64,000 bases of DNA from Candidatus Sungiibacteriota bacterium (lineage in GTDB: Bacteria; Patescibacteriota; Minisyncoccia; Sungbacterales; SURF-37): positions 8,053-72,052 of the forward strand of contig JACPMF010000010.1 of the NCBI GenBank assembly GCA_016186145.1, written 5' to 3'. Below the pieces are notes generated by a model, which saw nothing but the letters and a program-made list of their open reading frames with translations, made no database searches and was not told the origin of the DNA. Shown here in pieces: positions 1-64,000 of this stretch. Made by a program: the position numbers and the translations under genes. The stretch's first letter is position 1; the number at the start of each line of letters is the position of its first letter.

Positions 1-286
1 CGCAGCGGGCATGGCAAAGCTTTTGAAAATCGGCGATAAATACTTTGTGAGATTTGAAAATGATTTTAAAGTTACCAACGGTCCGGATCTTTTTGTCTAT
101 TTCGGGAAAAACGGGCGCTATACGGCAAACGCGAGAATCGGCGAATTGAAAGGTAACATTGGATCCCAAAATTACGAAGTGCCGGAAAACATCGATCCGT
201 CTGAATATAATGAAGTTTGGGTTTGGTGTCGGGCGTTCTCCGTACCGTTTGGCAGCGCCCAACTGGAAATCGCGGACGCAGAATAA
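1..286 (+). CDS. DM13-domain protein, C-terminal part. The ORF is open to the window edge, so it is 5'-truncated.
   Basis: The translation ...GPDLFVYFGKNG...GELKGNIGSQNYEVPENIDPSEYNEVWVWCRAFSVPFGSAQLE matches the DM13 pattern (GPDL.VYL, Y.IP, V.IWC..F.V.FG.A.L). The codons before the first ATG are in frame and open. Confidence 0.45.
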   Translation, partial: AAGMAKLLKIGDKYFVRFENDFKVTNGPDLFVYFGKNGRYTANARIGELKGNIGSQNYEVPENIDPSEYNEVWVWCRAFSVPFGSAQLEIADAE

Positions 287-291
287 CAAAC

Positions 292-504
292 ATGCGATAC
301 CAAGTTTCCGTAAAACTGCGTAAGGATTTTATTGAAGTAAACGGCAACACGATCACCATTGGTGTCACCGCTCCGCCGGAACACGGGAGGGCAAATGAGG
401 AGGTTATAAGAAAAATCGCCGAGTATTTTCGCATCCCGCGCTCTTCTGTCAGAATCCTTGCGGGCAGAGGGGTAAAAAAGAAAATCATTGAAGTGATAGC
501 GTAA
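292..504 (+). CDS. DUF167/YggU (UPF0235) family small protein
   Basis: MRYQVSVKLRKDFIEVNGNTITIGVTAPPEHGRANEEVIRKIAEYFRIPRSSVRILAGRGVKKKIIEV fits the YggU pattern (V.V.PKA..D.I......L.V.V.APP..GKAN.....FLA..L.V.KS.V.I..G..SR.K.I.I). It is in the same frame as ORF 217..504, and the internal Met is the likely start. Confidence 0.6.
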   Translation: MRYQVSVKLRKDFIEVNGNTITIGVTAPPEHGRANEEVIRKIAEYFRIPRSSVRILAGRGVKKKIIEVIA

Positions 505-530
505 AAACCCGGCGCGAGCCGGGTTTTTTG
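505..530 (+). terminator. Rho-independent terminator: hairpin cccggcgcgagccggg followed by a T6 run
   Basis: Perfect GC-rich stem with a T-run immediately 3' of the DUF167 stop codon. Confidence 0.7.
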
Positions 531-555
531 TACACATAACGGCTGGAATTCTTGT

Positions 556-1134
556 TTAAAACTTGACGGCAACCGGGGCCCGCGCGGCTTCTTCCTCCAA
601 ATCGAAAAGCTGCATCTTTCCAAATCCGAACATTCGACCAATAATATTTGAAGGAAAAGACTCAATGGCGATATTCAGATCGCGGACGTTGGCGTTATAA
701 AATCTGCGGGCCGCCTGAATTTTATTTTCAGTATCGGCAAGCTCCCTCTGCAAATCAAGAAAGTTGGCGTTTGCTTTCAAATCCGGATAATTTTCAGAAA
801 CGGCAAAAAGTGTTTTGAGGGTGCTTGAAAGCGCATTCTCGGCCCGGGCGTGTTCTTCAAGCGTTTGAGCGCCCATCGCCTGCGTTCTTGCCTTTGTGAC
901 ATTTTCCAAAACACCCCGTTCATGCGCCGCATACCCTTTTACGGTCTCGACAACATTCGGAATAAGGTCATATCGCCGTTTCAACTGCACTTCAATATCC
1001 GACCACGCCTCTTTTGCCTGATTCACCAACCGGACGAAACGATTGTAAGCAAAAACAACCCATATTATTACTAGCGCTGGTACTCCAAGTATAATCCAAG
1101 TAATATAACTCATCATTATAAATTCAAAATACAA
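556..1134 (-). CDS. lemA: LemA family membrane protein
   Basis: N-terminal TM helix, then NRFVRLVNQAKEAWSDIEVQLKRRYDLIPNVVETVKGYAAHE, the LemA signature (Q..RR.DLIPNLV..VKGYA.HE). The real start may be the internal MMSY. Confidence 0.8.
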   Translation of the reverse strand: MYFEFIMMSYITWIILGVPALVIIWVVFAYNRFVRLVNQAKEAWSDIEVQLKRRYDLIPNVVETVKGYAAHERGVLENVTKARTQAMGAQTLEEHARAENALSSTLKTLFAVSENYPDLKANANFLDLQRELADTENKIQAARRFYNANVRDLNIAIESFPSNIIGRMFGFGKMQLFDLEEEAARAPVAVKF

Positions 1135-1168
1135 AGGTCAAAATGCAAAATGACAAATTTTCGCCAGT

Positions 1169-1244
1169 GGCGGATCCCCGCCTGCTCGCCTCGCTGAAGC
1201 TCCGGCGAAGCGGGCCGGCCGGCACGGCGCCTTGGGCGGAAAAA
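1169..1244. repeat. 76-bp GC-rich dispersed repeat, copy 1 (identical to 20236..20311)
   Basis: ggcggatccccgcctgctcgcctcgctgaagctccggcgaagcgggccggccggcacggcgccttgggcggaaaaa occurs twice in the window. It is far more GC-rich than its surroundings. It begins with the hairpin ggcgg-atcc-ccgcc. Confidence 0.6.
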
Positions 1245-1246
1245 TT

Positions 1247-1264
1247 CAAAAAGAATTCTTTTTG
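1247..1264. terminator. Palindromic hairpin caaaaagaattctttttg, a possible bidirectional terminator downstream of the cupredoxin gene
   Basis: Perfect palindrome with A/T runs on both sides, between convergent or consecutive minus-strand genes. Confidence 0.35.
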
Positions 1265-1313
1265 CATTTTTCTTTTTTCATTTTGATATTTGATTTTTTA
1301 TTTTTAAATTCAC

Positions 1314-1730
1314 TTAATTAATAATGATTTTCCCTTTCATGCCCGGCAAAGAATGGTCGTGCATAGGACAGGTTGCCGGCGCTTCAAAAACATACGTATA
1401 CATCTCCCCTTTTGCAATACCCCTCCGTGAATCGAATCCGGGACAAAGCAAATGAGTCGGGTGCACGCCTGAAGCGGGCCAATGAGGATCGACGTCTTCA
1501 TTGACAAACACGACCTCATCGCCGGCATTAATGGTCAGCTCCCCCGGAACAAATTGGTTATCCTTCATCATAATGCGATGGCTTGCCCGAGAGGCCGAAG
1601 TACCGAGCTCGTCTTGCGCTCCACTTTCCCAAACATCATTTGCCATTGGTGTACGAAAGACAAAAACCGCCACAACCACAACGATTGCTCCAAGAATGAC
1701 TACAATGATCCAACCGAATTTAGTATTCAT
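1314..1730 (-). CDS. Cupredoxin-like (type-1 copper) domain protein with N-terminal TM anchor
   Basis: N-terminal hydrophobic helix. Candidate Cu ligands in DPHWPASGVHP ... CPMHDHSLPGM, with C-x2-H-x6-M spacing typical of plastocyanin/azurin-like proteins. Confidence 0.5.
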   Translation of the reverse strand: MNTKFGWIIVVILGAIVVVVAVFVFRTPMANDVWESGAQDELGTSASRASHRIMMKDNQFVPGELTINAGDEVVFVNEDVDPHWPASGVHPTHLLCPGFDSRRGIAKGEMYTYVFEAPATCPMHDHSLPGMKGKIIIN

Positions 1731-1829
1731 ATTTACTTCGCTCTATCAACGAATAACAAATCTTTTACGAATTTACAAATAAGCAACTGAATTCGTATAT
1801 TCGCACTAAATTCGCAATTCGCTGATAAA

Positions 1830-2654
1830 TCATTTAATCTCATATACCAGCATCACATTCACCTTGACTTCCTGCGAGCCGGGCTCTATTGGCGGCGTTC
1901 CTCCGCCTAAATCTCCCCCCTTAGCTTCAAGCGCAAAACTTCTAAACGGAATTGGGAAACCCTCTCTTTCAGAAACAGAAATAAGTTTTCCCAAGCGGAA
2001 ACTGCCGGCAGAAGCAGTGGCCTTGGCCTTATCTTTTGCCTTGAGAATCGCCTCTTCCCGCGCTTTTTGCTGAAGCAGGTCCGGATCATCAATTGTAAAA
2101 GTTGGACCGGAAACCGTGTTCGCGCCTCGCTCCACAACTCCGGCAACAATGTCTCCGGCTTTATTTAAATCTCTCGCTTTTACCAAAATATTTTGACTGA
2201 TACTGTAACCCACAATCTCTTGCGGAGGACATGGCTTTATCGGCGCTGTCTCATTCAGAATCCTAACCGGCGGGCACGAGAAATACTGATAGCGAGGCGT
2301 AATACTATAATACTGCGTTTTAATGTCTTTGTCAGCAACTCCGCTTTCTTTAACAAAGCTTACTATACGGTTCGCCTTGTTGCTGTTTTCTTTTTGCAGA
2401 TCAGAAAGATTTTTACCGCCTTCGGTCAGTATCCCGAAAGAAAGCTCAGCAACATCCGGCACAGCAACCACTTTCCCTTCCCCTTCGACGGAAAAACTCC
2501 GGGTTGGCACAAGGGACCGAGAATAAGACGAAACATACCAAAATCCGGAAAAGGCCAAAACGAAAACCGCTATGGTTGAAGCTGAAAGAAACACCGAGAG
2601 TGCCGCGGAAACTCTGAAAAAACTGAATCTTTGCATAAAGTTATCCATATACAC
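1830..2654 (-). CDS. SIMPL-domain (DUF541) protein, '26 kDa periplasmic immunogenic protein'-like
   Basis: Signal/TM N-terminus, overall SIMPL-like layout. Family assignment is from memory of the pattern. Confidence 0.6.
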   Translation of the reverse strand: MYMDNFMQRFSFFRVSAALSVFLSASTIAVFVLAFSGFWYVSSYSRSLVPTRSFSVEGEGKVVAVPDVAELSFGILTEGGKNLSDLQKENSNKANRIVSFVKESGVADKDIKTQYYSITPRYQYFSCPPVRILNETAPIKPCPPQEIVGYSISQNILVKARDLNKAGDIVAGVVERGANTVSGPTFTIDDPDLLQQKAREEAILKAKDKAKATASAGSFRLGKLISVSEREGFPIPFRSFALEAKGGDLGGGTPPIEPGSQEVKVNVMLVYEIK

Positions 2655-2665
2655 TTTATATCACA

Positions 2666-3643
2666 CTACGGCATAGTAAACAACCTTTTTGCCTCATCCC
2701 ACATTTCCGGTTTTTCATGCTCCTTTTTAAGCCAATACCACCATTCAACCCCCCAAAAATAGACTTCATGAAAACCGGTTGCGCGCGCGTATTCAACATT
2801 CCTTTTTAATTTTTCCGGATTCATAAGCGAGAGCTGCTCATTAAGATTTTTTTCTGACGGAAACTCCGCCATCCACGGTTCGGCTTGCAACTCAACGATA
2901 ATAATTGGTTTTTTACCGTATATCATTTCCACAAGCCGGGCTTTCATTCTAAAATAACCGGGCCTCAACGGATAGGTAAAATTTCCGAGAAACTCATTCC
3001 AGACGGTCCGATAGAGCGTCGTACCAAAGATGTCCGAACGCGAATACGCCGGAGCCCAAATCGAAAGTTCGCCGGAATCAGTTACCACAATCGGCCGATC
3101 ATCCAAAGCGCGAAACCGGCTTATTTCGACGTCAATAAAACGAGCATCATAGTCTTTGCACTCTCCGAAAGGCAAGAAAGGTTCATTTTCAATCTGCCAA
3201 TACCGGAGAACCTGACGCTCGCGATAACGGTTTAATATCTCTCCCAAAAAACTGAGCAGATAAGCATGGCGCTCCTGGCGCGACTTTTCTGAAACCCAGG
3301 AAGGAATATGGCATTCGGGCCAGCGCGGAAGCTTCTCGCCCACGGCAAGAATCACGTCAACCCCGCGCCGTTCGGCTTCCTGAAGCATAAAATCGAGATC
3401 AGAGAAATCGAACTCGCTCTCCTTTGGCTCATACTCGTCCCAATAAACGGGAATCCTGAGGTGCTTTACACCCAAATCGTCAAGAATGGCAATATAAGTC
3501 TCTTTCCAATCAAGGTTCAGCGTATCGCGAGCATACGGCGCCGAAAACGTAACTCCATAGAGAACAGAATCCGGGACCGGAACCGGACGGCTCAAAAACC
3601 AAATGGCAATCAATATGAGGCCGATGAGAGATAGATATTTCAT
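2666..3643 (-). CDS. Secreted TIM-barrel glycoside hydrolase (GH5/GH42-like)
   Basis: Signal peptide MKYLSLIGLILIAIWFLS. Has RYWQIENEP, an N-E-P catalytic acid/base-like motif typical of clan GH-A. Many W/Y residues. Confidence 0.5.
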   Translation of the reverse strand: MKYLSLIGLILIAIWFLSRPVPVPDSVLYGVTFSAPYARDTLNLDWKETYIAILDDLGVKHLRIPVYWDEYEPKESEFDFSDLDFMLQEAERRGVDVILAVGEKLPRWPECHIPSWVSEKSRQERHAYLLSFLGEILNRYRERQVLRYWQIENEPFLPFGECKDYDARFIDVEISRFRALDDRPIVVTDSGELSIWAPAYSRSDIFGTTLYRTVWNEFLGNFTYPLRPGYFRMKARLVEMIYGKKPIIIVELQAEPWMAEFPSEKNLNEQLSLMNPEKLKRNVEYARATGFHEVYFWGVEWWYWLKKEHEKPEMWDEAKRLFTMP

Positions 3644-3708
3644 GCGAATTTTGTCGAAATTTTGGAGCGAATTTGTTTTGTGAATAAAATTTCGCTACAA
3701 AATTCAGC

Positions 3709-3852
3709 ACCCTGTTAAATAATTTCGCCTTTGGCGAAATTAACTTTAAATTTTCTGCATATATCATTTTTTATTATATGCGTATCTTGAAATCACTGAA
3801 GTACAAAAAATTTTATACTGGTTATGCAGAAAATTTAAAGTTATTTAACAGG
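3709..3852. repeat. Long imperfect inverted repeat in the region upstream of the GH gene
   Basis: ccctgttaaataa...actttaaattttctgcata (3709-3761) pairs with tatgcagaaaatttaaagttatttaacaggg (3823-3852). The 5' arm carries an internal palindrome tttcgcctttggcgaaa. A third aaattttctgc copy lies at about 3866. Confidence 0.5.
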
Positions 3853-3911
3853 GTAAAAGTTTGGCAGCTAAATTTTCTGCGCCTACGGCTTGAAAATTTA
3901 GGCCAAGCCCT

Positions 3912-4838
3912 TTATTGAAATGCCAATAGCGCAAGCGCCACGGCTATAAGTAAAATTGCGAATGCTTTTTCAAATATAATAAGCGGCGTAACTTCCTCCT
4001 CCAAAAATTTGGGGCGGAGCCGTGAAATCAAAAGCGCAAAAATGAAGATAAGAACATACTCAATACCCTGCAAGGCGTTAACCAAGGAAACGCTCGGCGC
4101 GATTGAAATCGCAAAACTTACAAGAAAAAAGCCAAGAGCGCCTAAAATCTTGTTAATAAAAAACGCGCCGATGGTCGTACGATCCGCCATGCGCGGAGCC
4201 TCAAAAATTGATTCGCGGCTGGCGCTAAAAAACAAGAACGGGAGCACACCGACAAAACCGCCGATACGAGTCCAGATAAAACCGTTTATAAAATCGGTCT
4301 CGTTAAAAACGGCTTTTTCATATACGTAGGTAACCCCAAAAAGAAACGAAGCGAGCACGAGCCAGCCGACGTTTTTGAGATCGCTGATGTTAAACCTTCC
4401 ATCTTTTTTGTGAGTTAATGAAATCAAAATGCTCCCGGCGACAAGAATGAGAAATGCGACGAACTCCCACCGTGATAGCGTTTCGCCCAAAATTCCACGA
4501 GAAAGGAAAAAAACGAAAATCGGTGAAAGGCCGCCAATCACCGGCGCGACACGGGACGCCTCACCGCGCTGAATCGCGATGTAGAAGAAAAAAAGCGCGA
4601 ACGTGAACGCAACGCCGGAAATAAAGGCATCGGTTATAACATTTGTCTCGGGAACAAAAAAACTTATCGGCGCCAAGAAAAAAGCTCCCAGCCCTAATAC
4701 TCCAACCCAAAAAACATACGTTGATGGCCTCTGAATTCTTTGCGCAAGAAGAAATTTATCGAGGATAACCGCAAACGCATGGAACGAATACGCGATTATA
4801 GTCACCGGCAGCCAACCGATAAGGTAAAGAAAGGTCAT
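3912..4838 (-). CDS. EamA/DMT-superfamily transporter (10-TM)
   Basis: About 10 hydrophobic helices in two 5-TM halves, typical of EamA-like permeases. Confidence 0.5.
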   Translation of the reverse strand: MTFLYLIGWLPVTIIAYSFHAFAVILDKFLLAQRIQRPSTYVFWVGVLGLGAFFLAPISFFVPETNVITDAFISGVAFTFALFFFYIAIQRGEASRVAPVIGGLSPIFVFFLSRGILGETLSRWEFVAFLILVAGSILISLTHKKDGRFNISDLKNVGWLVLASFLFGVTYVYEKAVFNETDFINGFIWTRIGGFVGVLPFLFFSASRESIFEAPRMADRTTIGAFFINKILGALGFFLVSFAISIAPSVSLVNALQGIEYVLIFIFALLISRLRPKFLEEEVTPLIIFEKAFAILLIAVALALLAFQ

Positions 4839-4930
4839 TAATATATTTTAGCGTATTTTGTCTATAAAATGGATTGCAAATAAACAGTTGTTATGTTATG
4901 ATTACAGGGCAAAAAACACAGGGAGGGCTT

Positions 4931-5125
4931 ATGAAATTCTTGACTGGCGCTATTTGGTTCGGCTCTTTATTAATCGCTTTTGGCGTAGGATACACCGTGG
5001 CGTCAGGCGATCCCAGCCTTTTGGGAACCGTAGTGGCAGTCGTCGGAATGACGATTACCGTATTTTTTGGGACAGTGAAAATATTAGTATGGGACCAACA
5101 GAATCCAAAAAGTAGCGAGCCTTAA
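4931..5125 (+). CDS. Small membrane protein (2 TM)
   Basis: GGGAGGG RBS 5 nt upstream of ATG at 4931. MKFLTGAIWFGSLLIAFGVGY... is hydrophobic. Confidence 0.4.
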   Translation: MKFLTGAIWFGSLLIAFGVGYTVASGDPSLLGTVVAVVGMTITVFFGTVKILVWDQQNPKSSEP

Positions 5126-5135
5126 TGCTCGCTCT

Positions 5136-6293
5136 TTGTTTTCCATCAACAATGACGTCACAGCAAGCCTGTTAAGATTTAGCTATAACACATATGCTAA
5201 ACTAGAAATGAAGTTTAGTATCATAAAAACCTGGTTCGAGAAGTATGAGCGCCTTTTTGCGCCGGTTGTATTTATTGCCGGTTTTCTTTGGGACTCGCTC
5301 ATGCTCACACGAATCGACCTGTGGTACGACCACGCGGCATTAATAAGTTATTTGCTTATTGCCGGAACCGGCATCTTGCTGATAAACGCATACCAATCAG
5401 GACGCGCGCGATTTCGTTTTCTCGAAGAATACGCCGCCCTCCTGACGCTTCCCATTCAATTTGCTTTCGGCGCGCTTTTCAGCGGTTTTTTCATTTTTTA
5501 TTCGCGCTCGGCCTCGCTTGCATCAAGCTGGCCGTTTCTCGCATTTCTTACATTCTTTCTCGTCGGCAATGAATTTTTCCGCAGACGTTACACCATATTC
5601 ATTTTTCAACTAAGTATATTTTTCATTGCTCTTTTCTCATACACGACCTTTGCCTTGCCGATCTTTTTCGGCAAAATGGGCAGCTCGATTTTCTTCACGA
5701 GCGGCCTCATAAGCGTCGCCGCAATCCTAATTTTCATCTTGTTTCTCTCCCGCATCACCCGCGACGGCATTTCCAAACACCGAAAACCGCTTTTTTACAG
5801 CATCGGGAGTATTTATGCCGCGTTTAACATCTTTTACTTTTCCAATATCATTCCACCGATTCCCCTGTCTCTAAAAGAAATCGGAGTTTACCATTCGGTA
5901 GTGAAAACCGGCGACGGTTACATCCTCCTCGCAGAACCGGCGCCAAAGTATATTCTCTTCCAAAATTACTCCGGCATATTCCACAGAACAGAAGGAGAAG
6001 CAACTTATGTCTACAGCGCTATTTTTGCGCCAACCAAACTTTCTGCAAAAATTTTCCACCGTTGGCAGTACTTTGATGACAAAAGCCGCGAATGGACTGA
6101 AACCGATTACATCCAATATGCAATCGTTGGGGGCAGAGACGGCGGATACCGCGGATTCACGCTGAAACAAAACATTGTGCCCGGCCTGTGGCGCGTTGAT
6201 GTTGTTACTGACCGCGGACAACTTCTCGGCCGCATAAAATTCCGCGTGATCCCCGCAGAAACACCGCCGGATTTGAAAGCGATAGAAAGATAA
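5136..6293 (+). CDS. Integral membrane protein with a C-terminal soluble domain. Start may be the internal Met near 5208.
   Basis: About 6 TM helices, then a soluble ~100-aa C-terminal domain (WQYFDDKSREWTETDYIQYAIVGG...RIKFRVIP). Confidence 0.45.
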   Translation: MFSINNDVTASLLRFSYNTYAKLEMKFSIIKTWFEKYERLFAPVVFIAGFLWDSLMLTRIDLWYDHAALISYLLIAGTGILLINAYQSGRARFRFLEEYAALLTLPIQFAFGALFSGFFIFYSRSASLASSWPFLAFLTFFLVGNEFFRRRYTIFIFQLSIFFIALFSYTTFALPIFFGKMGSSIFFTSGLISVAAILIFILFLSRITRDGISKHRKPLFYSIGSIYAAFNIFYFSNIIPPIPLSLKEIGVYHSVVKTGDGYILLAEPAPKYILFQNYSGIFHRTEGEATYVYSAIFAPTKLSAKIFHRWQYFDDKSREWTETDYIQYAIVGGRDGGYRGFTLKQNIVPGLWRVDVVTDRGQLLGRIKFRVIPAETPPDLKAIER

Positions 6294-6331
6294 TGTTAGA
6301 GTTCCGGCAAAAGGGTGCTAATTTATAAACC

Positions 6332-7447
6332 ATGGAGCAAGAAAAAATAGCCAAAGCAGAAAAAATTCCTGCCGCGGAAAAAACTGAAGGCATTTCACGC
6401 CGCGAGTTCCTCAAAACTGCCGGCTTTTTGAGCGCGCTTATTGCCGGTAAACCAGAAGAAGCAGCGGCTCTTCTTGAAAAAGCCGTAGAACCCAAAGAAG
6501 CCGACAAAGAAAAAGTAAAGGTTGTTTTTCGATTTTTTAACGCAATACACAAAACCGGAAAAGATGTGGAAAATCTTCCCGAGGAAATTCAAAAAGCTGA
6601 TATTTATATACCGGAAGCAGTTGGATGGAATAACGAGACCGTCGCTGACTATAAAGCGCTTGCGCGTGGAGAAATAGCGCCGAAAGAATTACTGGAAAAA
6701 TATGGAGCATACCCGGAAGATACAACCGATAACTGGCGAAGCAAAGAATTTGAAGCGTTATCCAATTCGCAAAAAATAGTTCTTTTTGCAGATCTTCCCG
6801 TGGGCCACCCGCTTTATGAAAAATACCGTGAGGGAAGAATAACCCCAACTCGCGAAATTAAAACTTTTGCTGACGTACTCGCGCAAGTAAAAAATTCTCT
6901 CAAAAATTTCGCGGAAGCGATTGCGATTCGAGAGAAACATATTGTATCCGAAATCATAACGATAAAGGAAAATATTGAGAACGGGCAATACCCGGAGTTA
7001 AAGGGAAAAAGAGCGGTTAATGTGCTTATTTTTCTCGGGGCAATACATACGCCGGTATATCACAAAATTAAAGAAATTGACGAAAACGCGTCACGAAGAT
7101 TTTCCACTATGCCATTCAATTATTCAAACTATGGCGCGGAAATAGTACGTAGATATATGTTCGGCAAAGAAGTCAGCGACGAACTTGCCGCCAAGGCATT
7201 TCTATCGGGATACATCGATTCCCTGCCGCGCTGGGCAAAGCTCAACGATACCCACAAAGCCCACCAGTACACACGCGCCGTTGTTGAACAATTCAGCCAT
7301 AAAGACATAGAAGCTTTTTTTAATGATTTACAAAATACCGATTTTTTTACCGAACGCGTGGTGCTAAAACACCTCCGGACGAAAAACATAAAAATCCCGA
7401 GTTCGGATGCCGAGCTTGACGAATTACTAAAAAAGAAAAAACACTGA
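6332..7447 (+). CDS. Hypothetical exported protein with a twin-arginine-like signal
   Basis: SRREFLKTAGFLSALIAG matches the Tat consensus (S/T-R-R-x-F-L-K). The rest is unrecognised. Confidence 0.45.
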   Translation: MEQEKIAKAEKIPAAEKTEGISRREFLKTAGFLSALIAGKPEEAAALLEKAVEPKEADKEKVKVVFRFFNAIHKTGKDVENLPEEIQKADIYIPEAVGWNNETVADYKALARGEIAPKELLEKYGAYPEDTTDNWRSKEFEALSNSQKIVLFADLPVGHPLYEKYREGRITPTREIKTFADVLAQVKNSLKNFAEAIAIREKHIVSEIITIKENIENGQYPELKGKRAVNVLIFLGAIHTPVYHKIKEIDENASRRFSTMPFNYSNYGAEIVRRYMFGKEVSDELAAKAFLSGYIDSLPRWAKLNDTHKAHQYTRAVVEQFSHKDIEAFFNDLQNTDFFTERVVLKHLRTKNIKIPSSDAELDELLKKKKH

Positions 7448-7576
7448 TTCCTTCATAATTACCCCGGAGCAAAATTAAATACGGATGCTGCATTCGGAGG
7501 CTTGTAAAAATCGAAAAACCGTGATACGACTAAAAGCATTCGAACCTTCACAAAAACAAGAAAGAAAGGATACGAA

Positions 7577-8767
7577 ATGAAACAGGAAAGAGAACTCAAT
7601 GCGACAACCATTCTTCAGCACGGCGGATACAGTCCTACGAAACATGGCGGTCATCTCAATCCCCCGCTGTATCTTGATATCGCTCCGGTACAACCGGATA
7701 TCGAAACAGCAGCAAAGAAATTTGCCGAGGCCGAGCTTGGCTTTACGTATATGCGTAAGGGCCACGAAAATGCTCGCATCCTTGAAAAACGCCTGGCACT
7801 GCTTGATGGCGCAGAAGACGCCCTTGTATTTGCGTCCGGAATGGCCGCGACCAATTGCCTGCTTCTTGACCTTGTAAAGCCGGGCAAAAAACTTATTACA
7901 CAACTTTCTATGTACGGGGGCACTGTTGGATTTCTTACGAAAGATTTTAGAGACGCTGGACGCGAGGTTGAATTCGTCGTTGATCCCGGAAGAACCGGCG
8001 ATTGGGAAGCGCTTGCCGATAACAACACCGCCGCCATTTGGGTTGAAATGCCATCAAATCCAAAAATCGGATTGGTTAATCTGGAGGCGATTGCGGAAAT
8101 TGCAAAATTTCGGGATATTCCATTAATTGTTGACAGTACTTTCACGCCGCTCCTGTTACGCCCGCTCAAATGGGGCGCAACAATCGTAATGCGCTCAGGA
8201 TCAAAATATGAAAATCCCGGCGGTACATCGCTTTTAGGATATGTAATGGGTCCGCGGCATTTCATAAATCCGATCCGAAACGGACGTTATGAACGCTACG
8301 GTGCTACCGCAAGCCCAATGGATTGCTGGCTTGCAGAGCTGGGGCTGCGAACGCTTTACCTACGCATGCATAGGCAATCTGAATCAGCGCTTTTTGTTGC
8401 CGGTTGGCTCAAGACCCAATCTAAAGTTAAAGAAATTTATTACCCCGGTCTAAAAACATCACCATATTTCCGACTAGCAAGAAAATATTTACCGGATGGC
8501 TGCGGCGCAGTTCTTGCTTTTGAACTGAAAGGCAGCAAGGGGGCTTGCAACCGATTTATGAAGTCGCTTAAAATCTTCAAGCACGTTATCAATCTTGGGG
8601 ATACTCGCTCTCTTGCAACATATCCTGCCGGGACTACGCATTCAAAACTTTCTCCGGACGAACTTATGAAAACCGGAATTACACCCTCGCTAATTCGCCT
8701 CTCTGTCGGACTTGAGGATCCGGTGGATCTCGTTTGGGACTTGAAGCAGGCCCTGAGTAAATGCTGA
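7577..8767 (+). CDS. PLP-dependent Cys/Met-metabolism enzyme (cystathionine gamma-synthase / beta-lyase / O-acetylhomoserine sulfhydrylase family)
   Basis: Has ALVFASGMAA and MRSGSKYENPGG (the PLP-lysine SxSK motif), at the length typical of the trans-sulfuration family. Confidence 0.75.
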   Translation: MKQERELNATTILQHGGYSPTKHGGHLNPPLYLDIAPVQPDIETAAKKFAEAELGFTYMRKGHENARILEKRLALLDGAEDALVFASGMAATNCLLLDLVKPGKKLITQLSMYGGTVGFLTKDFRDAGREVEFVVDPGRTGDWEALADNNTAAIWVEMPSNPKIGLVNLEAIAEIAKFRDIPLIVDSTFTPLLLRPLKWGATIVMRSGSKYENPGGTSLLGYVMGPRHFINPIRNGRYERYGATASPMDCWLAELGLRTLYLRMHRQSESALFVAGWLKTQSKVKEIYYPGLKTSPYFRLARKYLPDGCGAVLAFELKGSKGACNRFMKSLKIFKHVINLGDTRSLATYPAGTTHSKLSPDELMKTGITPSLIRLSVGLEDPVDLVWDLKQALSKC

Positions 8768-8778
8768 AAATAAAATAA

Positions 8779-8805
8779 AAGCCGTCGCAGTGACGGCTTT
8801 TTAAA
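8779..8805 (+). terminator. Rho-independent terminator aagccgtcgcagtgacggcttttt
   Basis: 9-bp stem plus T-run, 12 nt after the stop codon. Confidence 0.7.
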
Positions 8806-8868
8806 ATGTACAACCGCACCGGAAGCGCTTGCGGTATCACCGTACCGCTTGGCGGTACTCGCGGTTGT

Positions 8869-9050
8869 TCACCCAGCACATAAATTTACATCCGCCGTAT
8901 ATCCTAAAGCGTAAGGTATACAAGATAATTCTGAAATACAGAGATGGCCACTTATAAATTTATGTGCTGGGTTATTGTTTCGTAGCCGCAATCCACCCCA
9001 CACATAACTTATAAGTTATGTATGGGGTATTCTTGCGGACGAAACAATAA
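8869..9050. repeat. Structured intergenic repeat element, copy A
   Basis: Hairpin 1 has an 18-bp perfect stem acccagcacataaattta / taaatttatgtgctgggt around a ~64-nt loop. An outer stem ttattgtttcgtagccgca / tgcggacgaaacaataa then encloses the palindrome ccccacacataactta-taagttatgtatgggg. The same layout recurs at 11065..11240. Confidence 0.5.
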
Positions 9051-9099
9051 AGTTTTCCACAATTTGGATTGTTTGCTGCCGGAAAACCATTATACTTAA

Positions 9100-9124
9100 T
9101 TGACAAGTAACAACTATATATTAT
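9100..9124 (+). promoter_or_regulatory. Putative sigma70-type promoter (TTGACA, then an AT-rich -10 region tatatattat)
   Basis: Consensus -35 hexamer about 115 nt upstream of the riboswitch core. The -10 spacing is ambiguous (13-16 nt). Confidence 0.3.
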
Positions 9125-9214
9125 CAAGAGCGCGGTTCGCCCCGTTAGATAACTTAAGACCGAAAATATTTCCGAATACGCATGTCTAACTCATGACGAG
9201 CCACGTTGGGTAAA

Positions 9215-9352
9215 TAATTTTTATCTAACGGGGTGAGGGCCCTGGCCCGTTGACCCGCCAGCAGCTTGTCTACGGTTAACCGTGATAAAGTGCTAAATCC
9301 AGCCTTGGTGCGCCGAAGCTTTATGCGAAGGCGACCCCTGGGAAAGATAACT
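9215..9352 (+). promoter_or_regulatory. SAM-I (S-box) riboswitch in the metK leader
   Basis: ttatc...GGTGAGGGCCCTGGCCCGTTGACCCGCCAGCAGC...GGTGCTAAATCCAGCC...GGGAAAGATAACTCATCG matches the S-box consensus CUUAUC..GAGGGAcUGGCCCgaUGA.aCCCgGCAACC...GGUGCuAAUUCCuGC...GAAAGAUGAG. The P1 strands are ttatc/gataa. It sits directly 5' of metK. Confidence 0.7.
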
Positions 9353-9357
9353 CATCG

Positions 9358-9383
9358 CGTCTTTCCCCGGGAAAGGCGTTTTT
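9358..9383 (+). terminator. Riboswitch expression-platform terminator cgtctttcc-ccgg-ggaaaggcg plus T5
   Basis: 9-bp stem (one G-U pair) followed by TTTTT, ending 7 nt before the metK ATG. Confidence 0.6.
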
Positions 9384-9389
9384 AATTAA

Positions 9390-10442
9390 ATGCTATACAA
9401 TCCACATACTTATACGGTGGAAAGCGTCACTTCGGGACACCCCGACAAAATCTGCGACCAAATTTCAGACGCAATTTTGGACGAATGCCTCCGCCGGGAC
9501 CCAAAAAGCCGCGTTGCAGTAGAATGCTTCGGCGGCCACGGCGCTCTTGTTATCGGAGGCGAAGTGACGACATCGGCGCGTGTTGATTACGCCGACATCG
9601 CAAGAGAAATCTACGAGAACATCGGCCACACGAAAAACCTTAAAATAATCACGAACGTCGTTACTCAATCTCCGGATATTGCCCAAGGAGTTAACACCGG
9701 CGGCGCCGGAGACCAAGGTATTATGTACGGCTTTGCAACAGACGAGACGCCGGAATTTATGCCGTTTGCCGTCGTAAAGGCACATGCATTGGCCCAAGGA
9801 TTAGAGGCTCTCCGGAGAAACAATTCTCTGTTTTCATGGCTCAGCCCTGATGGAAAAACGCAGGTTACCATTAAAAACAGCAAGGTTAAAACAATACTTA
9901 TTTCCTGCCAACACGATGAAAACATCGAACAGGAGGAAATAAAACGGCTTTTGAAAGAACACCTTGTGGAACCGGTTATTGGAGATATTTCCAGCATTGA
10001 GATATTGGTAAATCCAACTGGTAAATTTACTGTCGGAGGATTTGACGCCGATACCGGACTTACCGGCAGAAAAATTATGGTGGATACATACGGCGGCCTC
10101 ATTCCCCATGGCGGCGGATGTTTTTCCGGAAAAGACCCGACGAAAGTCGACCGCTCGGCGGCGTACATGGCCCGCTTTGCGGCAAAAAATATTGTTGCAT
10201 CAGGAATAGCTAAAAAGTGCCTCGTATCAGTTGCATATGCCATCGGGCGGGCCGAACCGCTTATGGTAGAAATGATCAATGAAAAAGGAGAAAGCATTGC
10301 CGGAGCAATAAAAAACAACTTCGATTTCCGGCCCACGGCAATTATCGAACGCCTCAACCTCCAAGAACCAATTTACCTCTCTACTGCCGCATATGGCCAT
10401 TTTGGGAAAGAGGGCTTGCCTTGGGAAAAAGTTCTATATTGA
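9390..10442 (+). CDS. metK: S-adenosylmethionine synthetase
   Basis: ESVTSGHPDKICDQISDAILD and GGAGDQGIMYGFA, with the C-terminal AAYGHFGKEGLPWEK. It is a compact 350-aa form. Confidence 0.9.
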   Translation: MLYNPHTYTVESVTSGHPDKICDQISDAILDECLRRDPKSRVAVECFGGHGALVIGGEVTTSARVDYADIAREIYENIGHTKNLKIITNVVTQSPDIAQGVNTGGAGDQGIMYGFATDETPEFMPFAVVKAHALAQGLEALRRNNSLFSWLSPDGKTQVTIKNSKVKTILISCQHDENIEQEEIKRLLKEHLVEPVIGDISSIEILVNPTGKFTVGGFDADTGLTGRKIMVDTYGGLIPHGGGCFSGKDPTKVDRSAAYMARFAAKNIVASGIAKKCLVSVAYAIGRAEPLMVEMINEKGESIAGAIKNNFDFRPTAIIERLNLQEPIYLSTAAYGHFGKEGLPWEKVLY

Positions 10443-10516
10443 CAACTGTTGGAAAGCAGCGATACCATAATCCAGTATGCTCTTTTGTATTTTAATGCGG
10501 ACAGAAGGAGGAAACG

Positions 10517-10969
10517 GTGAACGCGGATATCTATACGACAGAACTCGATCTGGAAGAGACCAAAAAAGCTGAAACCTTTGAAGAACTACTCGCGGTTGCA
10601 TTGAGAATAATCAACCGACTCAGCTATCCTATCGGAATGGTCTGCGGGCCGATTACCAGCGGCGGAACCGGCTCCCAGGAAGAAAATGTAGCAAAGCTTG
10701 CTCGAGCAATACGGGCCCTTCGCGAAGAACAGGGAGAAATTATTTTCAACCAGCTTGTGTTTGAAGCGGCAATGATGCGCATTAAAGAAACCCCCTACTA
10801 CCGCGACGCGCTCCATCTCCTCGAAGCTTTTTATCGGCCGCTCTTTGAACACGGAAAAATCAAAACCTTCTACTTTGTGACAGGATGGAAAAGTTCTTTT
10901 GGGACAAACTGGGAGCACGAGGAAGCCGTACGGCTCGGAATAAAAATCGTTTATCTGCCAGAGATATAA
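10517..10969 (+). CDS. Hypothetical protein (GTG start, RBS AAGGAGGA), co-transcribed with metK
   Basis: A 150-aa ORF with a strong RBS. Contains GMVCGPITSGGTGS (a glycine-rich loop, possibly a Rossmann-like fold). Family unknown. Confidence 0.5.
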   Translation: MNADIYTTELDLEETKKAETFEELLAVALRIINRLSYPIGMVCGPITSGGTGSQEENVAKLARAIRALREEQGEIIFNQLVFEAAMMRIKETPYYRDALHLLEAFYRPLFEHGKIKTFYFVTGWKSSFGTNWEHEEAVRLGIKIVYLPEI

Positions 10970-10987
10970 TCAGCAGCCGACAAAAAT

Positions 10988-11011
10988 AGCACCCCCAACA
11001 GGGGCTTTTTT
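10988..11011 (+). terminator. Weak terminator agcaccccc-aaca-ggggc plus T6
   Basis: Short GC stem followed by TTTTTT. Confidence 0.4.
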
Positions 11012-11064
11012 AGTATAAATGATTGTGGAGCTCCGCGTCAGAAAGCTAATACAATATCTCCACT

Positions 11065-11240
11065 TCACCCAGCACATAAATTTACATACGGTTATAAAGC
11101 GATGAGATGGTTTAGCTGCCAAACTTTGTTTTTAGGCAAAACATCGACTGTAAATTTATGTGCTGGGTTATTGTTTGTAGCTCCATTCATCCGAGCGCTC
11201 AACGCATTGAGCGCTCGGTATTCTGGAGACAAACAATAAC
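11065..11240. repeat. Structured intergenic repeat element, copy B
   Basis: 21-bp stem cacccagcacataaatttaca / tgtaaatttatgtgctgggt around a ~61-nt loop. An outer stem ttattgtttgtagctcca / tggagacaaacaataa encloses the palindrome ccgagcgctcaacgcattgagcgctcgg. Compared with copy A, the inner hairpin differs in sequence but stays palindromic. Confidence 0.5.
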
Positions 11241-11284
11241 TTATGCTATAGAAGAACTAGGAATTAAAGAATCGCCTTTTAATT

Positions 11285-12433
11285 ATGATCGAATTTACCA
11301 TTCTCAAAACATCGAAACGAAGCCGAGCCAGAATCGGCGTTTTAAAGACGCCGCACGGCGAAATTGAAACCCCGTCGCTTGTCCCGGTCGCAACACAAGC
11401 AACGGTGAAAACGCTTACCGGCGAGGAATTACTGCAAACGAAAACTCAGATTCTCATTGCAAACACATTTCATCTCCATACCCGGCCGGGCGAAAACATT
11501 GTCCGATCAGCCGGCGGTCTTCATCGTTTTATGAGCTGGAAACGCCCTCTCATGACCGACTCGGGCGGTTTCCAGGTATTCAGCTTGGGGTTCGGGCATG
11601 ACCTGAATGTCGGAAAAATCCTCAAATATTTCCCGGGGAGAGATACCGAAACCATTATCAACAAAGGCGCGCGGCCAAGCAGGTTGAATATCACCGAAGA
11701 AGGGGTTTATTTCCTTGCGCCGGCAAGCGGTCATAAACTATTTTTAGGGCCAAAAGAATCAATAGCCATACAGGAAAAATTGGGGGCTGATATAATTTTT
11801 ACTTTTGATGAGTGCACCGCACCCCTCATAAGCGTTGAATACGCAAAATCCGCAGTCGGAAGAACCCATCGTTGGGCAAAACTATGCCAAACGGCCCTGA
11901 AAGGAAACCAGGCCCTTTTCGGAATAGTTCAGGGCTCGCGATTCAAAGAGCTGCGGGAAAAAAGCGCAAAATTCATAAACTCTCTTGACTTTCCGGGGTT
12001 CGGAATAGGCGGAGACCTTGGCCACGACAAAGCCATGACGAAAAAAATTCTTTCATGGACGCTTCCCCTCCTCCACCCTCGAAAACCGCGCCACCTTCTT
12101 GGTATCGGCTATCTTGAAGATATTCCGGAAATCATCAAAAGCGGCATCGATCTTTTTGACTGCACCGTTCCAACCCATTATGCGCGGCGCGGAATCGCAT
12201 TTACGAGTGACGGCCGGCTGAATCTTCTACACAGCACCTTCCTAAAAGATAAAAAACCGCTCGACCCGAAATGCCCGTGCCAAACATGCCGGGGATACCG
12301 AAGAAACTATATTTCTCACCTTATTCGCGCAAGAGAAATCACGGCCTCCTGCCTCCTGACGCTCCACAATCTTTACTTTTTCAATAATTTTGTTGAAGGG
12401 CTTCGTGAGAAAATTAAAAAGGGCAATTTGTAA
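11285..12433 (+). CDS. tgt: Queuine tRNA-ribosyltransferase (tRNA-guanine transglycosylase)
   Basis: Has the LMTDSGGFQVFSLG catalytic motif, the zinc site CPCQTCRGY...H, and TIM-barrel length. Confidence 0.9.
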   Translation: MIEFTILKTSKRSRARIGVLKTPHGEIETPSLVPVATQATVKTLTGEELLQTKTQILIANTFHLHTRPGENIVRSAGGLHRFMSWKRPLMTDSGGFQVFSLGFGHDLNVGKILKYFPGRDTETIINKGARPSRLNITEEGVYFLAPASGHKLFLGPKESIAIQEKLGADIIFTFDECTAPLISVEYAKSAVGRTHRWAKLCQTALKGNQALFGIVQGSRFKELREKSAKFINSLDFPGFGIGGDLGHDKAMTKKILSWTLPLLHPRKPRHLLGIGYLEDIPEIIKSGIDLFDCTVPTHYARRGIAFTSDGRLNLLHSTFLKDKKPLDPKCPCQTCRGYRRNYISHLIRAREITASCLLTLHNLYFFNNFVEGLREKIKKGNL

Positions 12434-12438
12434 ATCCG

Positions 12439-13725
12439 TTGAGGCGCAAAGAGCGCAAGAATACAATCACTAAATTACTTAGTATGCGGGTATCAAAAAA
12501 AATTACAGTGCTGGTCATAGTTATTTCAGCAGCAGTACTTCTTATTTGGCTTTGGCCGAAAGCAATTTTTTATTGGAAGAGTTTCCGCGGGGCTAAAGTA
12601 TTCTTTGAAAAGCCGCCTGCCGATATCACAGAGGTTATCAACACAACCGGCATGCCGCTTACCTTACCATCCGGTTTTGCCGTATCAATTTTTGCGAAAG
12701 AGCTTGTACGGCCGCGCGTTATCATCCAAGACCCCGCGGGGAATTTGGTCGTAAGCATACCGTCTGAAGGACGAGTTGTTGTACTCCCCGATTCGAATCG
12801 AGACGGCGTTGCCGATAAAACCGAAACCATTATCAACAAACTAAACCTCCCCCACGGCCTCGCATTACTTTGCGAAGAAAAATGTTTTCTTTACGTTGCC
12901 GAATCCCATCAAATCAGCATCTACCGCTATGACGAAAAAACCTTGACCGCGGCTTTCATACGGAAAATAGCCGACCTGCCTGACGGCGGAAATCACTACA
13001 CAAGAACCATCGGGTTTGGGCCGGATGGAAGGCTTTATGTATCCATCGGCTCCTCCTGCAATGTGTGCCATGAAAAAGACCCCCGCCGGGCCAAAATCTT
13101 TTCAATGCAAAAAGACGGCAGTGATTTTCGCGAATTTGCGAAAGGACTAAGAAATTCCGTTTTCTTCACATGGCATCCGATTGACGGCCGGATGTGGGCG
13201 ACGGAAATGGGACGCGACCTTCTCGGTGACGACCTGCCGCCGGATGAAATAAATATAATTGAAACAAGCGGCTCTTCGACCAGGATTGAGGCAAGAAATT
13301 ACGGCTGGCCCGTATGCTACGGCAAGAACATTCACGATACGGATTTTGACGACAACGTGTACATCCGCAATCCATGCCAAGAGCCCTTTGAAACGCCAAG
13401 CGCCATTGACATTCCGGCGCATTCAGCACCACTTGGTCTTGCCTTTGTACCCAAACAGGGTTGGCCGGAAGAATATTGGAATAATCTTCTTGTTGCACAC
13501 CATGGCTCATGGAACCGCTCCGCGCCTACCGGCTATAAAATTGTACGATATATTTTTGACGAAAGCGGCGATTATTTAGGCGAGAAAAATTTTATCAGCG
13601 GCTGGCTAACCCGGGAAGGCGTTATTGGCAGACCGGTAGGCATATTCATTGACTCAAACGGCATTTTGTATCTATCAGACGATAAGGCAGGTGTTATTTA
13701 TCGAATTATTTACCGTGGAGAATAA
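12439..13725 (+). CDS. Soluble quinoprotein glucose/sorbosone dehydrogenase family (beta-propeller) with N-terminal TM anchor
   Basis: TM helix, then GRLYVSIGSSCNVC, GRDLLGDDLPPDEIN and HHGSWNRS, motifs typical of PQQ-dependent sugar dehydrogenases of the sorbosone-DH family. Confidence 0.55.
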   Translation: MRRKERKNTITKLLSMRVSKKITVLVIVISAAVLLIWLWPKAIFYWKSFRGAKVFFEKPPADITEVINTTGMPLTLPSGFAVSIFAKELVRPRVIIQDPAGNLVVSIPSEGRVVVLPDSNRDGVADKTETIINKLNLPHGLALLCEEKCFLYVAESHQISIYRYDEKTLTAAFIRKIADLPDGGNHYTRTIGFGPDGRLYVSIGSSCNVCHEKDPRRAKIFSMQKDGSDFREFAKGLRNSVFFTWHPIDGRMWATEMGRDLLGDDLPPDEINIIETSGSSTRIEARNYGWPVCYGKNIHDTDFDDNVYIRNPCQEPFETPSAIDIPAHSAPLGLAFVPKQGWPEEYWNNLLVAHHGSWNRSAPTGYKIVRYIFDESGDYLGEKNFISGWLTREGVIGRPVGIFIDSNGILYLSDDKAGVIYRIIYRGE

Positions 13726-13805
13726 CGGCCGTTGACTTTTTTAAAAAAAACTGCAACGCTTCTAAAAAAGAAGCTTCTTGAAAACAAAGTTTTAAGGAGG
13801 GCACG

Positions 13806-14720
13806 ATGCTTAAAGAAGCTGCCGCCCGCATGCTCGGTTTTGCAACGGCGAACATCCTCCCAAAACAATTGGTTTGGTTTTTTGCGCGACGATTTATCGC
13901 CGGAACAGATATGAAATCTGCCATTGAGTACGCAAAAACGTTGAACAATCAGGAATTTTCAGTATCGATTGACTGTATCGGCGAGGAAAGAAATGACGCT
14001 GCTACTGTTCTTTGGGCTAAAAACGAATACCTTGCGCTTCTCGGCGCAATGCAAAAACACGCCATATATGGCGATATCTCACTTAAATTAAGCCACTTCG
14101 GACTTCTGCAAAAAGACGTCCCGCAAGCTGTACGCGGTTTGGGCTTAAGCGCTTTTCAATCAATAGTAAACAAGGCGGCAAAACATCAAACTCGGGTCTG
14201 GATAGACGCCGAACGCCTTGATTGGCGTAGCAGCACATGGCAGCTAATTCGACTTTTATTCCCACCGCAATCCTATCGTTGGATTGGGTTATGTATCCAA
14301 GCTTACGCAAAAGATTCTCTTGATTTTCTAAAAAGAGAAATCGAAATAGGGGGATATTGCGGCTACGATTCAATTTCAGTTCGCGTTTGTAAAGGCGCGT
14401 ATCGGGAACCGGGGCATCAACTTTACGCTTCCAAAGAACTTGAAGAAAACTTTCTTAAACTCTGCCGCCTTGTACTTGACAATGGTCTTTATCTGCAAGT
14501 AGCTACTAATGACGATGGGCTTGCTGAAAGGGTCAGCGGTTTTGGCCCGCGCGAATACGCTATGCTGCTTGGCGCAAATCCTGAAGGAGCACGCTGGCGG
14601 TTAGCAGACCACAACAATGTTAAAATCTATATGCCTTACGGCGCGGACTTCAAATCTTATGTGGCACGAAGAATTGCTGAACGGCCCGAATATATTTTTC
14701 TCCCGTTCAAAACCAACTAA
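13806..14720 (+). CDS. Monofunctional proline dehydrogenase (PutA PRODH-domain family)
   Basis: RFIAGTDMKSA, ISLKLSHFG, VWIDAERLDW, GLCIQAYAKDS and VCKGAYRE match PRODH conserved blocks (FIAGET, SVKLS.LG, IDAEE, QAYL, VKGAY.E). RBS AAGGAGGG. Confidence 0.65.
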   Translation: MLKEAAARMLGFATANILPKQLVWFFARRFIAGTDMKSAIEYAKTLNNQEFSVSIDCIGEERNDAATVLWAKNEYLALLGAMQKHAIYGDISLKLSHFGLLQKDVPQAVRGLGLSAFQSIVNKAAKHQTRVWIDAERLDWRSSTWQLIRLLFPPQSYRWIGLCIQAYAKDSLDFLKREIEIGGYCGYDSISVRVCKGAYREPGHQLYASKELEENFLKLCRLVLDNGLYLQVATNDDGLAERVSGFGPREYAMLLGANPEGARWRLADHNNVKIYMPYGADFKSYVARRIAERPEYIFLPFKTN

Positions 14721-14742
14721 GGGGCCTTTAAAGGCCCTTTTT
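14721..14742 (+). terminator. Terminator ggggcc-tttaaa-ggcccc... plus T5
   Basis: GC stem immediately after the stop codon, followed by TTTTT. Confidence 0.6.
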
Positions 14743-14782
14743 ACATTTACTTTCAAAATTCAAGAAATATGGTATCATTTCA

Positions 14783-15253
14783 GTGGTTATGCAACTTAAA
14801 CGCAACAAGCATCTACATTCCAAAGAGCATTTGCTTGCCGATGATTTGTCGCGCGCAATGCTCGAAGAGAAAAAATTCGCGGCGTACCTTGGCATCGCAA
14901 GACTCTACCACGAGCCGGATCTCCGCCGGCTCATGCGTTACGTTCTCGAGAAACCAGGACTCCCCCGAGAAGCCCGAGGCAAATACTTTTTTGCATCGCT
15001 CAAAGGGCTTCCAAAAAAGCCTTCTAAGCATACATCAGATAATGAATTTGATGAATTGGATCAAAAGATTTTAGATAGTTTCAAAGAAATTAATCCGAAG
15101 GAGGATTTGGTTGATAAAAAAAAATTACCTCGGGGAAGTTGGTTCGTAAAATCCGGAAAGGAAAAAAATTCTCCAAATAAACAAAAAAAGCAAAATATCA
15201 TAAATGAAAAACGCAACGGCAACCATTTTAAACATAGTAAAAGAACCGGATAA
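14783..15253 (+). CDS. Hypothetical basic protein with a Lys-rich tail. It overlaps the def start by about 50 nt.
   Basis: A 156-aa ORF with no recognisable domain. It may be shorter or non-coding. Confidence 0.3.
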   Translation: MVMQLKRNKHLHSKEHLLADDLSRAMLEEKKFAAYLGIARLYHEPDLRRLMRYVLEKPGLPREARGKYFFASLKGLPKKPSKHTSDNEFDELDQKILDSFKEINPKEDLVDKKKLPRGSWFVKSGKEKNSPNKQKKQNIINEKRNGNHFKHSKRTG

Positions 15254-15806
15254 AATTCTCCGCGGCATAGCAAAAGAGATACCGACCGACTCAATCCCTA
15301 CCGCTCCTATACAGCGCCTGATAGACCACATGAAAGATACGCTTGCGGCAACCCCGGACGGCGTCGGGCTTGCCGCCCCGCAAATAGGAAAACCGCTGCA
15401 GATTTTCATCGTGTCGGAGGAAGCCGAAAATATCGACAGAATGGAAAAAATGCTTATTGAAAAAAAGAATGAGCCGCTCTCGCCAGAAGCCGAGTTGCCC
15501 CAAAAAGAACGCTGGAACTACTATGTTTTCATAAACCCAGCCGTCAAAAATGTTTCGAAACGGAAACTTGGACGCTCCGAGGGGTGCCTGTCCGTTCCCG
15601 GAAAATTCGGCGAGGTTCGCCGCCATGAAAAAATAACCGTTGAGGCGTACGACGAAAACGGGAAAAAATTCACCCGGGGTGCCGCCCGTTTTTTTGCGCG
15701 CGTGCTGCAACACGAACTCGACCACTTGCAAGGAACACTTTTTATCGACAAAGCGGAGAAAATATTTAAATCAGACAATAACGGGAAAAAAGAAAGCCGC
15801 GATTAA
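15204..15806 (+). CDS. def: Peptide deformylase
   Basis: GVGLAAPQIG, EGCLSVPG and HELDHLQG, the three PDF motifs, with an internal insertion relative to E. coli. Confidence 0.85.
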   Translation: MKNATATILNIVKEPDKILRGIAKEIPTDSIPTAPIQRLIDHMKDTLAATPDGVGLAAPQIGKPLQIFIVSEEAENIDRMEKMLIEKKNEPLSPEAELPQKERWNYYVFINPAVKNVSKRKLGRSEGCLSVPGKFGEVRRHEKITVEAYDENGKKFTRGAARFFARVLQHELDHLQGTLFIDKAEKIFKSDNNGKKESRD

Positions 15807-16327
15807 CGCGGCGGCTTATTGACGACGGAGACATCAAGTTGTCTCGTTTGCTTAATCTCGCCCCTGGAAAAAACACCGAGTTCAAGCGTCCCAACGCCTT
15901 CCGGAAGACTAATCAAACTAACCCTCCACCGCACCCGTGCATCAGACAAGACATATGGCGTATTATCCGGCATAAGAAGGTAAGCGAAAGACCTCCCGCC
16001 TTCCCCTTGCCAATTTTGCCAAATTGTCAAATTGCTGCTTTTAATGAAGAAACGAGAGCAGGTGAGCCCTGTGGTCGGTTCCGCATAAAGCGTATACCAG
16101 AGATCTTGCGCGACAACCCGCACGTTGTTGGTAGAAGAAACAATCAGCGCATCCGTCCGCATTTCTTTCCACTTCGTACAGTCTGCAACCGGAGCCGCAT
16201 TAACGACATATGCAGTCCCGACGGTAGCAAAAACAAAAGCAAGAATAGCGATAATTCGCCTCATCAGCCGCCTCCTTCTCTTCAAAAAACGCATGCGCGT
16301 TTCGCATGCACCATCTATGGTTAGCAA
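15803..16327 (-). CDS. Hypothetical secreted protein, inserted between def and fmt on the opposite strand
   Basis: Signal-like MRRIIAILAFVFATVGTAYVVNA. No recognised domain. Confidence 0.4.
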   Translation of the reverse strand: MLTIDGACETRMRFLKRRRRLMRRIIAILAFVFATVGTAYVVNAAPVADCTKWKEMRTDALIVSSTNNVRVVAQDLWYTLYAEPTTGLTCSRFFIKSSNLTIWQNWQGEGGRSFAYLLMPDNTPYVLSDARVRWRVSLISLPEGVGTLELGVFSRGEIKQTRQLDVSVVNKPPR

Positions 16328-16339
16328 AAAAGAACGCCC

Positions 16340-17356
16340 TTGTCAACACAAAAAACAAGCCCGAACGGCACAGAACAAAAAAACGGGGTAAAAATAATTT
16401 TCTGGGGTACGCCGGAATTCGCACTCCCCTCTTTAGAGGGACTTATTAAAAATAACTATCGGGTCATCGCCCTCATCACCAAACCGGACGAACCAATGGG
16501 AAGAGGGCAAAAAATAACGCCACCGCCGGCAAAAAAAACAGCTGAAAAATATGGAATTCGGGTTTTGCAACCAACAAAGCTCGATTTTGATTTCAAAACC
16601 GCCATTTCAAACTTCGAGCCGGATTTATTCGTTGTTGCCGCTTATGGAAAACTAATTCCTAAAGAGATACTGGATATCCCGAAATATGGAGCAATAAATA
16701 TCCACCCATCATTATTACCCCGCTATCGAGGCCCCTCCCCAATTCAACACACAATCCTCAATGGCGACAAAGAAACCGGCGCTACCCTGATACTCATGGA
16801 CGAGAAGATGGACCATGGGCCAATTGTCGCTTCGCGACAATTGGAAATCCGAAATCCGAAATCCGAAATCCTAAACTCCAAAATAACGTATCCTGAATTG
16901 CATAATAAACTAGCGATGCTTGGAGCAGAATTGCTTATTGAAACATTGCCGAGATGGCTTGCGGGAGAAATAAAACCCGCGCCACAGGACGAATCAAAAG
17001 CGGTCTACTGTAAAATGCTTAAAAAAGAAGACGGTAAAATTGACTGGACTAAACCGGCCGAAAACCTTGAGCGGCAAATCCGCGCCTTTCTGGAATGGCC
17101 GGGGAGTTATACTTTTTGGCAAAGGGGCAATAATCGGTTACGCTTAGAAATAGAAGCGGCAGAAGTTGCTAATCCAAAAATTCCCCCCTTTGATACGCCT
17201 GGGCTGGTATGGCAAAAAGACCAAACTTCTCTTTTAGTGGAGACGGGGAGAGGAAGTTTATGCGTAATCAAAGTTAAGCTCGCAGGGAAAAAAGCCGCTG
17301 ACGCGAAAGAATTTCTCAACGGTTATAAAGATATTATCGGAGCCATCTTAAGATAA
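16340..17356 (+). CDS. fmt: Methionyl-tRNA formyltransferase
   Basis: KIIFWGTPEFALPSL and NIHPSLLPRYRGPSPIQHTILNGDKETG (formyltransferase SLLP motif), with a C-terminal Fmt domain. It contains an in-frame heptamer tandem repeat. Confidence 0.85.
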   Translation: MSTQKTSPNGTEQKNGVKIIFWGTPEFALPSLEGLIKNNYRVIALITKPDEPMGRGQKITPPPAKKTAEKYGIRVLQPTKLDFDFKTAISNFEPDLFVVAAYGKLIPKEILDIPKYGAINIHPSLLPRYRGPSPIQHTILNGDKETGATLILMDEKMDHGPIVASRQLEIRNPKSEILNSKITYPELHNKLAMLGAELLIETLPRWLAGEIKPAPQDESKAVYCKMLKKEDGKIDWTKPAENLERQIRAFLEWPGSYTFWQRGNNRLRLEIEAAEVANPKIPPFDTPGLVWQKDQTSLLVETGRGSLCVIKVKLAGKKAADAKEFLNGYKDIIGAILR

Positions 17357-17453
17357 AACGAAGATATTAGCTTCCTAGCTTTTTAGCTTTCTAGAGTGTT
17401 CAAGTTCGTGTAACTAAAAAACTAAAACCTAAGAAGCTAGAAGCTAACGCAAA

Positions 17454-18329
17454 ATGGACAGGCCACTTACATTCTTCATCATCGCCGGCATCGTGATCGT
17501 GCTTTTTCTGCATTATAGCGGCTCTTCATTTTTTCCCGGAGAAGGACCGCTTGCAACGGGCCCCGGCGGCGGGCTCAACGAACCGCCCTCTCCGCTTTCT
17601 TTTAACGGCAGCGCGTCCGGCGCACCAACAGGAACACAACCGTCAATGCCGGGACAATCCTTTTATAGAGACGAAGTAACAATCTCGCGGGCCTTTCCAT
17701 CACCCGCAGATCTTCGGAATGAGCAGCTGATTATCAAACGAAGCGGTTTTACCGCTTCCGAAAATGAAAAAAAACAGCCGATTTCCCTTGATGGCTGGAC
17801 GATTGAAAACAGAAAAGGAGACCGTATCCAAATACCAAGCGCATTTTATATTCCCAACAACAGTGTTTCCGCAACCCCCATCGAGCTAAGAGGGGGCGGA
17901 GAGATAATTGTTATAACCGGCGATACGACATTCGGATCATCATTCCAGGAAAACACTTGCACCGGGTATTTCAACGAATTTCATTCATTCATACCCCCAC
18001 TCTCGGAGGCGTGCCCCGAAATCGAGCGAAGCGAACTCCTCAAAACCGGCCTCAACAGCTCTTGCATCGACCTCATAGAGCGAACACCGCGCTGCCGACA
18101 AACCAAAATTGGTTTTGAAGAACAAGCCGCAGGGAATGCATGCATAGACTTTGTAAAACAACACCTCAACTATGCCGGCTGCCTGCGAGATAATCGGGAA
18201 AAACAGAACTTCTTCACGAACCGCTGGCGGGTTTTCCTGAAAAGAAAAGAACCGCTCTGGGATCCCCGACACGATAACATAATCTTGAGGGATAAGGCGG
18301 GATTAATAGTGAATGAGTACAGCTACTGA
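17454..18329 (+). CDS. Hypothetical secreted protein, possibly with a lamin-tail-like (LTD) domain
   Basis: N-terminal TM/signal, a Pro/Gly/Ser-rich linker, then ISLDGWTIENRKGDRIQIP, which resembles the LTD 'GW.L.N' core. Cys-rich C-terminal part. Confidence 0.4.
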   Translation: MDRPLTFFIIAGIVIVLFLHYSGSSFFPGEGPLATGPGGGLNEPPSPLSFNGSASGAPTGTQPSMPGQSFYRDEVTISRAFPSPADLRNEQLIIKRSGFTASENEKKQPISLDGWTIENRKGDRIQIPSAFYIPNNSVSATPIELRGGGEIIVITGDTTFGSSFQENTCTGYFNEFHSFIPPLSEACPEIERSELLKTGLNSSCIDLIERTPRCRQTKIGFEEQAAGNACIDFVKQHLNYAGCLRDNREKQNFFTNRWRVFLKRKEPLWDPRHDNIILRDKAGLIVNEYSY

Positions 18330-18398
18330 GCAAGCCCGAACTCAAAAATTCAACCCTGTGTTTTTACCTTTACCTTGATTTAAAGGAATTAACTTTGT

Positions 18399-18686
18399 TT
18401 ACTCAATAACCCCCCTTACCCTCCTCACCCCTGCGCTTGAGGCCTCTTCTTTTATTATCCTGAACTTGCCTATTTCTCCGGTGTGGCTGACATGCGGACC
18501 GCCGCAAAGCTCCTTTGAAAACACCTCGCTCTCGTCTCCTATCGTATAAACCCTAACTTTCGCCGGATACTTGCCTTTCTTGAAAAAAAGCGCTCCGGAA
18601 TTTTTTGCTTCATCAACATCCTTCTCAACGATTTTTACCGGAAAATCTCGGGAGATCGCGTAATTAACAAGCTCTTCTATTTTTTT
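18399..18686 (-). CDS. alaS: Alanyl-tRNA synthetase C-terminal continuation in a different frame (editing-domain end)
   Basis: The alternate frame reads ...KKIEELVNYAISRDFPVKIVEKDVDEAKNSGALFFKKGKYPAKVRVYTIGDESEVFSKELCGGPHVSHTGEIGKFRIIKEEASSAGVRRV. This is the canonical AlaRS editing-domain end (ELCGGTHV...GVRRIE), contiguous with the upstream part if one base is added to or removed from the A7 run. Confidence 0.65.
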   Translation of the reverse strand, partial: KKIEELVNYAISRDFPVKIVEKDVDEAKNSGALFFKKGKYPAKVRVYTIGDESEVFSKELCGGPHVSHTGEIGKFRIIKEEASSAGVRRVRGVIE

Positions 18687-20212
18687 ATCTCTTCGGACGT
18701 TACCTTTCTTGGAAAGACAAAATCGAAACGAGTCCGCTCAACGGTTATATCCGACCCGGCCTGCTCAACACCCTCGCCAAGAACCCTGTGAAGGGCGGCA
18801 TTCAAAAGATGCGTTGCGGTATGTAAACGAGTTACAATTTTGAGTTCGCGTTCATCAGCGGCTTTTAGTTCTCCGGTATCAAGCAGCAACCCATGCCCGC
18901 CGAACTTCTTCTCTTGCCCGGCCCGAGAAATTTCCTGGTGCTTTTTAAATTCAATATCAAAATTTTCCCGCGTGAGGCCGCGCGCCCTCTTTCCACCCAA
19001 CTCTTTAATTATCTCATAAGGCAACCCGTATGATTCATAAAGCTTAAAAGCCAACACCGCATCAATTTCTTCATCCTTGCGGGAATTAAGCTCTTTAACT
19101 CCAAAATTAAGCGTCTTTCCGAATTTTTGCTTTTCTTTAATAAACTCCTCTCTAATCGCATCGTTTTCCCGCATAAGTTCGGGATAAAATTCTCCGTATT
19201 CATGAACGTAATCATGAATAATTGCGTCAAATACATGCGGGGGAATATTATACATATTTTCGTAGACCAGGGCTCTCCGCATTAACCTTCGCAAAATATA
19301 TCCGCGTTCCTTGTTTGCAGGACGCACACCGTCGGTTATCAAAAAAATCGAGGCGCGGAGATGATCGGCAATAATTCTTTTATGGCGAATATCAATCTCT
19401 GCCGGCAGTAATTCCAAAAACGGCGCAAATAAATCGGTTTCAAAAATATTTTTCTTCCCCTGTGCAACCATTACAAGACGCTCAAACCCGCGGCCATTAT
19501 CAATTGCCTTTTGCAGAAGCGGCTCGTACGTGTCGTCCTGTGTTTTGTTGTATTGAACAAACACATCATTGCCTATTTCAACAAATCGCCCGCAATCGCA
19601 GTTTGGATGACATTCGGGGCCGAATTTAAAATCATGCGGAATTCCAAAATCGTAGAACATTTCGGCGTCCGGTCCGGCGGGTCCAGGCCCCCCTTCCCAC
19701 CAATTTTTTTCCCTGCCGTATAAAAAAATACGCTCGCCGACTTTTGCGTCAATACCGGCTTTTCCAAATTGTTCTTGCCATAATGCAACCGCTTCGTCAT
19801 CACGCGGGATTTCATTATCCCCACTAAACGCCGTCACAAAAATTTTTTCCGGATCAATATTCATCCCCTCCGAAGAGGTAAGAAATTCAAAGCTCAAAGG
19901 GATAGCGCGCTCTTTAAAATAATCTCCGAAAGAAAAATTTCCTACCATCTCAAAAAACGTAAGATGCGAAAGATCTCCGACTTCGTCAATATCAGTAGTA
20001 CGAAAACTTTTTTGAATGGAAAATACATTCCGCGAACCAAACGCATTCATTGGATCAGCCTGTCCAGTCAAATACGGCTTAAACTGCTGCATACCGGCTG
20101 TTGTCAAAAGAACCGACGGATCATCGGGTATTAACGAAGAAGACGGCACAACCTTGTGTCCGCGTTGCTGAAAAAACAATAAAAATTTTTGACGTAACTC
20201 TTGATGAGTCAT
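18677..20212 (-). CDS. alaS: Alanyl-tRNA synthetase, N-terminal ~511 codons (catalytic domain, tRNA-recognition domain and start of editing domain). The reading frame is interrupted at a homopolymer.
   Basis: MTHQELRQKFLLFFQQRGH..., TTAGMQQFKP and SHLTFFEMVGNFSFGDYFK, ending with the editing-domain motif HTATHLLNAALH. The ORF-track N-terminal extension is upstream read-through; the real ATG is at 20212. It stops right at the A7/T7 run at 18680-18686. Confidence 0.8.
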   Translation of the reverse strand: MTHQELRQKFLLFFQQRGHKVVPSSSLIPDDPSVLLTTAGMQQFKPYLTGQADPMNAFGSRNVFSIQKSFRTTDIDEVGDLSHLTFFEMVGNFSFGDYFKERAIPLSFEFLTSSEGMNIDPEKIFVTAFSGDNEIPRDDEAVALWQEQFGKAGIDAKVGERIFLYGREKNWWEGGPGPAGPDAEMFYDFGIPHDFKFGPECHPNCDCGRFVEIGNDVFVQYNKTQDDTYEPLLQKAIDNGRGFERLVMVAQGKKNIFETDLFAPFLELLPAEIDIRHKRIIADHLRASIFLITDGVRPANKERGYILRRLMRRALVYENMYNIPPHVFDAIIHDYVHEYGEFYPELMRENDAIREEFIKEKQKFGKTLNFGVKELNSRKDEEIDAVLAFKLYESYGLPYEIIKELGGKRARGLTRENFDIEFKKHQEISRAGQEKKFGGHGLLLDTGELKAADERELKIVTRLHTATHLLNAALHRVLGEGVEQAGSDITVERTRFDFVFPRKVTSEEIKK

Positions 20213-20235
20213 GTGTAACGCCCCTCTCCACCGGA

Positions 20236-20311
20236 GGCGGATCCCCGCCTGCTCGCCTCGCTGAAGCTCCGGCGAAGCGGGCCGGCCGGCACGGCGCCTT
20301 GGGCGGAAAAA
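20236..20311. repeat. 76-bp GC-rich dispersed repeat, copy 2 (identical to 1169..1244)
   Basis: Exact match to copy 1. It lies 24 nt upstream of the alaS start, on the complementary strand relative to alaS. Confidence 0.6.
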
Positions 20312-20345
20312 AATTTCAGGAACTTTACACGAAGTTCTTTCGCCG

Positions 20346-21662
20346 TCATACGGTAGAAGCTGGCGAACGCACCGGAAGAGTAACAACCACCGTCGTTCCC
20401 CTGCCCGCGGCGGACTCCAACTTAATCGTCCCGCCTTCCTCTTCTATAATCCTTTTTGCATAATAAAGCCCAAGACCGCTGCCATCGGGCGACATTTTTA
20501 CCGCTTCGGGGGCGCGAAAGAATTTAGTAAAGGCGCGAACGATATGTTCTTCAGACATGCCGATCCCTTGATCGAAAACGCTGATACGAACGTGAGTGCT
20601 AGAAACCGTGCTTGAAATAATAACTGTTGCTTGCGGCTTTTCCGAGTAACGGATTGCGTTGTCGGCGATATTTAAAAGCGCTTGTTTAAGCGACGACCGA
20701 ACGGCATAAATTTCCGCATCTTCAGAAATTTTCGTCTCTACCGCCACTCCTTTTTGTATAGCAATAAGGCTCAAATCATCGACAATCTCGGCGATAAGCG
20801 GCTTCAACGAGAATGTTTCCGGCTTTAAAAACGTTGCCCGCTCTTCAATCCTTGCGATATCCAACAATCCTGATACGATTTTTATCATCCGATTAATATT
20901 TTCAGCCGCAAGAGCAACGATCTTCTGCTGCGAGGAAGTAAGATTTACCGCCGTTTCGCGCAAATCGGCAAGCGCCCACTTGATGCCGGAAAGAGGAGTT
21001 CGCATCTGATGCGAAGCAATGCTTATAAATTCCGTTTTAAGGCGATCGAGCTCCTGGACACGAAGGAGTTCTGTCTGCAATTTTAGGGCTTCCCGCTGTA
21101 CCGTCAGCGCCTCTTCGGCAAGAATACGGGATTCAATCGTTAAAATAATCAGGATAATAAGCTCTATAAGAGTAAAAGATAGGGTCTCCAAAAAGGAATA
21201 GCTTACCGCCGGTAAAAAGCTGTAAAAATTATAGACAACAATGGTGAGGGAGGTCGCAAAAATTGTTATTATGATATCCCGCCAGTTGTATGAAAGCGCG
21301 TTTATGATGCCGAAAAGCAGCATGTAAAAAAATAAAATATGGAATCCGACAAAACCATTAATCTGCCACATTAAGAAAGCTATTAATAAATAAAAAACGG
21401 CATCCGCAATTAAATAGCCGAAACGCGGGATATATTTTGCCGGAATAATATAATAATAGAAGAACCCGAATGTAAAAAGAATACCGACTGCTTCAAAAAA
21501 TAAATAATAGTTGCTGATAAATCTGCGGAAACCAACCGCTATCAGCGGGATTACGACAAAAAAGGATATAGCAAGCAAAAGCCGCGCTATCAGATGAGAG
21601 CGCGCATGTATCTCACCGCCGGTAACAATAACTCCCGAAGATTTAGGATCAGCCACAAGCAA
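20346..21662 (-). CDS. Sensor histidine kinase (membrane, HisKA + HATPase_c). No response regulator is adjacent.
   Basis: Multi-TM N-terminus. H-box IASHQMRTPLSGIKWAL. ATPase N/G boxes (NIADNAIRYS, DQGIGMSEE, GSGLGLY). Confidence 0.8.
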   Translation of the reverse strand: MLVADPKSSGVIVTGGEIHARSHLIARLLLAISFFVVIPLIAVGFRRFISNYYLFFEAVGILFTFGFFYYYIIPAKYIPRFGYLIADAVFYLLIAFLMWQINGFVGFHILFFYMLLFGIINALSYNWRDIIITIFATSLTIVVYNFYSFLPAVSYSFLETLSFTLIELIILIILTIESRILAEEALTVQREALKLQTELLRVQELDRLKTEFISIASHQMRTPLSGIKWALADLRETAVNLTSSQQKIVALAAENINRMIKIVSGLLDIARIEERATFLKPETFSLKPLIAEIVDDLSLIAIQKGVAVETKISEDAEIYAVRSSLKQALLNIADNAIRYSEKPQATVIISSTVSSTHVRISVFDQGIGMSEEHIVRAFTKFFRAPEAVKMSPDGSGLGLYYAKRIIEEEGGTIKLESAAGRGTTVVVTLPVRSPASTV

Positions 21663-21677
21663 TATTTTATCACATCC

Positions 21678-21868
21678 TACCCGCGAATAACACCGCCGCC
21701 GAGCACCTCCCTGCCCCGAGTTTTATCGAAGGGGCCTTTTTTATAGAACACAACCGATTGACCCGGGGTAACGGCACGCTGCGCTTCGCTAAAAGCGACG
21801 CGGACACTCCTAGACCGGACGCCGACAATCGCAGAAACCGTTGATGGCCGCAGAATTTTCTTCCGCGT
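21678..21868 (-). CDS. mnmA: MnmA C-terminal segment encoded in an alternate frame
   Basis: The alternate frame reads ...RPSTVSAIVGVRSRSVRVAFSEAQRAVTPGQSVVFYKKGPFDKTRGREVLGGGVIRG, the canonical MnmA end (PCTV...V.FDEPQRAVTPGQ.VVFY...LGGG.I). This implies at least one indel between about 21830 and 21870. Confidence 0.55.
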
Positions 21869-22889
21869 TTATCCGCGTACCTTCTGCGTAGTTCTGCGCT
21901 TCAATCCAACAGGATTGAAGAGGTTGACGATACCGAATACGCGCTTGGCAATAGAGAGGAAAATCAGGTTCCTGGCCGGAAACCCAATTTAACTCTCCGG
22001 CAATGAGTGAATCCCGCCTTAACTGCGGATCGGATTCGTCTTCCGCAACCACGAGCGTGTTCGCCGCAAAATCTTTCTCGGCGACAAAATAGGGAGTACC
22101 GCCCCCAATCGCAATACCCCTTCGCTGGCCAATGGTAAAAAACTCAAGGCCATGATGCTCCCCGACCCTTTTTCCCGAAGTCGTCACGACAGCACCCGGC
22201 CGTGCGGGGATGTAATTTTCCAAAAATTCTTTCAAATCAATTTTTCCAATGAAACAAAGTCCTTGAGAATCTTTCTTCTCGGCATTTGGCAAGCCATAAT
22301 TCTTCGCCATCTCACGTACCTCTGTTTTCACATAATCACCTATAGGAAAAATGCAGTGGCGCAATTGGTCTTGGGTTAAAGTCCAAAGAAAATACGACTG
22401 ATCCTTATTCAGATCAGCCGCAGTCATCAACGAATTACGAATTCTTTTCGAATTTACGAACCCGTTTATTCGTATATTCGCACCCGATTCGCTATTCGTT
22501 GATTGTTTACGAACATAATGTCCCGTCGCCACAAAATCCGCCCCCCGCTCCAATGCTTTCTTCAAAAAAACCCCGAATTTAATTTCACGGTTGCACATTA
22601 CATCTGGATTGGGGGTACGGCCCGATGCATATTCATGGACCATATAATCGACAACCGCTTGCTTGTATTCTTTTGTAAAATCCCATGTCTCAAACGGAAT
22701 GCCGAGGTGCGCTGCGGCCTTCATCGCGTCATAACGATCTTCCTTTGTGGTGCATGGAATGGAGGGATCAGACCACATCTTAATGTGTACGCCGATAACA
22801 TCAAAACCGCGCTCCTTTAAAAGTGCGGCTGCGACCGAGGAGTCGACTCCGCCTGACATGCCAACGAAGATTTTTTTTCTCTGGGACAT
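21810..22889 (-). CDS. mnmA: tRNA-specific 2-thiouridylase MnmA. The 3' end is disrupted.
   Basis: FVGMSGGVDSSVAAALL PP-loop, CNREIKFG and RIRYRQPLQ. The main ORF ends in non-conserved sequence. Confidence 0.85.
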   Translation of the reverse strand: MSQRKKIFVGMSGGVDSSVAAALLKERGFDVIGVHIKMWSDPSIPCTTKEDRYDAMKAAAHLGIPFETWDFTKEYKQAVVDYMVHEYASGRTPNPDVMCNREIKFGVFLKKALERGADFVATGHYVRKQSTNSESGANIRINGFVNSKRIRNSLMTAADLNKDQSYFLWTLTQDQLRHCIFPIGDYVKTEVREMAKNYGLPNAEKKDSQGLCFIGKIDLKEFLENYIPARPGAVVTTSGKRVGEHHGLEFFTIGQRRGIAIGGGTPYFVAEKDFAANTLVVAEDESDPQLRRDSLIAGELNWVSGQEPDFPLYCQARIRYRQPLQSCWIEAQNYAEGTRINAEENSAAINGFCDCRRPV

Positions 22890-22901
22890 ACTACCCTGCC
22901 A

Positions 22902-24164
22902 CTACGCAACGGGGGGATACCCCATTTCTTGCAGTAGTTTTTCAAAACGCCGATCGGCATCGGCCGAGGAAATAAACGCGGCGGAATCGGCCAAATCGCC
23001 GAATTGCTGGCGGATATAGTCCGCCCGCCTCGTCGCGTCAACAATGTTTGGATCAAAGTTTCTATAGTACTCATTTAATTCTTGACGTAATCCCTCCGGA
23101 TCGCGGCTTTCATTAATAATATATAGATTTTGGAGAAGACTCTCGAACCTTATTTTCTGGCCAAGAAGGAATCCCACTTGAGACGAAATCCAATTCATAG
23201 CCGATCGTGCGATTGCAGCCTTTCGTTCCGAAGAAAGCGTCTGCCGTCCCCCGGCTATCTCTCCGATTGTCGCCGCTGGCAATTGACGCCGCCACTCTGG
23301 AGGTATTTTTTCAATATCTTTTTCAGCTATCGCGCTGATAACGGAATTAACTTCGCGATACTCTTCGTTGCCACGCGAACGAAAACGCGCGGCATCACAC
23401 CTGCCGCCATACAAAAGATCTCCGAAAGCGACTGCAACCGCCGCAAAGCGGCTTTCTGGCTTTAAAAGCGGCTGATCAAAAAGAAAAAGAGACGGTTTTT
23501 CCTCTCTGCCTTTTCCAAGATAATCCGTAAGTTCAATAACTTCACCGGTTTCGGGATCGCGTACGGTCCGATATTGTTCAGAAACCGCAAAGGGTTGGAC
23601 ATCGGGATATGTTACGCCGATAGCCGTACGGATTTCTTCCATAGCCGCTGGCGTGTAAACTTCTCCGGCCGGATCATGCCGCAAAATAATCTCTTGTACT
23701 CGAAGCCAGCTTAACTCTTCATTCCCTTTTTTGACGCCATCGCGCTCGGCTACTTCGGGCCGGGACCGGACACCCGGAGGCATGAATTCGCCAAAACCAC
23801 GATGACGCAAACGCTGCCCGAAGTTAAGGGCACCGGGGTCGGTCTCAATGGAATAGTTGATAACAAGATCATGACCCTTGGCCGCCGCTTCCGTAGCAAG
23901 CCTCTCTTCCTGGTTTACAACACCGCAATAGCGCTCGATAATATCAAGAATCTCATTCGCGCCAACAAAAACATTACGAGGATGCGCCTCATTATGAAAC
24001 GGTTCTCCTTCGTGAAGCCGCCGCATCTCTTCATCTATTTCAGATGTTACCGCCATCCGGATTGCTTCAAGCCGCTCGGGGTTTTGTCGGATTCCGTCTT
24101 TTTTTTCAAACCCAACCCTTTCTGCCTCCAAACTTTTATTTTTGGATGATGCCTCAAATGTCAT
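22902..24164 (-). CDS. Hypothetical 420-aa protein, possibly with an HD-type phosphohydrolase domain
   Basis: The N-terminal region HNEAHPRNVFVGANEIL...AAKGHDLV fits the H..H...HD spacing of HD domains. The rest is unrecognised. Confidence 0.35.
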   Translation of the reverse strand: MTFEASSKNKSLEAERVGFEKKDGIRQNPERLEAIRMAVTSEIDEEMRRLHEGEPFHNEAHPRNVFVGANEILDIIERYCGVVNQEERLATEAAAKGHDLVINYSIETDPGALNFGQRLRHRGFGEFMPPGVRSRPEVAERDGVKKGNEELSWLRVQEIILRHDPAGEVYTPAAMEEIRTAIGVTYPDVQPFAVSEQYRTVRDPETGEVIELTDYLGKGREEKPSLFLFDQPLLKPESRFAAVAVAFGDLLYGGRCDAARFRSRGNEEYREVNSVISAIAEKDIEKIPPEWRRQLPAATIGEIAGGRQTLSSERKAAIARSAMNWISSQVGFLLGQKIRFESLLQNLYIINESRDPEGLRQELNEYYRNFDPNIVDATRRADYIRQQFGDLADSAAFISSADADRRFEKLLQEMGYPPVA

Positions 24165-24258
24165 AGTGAACCTCTTTTTAAGGAATCGAATCCGGAACCG
24201 TTGGCCTACGCAAGTGGATCATCATTATCAGCCAGCCCCGTACTAAATTTGGGTTTAT

Positions 24259-24330
24259 TGGGTGGCATAGGAATCGAACCTATGACCTCTGTCTTATCAG
24301 GACAGCGTTCTGCCACTGAACTAGCCACCC
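24259..24330 (-). tRNA. tRNA-Ile (anticodon GAU)
   Basis: The reverse complement folds as a cloverleaf: acceptor GGGTGGC/GCCACCC, D-arm GTTC-AGTGGC-AGAAC, anticodon stem CTGTC/GACAG with loop CTGATAA (GAT), T-arm ATAGG-TTCGATT-CCTAT. No encoded CCA. Confidence 0.85.
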
Positions 24331-24386
24331 ATATTTTCACAGCGGTCGAGAAAGACACTAATTGCCATCATGAGATTTTTTCTTCA

Positions 24387-24518
24387 CTAAGAGTGATATT
24401 CCCGCAACCAGTAACTAAGAGTACTCTTTGGTACTCCCAGCCTTTTGCGAATTTCGCCGTAACTCATTTCTTCCTCGATTCGTAGACTGACCGCTTGCTC
24501 ACGTAATTCGGATTTCAT
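24387..24518 (-). CDS. Small 43-aa helix-turn-helix protein (transposase or resolvase N-terminal-like HTH), next to the tRNA
   Basis: MKSELREQAVSLRIEEEMSYGEIRKRLGVPKSTLSYWLREYHS shows the G-x-S/T-x-x-E-I-A-x-x-L-G-V-S-x-S-T-L-x-x-W HTH signature of IS3/IS630-type transposase N-termini and resolvases. It is too short to appear in the ORF track. Confidence 0.4.
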   Translation of the reverse strand: MKSELREQAVSLRIEEEMSYGEIRKRLGVPKSTLSYWLREYHS

Positions 24519-24529
24519 AAGGTATAATG

Positions 24530-24562
24530 TAACAAAAAAACGCAGTTTTTGCAAACTGCGTT
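24530..24562 (-). terminator. Rho-independent terminator for the HAD gene (aacgcagttt-gcaa-aaactgcgtt plus T7 on the minus strand)
   Basis: 10-bp stem. The A-run on the plus strand becomes the T-run for the minus-strand transcript. Confidence 0.65.
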
Positions 24563-24590
24563 ATCCCGCTTCCACAGAGTTTTCGTATCT

Positions 24591-25241
24591 CTACAACCTT
24601 ACGTCGAGTTCAGCCAATTTGGCAAGCGTAGCGTTAACGAAGCCGGGGTTATGATGAATCGCATGCCAGCCGCACGCAAGGGCACCATCAACATTTTCGG
24701 CAAGGTCATCCACAAAAACAAACTCTTCCGGCAAAAAGGGCTGACGGCCTCGATATTCAGAATTTGCGAGTTCAAGCGCCCGCTGCCAAATGAGCGGATC
24801 GGGTTTTGCAACCCGCTCCCGATACGAATAGACACGAGGCCGGAAAATCATGACCGATCCGCAGTTAAGTTCTCTCTCAATATATCCTGCTTGCATTTCG
24901 TTTGTGTTTGAAATGACCCCCTGCGGATAGCCGTTTCGGCAAAGACCCATAACAATCTTCCATGCCAGGCGATTTGGCTGCAAAATCCGATGCCATAACG
25001 CTATAAATTGCCCGCGATTCTCAAACCCGAAAAGCGTTTCCATCTCGCGCATAAATTCTTCCGTAGAACTTAATCCGGCATCATACCGCCTAACTACGCC
25101 GCTTGCATGAATTTTTGCGTATACTTCATACGGTTTCAATCGCGGTTCCGACAGCGCTGCGAGATCCTCGACGAATATATCGGTGAGATGATCAAAAAGC
25201 ACTCGGCCATAGTCCCACCAGATCATCCGAATGTTTGGCAT
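24591..25241 (-). CDS. HAD-superfamily hydrolase
   Basis: Has the four HAD motifs: I (WDYGRVL, DxG), II (ISNTN), III (KPDP) and IV (FVDD). Confidence 0.7.
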   Translation of the reverse strand: MPNIRMIWWDYGRVLFDHLTDIFVEDLAALSEPRLKPYEVYAKIHASGVVRRYDAGLSSTEEFMREMETLFGFENRGQFIALWHRILQPNRLAWKIVMGLCRNGYPQGVISNTNEMQAGYIERELNCGSVMIFRPRVYSYRERVAKPDPLIWQRALELANSEYRGRQPFLPEEFVFVDDLAENVDGALACGWHAIHHNPGFVNATLAKLAELDVRL

Positions 25242-25271
25242 CTGCTATCTCCCTGATTTTTAAAAGAGCCG

Positions 25272-26135
25272 TTACTTTTTTGTACTCCGCCTATCGTACA
25301 TCAGTAACGAGGCGCCTACAACGCCAGCTCGTTCACCGAATTTTGAACGTATAATCTTGGGAAAAGACGGCCCGGGCAAAATGCTCATACGCCTCATGGC
25401 GGATAACACTTTTCTATTGAATTGCGAATCCCAAAGCGACAAAAAACCGCCGCCGATCACAATGTATTCCGGCGCCAAAGCATAAGTGATGTTGACGAAT
25501 CCCAATGCAATAGTTTTCGCAAATTCATTAACATCTTTCGGGGTCTTTTTGCTTCTTAAAAACCTTTTTGTGCTCACCCGCTCCCATTCGCTATATTCTT
25601 GAATTTTTCCGCCCGAGGCGGATCCGCTTTTGGCGGAGGATTTTGAATTTTGGATTTTTATAATGGTGTGTCCAAACTCCCCTGCCCAACCAAGCCCGCC
25701 TTTATAAATTTTGCCGTCAGCTATAATTGCTCCGCCGATCCCCGTTCCTAAAGCTACGAAAACAAAATTTTTTGATTTTCTGCCGGCACCGTATTTTAAT
25801 TCCGCCATGGCAGCCGCCTTCGCGTCATTCTCCATAAAAACCCGCACACGATACTGCTTGGCGATAGCCCGAGAAAGCTCGAGCGGATTAAGCCCCCGAA
25901 TATTCGGACAAAAAGACGGCCTCCCAGCTGCCGTAAAAATACACGGCACCCCAATGCCGATACTAGAAATGCGCGCGTTGCCGCACACGGAATCCAGCGC
26001 GCGCAAAACGGTTTGTTTGATTGCGTGACCGCCCCGCGCTTTAAATTCTGTTTTTCGAAAACGAAGGATTCGTCCGTTCCTTACCAGAGCGGCGGCAATT
26101 TTTGAGGCGCCGATGTCAATGCCGATAGTGTACAT
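25272..26135 (-). CDS. ROK-family sugar kinase (glucokinase-like)
   Basis: IGIDIGASKIAAALV N-terminal ATP motif, ENDAKAAAMAE and ALGTGIGGAII. Confidence 0.7.
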   Translation of the reverse strand: MYTIGIDIGASKIAAALVRNGRILRFRKTEFKARGGHAIKQTVLRALDSVCGNARISSIGIGVPCIFTAAGRPSFCPNIRGLNPLELSRAIAKQYRVRVFMENDAKAAAMAELKYGAGRKSKNFVFVALGTGIGGAIIADGKIYKGGLGWAGEFGHTIIKIQNSKSSAKSGSASGGKIQEYSEWERVSTKRFLRSKKTPKDVNEFAKTIALGFVNITYALAPEYIVIGGGFLSLWDSQFNRKVLSAMRRMSILPGPSFPKIIRSKFGERAGVVGASLLMYDRRSTKK

Positions 26136-26244
26136 AAATTAAAAAGTAAAAAATCAAAATTCAAAATAACAAGTCAAAATCCAAAATTTATAAACTTTTA
26201 ACTTACAGTTTTGACTTTTGCATTTTGAGTTTTGAGTTTTGAAT

Positions 26245-26835
26245 TCAAGATCTTAAGATAAACGATTTCCTATGATGATCCGAATACCCGAACCGTCTGA
26301 TGCGCCCTCTGTGCAGCTCTGTCCCGTACCCTTTGTGCAGATCGAATCGATACCGCGGATCTTTTTTATGAAGCCGCGCCATATAGCGATCGCGGACCAC
26401 TTTGGCAATGATTGACGCTGCTGCAATTATTTTCATCTTTTCGTCGCCTTTTATTATGGCCAGATGCGGAATGGATTCGGGGAGTTTTAACCCCCCATCA
26501 AGATACGCAAAAAAAACCTTTCCCGACGGAACCAGTCTCCTTACCACCCGGGCGGAAGCCCTATTTGCCGCTTCAGATATATTTATCCTGTCGATAACGC
26601 GCGGGGTAACTCGAGCTACAGCACAACTCACCCCCGGATGAGCCGTCAAGTAGTTATACCACTCTGCACGCTTTTTTGGAGTCAGTTTTTTAGAATCGCA
26701 GAGAGGGCCTAAACGGCTGTTTTTGATATTCAGAGGTGACCGGCATGTAAGGCCTGCCACAACTACCGGCCCAGCAAAAGCGCCTCTCCCTACTTCGTCC
26801 ACTCCAATCATAACCCTCTTTCCCTTCGTTTCCAT
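26245..26835 (-). CDS. rnhB: Ribonuclease HII
   Basis: IGVDEVGRGAFAGPVVVAG, with DSKKL and a conserved C-terminal helix. Confidence 0.85.
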   Translation of the reverse strand: METKGKRVMIGVDEVGRGAFAGPVVVAGLTCRSPLNIKNSRLGPLCDSKKLTPKKRAEWYNYLTAHPGVSCAVARVTPRVIDRINISEAANRASARVVRRLVPSGKVFFAYLDGGLKLPESIPHLAIIKGDEKMKIIAAASIIAKVVRDRYMARLHKKDPRYRFDLHKGYGTELHRGRIRRFGYSDHHRKSFILRS

Positions 26836-26972
26836 GAGTCCATACTACAACCAAAAGCAGACAGCTAAAAGCGCTAAGGTCGAAATTGTTTTCCGGAGAT
26901 AAATCACGACATGACAATCCGTATTAAATAATTCTTGCGGACGAAATTAAAAATTTGTTATTATGACAGCGT

Positions 26973-29900
26973 ATGGCAAATAAATTTACCCATTTGCATG
27001 TCCACTCTCACTATTCGCTCCTGGATGGCCTCGCAAAGATAGACCAGCTCGTGCATGAAGCCGCCCGCCTCGACATGGATTCGCTAGCACTCACCGACCA
27101 TGGCGCTCTCTATGGAGCCCTTGAATTTTACAAAAAAGCCAAGGCAGCGGGCATTAAACCCATTATCGGAGCTGAATTGTACGTTGCGTATGAGCGCATG
27201 CAAGATAAGCGCCCGGGGATTGACGATAAGCGTTATCATCTTACGGTGCTTGCGGCAAACCAAGAGGGATATTACAACCTCATGAAGCTGGTGACAAAAG
27301 CGAATTTGGAGGGATTCTATTACAAACCGCGCATTGATAAAGAACTCCTCCGGAAACACTCTCAAGGGCTTATTGCTCTTTCCGGCTGCTTTGCCGGTGA
27401 AATTTCCCGCGCCGTCCAAAACAAGAAAATCGATGCCGCAGAAACGCTTATCCGCGGCTACCAGGAGATATTCGGAAAAGAAAACTTTTATTTGGAAGTC
27501 ATGCCTCACTTTAACTTTCCGGACCAACGCCGCACCAATGAAGCGCTCTTTGTGCTCTCAGAAAAAACCGGCGCGAAACTGGTAGCAACCAATGACATCC
27601 ATTATGTAAAGCCGGATGATGCCGAAGCGCAGGACATTTTGGTATCCGTCCAGACCGGCGCAACATTCAGCGAAGAAAACCGTCTTACCATGCGCGGCGC
27701 CAATTTATCAATGCGCTCGGCAGAAGAAATGGCCGCACTCTTTCCGGAGCGGCCGGAAGCTATCGCGAACACTCAAGAAATCGCCTCGCGGGTGAATATC
27801 GAAATCCCCATAGGCAGTTGGATATTCCCAAGCCTAAAACTGGGAAAAGGATCGCCCGACGATGAATTGCGGGAAACAGCATATGCGGGAATCCAAAAAC
27901 GGGGTATTACCTTAACACCGGAAGTTGAAGCAAGAATCGAATACGAACTGAAAATCATCCGGGACAAAGGATTCGCTCCTTATTTTCTGACCGTTTCCGA
28001 TCTCATCGGCTATGCGCATAAAAAAGGCATCCTTACGAATGTCCGCGGATCGGTCGCCGGTTCGCTCATAACCTATTTGACTTCGATAACCAGTATTAAT
28101 CCGCTTGAATACCGGCTTCCTTTTGAACGGTTTCTGAATCCGGAACGCCCTTCTCCGCCCGATATCGACATGGACTTCGCCGATAACCGCCGGGACGAGG
28201 TCATTCAGTACGCCAAAGACACATACGGTGAAGACAAAGTAGCCCAAATCGGAACCTTTGGAACCATGATGGCTCGAGCAGTGGTGCGGGACGTAGCACG
28301 GGCTCTTGAATACCCGTACGCGGTTGGCGATAAAATCGCTAAGTTCATTCCGGAGGGATCGCAAGGATTCCCCATGACCATCGACCACGCAATGGAAATA
28401 TCGCCGGACCTCAAGACGCTGTATGAAAATGACGCGGAAGCAAAAAAAATTATCGATCAAGCAAAAAAAATGGAAGGATGCGTCCGCCATATTTCGGTGC
28501 ATGCCGCGGGCGTCGTCATTGCCCCGCGGCCCCTTGAAGAATACGTTCCGCTGCAGCTTGACCCCAAAGGCGGAAAGATTATCACCCAGTACGACATGCA
28601 CTCAATAGAAGACGCGGGTCTTCTTAAATTCGACTTTCTCGGAATCCGCAACCTTGCAATCCTTGGAGACGCCGTCAAACTTACCAAGAAACACCGCAAT
28701 ATCGAAATTGATATCGAGCAAATCCCCCTTGATGACAAAAAAACCTTCACACTCCTCTCTCGAGGGGAAACTACCGGACTTTTCCAACTCAACGGCGCCG
28801 GCATGACCAAATACTTGAAAGACCTGAAGCCGTCATCCATACACGATATAAACGCAATGGTAGCGCTCTACCGGCCGGGGCCGATTGAATCAATCCCGAA
28901 TTACATTGAGCGAAAACACAACCCGCGTCTTGTCCGATATCTGGATTCGCGGCTGGAAGAAATTCTAAACCAATCGTACGGGGTTATTACGTACCAAGAC
29001 GACGTGCTTTTGATTGCAATCAAACTTGCCGGATACTCGTGGCTCGAAGCGGACAAGCTTCGCAAGGCGATGGGTAAAAAAATCCCCTCGGAAATGAAAG
29101 CGCAACGGGAAAAACTGATTAGCGGCTTCACGGCAAACGGCATGTCGCACCAAAAAGCCGAAGAATTTTGGCGGCTCATCGAGCCATTCGCCGCCTACGG
29201 CTTCAACAAAGCGCACGCAGCAAGCTACGGCCGGGTCGCGTATCAAACCGCCTACATGAAAGCAAACTTCCCGGGAGAATACATGACTGCCGTACTTACT
29301 GCCGATTCCGGAGACACCGAAAAAATAGCCGAGATAGTAATGGAATGCGGCCGCATGCGCATTCCGGTATTGCCGCCGGACATCAATGAGAGTTTTGCCA
29401 AATTCACCCTTATCAAAGGGGAAACAGAAAAAGACGACAAAATAAGGTTCGGGCTCGAAACGGTAAAAAATGTAGGAGGCAATATTGTTGCCGCAATTAT
29501 CGAATCCCGAGAGCAAGGCGGAAAATTTTCTTCTATCACGAATTTTGTGGAGCGGGTACAGCACCGCGATTTAAACAAAAAATCGCTCGAGTCTCTTATC
29601 AAGTGCGGCGCTATGGATATGCTTGCCGAAAGAGCCCAGCTTTTGGAAAATCTCGATACGATTCTTTCTTACAACCACGAACAGCAACGCCAAAACGCAC
29701 GCGGCCAGAACAGCTTATTTGCCGGAACACCGCTCAATACTGCCGCAGCAATACGACTGAAGCCGGCGCTACCGGCAACGAAAAGCGAACGGCTCGCGTG
29801 GGAACGGGAACTCCTCGGCCTCTATATTTCCGGGCATCCCCTTGAAGAATATAAGGAGAAACTGCAGAATAAAGTTATCCCGCTGAAAGATCTCGCTTTG

Positions 29901-30161
29901 CGCCCAAAAAGTTCTCTTGTAGTGGTTGGCGGCTTGGTTCACGGCATAAAAAAAATAGTCACCAAGGCCGGCTCTCCGATGATTTTTGCCACCATAGAAG
30001 ACCTAACCGGAAAAACCGAGGTTTTGGTATTTCCAAAAGTGCTTGAACGCACCGGATCCGTTTGGCAAGAAGATAAAGTGATAAAAATAAAGGGCAGAAT
30101 TTCAGATTCCCCGCGCGATGATGGAATAAAAATTCTTTGCGAGGAGGCGATTGAGATTTAA
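26973..30161 (+). CDS. dnaE: DNA polymerase III alpha subunit (compact, 1062 aa)
   Basis: PHP domain HLHVHSHYSLLDG, polymerase core motifs (GIRNL..., FNKAHAASY) and an OB fold near the C-terminus. Confidence 0.9.
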   Translation: MANKFTHLHVHSHYSLLDGLAKIDQLVHEAARLDMDSLALTDHGALYGALEFYKKAKAAGIKPIIGAELYVAYERMQDKRPGIDDKRYHLTVLAANQEGYYNLMKLVTKANLEGFYYKPRIDKELLRKHSQGLIALSGCFAGEISRAVQNKKIDAAETLIRGYQEIFGKENFYLEVMPHFNFPDQRRTNEALFVLSEKTGAKLVATNDIHYVKPDDAEAQDILVSVQTGATFSEENRLTMRGANLSMRSAEEMAALFPERPEAIANTQEIASRVNIEIPIGSWIFPSLKLGKGSPDDELRETAYAGIQKRGITLTPEVEARIEYELKIIRDKGFAPYFLTVSDLIGYAHKKGILTNVRGSVAGSLITYLTSITSINPLEYRLPFERFLNPERPSPPDIDMDFADNRRDEVIQYAKDTYGEDKVAQIGTFGTMMARAVVRDVARALEYPYAVGDKIAKFIPEGSQGFPMTIDHAMEISPDLKTLYENDAEAKKIIDQAKKMEGCVRHISVHAAGVVIAPRPLEEYVPLQLDPKGGKIITQYDMHSIEDAGLLKFDFLGIRNLAILGDAVKLTKKHRNIEIDIEQIPLDDKKTFTLLSRGETTGLFQLNGAGMTKYLKDLKPSSIHDINAMVALYRPGPIESIPNYIERKHNPRLVRYLDSRLEEILNQSYGVITYQDDVLLIAIKLAGYSWLEADKLRKAMGKKIPSEMKAQREKLISGFTANGMSHQKAEEFWRLIEPFAAYGFNKAHAASYGRVAYQTAYMKANFPGEYMTAVLTADSGDTEKIAEIVMECGRMRIPVLPPDINESFAKFTLIKGETEKDDKIRFGLETVKNVGGNIVAAIIESREQGGKFSSITNFVERVQHRDLNKKSLESLIKCGAMDMLAERAQLLENLDTILSYNHEQQRQNARGQNSLFAGTPLNTAAAIRLKPALPATKSERLAWERELLGLYISGHPLEEYKEKLQNKVIPLKDLALRPKSSLVVVGGLVHGIKKIVTKAGSPMIFATIEDLTGKTEVLVFPKVLERTGSVWQEDKVIKIKGRISDSPRDDGIKILCEEAIEI

Positions 30162-30266
30162 TCCATCGCAAATATTTAGCACCAAGTGTCTAACAGAATA
30201 TCGACTGCAGATAGTTTGCAGGGCTGAATCTCGACACATAATATATTATTTGTTACACTAGATAAT

Positions 30267-30461
30267 ATGAGAACTCAAACTCGCATCCAAAAATTAGAAA
30301 GAGAAGTCGCGGCGCTTTGGCAAGTGGTTAAATATGAACGACTATGGGATCTTTCGGTGGTTAGGGAAATTCGTAGACGTTCAAAGACGGCCCGAAGAGA
30401 TTTTGCCCAAAAAAGACTACGAACCGAAAATGATGTTTTTGCAAGACTATTTCGTAAATAA
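30267..30461 (+). CDS. Putative antitoxin (non-canonical), partner of the ParE/RelE toxin
   Basis: 64-aa basic helical protein, 3 nt upstream of the toxin gene. Not recognisably Phd, RelB or ParD. Confidence 0.35.
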   Translation: MRTQTRIQKLEREVAALWQVVKYERLWDLSVVREIRRRSKTARRDFAQKRLRTENDVFARLFRK

Positions 30462-30464
30462 TCC

Positions 30465-30746
30465 GTGGCAATAGTCTATTTCTCAAAACCGGCTGAACGT
30501 GACTTGAAATTTCTTTTACGCCCCGCAGCGGAAAAATTTCAAGAAGAACTCAAGCGCCTAAAAGCTAATCCGCGCGCAGGAAAAATGCTGCACGGCCCGC
30601 TTCGCGGGTATTTTTCTTATGATTTCTGGGCGGGCGCAGTTTCGTACCGCGCGGCCTATGAAATTGTAAGAAGCAATGTTATTATTCTTATGGTTGGTGC
30701 GCGCGATAATTTCTATAAAAAGTTTTCCAGAAGGATAAGAATTTAG
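30465..30746 (+). CDS. ParE/RelE-family type II toxin
   Basis: MAIVYFSKPAERDLKFL...YRAAYEIVRSNVIILMVGARDNFY fits the ParE/RelE fold pattern (I.F...A..DL..L, YRIIY.I....V.ILRIGHR...Y). Confidence 0.6.
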   Translation: MAIVYFSKPAERDLKFLLRPAAEKFQEELKRLKANPRAGKMLHGPLRGYFSYDFWAGAVSYRAAYEIVRSNVIILMVGARDNFYKKFSRRIRI

Positions 30747-30808
30747 TGATGGAAAATAAAAAGGCCGAGGAGGGTTACTCACTCGACAATACTCTGAATG
30801 TATGCGGC

Positions 30809-31126
30809 CTAAGAAATGACGGTGGGGATTTCTTCAAGCCAATAACGTGCTTCCGGATATGTCGCCTGCGCTTCATGGGCCAATGATGGAATACCAGAAT
30901 TGAGCATCGCATGCCTATCAAGAAGTAAAATACTGCAGCCAGTGCGCTTACAAAGACCAATTGCATGTAGCCTACCACCTAAACGTTCTGCAGCACTTTC
31001 GAGAGATTCGGCCATTACCACCCCATGCAGTTTAAGAACAGAAGGAGGAACTCCAAATTCTGCACCAATTTCCCCATAAAATCCGCGCTGAGCAAGAGCG
31101 ATATCGCCGACAAGAAAGGCTTTCAT
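30809..31126 (-). CDS. Hypothetical 105-aa protein
   Basis: No secure family assignment. Confidence 0.3.
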   Translation of the reverse strand: MKAFLVGDIALAQRGFYGEIGAEFGVPPSVLKLHGVVMAESLESAAERLGGRLHAIGLCKRTGCSILLLDRHAMLNSGIPSLAHEAQATYPEARYWLEEIPTVIS

Positions 31127-31189
31127 CTACGCACTCCCCTTTTTGCTGGGTTAAAAGGTGCTTAATGTGTAATTAATGCTAACAGACAA

Positions 31190-32458
31190 ATGAAAAAAAG
31201 TCAACCACTCGAAAAACTCGGGACTGGTCCTACAGAGAACCAGGAACAACCAAAAGAACTGCCGGAAAATGACCATAGAACGCTCGGACAGCGGCTGGAT
31301 TTGTTTTCATTCCACGACATCTCGCCCGGCGCGCCATTTTGGCATCCGAAGGGCATGCTGATTTTCCGCGAGCTTGAGAAATTCGCTCGAAAGATAAATG
31401 ACCAAAACGGGTACCAAGAAATTTCAACGCCGATCCTTGTAAAAAAGGAGCTTTTTGAAAAGTCCGGCCACTGGGAATACTACAAGGAAAACATATTTTG
31501 GTTCCAAAACCCGCGTGATGAAAATGAAGTTCTTGCTCTTAAATCCATGAATTGTCCGGAATCGTCTTTCATATATAACTCGGCTATCCGAAGCTACAAA
31601 GATTTTCCTTTGCGCTTGGCAGAAATCGGCCGCCTGCACAGAAATGAACTTTCCGGAACCTTAGGCGGATTGCTAAGAGTGAGGCAAATCACAATGGACG
31701 ACGCTCATATTTTTGTACGGCAGGATCAAGCTGTTGAAGAAATTAGAAGTGTGTTGAAAACAATAAATGACTTTTATTCGTCATTTGGTTTTAAACCAAA
31801 ATATGTACTTGCCACAAAACCGGAAAAGGCTCTTGGGACAAAAACGGATTGGGATCTTGCCGAGCAAACATTAAAAGATGCCCTCGAGAAAAGCGGCTTA
31901 TTATATAAGATCGCCGAGAAAGAAGGAGCATTTTACGGCCCCAAAATTGAAGTTCACATCGACGACTCGCAAAATAGAGATTGGCAACTGGGAACAGCGC
32001 AACTCGATACTTTAATGCTGCCTAAGCGGCTTAAATTATCTTATATAGATGAAGACGGCTCGAAACAAACGCCTTGGGTAATTCATCGCGCCGTTTTCGG
32101 TTCGTTTGAGCGTTTTATCGCTATTCTCTTGGAGCATTTCAACGGCGCGCTTCCCTTTTGGCTATCCCCCATACAAGTCGCGATTCTGCCCATAAACGAC
32201 AAGGTAACCGGCTATTGTTCGGAGATCGCGGCTAAACTCAGTAAAGCCGATATCCGATTCTGGCTCGACGATCGGAATGAGAGCATTGGGAAAAAAATCC
32301 GAGAAGCAGAAATGCAAAAAATTCCCTACCTTTTGGTGGTCGGCGACCGAGAAGCCGCCGGCAATGTTGTAAGCATCAGAGAGCGCGGCAAAGGAGATAC
32401 CGGCCAGAAACCCCTTGAAAAATTTTTGGAAATGGTGTATACTGAAAAAATACCTTAA
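31190..32458 (+). CDS. thrS: Threonyl-tRNA synthetase, short form (class II catalytic core plus anticodon-binding domain, no N-terminal TGS/editing domains)
   Basis: DHRTLGQRLDLFSF, FWHPKG, HWEYYKENIF, ALKSMNCPESSFIY, YKDFPLRLAEIGRLHRNELSGTLGGLLRVRQITMDDAHIF and FYGPKIEVHI are class-II ThrRS motifs. Confidence 0.85.
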   Translation: MKKSQPLEKLGTGPTENQEQPKELPENDHRTLGQRLDLFSFHDISPGAPFWHPKGMLIFRELEKFARKINDQNGYQEISTPILVKKELFEKSGHWEYYKENIFWFQNPRDENEVLALKSMNCPESSFIYNSAIRSYKDFPLRLAEIGRLHRNELSGTLGGLLRVRQITMDDAHIFVRQDQAVEEIRSVLKTINDFYSSFGFKPKYVLATKPEKALGTKTDWDLAEQTLKDALEKSGLLYKIAEKEGAFYGPKIEVHIDDSQNRDWQLGTAQLDTLMLPKRLKLSYIDEDGSKQTPWVIHRAVFGSFERFIAILLEHFNGALPFWLSPIQVAILPINDKVTGYCSEIAAKLSKADIRFWLDDRNESIGKKIREAEMQKIPYLLVVGDREAAGNVVSIRERGKGDTGQKPLEKFLEMVYTEKIP

Positions 32459-32562
32459 TAGTTCTTTATACCCGTTTATCCTTTAACGAGAGTTCCCCGG
32501 ACGGATCTCTCCTGAAAGGATAAGCCCGTCCCATCGGCAGAAAAAAGAAAGGAGGACAGATC

Positions 32563-32805
32563 GTGGATCAGAAGGACACTCTCGTGACGCGGTTGTTTGA
32601 GGTAACAAAAAAGTCATGGAATGACTACGAAGGGGCCCGTAGAGACGGCGACATACAAAGAATGCGTTCATCCTACGATGAGGTAACGAGACTTCTTCGG
32701 ATTTTGCATATTTCCGGCTGCCAATCCGAGGTGACAACGTTCCTCCGGCAAAACGAAATGCCGGTGAGAGCGATTCTTGCCAAGATCGCTCAAAACGGAC
32801 AATAA
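32563..32805 (+). CDS. Small hypothetical protein (GTG start with GGAGG RBS)
   Basis: GGAGG lies 8 nt upstream of GTG, and a terminator follows. Confidence 0.4.
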   Translation: MDQKDTLVTRLFEVTKKSWNDYEGARRDGDIQRMRSSYDEVTRLLRILHISGCQSEVTTFLRQNEMPVRAILAKIAQNGQ

Positions 32806-32810
32806 TCGAA

Positions 32811-32838
32811 AACGACGCGTCCCCGCGGGCGTTTTTTT
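32811..32838 (+). terminator. Rho-independent terminator (GC-rich hairpin acgcgtccccgcgggcgt plus T7)
   Basis: GC hairpin followed by TTTTTTT. Confidence 0.6.
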
Positions 32839-32894
32839 CTTTATATGGTATACTTTGGAACGAAACAAATTCCTCAACAAAACTATTTCTCAAT

Positions 32895-33509
32895 ATGGAA
32901 AAAGAAGCGCAAAAGCTTATTGTCATCATAGGACCAACCGCATCCGGCAAATCAGAACTTGCAGTACGGCTTGCAAAAAAATTCAGCGGAGAAATTATAT
33001 CGGCTGATTCGCGCCAAGTCTACCGCGAGCTTGATATTGGCACGGGAAAAGTTCCGGGAAAATGGCGACAAAAACCAAAGGTTTTTGTGTACAAAGCCAT
33101 CCCTCATTACTGCATTGATTTTGTTTCTCCAAAAAGAGTTTTCACGGCGGCAGATTTCAAGAAGTGCGCGGAGGGCGCAATCCAGGACATAAATCGCCGC
33201 GGCAAAATTCCTGTTATGGCAGGCGGCACGGGATTTTACATTGATGCCGTTTTATATGAAAACCTCCTTCCGAATGTTCCGCCGAATAAAACGCTTCGCA
33301 ATACCCTTTCCCAAAAGAGCGCCCGGAAGCTGTTTATGTTGCTGAAAAGACTTGACCCCGAACGGGCAAAAAATATTGACCGGAAAAATCCGCGGCGATT
33401 AATCCGCGCAATCGAAATTGCCAAGGCTCTGGGACGGGTTCCCAAATTCAAAAAAAATCAAATTATACGATACTCTGGATTGGAGTTTCGCGCCCTGATA
33501 TCGAACTGA
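32895..33509 (+). CDS. miaA: tRNA dimethylallyltransferase, N-terminal part. The frame is broken at an A8 homopolymer (33450-33457).
   Basis: P-loop IIGPTASGKSELAVRLAKK, and DSRQVYRELDIGTGK. The main frame is correct through ...KFKK. Confidence 0.8.
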   Translation: MEKEAQKLIVIIGPTASGKSELAVRLAKKFSGEIISADSRQVYRELDIGTGKVPGKWRQKPKVFVYKAIPHYCIDFVSPKRVFTAADFKKCAEGAIQDINRRGKIPVMAGGTGFYIDAVLYENLLPNVPPNKTLRNTLSQKSARKLFMLLKRLDPERAKNIDRKNPRRLIRAIEIAKALGRVPKFKKNQIIRYSGLEFRALISN

Positions 33510-33844
33510 AGCAGCGAATACACAAACGGCTTATTATGCGGCTCCGGGAAGGCATGATACGAGAAGCGCGAACTCTCCGCAAGCGAGGACTTGCGTGGAA
33601 AAGATTTTATGAGCTCGGCCTTGAATACCGTTTTTTAGCCGAATACCTGCGCAAAAAATTGAGCCACAAAGAGATGGTAACACGGCTTGAGCGCGCCATT
33701 AAAAACTATGCGCGGCGCCAAAAAACGTGGTTTCGAAAGAATACCAAAATAAATTGGGTATCGAGCTCCGGCGAAACAGAAAGATTGGTTAAACACTTTT
33801 TGAAGGAAGTAGTTATGCCGGTCAGAGGGAAAACCGATAAATGA
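33458..33844 (+). CDS. miaA: tRNA dimethylallyltransferase C-terminal part in the +1 frame
   Basis: The frame-2 translation ...WIGVSRPDIELKQRIHKRLIMRLREGMIREARTL...YARRQKTWFRK matches the MiaA C-terminus (IGL...R..L..RI..R...M...GL.EE, Y.KRQ.TWFR). Adding one A to the A8 run joins the two parts. Confidence 0.65.
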   Translation, partial: SNYTILWIGVSRPDIELKQRIHKRLIMRLREGMIREARTLRKRGLAWKRFYELGLEYRFLAEYLRKKLSHKEMVTRLERAIKNYARRQKTWFRKNTKINWVSSSGETERLVKHFLKEVVMPVRGKTDK

Positions 33845-35630
33845 GGAAAGCGGTCTCGCCATGGAAATTCTTTATCTCGCGATATGGTTTTACGCCGGCA
33901 TTTTTCAATTCGTTCTCAAAAATATCGCCGTCATCGGCGAGCGATCTTCTTCTCACTTCTCGAGCCAAAACGTTTTCGGTGTTTTGAACAAAGTAAACTT
34001 CACGAACGCCGATTCGTTCAAAATAATCTCTTCCGTTTTCTGCAAGCACCCGCCGGTATGTTTCGGCGTCCGCAATCGGCCAGCCGTGATACACCGCTCT
34101 TCGTAAAAAGGTCCAGAGTTGCGGCCCAAGCGCTTGGTTGCCGTTATAAACAAACATCCACGCTTCTGGCTCAAGGTTTTTGATGACATCCTCTTCAAAG
34201 GTCCGATCAAGGAGTTCGGCAATAACCGGGTAGTCGAAACTTACCATCACCTCCGGTCTCTTTCCGGCAAGCTCCGTTGATATAAAATCTTCCAGCTGAT
34301 TATAGCCCCAGTTGTAGTTGTCTCGGCGCACTTCTGCGGCATAGGCCCACGGAGCACCGCCAACCGGAGAAAGCGCAATAGCGGAGTTATACGAATAGAA
34401 AATCTCAAAAATGACTATAAATGCAAAAATTAAATTTGTAGTAAAAAATCTCCTACAGCCAACTGTATCAATAGACTGAACTATTGAACCAAATGGCTTC
34501 ATAACGAATTTACCAGTATGTACAACAAAAAAACCAGCGGCAAGCGAAAGCCACGGGACGAGCATGGTAAGAAAACGCTCGGTAGGACCGATAACCACCA
34601 TAAATACAGCAAGCCATAAGAAAAACGAGAGGAATATAATATGCGATTTGGCCCGCCTCAATATAAGAAAAAGTCCGCCGAATGAAAGCAAAAGGAAAAA
34701 CGGCGAGTTTGTCCTAAAAAGTGTTGGCAAGTAGCTGCGAAAGCGATCGCCAAAAGAGCCGATTTCTTCCTTGCCGGGCATATCAGACCATGCGGCAACA
34801 TTCTGGCCGAAAACATAAGAAAACTGAAAATCAAAATGCCCAAAGTTTTGGTAAAGACCGATGTTATAGATAATAACCGGGCTTACAAAAACAAGAAGAC
34901 AAAAAATAGAAAGTGGAAAATAGAAACTTTTCAGATAATCTCTTCGGAGGATAATAAAAATTGTTAAAAAAACCGGAGCCAATATAAAAGCTGTATACTT
35001 AGCAAGAAAGGAAATGCCGGTCAAAACGGCCGCTGCTAAAAACCACGCACCATTTTTAATTCTTACTTTTCCTGTGCCATGCGCATCTGTACCAATAGAC
35101 TGAACTATTGAACCGGGTAGAGAATGACTACGAAACGAACGAATGAAACAATAAGCGGCGGCAAGCATCAACGCGATAACAATTGATTCCTGAAGCGCTA
35201 CGCGGGAAATCCAAACATGTCCTACCGTAACGGCAAAAAATAGGGCGCTTATCACACCGATAGATTTTGAATATAATTCCCGGCCGATAAGGTAAAGGAG
35301 GACGACAGAAACTACACCAGCAAGCGCTGCCGGAGTCCTTCCGGCAAAAATATTTTCGCCAAAGCTCTTAAACGATAAATATTCAAAAAAGAAAACAAGT
35401 AACGGATGATCGTGGAAAGACAATTTCATCCACCACGGCGCGCTTATAACCCATTGAATTGGGGTCGGCTGTTCAATCCCAAAATTAAAATCAAGCATCT
35501 TCATTCCGCGCGCCATATAGCTTGCCTCGTCAGTAACTACGTCGTTGCGATCAAGTTGCCAGAAATAAAAAATGGCTGATAAGGCAATTATTGCTCCGAG
35601 TATTAAAATATTTATTTTGGGTATTGACAA
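33822..35630 (-). CDS. Membrane glycosyltransferase of the GT39/GT83 ArnT/PMT-like family (TTG start), with a C-terminal soluble domain
   Basis: About 11 TM helices. N-terminal ...FYFWQLDRNDVVTDEASYMARG resembles the PMT/ArnT DE-loop. C-terminal ~150-aa soluble part. Confidence 0.5.
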   Translation of the reverse strand: MSIPKINILILGAIIALSAIFYFWQLDRNDVVTDEASYMARGMKMLDFNFGIEQPTPIQWVISAPWWMKLSFHDHPLLVFFFEYLSFKSFGENIFAGRTPAALAGVVSVVLLYLIGRELYSKSIGVISALFFAVTVGHVWISRVALQESIVIALMLAAAYCFIRSFRSHSLPGSIVQSIGTDAHGTGKVRIKNGAWFLAAAVLTGISFLAKYTAFILAPVFLTIFIILRRDYLKSFYFPLSIFCLLVFVSPVIIYNIGLYQNFGHFDFQFSYVFGQNVAAWSDMPGKEEIGSFGDRFRSYLPTLFRTNSPFFLLLSFGGLFLILRRAKSHIIFLSFFLWLAVFMVVIGPTERFLTMLVPWLSLAAGFFVVHTGKFVMKPFGSIVQSIDTVGCRRFFTTNLIFAFIVIFEIFYSYNSAIALSPVGGAPWAYAAEVRRDNYNWGYNQLEDFISTELAGKRPEVMVSFDYPVIAELLDRTFEEDVIKNLEPEAWMFVYNGNQALGPQLWTFLRRAVYHGWPIADAETYRRVLAENGRDYFERIGVREVYFVQNTENVLAREVRRRSLADDGDIFENELKNAGVKPYREIKNFHGETAFLIYRFSL

Positions 35631-35652
35631 AAAATTATAAACTTGTTATATT
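35624..35652 (+). promoter_or_regulatory. Consensus sigma70 promoter TTGACA-N17-TATATT driving the 35691 gene
   Basis: Exact -35 hexamer, 17-nt spacer, near-consensus -10. It lies about 40 nt upstream of the GGGGGAGG RBS. Confidence 0.5.
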
Positions 35653-35690
35653 AGCAGTATATTTTTAAACTGGAGCAGGGGGAGGAAAGA

Positions 35691-35996
35691 ATGCCTTTTC
35701 TAAGAATCATCTGTCTAAACAGGCTTGAAAACCTTGACATGTTAATTCTTTCAACTCTCGTTGGCTCAATTTTTGGCCAAGACAAAGAGATAGGCTACTT
35801 TGAAGGTGGTAAAACTATAGAGATCGTTGGAGATGTGAGTTCACTGAGGGCTGTTCAAGAAGGGGTTTATGGTCACTGGCCCGTCAACGCACGGTTTCAA
35901 GAATTGGCCCTTGGATTCTACCCCGGCGGTCTGAAATCATGGCATAAAGATTTTCCGCGCCTTATGGCCAAAGTAACCGATGTTCAAATGCTGTGA
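35691..35996 (+). CDS. Hypothetical 101-aa protein
   Basis: Strong RBS GGGGGAGG 7 nt upstream of the ATG. Confidence 0.4.
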   Translation: MPFLRIICLNRLENLDMLILSTLVGSIFGQDKEIGYFEGGKTIEIVGDVSSLRAVQEGVYGHWPVNARFQELALGFYPGGLKSWHKDFPRLMAKVTDVQML

Positions 35997-36039
35997 AGCA
36001 AGACTTTTTCCACCACGCCGCATGGCCTGGTGGTTTATT

Positions 36040-36288
36040 TTAATATGCTCTGCTTCTATGCTTTATCCTATAAATTTTCACTTCTTTGATCCCGTCGTCT
36101 ATCTCATATAAAACCCGCCAATCACCGATGCGAATCCTCCAAGCATTTTTAGAACCAATAAGTTTTAGGGCGCTATCACGAGGGTTAACTCTCAATTTCA
36201 AAAGCCGCTCAATGATACGATTATGCATTGAACGCTCCAACAAACCCAGATCGCGCTCGGCCCTTGATTCAAGTAAAACTCTATACAC
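36040..36288 (-). CDS. RelE/ParE-family type II toxin
   Basis: MYRVLLESRAERDLGLL...NPRDSALKLIGSKNAWRIRIGDWRVLYEIDDGIKEVKIYRIKHRSRAY is a canonical RelE pattern. Confidence 0.65.
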   Translation of the reverse strand: MYRVLLESRAERDLGLLERSMHNRIIERLLKLRVNPRDSALKLIGSKNAWRIRIGDWRVLYEIDDGIKEVKIYRIKHRSRAY

Positions 36289-36475
36289 GTTTGCCGAGAT
36301 AATTTTTTAGTTCTCTAAATGAAGTTTTAGATTTTTTAATTCTGCGAAGCTCGGCTAAATCTTCCTTATCATCAATACTTTCAAGCAGTTTTTCATATTT
36401 TTTTATATCTAAAATAACCGCCTGCGGCTTTCCATTGCGGATGATAATTTGCGGTCTTGTCTCTACAATTGACAT
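36281..36475 (-). CDS. Phd/YefM-type antitoxin
   Basis: PQIIIRNGKPQAVILDIKKYEKLLESIDDKEDLAELRR. Overlaps the toxin start by 8 nt. Confidence 0.5.
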   Translation of the reverse strand: MSIVETRPQIIIRNGKPQAVILDIKKYEKLLESIDDKEDLAELRRIKKSKTSFRELKNYLGKRV

Positions 36476-36509
36476 ATTTCAATAATACAGTTTATAAGAA
36501 GTCAGTCAA

Positions 36510-37619
36510 CTAAACACCTTCTTCTCTCAATTTTTCAATAATCTCCCGCGCTTTTTTAGAAAGTTTTTTAGGCGTCTCAACTTTTATCTCAACCAAAAGA
36601 TCGCCTCGGCCGTAACCGGAAGTATGCGGGACGCCCTTGCCGCGGATTTTTAAAATATCGCCGGACTCGGTGCCTTCCGGGATTTTTAGAGAAATGCTGC
36701 CGTCAGGAGTTGCCGCGTCAACTTTAGAGCCAAGCGCGGCATCGGTAAATTTAATCGGCAAAGACATAATAATATCATCAGCCTGACGCTTGTATATTTT
36801 TGACGGTATAACATGAGTCTTTACGTATAAATCGCCGGGTGTGCCTCGGACAACCGACGCTTCGCCTTTGCCGGAAACTTTTAAAATTTCATTGTTATTT
36901 ATTCCCGCAGGCACAAAAATTTCAATCCGCTCAGCGCGCTCCACCGCCCCCCTGCCCTTGCAAGAACGGCACGGCGTTTCGGGAACCTCGCCTTTCCCCG
37001 CGCACTCCGCGCAAACGCTCACTTGGGAAAATACGCCAAGAATCGTTCTCTGTGTCCGTTCTATCTTGCCGGATCCGTGACAAACCGCGCACGTTATCAT
37101 TTTAGTTTTATCTTCCGCCCCGCTTCCGCCGCATTGCTCACACTGAGAAAGCTTATTCAGCGATACTTCGTGTTTACCGCCAAAAATCATCTCCTCAAAC
37201 TGTATTTCAAGGTCTATCTGAATATCTTTTCCGCGTTTTGTTCTTGGTTCACGCCTTCCTCCTCCGAAGCCAGCGCCGCCGAGCATCTCGTCAAAAACGT
37301 CAGAAAGGTCGAATTCGGCAAAATCTTTAAAATCTCCGCCAAAATTGAACCCGCCAAAACCCCCTGCTTTGCCAAAATCAAATCCGCCTTGCCCAAAAGG
37401 CGACCCGCCCTCAAACACTCTCCCAAATTGGTCGTATTGCGAGCGCTTTTTATCATCTCCCAGTACCTGGTAAGCCTCATTTACTTCTTTGAACCGCTCC
37501 TCATTGCCGCCTTGTTTATCAGGATGATAAATATGCGCCATTTTTCGATAGGCCTTTTTTATGTCCTCTTTTGAGGCATTTCTAGGAACCCCGAGTGTTT
37601 TATAGTAGTCCTTATTCAT
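36510..37619 (-). CDS. dnaJ: Chaperone DnaJ
   Basis: J-domain YYKTLGV...HPDK, G/F region, four CxxCxGxG zinc-finger repeats. Confidence 0.9.
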
Positions 37620-37724
37620 AATTCATAATGCGAAAGTTGCAAATTTTATGCGAATATCCCAAATGGGTATCCTATATCTTCAATTCGCGGCATTCGCATA
37701 TCCATTCGTAGTATTTGCATTATA

Positions 37725-38660
37725 TTATAACGTTAATCTCTCCACTTCCACACTTACAGTTTCCCTCTTTATTACCCCGAGCGCAAGAAGCATTTTGATG
37801 GATCCCCAAACGACTCCGAGTGAAATTAAATAAAGCGGAAAGGTAAGCGCCTTAATCGCAAGGAAAAATCCGAAGGCGGATAAATACGGAACATAACGCT
37901 TATACTCTCCGAGAAAATCTTCAATTTTTTGGTTCGCAAGCCGATAAATGAGATTTCCGGCGCGTTCCTTGCCGGAAACATTAATGCCAAGACCTTGTTC
38001 CAGGACTTTCCGCTGCTCTTCCACCAGTTTTTCTATTTGCGATCGAGAAGTTTGAGAGATACCGGTGCTTTTTAACTGATCTTCTGCGTTTTTGCGAAGC
38101 AACTCATCAACAGAAGCCGATGCCTGAAAACCGGGAATGATATTTTGCAAAGCGTCCTCGAGATACGGCAAAGTGAGTTCAAAGGCGGTTTCGGGTATAA
38201 ATGTCTGTTCATCAGAAACAATAATCCTGGAAAAATAAAAAATGGACACCATCACGGCAACAGCGGTGAAAAAAAACGGAAGGCCTTGCCGTAAAACCTT
38301 ATTGACGCCGAATGTATTCTCGCTCTTAGCCGCTTTCCGAATACTGCGATACGCCAATAAACCGAACAAAAGCGTTAACACGAGGCCCGAAATAACCGGC
38401 ATGCTTGCTCTGACAAAAAAGAAGGAGCCCGTGAATGCCGCGAAAACAGCGGCAACTCCCAACCACAACGTCTCCCCGAGCATGGCAACAAGCGCAAGAG
38501 CCGTCGCGAAAAGAAAAAGTGAGGCAATCGGCAAAGAAAAAAGAACACCGTCGCTGAAAACTCCTAAAAAAACAAGCTGCTTCCACAAGTAGGCATTAAA
38601 AATGCCGGAAGTTACGACAAGAATCGCGATGATTAACTCTTTAACACTCATGATTGACAA
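37725..38660 (-). CDS. Hypothetical integral membrane protein, inserted between dnaK and dnaJ
   Basis: Multiple TM helices at both ends with a central soluble region. No family recognised. Confidence 0.45.
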   Translation of the reverse strand: MSIMSVKELIIAILVVTSGIFNAYLWKQLVFLGVFSDGVLFSLPIASLFLFATALALVAMLGETLWLGVAAVFAAFTGSFFFVRASMPVISGLVLTLLFGLLAYRSIRKAAKSENTFGVNKVLRQGLPFFFTAVAVMVSIFYFSRIIVSDEQTFIPETAFELTLPYLEDALQNIIPGFQASASVDELLRKNAEDQLKSTGISQTSRSQIEKLVEEQRKVLEQGLGINVSGKERAGNLIYRLANQKIEDFLGEYKRYVPYLSAFGFFLAIKALTFPLYLISLGVVWGSIKMLLALGVIKRETVSVEVERLTL

Positions 38661-38689
38661 CCAAGATATCTTTCGAGTAACCTTTTTAA

Positions 38690-38822
38690 GGAAGCTATGC
38701 GGCGGCGCGGCCCGGATGCAGGGCGCTCGCCGGAGGCGAGAGGTGCAGGTAAAACCCTGTCACGCCGCACGGCTTCTGCCGCCGGAGTGGATTAGATACC
38801 CACTGCAATTCCGGCGGCTCTT
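38690..38822. other. GC-rich structured intergenic island (candidate small RNA or attenuator) between the membrane gene and dnaK
   Basis: GC content is far above the local average. There are several local hairpins (ctcgcc-gga-ggcgag; cagg-taaaac-cctg; ccgccgga...tccggcgg). Confidence 0.3.
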
Positions 38823-40727
38823 TTATTTTTCGTCGCCTTTTCTATCTTCGTACTCCGCATCCTTTACCTTTCCGCCGCCCGGTTCAGCGTCACCACCTTC
38901 TTGCTTCTTATACAAAAGCTCACCGATTTGCTGAGCCGCAGCAGAAAGTTCCTGCGTTGCCCTTTTTATCGCCTCAGCGTCTTCTCCCTCCTTGGCCTTT
39001 TTTAAGGCTTCGATTTTTTCTTCTATATTCTTTTTCGTATCTGCCGGAATTTTTTCTCCAGCCTCGCGAACGCCCTTTTCAACAGTATAAACGAGAGCTT
39101 CGGCAATATTTTTTGCCTCGATAGCCTCGCGTTTTTTCCGATCGTCCTCCGCATGAATTTCCGCATCTTTCTTCATCCGCTCAATCTCCTCTTTAGAAAG
39201 AGACGCGGACGCCTCAATGCGAACCGATTGCTCTTTTCCCGTCGCCTTATCCTTCGCCTTCACGGATAAAACGCCGTTTGCATCAATGTCGAAAGTAACT
39301 TCAACCTGCGGAACGCCCCGGGGAGACGGAGGAATACCGTCAAGAATAAAACGCGCCAGGGTTTTATTGTCTCGAGCCATCTCCCGCTCACCCTGTAATA
39401 CGTGAATTTCCACTTGGGGCTGATTATCGGCGGCAGTTGAAAAAACCTGCGATTTTGCGGTTGGAACCGTGGTGTTTTTCTCTATAATTCTTGTCATGAC
39501 GCTTCCGAGAGTTTCAATACCAAGCGACAACGGCGTTACATCCAGAAGCAAAACGTCTTTAACGTCTCCCTGCAATATCCCTGCCTGAACCGCGGCGCCA
39601 AGCGCCACGACTTCATCGGGGTTAATAGAGCGATTCGGCTCCTTGTTGAAAAGTTTTTTAACGGCCTCCTGAATCGCGGGCATTCTGGTTTGGCCGCCGA
39701 CAAGAATCACCTCGTCAATGTCATTCAACCCAAAACCGGAATCTTTTACCACTTGCCGGGTAATTTCGGCTGACTTATCAATCATGTCGCGGACCAAATC
39801 TTCAAGTTTGGCGCGGCCGAATCGCATAACCATATGCCGCGGCCCGGACGCATCGGACGTAATAAAGGGTATGTTTATTTCCGTTTCGACTGTCGAAGAA
39901 AGTTCATGCTTTGCCTTTTCAGCGGCCTCTTTCAAGCGCTGCAAAGCCAAAACATCTTTTGCCAAATCAATCCCCTGCTCTTTTTTAAATTCGTCGACAA
40001 GATACTTGATAATGCGCTGATCAAAATCATCTCCCCCAAGATGCGTATCGCCGCCAACCGCCTTCACCTCAATAGTATCTTGCGTGACCTCAAGGACCGA
40101 AAGATCGAACGTACCGCCGCCAAAATCATATACGACGATTTGCTCATCTTTCTTTTTATTAAAACCGTACGCCAAAGCTGCCGCGGTCGGCTCATTCAGG
40201 ATACGGCGCACTTTAAGACCGGCGATCTCGCCTGCCGCCTGCGTGGCCTTCCGCTGGGAATCGTCGAAGTACGCGGGAACGGTAATTACCGCCTCCGTAA
40301 TTTTTCCACCAAGCTGATCTTCAGCATCTTGTTTCAGCTTCTGCAAAACCATTGCTGAAATTTCTTCCGGCCTCCACCACTTACCTTGCCCCGAGCCTGT
40401 CGAGGGGTCGCCCATTTTCACCTCAACGCCGCCATTTGCCGCCTCACGCATCTCATAGGGAAGCCATCCCTTGTCGCGCTTCACTTCAGCGTCAGTAAAC
40501 TTGCGGCCAATAAGCCGCTTTACGGAAAACAGAGTATCTTTCGGATTCGTCACTGCCTGACGCTTCGCGAGCAACCCGGCGAGACGATCGCCGGATTTTG
40601 CCGCAGCGACAATGGAAGGCGTGGTCCGGTTACCCTCTTTGTTTTCAAGTATCCTCGGCTCGCCCGCCTCAACCACGGCCATTGCTGAATTGGTTGTTCC
40701 AAGATCTATTCCTAAAATTTTCTGCAT
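38823..40727 (-). CDS. dnaK: Chaperone DnaK (Hsp70)
   Basis: [34 protein letters not shown], and the full NBD+SBD length. Confidence 0.95.
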
Positions 40728-40803
40728 ATCTTTTATTTGACTTATTTTTACTACTATGTTATTTTAAACTCACTATCTAAGATTTGGCCCCTGGAGGTGC
40801 CGC

Positions 40804-41031
40804 ATGATGTTCTTTTATAAAATCTACATTGGAATGTTGGCATTTTGCGATGTCGCAAGTTTTTTCTTAATGATAATTGGTTTTCAGGATAAGGCTTGGC
40901 TAACGGTGCTTTCTGGGGCAATCGGTATAACTCTTTGGACGCCCCTCATTGCCGAAGCGATCTATGACATGTTCATATCTATTTCCAAATCTCAAACCGC
41001 AAATTCGTTGCAAAAGGAAGACACCTTTTAA
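40804..41031 (+). CDS. Small 2-TM membrane protein (GGAGGTG RBS), followed by a second 44-aa hydrophobic ORF (41030..41164)
   Basis: RBS 7 nt upstream. A plus-strand terminator (ccgccg-ttaaac-cggcgg-T5 at about 41493-41517) sits downstream. Confidence 0.3.
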   Translation: MMFFYKIYIGMLAFCDVASFFLMIIGFQDKAWLTVLSGAIGITLWTPLIAEAIYDMFISISKSQTANSLQKEDTF

Positions 41032-41535
41032 TGGAAATGCTTGCATTTCTTGCGCTTCTTGGCGGATTTGCATGGTGGACATGGAAGAGAATTCCCGGAG
41101 AGATTCGCAAGGTGCTTGCGAAGCCCGTCAAAAAGCTCAGAAAAAAGATCACGCCATGGAATTAATCGCTGTGAATGAGAGTTTCCGCAATTCCCGATTC
41201 AAAGTAACGATCCCGATGCGTTCTTTCTTCTCCCCGGCCAGAGGCATCCTGCCGGGAACAGTCATCATACTCACCGGAGAGTTTTTAATCAAAATTTCAC
41301 GAAAATTCCGCTTTAACGGAACCGCAATTCCATCATGCTCCATGAAAGTCGGGATACGATGGGGCAAAAATATGAAGGGAACGGATTGGGTAACAGAAAC
41401 ACGACTCAAGAGATGCGCCATACCGACACCAGAACCGCCCGGCACCTTTCCGCCAAGTAAGGCGATTGAGGAAATAAAACGACTTTCCTTTTCAACCCCT
41501 CGCCGCCGCCGTTAAACCGGCGGTTTTTCTTATAA

Positions 41536-42084
41536 TCAACTTGTTCGGCCTTTCGACAACCTGACCCTCGCGGGCCTCAAGACTTTTTCTCGAAACGCAT
41601 ACCCCCTCTGAACGATTTCAGCAATCCTTCCTTCCACTTGCTCCGATTCAACCTCACCGACGCTTTCGTGTTTTGAAGGGTCAAATTCGTCATCCGCTTT
41701 GACTGCAATTTCTGAAAGTCCGCGTTTTTTCAAAATATCTTCAAGTTGGGAACGGATAAGCAATATACCCTGCTCTTCGAACTTTTGCCGGTCTCCGGAC
41801 GGCCGTTGCCTGCCGCTTTGAGACGCAAGATCAAAACTATCAAGTATTGGTAAAACATCGCCTATCAGGCCGGAAACAATGAATCGAGCCATATCCTCAA
41901 AACGCTTCCCCTCGTCTTTCTTGTAATTGATGTGCTCGGCGCGAGAGCGCTGCCAACCGTCAAGGTATTCCTTCTTGTCAACATCACACTTTTTCAGTTC
42001 CTCTTTAAGCTTCTTTATTTTCTCAGTACTGTCTTGGGCTGAAAATTCCTCATCAGGAACTATTTCTGTTTTTTCTTCTGCCAT
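41536..42084 (-). CDS. grpE: Nucleotide exchange factor GrpE
   Basis: Coiled-coil N-terminus, RSRAEHINYKKDEGKRFEDMARFIVSGLIGDVLPILDSFDLA, and a conserved C-terminal beta domain. Confidence 0.85.
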   Translation of the reverse strand: MAEEKTEIVPDEEFSAQDSTEKIKKLKEELKKCDVDKKEYLDGWQRSRAEHINYKKDEGKRFEDMARFIVSGLIGDVLPILDSFDLASQSGRQRPSGDRQKFEEQGILLIRSQLEDILKKRGLSEIAVKADDEFDPSKHESVGEVESEQVEGRIAEIVQRGYAFREKVLRPARVRLSKGRTS

Positions 42085-42110
42085 GTTTGTCTAAATTTAT
42101 AAGATTGTTA

Positions 42111-42818
42111 TTAATCATTAAAAAGCCGCTGCATTGCCCGTAAAAGAGCAAGATTATGATTATAATCCATTCGGCGGGGGCCGAGAATCCCGAAAACCGC
42201 TTCCTCCCCATACGGCGTCGGACAGCCCGAAATTATCATGGTATAGTTTCTTGCCTCTCTGATGGGATTTTCCTCGCCAATGAACACTCGCGGCTCTTCC
42301 AAGCCCTCGGCCACAAAAAAATCCTTAAAATCATCATCAAGAAAATCAATCAATTCGCTAAACTCGTGAATTCTTTTCTCATCGGCAAATTCCGGATCGC
42401 TAAAAGCCTCGGCAATACCGGATTTGTAAAGAACGCCGCGCCCGAAAAATCCCGCCATGCTGAACTCTCCGGAAAGTTCGCTCAAAAGGCGGCTTGCATG
42501 TTTCAAAAAATTAAACTCATTATTGATGCTCCGAAGCGGGCGGAACGACTTTTCAATTCTCTTCTCTGACTTTGGATCGGGCAGATTCTCGCCAATAAAA
42601 AAGCGATACCCCTTATCGGTAGGAATGCGGCCCGCCGATGTATGCGGCTGAACAATAAATCCGTCTCGGTCAAGACGAAGAAGCTCGTTTCTGACAGTTG
42701 CCGGGCTGTATGGCAGGCGGTATTTTTTCACAAGCTCCCCGGAAGATACCGGCTCAGCCATTTCTACATATTCCTGAATAAGGGCCCCAAGAATAGATTT
42801 TTGCCGTTCCGTTAACAT
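42111..42818 (-). CDS. hrcA: Heat-inducible transcription repressor HrcA (compact)
   Basis: N-terminal wHTH LTERQKSILGALIQEYVEMAEPVSSGELVKKYRLPYSPATVRNELLRLDRDGFI... Ends GILGPRRMDYNHNLALLRAMQRL. Confidence 0.8.
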   Translation of the reverse strand: MLTERQKSILGALIQEYVEMAEPVSSGELVKKYRLPYSPATVRNELLRLDRDGFIVQPHTSAGRIPTDKGYRFFIGENLPDPKSEKRIEKSFRPLRSINNEFNFLKHASRLLSELSGEFSMAGFFGRGVLYKSGIAEAFSDPEFADEKRIHEFSELIDFLDDDFKDFFVAEGLEEPRVFIGEENPIREARNYTMIISGCPTPYGEEAVFGILGPRRMDYNHNLALLRAMQRLFND

Positions 42819-42940
42819 AATTCTGAATTATAAATGCTGAATGCTAAATAGTTTGTAGGGGGTCCTGTAAAAATTTCATTCAACATTCAGAATTTAGCAT
42901 TCAGTATTCTTATCATTATACCCTATCCATTATACTCCGA

Positions 42941-42967
42941 TTAGCAGTCATGTCAAGAGAGTGCTAA
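42941..42967. promoter_or_regulatory. CIRCE operator (HrcA binding site) TTAGCAGTC-N9-GAGTGCTAA
   Basis: Differs from the consensus TTAGCACTC-N9-GAGTGCTAA at one position. It lies about 125 nt upstream of the hrcA start. Confidence 0.65.
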
Positions 42968-42993
42968 TTGAAAAGGCCCCACAAAATGGGGCC
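42968..42993 (-). terminator. Terminator of the ABC transporter gene (ggccccattttgtggggcc plus a T-run on the minus strand)
   Basis: 7-bp GC stem. Confidence 0.5.
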
Positions 42994-43007
42994 TGAAAAC
43001 ACGGCGT

Positions 43008-44807
43008 TTAACCGATAAACCGCTCGGCTTGGAGCGTCCACAACCGCTTATAGATACCGTCATGCTCGAGCAATTCATCATGCTTACCCATCTCAACGAT
43101 CTTCCCCTCGTCAATCACCACAATCCGGTCCATCTGCACGATCGTCGAAAGGCGATGCGCAATCACAATAGCGGTTTTCTTCCGCATCAGATTTTTCATT
43201 GCCTCCTGAATAAGAGATTCTACTTCGGAATCCAAGCTGGAAGTTGCCTCGTCGAGAATAAGAACGGGGGTGCTGGCAAGAATTGCCCGCGCAATCGCCA
43301 CTCTCTGGCGTTCCCCGCCGGAAAGTTTTACGCCGCGCTCGCCGACATAGGTGTCATAACCGTCAGGAAACCCTGAAATAAACTGATGGCAGTTTGCCTG
43401 CATTGCGGCCTCTATCACCATCTCGTCGGTCGCGTCCGGCCTTCCGTAACGAATATTCTCCTTCAATGCCCGGTGGAAAAGAATTGGCTCCTGCGGAACA
43501 AGCGCGATATTCCTTCGCAAGCTTTCCTGCGTGACCGAAGCAATGTTCTGTCCGTCAATGAAAATTCCCCCATCCGCCACGTCATGGAAACGAAGCAGAA
43601 GCGAAACAACCGTGGTCTTACCCGCACCCGACGGACCGACTAAGGCGATTTTCTCTCCGGCCGCAATAGACAGATTAAAATCATCAAGAATTTTCCGCGT
43701 TCCGCGAAAGTTGAATCCGACATTTCTAAATTCAATCGCGCCCCTGCTAACCGCAATCGGCAAAACACCCGGCTTATCTTTCACCTCATACGGCGTCTCC
43801 ATAATTTCGACCATTTCGGACGCATCCGCAAACGACTCATAGATTTTTCGCACCACGCGGCCAAAATCCCAAATACGATGGAATATAACCATAAGAACGC
43901 CCTGTATTAAGGCGAAATCCCCAATAGTAATCCTTCCGTCTCGCCAAAGACGCACCGCGGTGTACATGAGAATAAAGTTAATAATCAGCATCAGTCCGCC
44001 TTGGACCGCATCGGTCACCACATTCACGCGCCACGTAAAAAGCCGGATTCTCGTAAACTCGTCAAGGACCTTCCCGAATAAGGATTTCTCATGCTCCTCT
44101 CTGGAAAAAAGCTTAATCGTAACAATGTTGGCGAGCGCATCGGAAAGCACGCCCGTCGTTTCCGAATCTTTTTCTGCCTTTTCCAAATCGTATTTCATCT
44201 TCCAGATAGCAATTCGATAATAAAGGAAAACAAAAAAAATAACCCATACTGAAAGAAGCGCGCCAAGAATCGGGTAACGCTGAAAAAGCACCGTGAGAAC
44301 CCCCGCGATTGCAACAACGAGCGCGAGCAATTTGTCTTCAACGTTATCCGCAACTTCTTCGAATGACCGGCTTAATCTTCGCACTTTCCTCACCAGTGAT
44401 CCCGTAAAATTATCGGCAAAAAAGCGGTAAGAATGTCCGATGAGATTAGCAAATGCGGTATTTTCCAGATCGCGCATGGTGTAGGCTTCAAACATCGTAT
44501 TCGCAAAACCCCACAAACGATGACCAACCCATTCAGCGGCGCTGATTATACCGTAAAGCGCTATAACTATTTGGATCAAAAGAATGAACGCGACCTCCGG
44601 AGCAAGACCCGCGGAAAGCGTGTCAAAGAACTTTTTCGAGTACCACGAGGCAGTAATTTCAAGCAGAGTAACGCTTATAACAGAGAACATAACAATACCC
44701 GCGGCATACGGATATTTCTTAGCATGCTGAAAAAATACCCGGATCACCGATTTCACGATATTCCTATTCAGCGGCTTTTTTTCCTGCCTTTTCCGCATTA
44801 TGAACAT
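43008..44807 (-). CDS. ABC transporter, fused permease/ATPase (MsbA-like exporter)
   Basis: 6 TM helices, Walker A GPSGAGKTT, signature LSGGERQRVAIARAIL, Walker B ILDEATSSLD. Confidence 0.85.
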   Translation of the reverse strand: MFIMRKRQEKKPLNRNIVKSVIRVFFQHAKKYPYAAGIVMFSVISVTLLEITASWYSKKFFDTLSAGLAPEVAFILLIQIVIALYGIISAAEWVGHRLWGFANTMFEAYTMRDLENTAFANLIGHSYRFFADNFTGSLVRKVRRLSRSFEEVADNVEDKLLALVVAIAGVLTVLFQRYPILGALLSVWVIFFVFLYYRIAIWKMKYDLEKAEKDSETTGVLSDALANIVTIKLFSREEHEKSLFGKVLDEFTRIRLFTWRVNVVTDAVQGGLMLIINFILMYTAVRLWRDGRITIGDFALIQGVLMVIFHRIWDFGRVVRKIYESFADASEMVEIMETPYEVKDKPGVLPIAVSRGAIEFRNVGFNFRGTRKILDDFNLSIAAGEKIALVGPSGAGKTTVVSLLLRFHDVADGGIFIDGQNIASVTQESLRRNIALVPQEPILFHRALKENIRYGRPDATDEMVIEAAMQANCHQFISGFPDGYDTYVGERGVKLSGGERQRVAIARAILASTPVLILDEATSSLDSEVESLIQEAMKNLMRKKTAIVIAHRLSTIVQMDRIVVIDEGKIVEMGKHDELLEHDGIYKRLWTLQAERFIG

Positions 44808-44914
44808 ACTCCTTGTTTTTAGTTAACCGACTCGTGGTACAAAATTAATAAACCACGATATGGATAACTTGTCAAACTCTTCCCTGTACCCCGCGTCTAT
44901 AGTAAAATTTTCTC

Positions 44915-45826
44915 ATGGATTCGCTCAAAACAAAAGCCGGGGTATGGTACAAACTCCACCGCCCGACAAAACAAGAAATCGCGTGGCTTCGGGATGAGTT
45001 TAAGCTCCACGAACTCATTCTTGCGGAACTTCAGCGGCCGACCACCCGACCGAAAGTTCAACGCTTCGACGACCATCTCTACCTCGTCCTCCATTTTCCG
45101 ATCTTCAATGAAAAAGAGCAAAAAACATACCCCCGTGAAATTGATTTTATCATCGGCAAAAAAGAAATCATTACCGTATCGTACGAGCCAATTCCACCGC
45201 TTGATGAATTTTTCAAAACCTGCGCTGTCGACAAATCGTGCCAGGACCTCTATACGTCAAAAACAACTCTCCATTTCCTCTATTACATTATCAAAGAATT
45301 ATACGAATTTTCCCTGCGCCAGCTTGACCATATTCAAGCCAGAATTGGAATTATCGAAGAGGAGGTTTTTTCAGGAAAGGAACGGGACGTAGTTGCTGAA
45401 ATATCAATTGTCGGGAGAGATATTATTGATTTTCGCCGCTCCCTAAAACCCCAAGGCGTTACCATAGATTCGCTTGCCGCAGAAGGAGAGGCGCTTTTCG
45501 GGAAAAATATAATTCCTTTTTTGGAGGGCCTCCAGGGCGAATACCAAAAACTCTGGGGACTTTTGGAAACCCAAAAAGAAACACTGGATGCGCTGTATGA
45601 AACCAACACGACGCTTCTGAACATAAAGCAAAACGATACGACACGCATTCTTACGATTATTGCCACCACAACATTCCCGCTTTCTCTCCTTGCGGCTTTG
45701 CTTGCGACAAATGCGATCTCCAACCCAATCCTCGGCAATGCATATGATTTTTGGATAATTGGAGGACTTCTTGTTTTAGGAGCCGCAATCATTCTTGGGG
45801 CTTTTAAAAAGAATAAATGGTTCTAA
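44915..45826 (+). CDS. CorA-like divalent cation transporter with a non-canonical pore motif
   Basis: Cytoplasmic N-domain plus two C-terminal TM helices (TIIATTTFPLSLLAALLATN ... WIIGGLLVLGAAIILGAF). It has A-T-N where CorA has GMN. Confidence 0.5.
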   Translation: MDSLKTKAGVWYKLHRPTKQEIAWLRDEFKLHELILAELQRPTTRPKVQRFDDHLYLVLHFPIFNEKEQKTYPREIDFIIGKKEIITVSYEPIPPLDEFFKTCAVDKSCQDLYTSKTTLHFLYYIIKELYEFSLRQLDHIQARIGIIEEEVFSGKERDVVAEISIVGRDIIDFRRSLKPQGVTIDSLAAEGEALFGKNIIPFLEGLQGEYQKLWGLLETQKETLDALYETNTTLLNIKQNDTTRILTIIATTTFPLSLLAALLATNAISNPILGNAYDFWIIGGLLVLGAAIILGAFKKNKWF

Positions 45827-45920
45827 TTATTGTAGAAGCAGATTTATACAGATGACAACGCGGACCGATGCGGATCCGCGTGAATCCGCGTAGCTATCCT
45901 TATTTATCCGCTTCTATTTT

Positions 45921-47315
45921 TTGTTGAAACTATACAACTACCTCACTCGCAAAAAAGAAATCCTCCGGCCCATAAAAAAGGGCCGGGGTAGTTTATATAC
46001 CTGCGGCCCAACCGTGTATAACTACGCCCATATCGGCAATTTGCGGACCTATATTTTTGAAGATGTGTTAAGAAGAACCCTCGAGTACCACGGCTATAAA
46101 ACCCGCCATATTATGAACCTGACCGACGTCGACGATAAAACGATCCGCGATTCCAGGAAGGCAGGAAAAACGCTCAAAGAATTCACGGAATTTTATGCAA
46201 AGGAATTTTTTAAAGACCTCGCAAAACTAAATATACTGCGGGCGTTAAAATATCCGCGGGCAACCGCGCATATCCCTGAAATGATTGCATTGATCAACAC
46301 TCTTTTAAAAAGGGGTTTTGCTTATAAAACAGACGACGGGGTTTACTTCGACATCTCAAAATTCAAACGATACGGGAAGCTTTCCGGAGTCAAAAAACAG
46401 AACCTAAAAACAGGGGCACGGGTTGCCGCAGATGAATATTCAAAAGAAGAAGCACGGGACTTTGCGCTTTGGAAGGCGAAAAAACCCGGAGAGCCATCGT
46501 GGGAGGCATCCTTTAATTCGGGCGGCCCCGCCTCCGCTAAAGCTATGGCGGGCAGGCCGGGCTGGCATATCGAATGCTCGGCAATGTCCATGAAATACCT
46601 CGACAAATCTTTCGATATCCATGCCGGGGCGGTTGACCTCCTATTTCCCCACCACGAAGACGAAATCGCCCAGTCCGAAGGGGCGACCGGAAAACAATTC
46701 GTCAAATATTTCATCGAGGGAGAGCACCTTTTGGTTGACGGAAAAAAAATGTCAAAATCTCTAGGTAACATATATACGATGCGGGATCTAGCGGCCAAAG
46801 AATTTAACCCTCTGGATTTCAGATACTTTGCGCTGGGCGCTCATTACCGCACACAATTAAATTTCACATGGAAAGCGCTCGCAGCCGCGGGCCAAGCGCG
46901 AAAAAAATTGGATGATTTTATTCGGATGCTTGCCGAAGAAAAAAAACGGAAAGGCGTCGAGTTAAAACCCTGGAAAGATAATTTTCAAAAATCTCTTGCC
47001 AATGATATTGATACACCAAGAGCTCTTGCCGTCATATGGGATTTAATACGGGAATATAACAAAGCGCCAACCAAATTCGATCCTGCTGCTGTTAAAAAAC
47101 TGCTTATTGATTTTGATCGCGTTTTAGGGTTACGCCTTAAAGAAATCCGCAAGTTTAGCGTTCCGGAAAACATTCAAAAACTCGTCGCAATTCGTGAGAC
47201 GCTCCGCAAAGAAAAGCGCTGGCAGGAAGCCGACAAAATCCGCGAAAAAATTAAAAATTTAGGATTTGCTATCGAGGACACGGCCAAGGGGCCGCTATTA
47301 AGAAAACAACCATAA
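45921..47315 (+). CDS. cysS: Cysteinyl-tRNA synthetase
   Basis: CGPTVYNYAHIGNLR (HIGH) and KMSKSLGN. Confidence 0.9.
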   Translation: MLKLYNYLTRKKEILRPIKKGRGSLYTCGPTVYNYAHIGNLRTYIFEDVLRRTLEYHGYKTRHIMNLTDVDDKTIRDSRKAGKTLKEFTEFYAKEFFKDLAKLNILRALKYPRATAHIPEMIALINTLLKRGFAYKTDDGVYFDISKFKRYGKLSGVKKQNLKTGARVAADEYSKEEARDFALWKAKKPGEPSWEASFNSGGPASAKAMAGRPGWHIECSAMSMKYLDKSFDIHAGAVDLLFPHHEDEIAQSEGATGKQFVKYFIEGEHLLVDGKKMSKSLGNIYTMRDLAAKEFNPLDFRYFALGAHYRTQLNFTWKALAAAGQARKKLDDFIRMLAEEKKRKGVELKPWKDNFQKSLANDIDTPRALAVIWDLIREYNKAPTKFDPAAVKKLLIDFDRVLGLRLKEIRKFSVPENIQKLVAIRETLRKEKRWQEADKIREKIKNLGFAIEDTAKGPLLRKQP

Positions 47316-47331
47316 CGCGATCAATAACTTT

Positions 47332-47658
47332 TTGTATAGAGTTTGTCTAATTATGGGTAAAAATAAAATAACGGAAAAGGCTATAAAAATAATTTTAATA
47401 ATCGCGGGTCTTTCACTGATTTTCTTAATAGTTTCGCCGTTTTTTATTTCTACAGAAGAAGGGAGTGTGCTTGAAACCCTCATGCTCTTACTGGTTATCC
47501 CAATAATAATGGCGGCTGTAATTTTGGTTGTACTTACCCGTTCCGATATGTTTTCGCGGGGTGGTGATACTTTCTTGCCGCCCTATCTACGAGTAATTGG
47601 ACTCATACTTTTCGGACTTTGGATACTTTCTTTCTTCGTGGACAACCCTTTTCGATAG
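47332..47658 (+). CDS. Hypothetical membrane protein (3 TM)
   Basis: Hydrophobic segments. A terminator follows. Confidence 0.4.
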   Translation: MYRVCLIMGKNKITEKAIKIILIIAGLSLIFLIVSPFFISTEEGSVLETLMLLLVIPIIMAAVILVVLTRSDMFSRGGDTFLPPYLRVIGLILFGLWILSFFVDNPFR

Positions 47659-47696
47659 AAACTTCTATACGAATGTCGCGGGCCGCATAAAATCAA

Positions 47697-47730
47697 ATGC
47701 GGGGTGCATCACGCACCCCGCATTTTCTTT
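47697..47730 (+). terminator. Rho-independent terminator gcggggtgc-atcac-gcaccccgc plus a T-run
   Basis: 9-bp GC stem followed by ttttcttttt. Confidence 0.7.
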
Positions 47731-47737
47731 TTCCATA

Positions 47738-47771
47738 AATACTTCAATACAGCGCTGTATTGAAGTATTTA
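47738..47771. promoter_or_regulatory. 34-bp perfect palindrome AAATACTTCAATACAGCGCTGTATTGAAGTATTT (candidate operator), copy 1
   Basis: It is exactly self-complementary. It lies downstream of the yerC-like gene and shares the core AATACAGCGCTGTATT with 48216..48244. Confidence 0.45.
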
Positions 47772-47792
47772 AAAAAACAAAATCACCACAAT

Positions 47793-48209
47793 CTACTCAT
47801 GATGAAGAAATCTCCACCGCCCCTTACCCGCGATTGGCGGCAAAGCGAAAAGTCGTATAATACGATCAAGTTTTGCAAACAGCATTTCAAGTTTTCTGTC
47901 CTTTTCAAGGAGTACAACCGCTTTCTCAAATCCACCGCCGCCGCGATCCATCCTATCCTTCATTACGCTTATCGTGGCCTCGCTCACCTTCAAAGTCCTG
48001 CTTATTATGCCAAACGGATATCCTTTGTAGAGCATTACAACGATGGCAAGTCTCTTTGCAATCATAATTCGCTCTGTTTTTGTCAACAAATCGCTCAATA
48101 TATCGTTTAGATCTCCCTGGTGTGTAGTACCTGCCAAAAGCTCAATAAACCGATCGTGTAGAGACCGAAGCGTCTCCTTATCTAATTTATTTCTTGATAC
48201 GTGTGGCAT
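47793..48209 (-). CDS. TrpR/YerC-family DNA-binding protein
   Basis: ...TKTERIMIAKRLAIVVMLYKGYPFGIISRTLKVSEATISVM matches the Trp-repressor/YerC HTH block (A.RL..A..L..G.....I...TG.S.ATISRV). The likely start is the internal Met (MPHVS...) at 48209. Confidence 0.6.
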   Translation of the reverse strand: MPHVSRNKLDKETLRSLHDRFIELLAGTTHQGDLNDILSDLLTKTERIMIAKRLAIVVMLYKGYPFGIISRTLKVSEATISVMKDRMDRGGGGFEKAVVLLEKDRKLEMLFAKLDRIIRLFALPPIAGKGRWRFLHHE

Positions 48210-48215
48210 ACACGA

Positions 48216-48244
48216 ATACTTTAATACAGCGCTGTATTGAAGTA
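48216..48244. promoter_or_regulatory. Near-perfect palindrome TACTTTAATACAGCGCTGTATTGAAGTA, copy 2, 7 nt upstream of the yerC-like start
   Basis: One mismatch from a perfect palindrome. It sits where an autoregulatory operator would be expected. Confidence 0.45.
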
Positions 48245-48321
48245 AAGGAAAATAAAAAAACACCATTAGAAAACTTGGTGTTTATTATCTATGTTTATCA
48301 GCTCTTTCGTGCAGCTTTCTT

Positions 48322-49023
48322 CTATGTCGCTGCTTCTATTTCCGCAAGAATCATTTTAAGCGCCGCAACCGGATCCTCATTTTTCATGATCGGACTGCCG
48401 CAAACAAGGCCATCGGCACCCCTCGCGACTGCAACCGCCGGCTCAACTTCAAATCTATGCCGCGCATCCCTGAACCACTTAGGCCTAATGCCGGTTGCGA
48501 CAGTCATCAGGGGAAATTTTTTAAATATATTCAACATAGCGCCGGGTAGAATAATACCGTCACACCCCGTATTAACTGCGACACCGGCAAAATCATTTAC
48601 CGCTTCCGCAGTTGTTCGACGGAAAAATTCACGGCAGTGCGGCTCGCTCAGATAAGAAAGAACGGTTAGCGCGAGTACTTTCGTATGGCTCTGATATTTC
48701 TTTATATGCCTCACCACATCAATAAGGTGGCCATCCGCAAGAGCGTAAATGTTAAAATAGTCCACGCCGGCTTCCATCAGTTCATCAGTAACCGATACCA
48801 TAGCGCGCTCATCATGCCACATTTTAAGATCCGCAAACACCGGCCGACCAAGGTCAAGAATCCGCCTTACCGCGCGCCGAATACCATGTTTCAAAAGGTA
48901 ATCAAGATTAACCTTAAATCCAAACCGGCCGTCAGCTGAATTCAAATCATATGCGGTATTCAATGTCTTCCGCTCATTCAAAACGAGGCCATCAAGCGCG
49001 ATAAAAAGTATCGGCGTTTTCAT
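48322..49023 (-). CDS. Orotidine-5'-phosphate decarboxylase family protein (PyrF-like or HPS/KGPDC-like)
   Basis: LFIALDG, FADLKMWHD (DLK..D), and a C-terminal ...TGIRP...GADGLVCGSPI similar to PyrF 'TPGIR...GAD.IVVGR.I'. Confidence 0.5.
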   Translation of the reverse strand: MKTPILFIALDGLVLNERKTLNTAYDLNSADGRFGFKVNLDYLLKHGIRRAVRRILDLGRPVFADLKMWHDERAMVSVTDELMEAGVDYFNIYALADGHLIDVVRHIKKYQSHTKVLALTVLSYLSEPHCREFFRRTTAEAVNDFAGVAVNTGCDGIILPGAMLNIFKKFPLMTVATGIRPKWFRDARHRFEVEPAVAVARGADGLVCGSPIMKNEDPVAALKMILAEIEAAT

Positions 49024-49060
49024 CTTGCCGCCCCCCCTTCATCTTATAACTTCTCAAGTG

Positions 49061-49645
49061 TTAAAGAACTGATGCTTTATTGTTACTTAACAAAGAAATT
49101 CTATCAAGTAAAGTATATTCAGCCCCGGTAATTTTTAGCCGCGACTCCATAATGTCTATCGCCGAAACTTCAAGAGCAAGGGGCAGCTGCTCGAGAATTC
49201 TCGTCTTTTTTTCAATTTCCGCAAGACCGCCTTCTTCAAACCGAGCAAGCGTGATATGCGGATAAACTGCTCTCTCTTCTTTTTTAAATCCACCGACGCT
49301 TTTTTCCAGAACAATCCGCTCTTCAAAGCGGCGCTTCAGTTCAAGAAGCTTTTCCGAAGCCGCCCCAAAAAGCCAGATCATTCTCGCTTCCTGCCCCGGT
49401 GGAGCGAGCTCTATTGAATTGAATGGTATAGAAAAAGAATGAATTTTTCTTGCTTCCTCCAAAAGCAGCAATCGGACGGCCTCAAACTCCTGATCGGTCA
49501 CATAAAAAGGCGGCACCAATGTGATGTGCCAATTTTGCGGCGGCACCCAGCGAATCGGAAGCCACTGCCATCGCTTAACCGCCTCCGTGATTTTCTCGCG
49601 GAGTTCTTCGGAAAGTCCGGTTGCAATAAAAATTCTCCGGCGCAT
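49061..49645 (-). CDS. thpR: RNA 2',3'-cyclic phosphodiesterase / 2'-5' RNA ligase (LigT/ThpR, 2H family)
   Basis: Two H-x-T-x motifs, WHITLVPP and PHITLARF. Start at the internal Met MRRRIFIATGL. Confidence 0.7.
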   Translation of the reverse strand: MRRRIFIATGLSEELREKITEAVKRWQWLPIRWVPPQNWHITLVPPFYVTDQEFEAVRLLLLEEARKIHSFSIPFNSIELAPPGQEARMIWLFGAASEKLLELKRRFEERIVLEKSVGGFKKEERAVYPHITLARFEEGGLAEIEKKTRILEQLPLALEVSAIDIMESRLKITGAEYTLLDRISLLSNNKASVL

Positions 49646-49646
49646 A

Positions 49647-50348
49647 TCATTCGCCGTTTGAAAATTCGCGGAAACGACAAAATTCGCACTCGCTATGCGC
49701 CTTCGGCTCGCCATCCCTGACAATACGGACAACTTCTTCCAAAATTCCAAGACCGTTTTGAGGGCTTAGTTTTAATTTTACGAGCTCGGTGACAAAATCA
49801 GCAGAACTTTGCGCGTATTCTTTCGGCCAAAAAAACAACAGGTATCCGTATCCGGCAACCGGATAACCGTTCTTTTCAAAAAGCAAAGCGTAAAGATCAA
49901 GCTGGGTTTGATAGTGGGCCGCAGTGTCTTCTTTAAGCGGATAACCGCGGGTTTTAAAATCAATCGGAACAAATTCGCCCTTCTCGTTAATAAGCAAATC
50001 GTCAATCGCGCCTTTTAAAGTAAGGTCAAGTTCTGTAAACACGTAAGAAATTCCTTTCCAGTTGTTGCGCCATACGTCAAGAAACGCGCGATCAGTATAA
50101 AGCGTTTCCTTGCCCAAACCGCGAAGCTCCGGGGGTAATTCTTCTTTCTCCCGATATCCGTCAAAATAGGTTTTGAAAAGACGGTCAAATCCTCCGGGCA
50201 GGCTTGGAAATATCCCTGACGGCCGCTTCAATCCTTCGCGAAAATAAAGCCACAAACATCTCGGGCACTCGAGAAGCATGCCGATTTGCGAAGGAGAAAC
50301 GGTAATAGAAGATTTTGGAGTTGTTTTCGATCCCCTGTTTTTATACAT
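49647..50348 (-). CDS. PD-(D/E)XK nuclease with four Cys (Cas4/AddB-like Fe-S nuclease), standalone
   Basis: N-terminal CPRC and C-terminal CEFC cysteine pairs bracket a core with DDLLINEKGEFVPIDFKT (D...E.K-like) and a conserved Tyr/Gln (YQTQLDLYAL). Confidence 0.45.
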   Translation of the reverse strand: MYKNRGSKTTPKSSITVSPSQIGMLLECPRCLWLYFREGLKRPSGIFPSLPGGFDRLFKTYFDGYREKEELPPELRGLGKETLYTDRAFLDVWRNNWKGISYVFTELDLTLKGAIDDLLINEKGEFVPIDFKTRGYPLKEDTAAHYQTQLDLYALLFEKNGYPVAGYGYLLFFWPKEYAQSSADFVTELVKLKLSPQNGLGILEEVVRIVRDGEPKAHSECEFCRFREFSNGE

Positions 50349-50486
50349 GCACCCGGATCATAACATGAACGCAAACTTTTCAGAAAAGCCAACCAAAAAG
50401 TTGACAAAACGGGAATAATTTGCTAAAACAAATTTTGTTCCTTGTAAATTAGGACATGCCAAAAAACAAAAGAAGGAGCGGGATTT

Positions 50487-51596
50487 ATGGAGCTCTTCTT
50501 GCTCCTCGTCATTCCTCTGCTTATCGCCTTGGGGGCGTTTTTGTGGAGTACTTTGAAGCGGGATCGCCGCTACATTATCAGTCTCAAAGAATTTCTGGTT
50601 ATGGTTGGGGTTGTAGTGTTTCTCATGCTCGTCGGTTACTTTATCTCCCGCTATGCGGCAACCTACGACAACGAGCTCTGGAACGGCCGCGTCGTCAATA
50701 AGCAACAAGAACGAGTGTCATGCGAACATTCCTATCCTTGCAATCCGCACCCATGCATGTGCGACGATAAAGGCAACTGCAGCACCTGCTGGGATACCTG
50801 CTATGAACATTCCTATGACTGGGATTGGGCGCTTTACACTTCAAACAGCGAACGGATCGAAATTAACCGAATTGACCGACAAGGAGTGAATGAACCCCCG
50901 CGATATACGAAAGCAAAGAGCGGCGACCCGACGGCGGTAATTCACGGCTATACGAACTACATAAAAGCAAATCCATGGTCAATCATGCGAAGAAGCGGCG
51001 CGATGGAGGAATTCAAAAACCTCATGCCGTCCTACCCTCTTAACATATACGACTACCATTATGTTGATCGCTTCATCGCGCTCGGTGTTACAATCCCTCC
51101 GGACGCTTCCCCGCTTTGGAACCGCGACCTCATGGAAGTAAACGCTGATCTTGGAAAGAAAAAACAGGTCAACATCATTTTTGTCGTTGTACCGACCGCT
51201 GACTCTTCTTATCTTCACGCCCTCGAAGAAGGATGGCTTGGAGGAAAAAAGAACGACCTCGTAGTCATCTTCGGTGTCGCCCGCTATCCGGAAGTCAGCT
51301 GGGTGCGAGTGATGTCGTGGACGCAGGCAGAAGAAGTCAAAATCGGCCTGCGTGATTCCCTCCAAGAGATCGGCTCCCTCGAAAGGCACGAGGAAATAAT
51401 TACCAAAACAAAAGAGCTGGTAGACAAACTCTTTGTCAGACGGCCCATGGCCGACTTCGAATACCTTATGGCAGGCGTCCGCCCGCCGCCATGGACACTG
51501 ATTACTCTTCTTATCGTCGGAATAGGAGTTTCTGTGGGGCTCGCCGTCTTTTTCTATAGGGAAGACCCGTTTGAAACTGGCAGAAAACACTGGTAA
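50487..51596 (+). CDS. Hypothetical membrane protein with a Cys-rich extracytoplasmic segment
   Basis: 2 N-terminal TM helices, CEHSYPCNPHPCMCDDKGNCSTCWDTCYEH (10 Cys in 30 aa), a large soluble domain, and a C-terminal TM. Confidence 0.45.
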   Translation: MELFLLLVIPLLIALGAFLWSTLKRDRRYIISLKEFLVMVGVVVFLMLVGYFISRYAATYDNELWNGRVVNKQQERVSCEHSYPCNPHPCMCDDKGNCSTCWDTCYEHSYDWDWALYTSNSERIEINRIDRQGVNEPPRYTKAKSGDPTAVIHGYTNYIKANPWSIMRRSGAMEEFKNLMPSYPLNIYDYHYVDRFIALGVTIPPDASPLWNRDLMEVNADLGKKKQVNIIFVVVPTADSSYLHALEEGWLGGKKNDLVVIFGVARYPEVSWVRVMSWTQAEEVKIGLRDSLQEIGSLERHEEIITKTKELVDKLFVRRPMADFEYLMAGVRPPPWTLITLLIVGIGVSVGLAVFFYREDPFETGRKHW

Positions 51597-51639
51597 CGCG
51601 ATAAACTGCAAAAACCCCGAACGGGAAAGGAGAGGTCAC

Positions 51640-52209
51640 ATGAGTAAAGGGCTCGTAATCACCGTTGCTGTTCTTGCGGTATTGGGTGTATTGGTTCTCG
51701 CCGTCGTCGGTTCGCTTATCGGCTTCAATAACACCGCTGTTCGCATGGAAGCGGGCGTTAAGGCGCAGTACGAACAGAACCGAAATAACTACGACAACTA
51801 CTGGAAGAAGCTGAAAGAAATCGCACAGGTTCCCGCAATGTATGTTGACGATATGAAAAAGCTTTGGGACGGCGTCATGACGGGCCGTTACGGAAAAGAA
51901 GGTTCCCGGGCAATGTTCCAGTGGATCCAGGAACGGAACCCCAAGCTTGACCCCTCGCTTTACCGAAAAATCCAGGATGTCGTCGAAGCCGGCCGCAATA
52001 GCTTCGAGGCAGATCAAAAAATGCTGATCGACAAAAAACGCGAATACTTCGACACCTACCTCAAGACTTTCCCGAATAGCGCGCTTGCCGGACTCCTCGG
52101 CTTTCCGAAAATCAACCCTGCAGACTACGCAATTGTCACTTCGGAAGAGACGGAAGAAGTGTTCAAAAGCAAAAAGTCGAAACCGCTGAAACTCCGAGAC
52201 GAAAACTAA
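51640..52209 (+). CDS. Divergent LemA-like membrane-anchored protein
   Basis: TM helix, then GFNNTAVRMEAGVKAQYEQNRNNY..., which resembles the LemA start (GWYNSLVRLDEQVNASWAQVENQY) but lacks the RR.DLIPNLV block. RBS GGAAAGGAGAGG. Confidence 0.4.
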   Translation: MSKGLVITVAVLAVLGVLVLAVVGSLIGFNNTAVRMEAGVKAQYEQNRNNYDNYWKKLKEIAQVPAMYVDDMKKLWDGVMTGRYGKEGSRAMFQWIQERNPKLDPSLYRKIQDVVEAGRNSFEADQKMLIDKKREYFDTYLKTFPNSALAGLLGFPKINPADYAIVTSEETEEVFKSKKSKPLKLRDEN

Positions 52210-52226
52210 AAGAGCTTAAAAATCGA

Positions 52227-52251
52227 GATGCCGCATGCGCGGCATTTTTTC
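52227..52251. terminator. Bidirectional terminator atgccgc-atgc-gcggcat plus T7
   Basis: Palindromic hairpin between convergent genes. Confidence 0.65.
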
Positions 52252-52282
52252 TTATATAAAAAGCGGCCTTCAGGCCGCTTTC

Positions 52283-53122
52283 TTAATTTTCCCCGACGCG
52301 CATTTTCATTTTGACAGGATGAGCGCCTCGAACCAAAGAACTGGTAGAAATATAATGGACCCCGGTTTCAGCAATCAAGCGAAGATCCTTATCGCCTATG
52401 CCGGATGCTTCGAAAATAATTTTGTCACCGTACTTTTGTACCGCTTCAGCCATCATTTTCAAACTCATATTGTCGAGAAGCACGTGGCTGACCCTGCCGT
52501 CGGCTACGACAACCTCAAGCTCCTCAAAAGTTTCCACTTCGATCTCGACGCTGACCAAATGCGACTTTGCCAGGAAAGCGCGGTCAATCGCTTTTTTAAT
52601 CCAGCCGTCGATCTGAATATCTTCTTTCTTGATAAGAATCCCATCATATCTTCCAAACCGGTGATTGGTTCCGCCGCCGACCCTTACAGCATACTTTTCA
52701 AACACGCGAAGGCCGGGCGTAGTTTTTCTCGTATCAAGAAGTTTCGCAGGCAAACCCTTGATTTCATCGACCGCTTTTCGCGTATGCGCGGCAATTCCGG
52801 AAAGGTGCTGGAGAAGATTCAAAACCGTACGGATACCGTGGCGAAGTGTTTCAACCTCAATGTCAATTCTGGCAACGATATTTCCTGAAGAGAAAGCCCT
52901 TCCTTCTTCAAGTAAAAAGATCGCTCGCGGCTTCTGAACGCCGTCGGGAGTAATAAGCGAAAAGGCTGGAACAATCAATTTCCCTCCGCACATAACTCCC
53001 GGTTCTTCCGCAATGATTCTCGCGCTAACGAAACGCAGCGAATCGTTCGACTCAACCGCAACAGGTCCAATATCTTCCGCCAAAAATTCTTCAAGCTTTC
53101 GACGAACGAAAATCTCGTTCAT
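52283..53122 (-). CDS. nadC: Nicotinate-nucleotide pyrophosphorylase [carboxylating] (quinolinate phosphoribosyltransferase)
   Basis: FLAEDIGPVAV N-terminal motif. Correct length and TIM-barrel C-terminus. Confidence 0.85.
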   Translation of the reverse strand: MNEIFVRRKLEEFLAEDIGPVAVESNDSLRFVSARIIAEEPGVMCGGKLIVPAFSLITPDGVQKPRAIFLLEEGRAFSSGNIVARIDIEVETLRHGIRTVLNLLQHLSGIAAHTRKAVDEIKGLPAKLLDTRKTTPGLRVFEKYAVRVGGGTNHRFGRYDGILIKKEDIQIDGWIKKAIDRAFLAKSHLVSVEIEVETFEELEVVVADGRVSHVLLDNMSLKMMAEAVQKYGDKIIFEASGIGDKDLRLIAETGVHYISTSSLVRGAHPVKMKMRVGEN

Positions 53123-53137
53123 TTCAGATCCCCTTTC

Positions 53138-54238
53138 TTAGACGATCCGAAGCATTCGCTCAATCGGAACGCGCGCCCTTTTCGCAAGCTCTACATCAAC
53201 GGTAATTTCGTGCTTGAGATCGCGAAGCGACTCATAAACCTTCCGAAGCGTATTCTGTTTCATGAAGGGACAGATCGCTTCACGGCTTGCCGGAATAAAA
53301 GTTTTTCCCGGAGCGGCTTTTGACATCGGATAAATATTACCGACTTCGGTAGCAACAATAATCTTTTCGGCATCCGTCTCCCGTGCAAACTTAATCATTC
53401 CCTGCGTTGATAAAAACCGCATCCGGCCTTCGGAACTGTTCATCAACGGCACGAGACACGCTGACTGGCAGCCGCACTCCATGTGCCCTGCAACAACCGC
53501 ATCGGGATGCTTGGCGAGCTCCTCCTGCAAATGCTGCGGACGAATCCGTTCGTGAACGTGGCACGCGCCCATCATCAACCATAACCGGTCAACCGACTGC
53601 CCCATCCCCAAAAGCATCTTTGCCGCGTAAAGTCCGAGAAAAACATCCGGGCCAAAAAGCACGGGGCCGTCGTGATTTTCAAACACGTATTTGATCACCT
53701 GCGGGGAATTTGCCGAAGCGCAGCAATAATCGCTTTCCGCCTTTACGTCAACATACGTATTCACGTAACTTACCACCACCCCATCGGGATGTTCTTTCTT
53801 CCAAGCGCGGATTTTCCCCGCATCCGCGTGCGAAGCTAAAGAACAAAGCGCTCTCAAATCAGGGGCAAGCACTTTCTGGTGCGGCTTTTTCATAACCGCA
53901 AGAATCTGGTTCATAAAAAGAACCGCCGCCTCAACCAAAACGTCCGCATCCGGCGCAACGCCCTTTTGCGCGAGAAATAAAGAATCGCCGACAGCATCCG
54001 CCACATCCTGAACGTCAGGCGGCATGTAATTATGCGCAAGCACCAAAGCGTTCCGTTCCCGCTTCAAACGCACGATTTCTTCGCAGAACCACTGCCGCTC
54101 TTCAGAAGAAATATTTTCAGGGAATGCGTCAGCAGGAACTTCCGGAATTTCATTTGGCGGGCCGAGGTCAGTTGTATCGATAGCCGCGATTGCTTCTCGC
54201 GCAGGGAGAATGTCTCCGGAAAGAACCTCACGAACCAT
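53138..54238 (-). CDS. nadA: Quinolinate synthase A
   Basis: NALVLAHNYMPPDVQDVADAVGDSL, the Cys ligands and triple-repeat architecture. Confidence 0.85.
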   Translation of the reverse strand: MVREVLSGDILPAREAIAAIDTTDLGPPNEIPEVPADAFPENISSEERQWFCEEIVRLKRERNALVLAHNYMPPDVQDVADAVGDSLFLAQKGVAPDADVLVEAAVLFMNQILAVMKKPHQKVLAPDLRALCSLASHADAGKIRAWKKEHPDGVVVSYVNTYVDVKAESDYCCASANSPQVIKYVFENHDGPVLFGPDVFLGLYAAKMLLGMGQSVDRLWLMMGACHVHERIRPQHLQEELAKHPDAVVAGHMECGCQSACLVPLMNSSEGRMRFLSTQGMIKFARETDAEKIIVATEVGNIYPMSKAAPGKTFIPASREAICPFMKQNTLRKVYESLRDLKHEITVDVELAKRARVPIERMLRIV

Positions 54239-55637
54239 TACGAACCCCCCTTTCTTTCAAAAAACTTTCTACAAGTTCGATATCCTCGATAGCATTACCC
54301 ATACAACTTGATGCGCCGGGAGAAGGCGTTACATTGCAAATTACCGGATTATCCGAATCACCGACAAACTTACCGAGACCCATTTCCAGCTTCCTGGTCT
54401 TGAGGTTCAAAAGCTGGGGCCTGATACCGCCCATTCCCCTTCCGAAGTGCAGGTCGCGAAACCGCATCGTCGGAATGACCTTCTGCGCTCCCCACTTGAG
54501 AAAAAACCATTTTCCAAGAATTGGAAAGTTATATAAAATGTTCTTCAGCTCAAAACGGGACAGCCTCGGATCGCCGAGGACTCGCAAAAGCGTCAAAAAA
54601 TAATCCCACGGCCGGAGCATTCCCATTTTCATAAAATCCACGATGGTCGAAAAATGATGGCGTTCAAAGAACGGAAGCACAATCGCAGTCGGCCCGATCC
54701 GCGTTTCATTTTCATTATAGACCGCGCGATCCGCATGAGGCGCTGCAAAAGGAATGTTTTCGTCCTGGACCGTATAAACCTTTCCGTTCAGAAACTTCTC
54801 CGTCGTGTAGTGGAAACTCCCCGCGACAGGCAGAATCGCGTACTCTTCCGCAGGAAGACCGTTTTCCGCATGGCGGACGCCGAGACGCTTCGCAAACATC
54901 AAACTATAAGGCCCGGCAGAAATCACAAGGGTTTTTGCCCGGAATACGCCTCGGTTAGTCTTTACAAGGTAAGTATTGTCTGCATCGCGCTCAATGCCAA
55001 AAACCTTAGTGCGAAAGAACGCATGAAATTCCTTACCATTTGCTTTCGCCTCTTTATCGCCTTCCCGAACAAACGATTCGGCAAGCTGGGCGTAATCTAC
55101 CGCATGCCCCTTGCTATACAGCGCATAAAGATGTTTCTTCTCATCTTCATTTCTTCCTTCAACGACTTTCGGCTCAATCGCCGCAATCTCCTGCCATCCA
55201 ATAAGTTCAAGATCAGGATAATGGGGTTTCAGCATCTTGAATCTCATCCGCAGAAGGTTTGCCTCCTCCACATTCGTGCTAATGACCATAGCCGGCAACT
55301 CAACATACGCGCCGTGCCCGCGCTCCTTCAGGTAAGCGACAAGATACTTATAAAACGCATGCATCCGCAAGGCCTTCGGAAGAGAAAAGTTTGTTTCCTT
55401 GTCTCCGCGATGGGCGGTTTCGGCATTCGCAAGCACATTCGAATTAACCTGTGCTACGGCATGATGCTTTTCAAGGAGTGCGGCGCTCCGTATTTCAAAC
55501 GAAAGAGCCGCTCGGAAATAAACTGCCGTCCCCACCACTCCGCCGCCGATAATCACGAGGTCATAAGCATCGCCATCGCTTCTCATGCCGATAGCTCCTT
55601 TCGCGCTATTGATAAGCGTAAAAGCGGCGTTTTTCAT
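54228..55637 (-). CDS. Mqo-family FAD-dependent oxidoreductase (malate:quinone-oxidoreductase-like), occupying the nadB position. Overlaps nadA by 11 nt.
   Basis: YDLVIIGGGVVGTAVYF dinucleotide-binding motif. AQVNSNVLANAETAHRGDKETNFSLPKA matches the Mqo block (S..NS.T.H.G..ETNY). C-terminal NVTPSPGASSCMGNA. It lacks the NadB motifs GSTFYAQGGIAA and RHGGT. Start at the internal Met with RBS GGGGGAGGG. Confidence 0.5.
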   Translation of the reverse strand: MKNAAFTLINSAKGAIGMRSDGDAYDLVIIGGGVVGTAVYFRAALSFEIRSAALLEKHHAVAQVNSNVLANAETAHRGDKETNFSLPKALRMHAFYKYLVAYLKERGHGAYVELPAMVISTNVEEANLLRMRFKMLKPHYPDLELIGWQEIAAIEPKVVEGRNEDEKKHLYALYSKGHAVDYAQLAESFVREGDKEAKANGKEFHAFFRTKVFGIERDADNTYLVKTNRGVFRAKTLVISAGPYSLMFAKRLGVRHAENGLPAEEYAILPVAGSFHYTTEKFLNGKVYTVQDENIPFAAPHADRAVYNENETRIGPTAIVLPFFERHHFSTIVDFMKMGMLRPWDYFLTLLRVLGDPRLSRFELKNILYNFPILGKWFFLKWGAQKVIPTMRFRDLHFGRGMGGIRPQLLNLKTRKLEMGLGKFVGDSDNPVICNVTPSPGASSCMGNAIEDIELVESFLKERGVRNGS

Positions 55638-55697
55638 GATCCCTCCCCCTTCTTCAAATTTCAAGGAACTACTTAGTGTACTTTTTACACTATACGC

Positions 55698-64000: not shown

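Follow-up and report, generated by a model that had tools for sequence, protein, structure and literature searches.

A 64-kb stretch of a Candidatus Sungbacteria MAG, referred to here as the window, contains two look-alike elements, E1 and E2, that bracket the unit formed by metK and ORF150. Both follow terminator-like hairpins with T-runs (8777-8804 and 10991-11012, the second weak on the plus strand), as described in an earlier note on this DNA. Each comprises three neighbouring hairpins, namely A' (5'), B (central) and C' (long, 3'). The window also holds a third, divergent element, E3, of what we term the Paceibacteria type, and a stand-alone hairpin related to B, B2. The features are listed below; loci used for comparison carry the letter L and a number.

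About 3650..3917, minus strand: E3; fold z -9.8; flanks match L021, L022 and L028
Within E3, minus-strand reading: first hairpin, TAAAGGGCTTGGCC..hairpin..GCCAAACTTTT
Arms within 3709-3854, minus strand: B-like stem of E3, 32 bp, ACCCTGTTAAATAAC.., 61-nt loop
Within E3, minus-strand reading: last hairpin, GCTGAATTTTGT..hairpin
8806..8870, plus strand: E1 A', 5' hairpin at 8810-8868, then a TC linker; DNA fold z -4.1
8810-8817 / 8861-8868, plus strand: E1 A' outer stem, ACAACCGC / GCGGTTGT
8871..8972, plus strand: E1 B, arms 8871-8888/8955-8972 around a 66-nt non-conserved filler; z -6.8
8973..9050, plus strand: E1 C', outer stem 8973-8983/9039-9049; z -9.9
8986-8991 / 9033-9038, plus strand: E1 C' middle stem, CCGCAA / TTGCGG
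8995-9028, plus strand: nested B-like palindrome of E1 C'
9135..9236, plus strand: B2, TTC-GCCCCGTTAGATAAC.., 16-bp stem, 68-nt loop; z -4.7
11020..11066, plus strand: E2 A', decayed hairpin at 11025-11063, then TTC
11025-11030 / 11058-11063, plus strand: E2 A' stem, GTGGAG / CTCCAC, 6 bp; DNA fold z -0.6, non-significant
11067..11168, plus strand: E2 B, arms 11067-11086/11149-11168 (20 bp) around a 62-nt filler; z -8.2
11169..11239, plus strand: E2 C', outer stem 11169-11178/11229-11238; z -10.9
11181-11185 / 11224-11228, plus strand: E2 C' middle stem, CTCCA / TGGAG
11191-11218, plus strand: E2 C' inner palindrome

The central B hairpin is a perfect inverted repeat with arms of 18-20 bp (ACCCAGCACATAAATTTA). 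Counting both this 18-mer and its complement, the 64-kb window has exactly four occurrences, at 8871-8888/8955-8972 in E1 and 11067-11084/11151-11168 in E2, where shuffled sequences predict none, establishing that the look-alike elements reported beside metK are real. The stem spans 18 bp around 66 nt in E1 and 20 bp around 62 nt in E2, in agreement with the perfect first stem and non-conserved loop of the original description. As the fillers of the two B hairpins do not align with each other, neither element is a recent copy of the other. A small peptide encoded in the fillers was considered and rejected, no ORF common to both window copies being evident by eye.

The initial two-hairpin description omitted A', the third, 5' hairpin that is present in each element. 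The relative L046 has the same A' stem as E1 (GAACAACCGC/GCGGTTGTTC), other genomes have GAACATGGAG/CTCCATTTC at this position, and E2 A' is homologous to ..TGAACATGGAGCTCCGCGCAGC..TATCTCCATTTC in L004, L007 and L036. The second module, with its outer stem and inner palindromes, was found as described. Its outer stem reads TATTGTTTCGT/ACGAAACAATA in E1 versus TATTGTTTGT/ACAAACAATA in E2, and the middle stem, previously missed, also covaries between the copies (CCGCAA/TTGCGG versus CTCCA/TGGAG). In the E2 ortholog of L046 the outer C' stem is kept and the middle stem (CCGCCA/TGGCGG) and inner stem differ. The inner palindromes themselves call for another reading than the compensatory evolution first assumed: that of E1 is the B palindrome in diverged form (ACCCCACACATAACTTA versus ACCCAGCACATAAATTT), and the inner palindrome is optional, being missing from two C' copies in L046, where a solo C' core lacking it is located at 1340-1396. 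This suggests that a further palindromic unit has inserted within C'.

With E3 and B2, the window holds more than the two copies counted initially. E3 occupies the gap between the stop of ORF 3912-4838 and the start of ORF 2666-3643, and one arm of its B-like stem carries a small nested hairpin. B2 is inserted in the P2 region of the metK SAM-I riboswitch; the riboswitch of L046 lacks this hairpin, and paired arms with the B2 stem motif CCCGTTAGA are also found at other CPR loci.

The elements fold far beyond chance and equally strongly on both strands. Folded whole as RNA, the two window copies reach z values of -11.0 and -9.1 (plus strand) and of -11.4 and -10.0 (minus strand), and DNA folds of the B and C' modules yield z from -6.8 to -10.9. 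Pairing is moreover kept by compensatory change, in B as well as in the flanking stems. Of the 14 pairs in the B stem, 5 have changed on both sides, 96.7% of cells are paired, and the covariation score of 0.307 (versus 0.091 in shuffles) is reached by none of 500 shuffles. This formal pair count concerns B only; compensated indels in the outer stem were misplaced by MAFFT, and window-type elements were therefore judged by per-copy folds, in which the middle and outer stems of C' covary across six genomes. The earlier view that these are not simple duplications, pairing being maintained as the sequence changes, is thereby borne out.

Folds of this stability could indicate functional RNA structures, i.e. 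intercistronic or UTR modules in which RNase III would act on the long B duplex, the A and C hairpins would shield the 3'/5' ends so created or keep stop and start codons close for re-initiation, and the nuclease gene found in related copies (see below) would be a passenger. We consider this unlikely, while giving it far more weight than the other alternatives discussed below. Strand-symmetric folding does not favour it, and in B the mismatches G.T and A.C are about equally frequent on the sense strand, so there is no strand-specific RNA signal. Rfam 15 at the gathering threshold returned no match for the elements, and relaxed searches (E cut-offs of 10 on the window elements and of 1 on L019 and E3) gave only chance-level miRNA-type matches. 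Window-type copies furthermore lie downstream of terminator hairpins, and homologues in L036 and L046 (7600-7759) have the opposite orientation. Since copies are placed between a terminator and the upstream region of the next gene, in both orientations, with equal folding of the strands and no Rfam family, the structured leader RNA suggested in the earlier note is disfavoured as well.

Elements of this kind are spread across the CPR (Patescibacteria). The exact 18-mer is found in paired, inverted form in MAGs labelled Colwell-, Lipton-, Azam- and Portnoybacteria, Paceibacterota, Parcubacteria and Saccharibacteria; by sequence comparison, an identical core of 18-28 nt is kept in MAGs of several different CPR lineages. 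Full window-type homologues are present in L004, L007/L039, L027, L036 and L046. Hairpins of the form ACC..GGT with a stem of at least 14 bp number 47 in 217 kb of CPR loci, compared to 1 in 100 kb of non-CPR matches and 0 in shuffles. Hence the window copies are not the only two, the outcome that the earlier note had set against its own proposal, and many other genomes keep the stem. A metagenome scan with the window-type junction pattern yielded three chance matches and two genuine new copies, L036 and L039; L039 equals L007. Both copies, like L043, come from Hainich groundwater. A scan of viral contigs for the 18-mer gave 0 matches. Matches to the 18-mer outside the CPR (Pantoea, Erwinia, Buttiauxella, Akkermansia and others) were dismissed as noise, as they consist of a lone arm with no partner; by our own estimate, about 17 chance matches are expected in 596 Gb. 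We found no published description of this repeat family of hairpins and a 75-aa nuclease.

The Paceibacteria-type copies behave differently with respect to the RNA alternative. All of those examined (19/19) are co-oriented with the genes and span exactly from stop to start codon in operons, including ribosomal-protein operons, which points to an extra constraint at the RNA or translation level, beyond a mobile-repeat model.

B occurs in three states. Unfilled, it is a 28-nt perfect palindrome (ACCCAGCACATAAATTT|AAATTTATGTGCTGGGT); filler-bearing, as in the window copies, it encloses 65-71 nt of unconserved sequence; and gene-bearing, it holds a 75-aa stand-alone GIY-YIG nuclease gene. B is usually located between two further hairpins, the distal parts of which vary and may hold nested B-like palindromes. 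The earlier statement that no enzyme is associated thus holds within the window, where tblastn detected no GIY-YIG gene in the 64 kb, but not for complete relatives, which carry the nuclease gene exactly between the B arms. There, the ATG lies at or just after the left arm and the stop codon within the right arm. The ORFs between the B arms of L019 and L028 are GIY-YIG domains according to the generic Pfam model (E 1.5e-11 and 3.9e-12), and in 7/7 contexts examined the gene is bracketed by B arms with compensated variants (such as ACCGAGC/GCTCGGT, ATAACTTT/AAAGTTAT and ATAATCTT/AAGATTAT). Nuclease homologues form 592 clusters, nearly all of 74-76 aa, and Y5, Y16, G18, R26, H30 and E41 are invariant in 32 members; judged from these alignments, the family is conserved and its predicted catalytic residues are intact. 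In a PDB profile search the nuclease matched UPF0213 BH0048 first (1zg2, E 3.7e-5), followed by I-TevI and Slx1. One Colwellbacteria MAG contains one gene-bearing copy and at least seven gene-less copies in three loci. Fillers as deletion remnants of the nuclease gene found no support: local alignment of the 66-nt fillers to six nuclease genes, with shuffles, revealed no consistent similarity, most z values lying within +/-1.5 and the few higher ones (2.8-4.1) not agreeing in orientation.

Comparison of orthologous sites demonstrates that the elements are mobile DNA, with insertions that come and go. L046, at ~80% nucleotide identity to the window, carries an element behind the Pro_dh terminator, a site that is unoccupied in the window; upstream of metK, conversely, it lacks A', B and the inner palindrome and retains metK and the riboswitch. 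L003 and L015 do not have the same junctions occupied in their ribosomal-protein operons, the gaps measuring -19 to +34 nt when empty and 180-225 nt when filled, as exemplified by the rplN|rplX junction (TAA-C-ATG in L015 versus TAA-GGGCTT..TTGGC-ATG in L003). B-like arms around 227 nt also form a 16S rRNA helix in L027 (3389-3651). The filled and empty orthologous sites, the nesting, and the insertions into the riboswitch and the 16S rRNA helix together identify the elements as mobile. At the one filled/empty boundary and the one riboswitch insertion inspected, there is no clear target-site duplication and no complete junction is readable.

Such presence/absence differences between close relatives again speak against a functional RNA module. 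The 16S insertion, in contrast, demands removal or tolerance at the RNA level, in line with the RNA alternative, and RNase III cuts both Correia elements and rRNA intervening sequences. For the window copies, RNA-level effects such as RNase III cleavage and end protection are probably by-products.

The identical palindrome halves of 18-20 bp on both sides of metK-ORF150 might alternatively represent operators or looping sites for a protein that regulates the bracketed unit. This we regard as highly improbable, as these arms also neighbour unrelated genes in many CPR genomes (ribosomal proteins, serS, ligA and tRNA genes), metK has its own SAM riboswitch, and L046 keeps both gene and riboswitch without an upstream B. 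The bracketing of metK, emphasized in the earlier note, is thus incidental.

Just as improbable are integron-like sites or sites for tyrosine or serine recombinases (attC-like or invertible), with metK-ORF150 as a cassette or the 66-nt filler as a switch. As in attC, structure is conserved rather than sequence, and inverted repeats surround a short segment upstream of genes. Inspection by eye, however, revealed no R''/R' cores (RYYYAAC..GTTRRRY) and specifically no GTTRRRY cores at the element ends; the neighbouring ORFs scanned include no recombinase, the elements flank conserved housekeeping genes, for which L046 shows synteny, and the gene in complete copies encodes a nuclease, not a recombinase. 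CRISPR-like spacers, a tRNA-like structure and attC were dropped, there being no direct repeats, ARAGORN or Rfam matches, or integrase.

Based on these analyses, we propose, at a probability of roughly 60%, that E1 and E2 are gene-less members of a modular, nuclease-associated family of palindromic DNA repeats spread across the CPR. The 75-aa nuclease would recognise the B hairpin, extruded as single-stranded DNA or as a cruciform, and cut there, by analogy to Ssn with its NTS/SRM hairpins, RAYT with REP, and the structure-specific Slx1/UPF0213 branch. Cutting at B would then cause the cassette, and gene-less copies in trans, to be copied or recombined. That the modules fold on themselves is presumably why copies are tolerated behind terminators and between packed genes, and also within the stem of a riboswitch and a helix of 16S rRNA.

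The class anticipated earlier, REP- or MITE-like, is correct; the family is analogous to the Ssn/NTS and RAYT/REP systems and distinct from them in sequence and architecture. Ssn proteins are single-domain GIY-YIG nucleases whose own genes are flanked by hairpin repeats, beside which they cut single-stranded DNA (Chenal et al. 2025, PMC11893778). Likewise, a very small single-domain GIY-YIG gene is here bracketed by a hairpin-forming repeat (7/7 contexts), gene-less copies of the repeat lie scattered through the intergenic DNA of the genome that carries the gene, and repeat and enzyme appear to co-vary between lineages. The CPR gene, however, lies inside one hairpin, between its arms, and not between two separate hairpins as in Ssn; its product has 75 instead of 94 aa, and its nearest solved relatives are UPF0213/Slx1-like. 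The SRM consensus HGTCWYN(0-2)YYVSBRHN(0-5)WNVSBRGN(0-2)RNCYNB had no match anywhere in the window, in L003 or near five of the CPR GIY-YIG genes.

With REP/BIME-RAYT systems the family shares extragenic palindromes clustered into mosaic modular units (PMC2817692, PMC3733652), an enzyme gene flanked by the repeat, and copies just downstream of genes. It differs in its enzyme, a GIY-YIG nuclease rather than the HUH/Y1 transposase RAYT, in that B starts with ACCC and lacks a GTAG or CGTC head, and in its longer stems (18-32 bp), AT-rich centre and filler of 65-71 nt. Resembling MITEs such as the Neisseria Correia elements, B is about 100 bp with perfect terminal inverted repeats of 18-20 bp. Like them, it lies between genes, can be co-transcribed with these and folds into a long hairpin. 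The putative CPR parent, in contrast, carries a nuclease and not a DDE transposase, and the short form has no detectable filler homology to the long form, though the arms are the same.

GIY-YIG ORFs in CPR rRNA genes have been located in non-intron insertions and treated as sporadic, with no mention of inverted repeats or palindromes (Tsurumaki et al. 2024, PMC11270868). These insertions share the clade and the type of small GIY-YIG ORF with the family described here, and, like bacterial rRNA intervening sequences, they sit at helix tips, L027 having B-like arms that form a 16S helix around its 227-nt insert; the window copies, in contrast, are intergenic and not in rRNA.

More tentatively, and with clearly less confidence than the proposal above, the B arms together with the 75-aa GIY-YIG gene (about 260-280 bp) might constitute a complete autonomous mobile element, the structure-specific nuclease of which would cut hairpins once they are extruded, or the centres of palindromes, the cassette then being copied into these. 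If so, it would be the smallest known in bacteria, and would employ a homing-like mechanism that targets DNA secondary structure and not sequence. This would account for insertion at the dyad of the 28-nt palindrome and for nesting in the loops of other hairpins, as well as for the insertions in rRNA helices and in the stem of a riboswitch, all in genomes considered streamlined.

In conclusion, our analysis offers a concrete, testable role for the small GIY-YIG ORFs of CPR rRNA insertions that were left unplaced previously (PMC11270868). It also suggests a second, sequence-unrelated set of minimal pairs of nuclease and hairpin, a pairing that has made Ssn enzymes attractive as tools for single-stranded DNA (PMC11893778). 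In practical terms, the hairpins may be one cause of the contig breaks observed where they lie, may lower the scores of riboswitches (39.2 versus 44.4 bits here) and might be taken for regulatory RNAs. CPR genomes, of about 1 Mb, are usually called streamlined and poor in mobile DNA. Here, the repeats occupy five junctions within a single ribosomal-protein operon and have also inserted into a riboswitch and a 16S helix.

The paired stems bracketing the metK unit are real, and they belong to a larger structure than the earlier note reported. Counting both the 18-mer ACCCAGCACATAAATTTA and its complement, the window has four occurrences (0 expected from shuffles), all of them in the inverted pairs 8871-8888/8955-8972 and 11067-11084/11151-11168, and all stems previously described were found in both gene-less elements, E1 (8806-9050) and E2 (11020-11239). 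Each comprises three adjacent hairpins rather than the two originally claimed, a 5' hairpin, A', being added upstream of the central inverted repeat B and the long 3' hairpin C'.

Elements and modules in the window
8810-8868, E1, module A': hairpin upstream of B, stem ACAACCGC/GCGGTTGT, z -4.1
11025-11063, E2, module A': decayed, 6-bp stem, fold not significant
E1 and E2, module B: perfect stem of 18-20 bp, filler of 62-66 nt
E1 and E2, module C': long hairpin with conserved outer stem, covarying middle stem, conserved internal loop TTCAT / TATTC and inner palindrome
~3650-3917, minus strand, E3: one Paceibacteria-type element in the window, divergent B stem of 32 bp

In the alignment of E1 with E2, the fully identical blocks are the B arms, TTATTGTTT, GTAGC, GGTATTCT and AAACAATAA, with no similarity between them. 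The middle stem of C' covaries (CCGCAA/TTGCGG versus CTCCA/TGGAG). The inner palindromes, earlier described as covarying, are present and are more plausibly palindromic units nested within C'. That of E1 C' is B-like and looks like a nested insertion.

The stem recurs in other genomes, where the earlier note had advised looking for it. Scanning one genome per species, we found exact 18-mers as paired inverted arms in several CPR lineages (MAGs labelled Colwellbacteria, Liptonbacteria, Azambacteria, Portnoybacteria, Paceibacterota and Saccharibacteria), and near-exact partner arms in further Parcubacteria and unclassified MAGs. Matches in Pantoea, Erwinia and others were single arms in numbers expected by chance, and were rejected. 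Long ACC..GGT hairpins number 47 per 217 kb in CPR loci, 1 per 100 kb in non-CPR loci and 0 in shuffles. B occurs in two flank types. In the window type (L004, L007/L039, L027, L036 and the close syntenic relative L046), it lies between GAACATGGAGCTC..CTCCATTTC and T(T)ATT(T)GTTTG..CAAAC(A)AATAA, and the copies share one fold, in which outer-stem indels are compensated while middle and inner stems differ. In the Paceibacteria type, it lies between TAAGGGCTT..AAACCTT and GCTCAATT..AATTGGC-ATG, the element extending exactly from stop codon to next start codon. A Colwellbacteria gene-less subfamily (L003 4304-4470 and 5483-5645; L020 6344-6510) has, by eye only, a possible ORF of 41-47 codons (MSKENQI..FMCWVL..), which starts in the filler, crosses the right B arm and reaches into module C; its differences among copies are conservative. 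The short public Logan contigs L034 and L047, which carry metK or ORF150, start or end in or beside B arms, a sign that short-read assemblies may break at such hairpins.

The B palindrome exists in three states: unfilled (a perfect 28-nt palindrome in L013, near-perfect in L014 and L031), holding a short filler, or holding a nuclease gene. In L019 and L028, 224 nt between the arms encode a 75-aa protein, with an in-frame stop in the L028 copy, and both proteins match Pfam GIY-YIG (E 1.5e-11 and 3.9e-12). Homologues form 592 clusters in a large protein database, nearly all of 74-76 aa, the named ones being Patescibacteria. The GIY and YIG tyrosines, Arg, His and Glu are invariant in 32 members; the small protein is conserved and apparently active. 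DNA context was retrieved for five further members (P0024, P0073, P0094, P0065 and P0104); in all five the gene lies between B arms, its ATG abutting or just after the left arm and its stop codon within the right. No nuclease homologue was found in the 64-kb window, and homology between filler and the gene-bearing form was not demonstrable. Arm variants among loci are compensated (ACCGAGC/GCTCGGT, ATAACTTT/AAAGTTAT, ATAAGTT/AACTTAT, ATAATCTT/AAGATTAT, ATAATTCA/TGAATTAT). Among 13 different arm pairs, pairing holds in 96.7% of cells, with two-sided change at 5/14 pairs, and the covariation score of 0.307 (0.091 in shuffles) is reached by 0/500 shuffles; pairing of B is upheld by compensatory change. 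As a separate observation, L042 carries a second GIY-YIG gene (3633-3917, minus strand), divergently oriented next to the 75-aa gene (4001-4228) and, at 94 aa, of the length of SsnA.

Insertion polymorphism is evident from filled and empty sites. L046 shares ~80% nucleotide identity with the window in metK, ORF150 and tgt, permitting four comparisons. Between ORF150 and tgt, an orthologous element within conserved flanking intergenic DNA has a compensated B stem (ACCGAGC..) and an A' resembling that of E1; its C' is unlike that of E2 in both the middle and the inner stem. Upstream of metK, where the L046 locus is rearranged and the two genes that intervene in the window are missing, L046 has a C' core alone, its middle stem as in E1, with inner palindrome, B and A' absent. 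An extra L046 element follows the Pro_dh terminator in reverse orientation, the orthologous window site (~14745) being empty. Lastly, the L046 SAM riboswitch is without the 100-nt hairpin (9135-9236) inserted in the P2 region of the metK SAM-I riboswitch of the window (9117-9353; 39.2 bits, under the Rfam threshold of 44.4), whose true 5' part (ATTATCAAGAGCGCGG, ~9117-9134) lies upstream of the insert. In ribosomal-protein operons, elements occupy five junctions in L003 and different ones in L015; empty gaps measure -19 to +34 nt and filled ones 180-225 nt, wholly taken up by the element. In L027 (3389-3651), B-like arms (TCCCAGCACATATTTTTG / CAAAAATATGTGCTGGGT) around 227 nt, of nuclease-cassette length with no intact ORF, replace a 16S rRNA 5'-domain helix (model positions ~178-200), and the unfilled B of L013 is a nested insertion within the loop of another module. 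No target duplication was demonstrable at the filled/empty boundary or the riboswitch insertion.

A second palindrome family, B2, with arms (A/T/G)CCC(C)GTTAGA.. and loops of ~54-112 nt, recurs across lineages (window 9139-9234; L015 3953-4047; L017 3536-3675; L040 5083-5203; L022 2588-2689, 5532-5565 and 7642-7723). Elsewhere in the window, palindromes at 47725-47782 and 48217-48244, sharing CTTCAATACAGC/GCTGTATTGAAG, lie either side of an ORF (47793-48266, minus strand) and may be paired operator sites; a long imperfect palindrome at 45833-45916 is centred on GCGGATCCGC, a decamer palindrome also present at 25608-25637. ORF150 (10517-10969), downstream of metK, encodes a conserved hypothetical protein (~15 homologue clusters; weak, sub-threshold DUF4406 match) that also occurs, with identical sequence, in a Candidatus Sungbacteria MAG; its position beside metK and tgt is kept in L046 and not in L048 or L049.

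The earlier note had also considered a structured leader RNA, and co-orientation of all Paceibacteria-type copies with their genes, together with their stop-to-start span, points to some RNA-level constraint outside the window copies. These features are tentatively taken as selection for harmless operon insertion, or for nuclease-gene expression by read-through. For the window copies an RNA function is not supported. As previously stated, both follow terminator-like hairpins with T-runs and precede the next gene's upstream region (SAM riboswitch and metK after E1, tgt after E2). The L036 copy and the extra L046 copy are oriented opposite to their genes, G.T mismatches in B are about as frequent as A.C, and no Rfam family matched the elements. 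Folding is equally good on both strands (whole E1 and E2 against shuffles, z -9.1 to -11.4), and B and C' are significant when folded as DNA (z -6.8 to -10.9).

The REP/MITE-like class proposed earlier was right, and we rate the elements as nuclease-associated palindromic repeats. Terminal inverted repeats are shared with MITEs. By analogy they would work like Ssn/SRM and RAYT/REP systems, although sequence-level membership was found for neither: the SRM consensus is absent, as are a GTAG/CGTC head and an HUH transposase. GIY-YIG ORFs described in CPR rRNA-gene insertions (Tsurumaki et al., PMC11270868) are probably the same cassette, the palindrome not being mentioned in that paper. Literature searches turned up no account of such MITE- or REP-like elements from CPR genomes. 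Unusual features are the gene nested in a hairpin, the modular three-hairpin build and a core near-identical across several CPR lineages.

Slx1 is a structure-specific nuclease, and UPF0213/Slx1-type proteins are the nearest solved relatives of the 75-aa nuclease. Ssn enzymes, single-domain GIY-YIG proteins, cut ssDNA next to the hairpin repeats that flank their own genes (PMC11893778). On both grounds we propose, with moderate confidence, that the B hairpin or cruciform is recognised by the nuclease and cleaved there or close by, which would promote copying or recombination. Gene-less copies, those of the window included, would then rely on nuclease supplied in trans.
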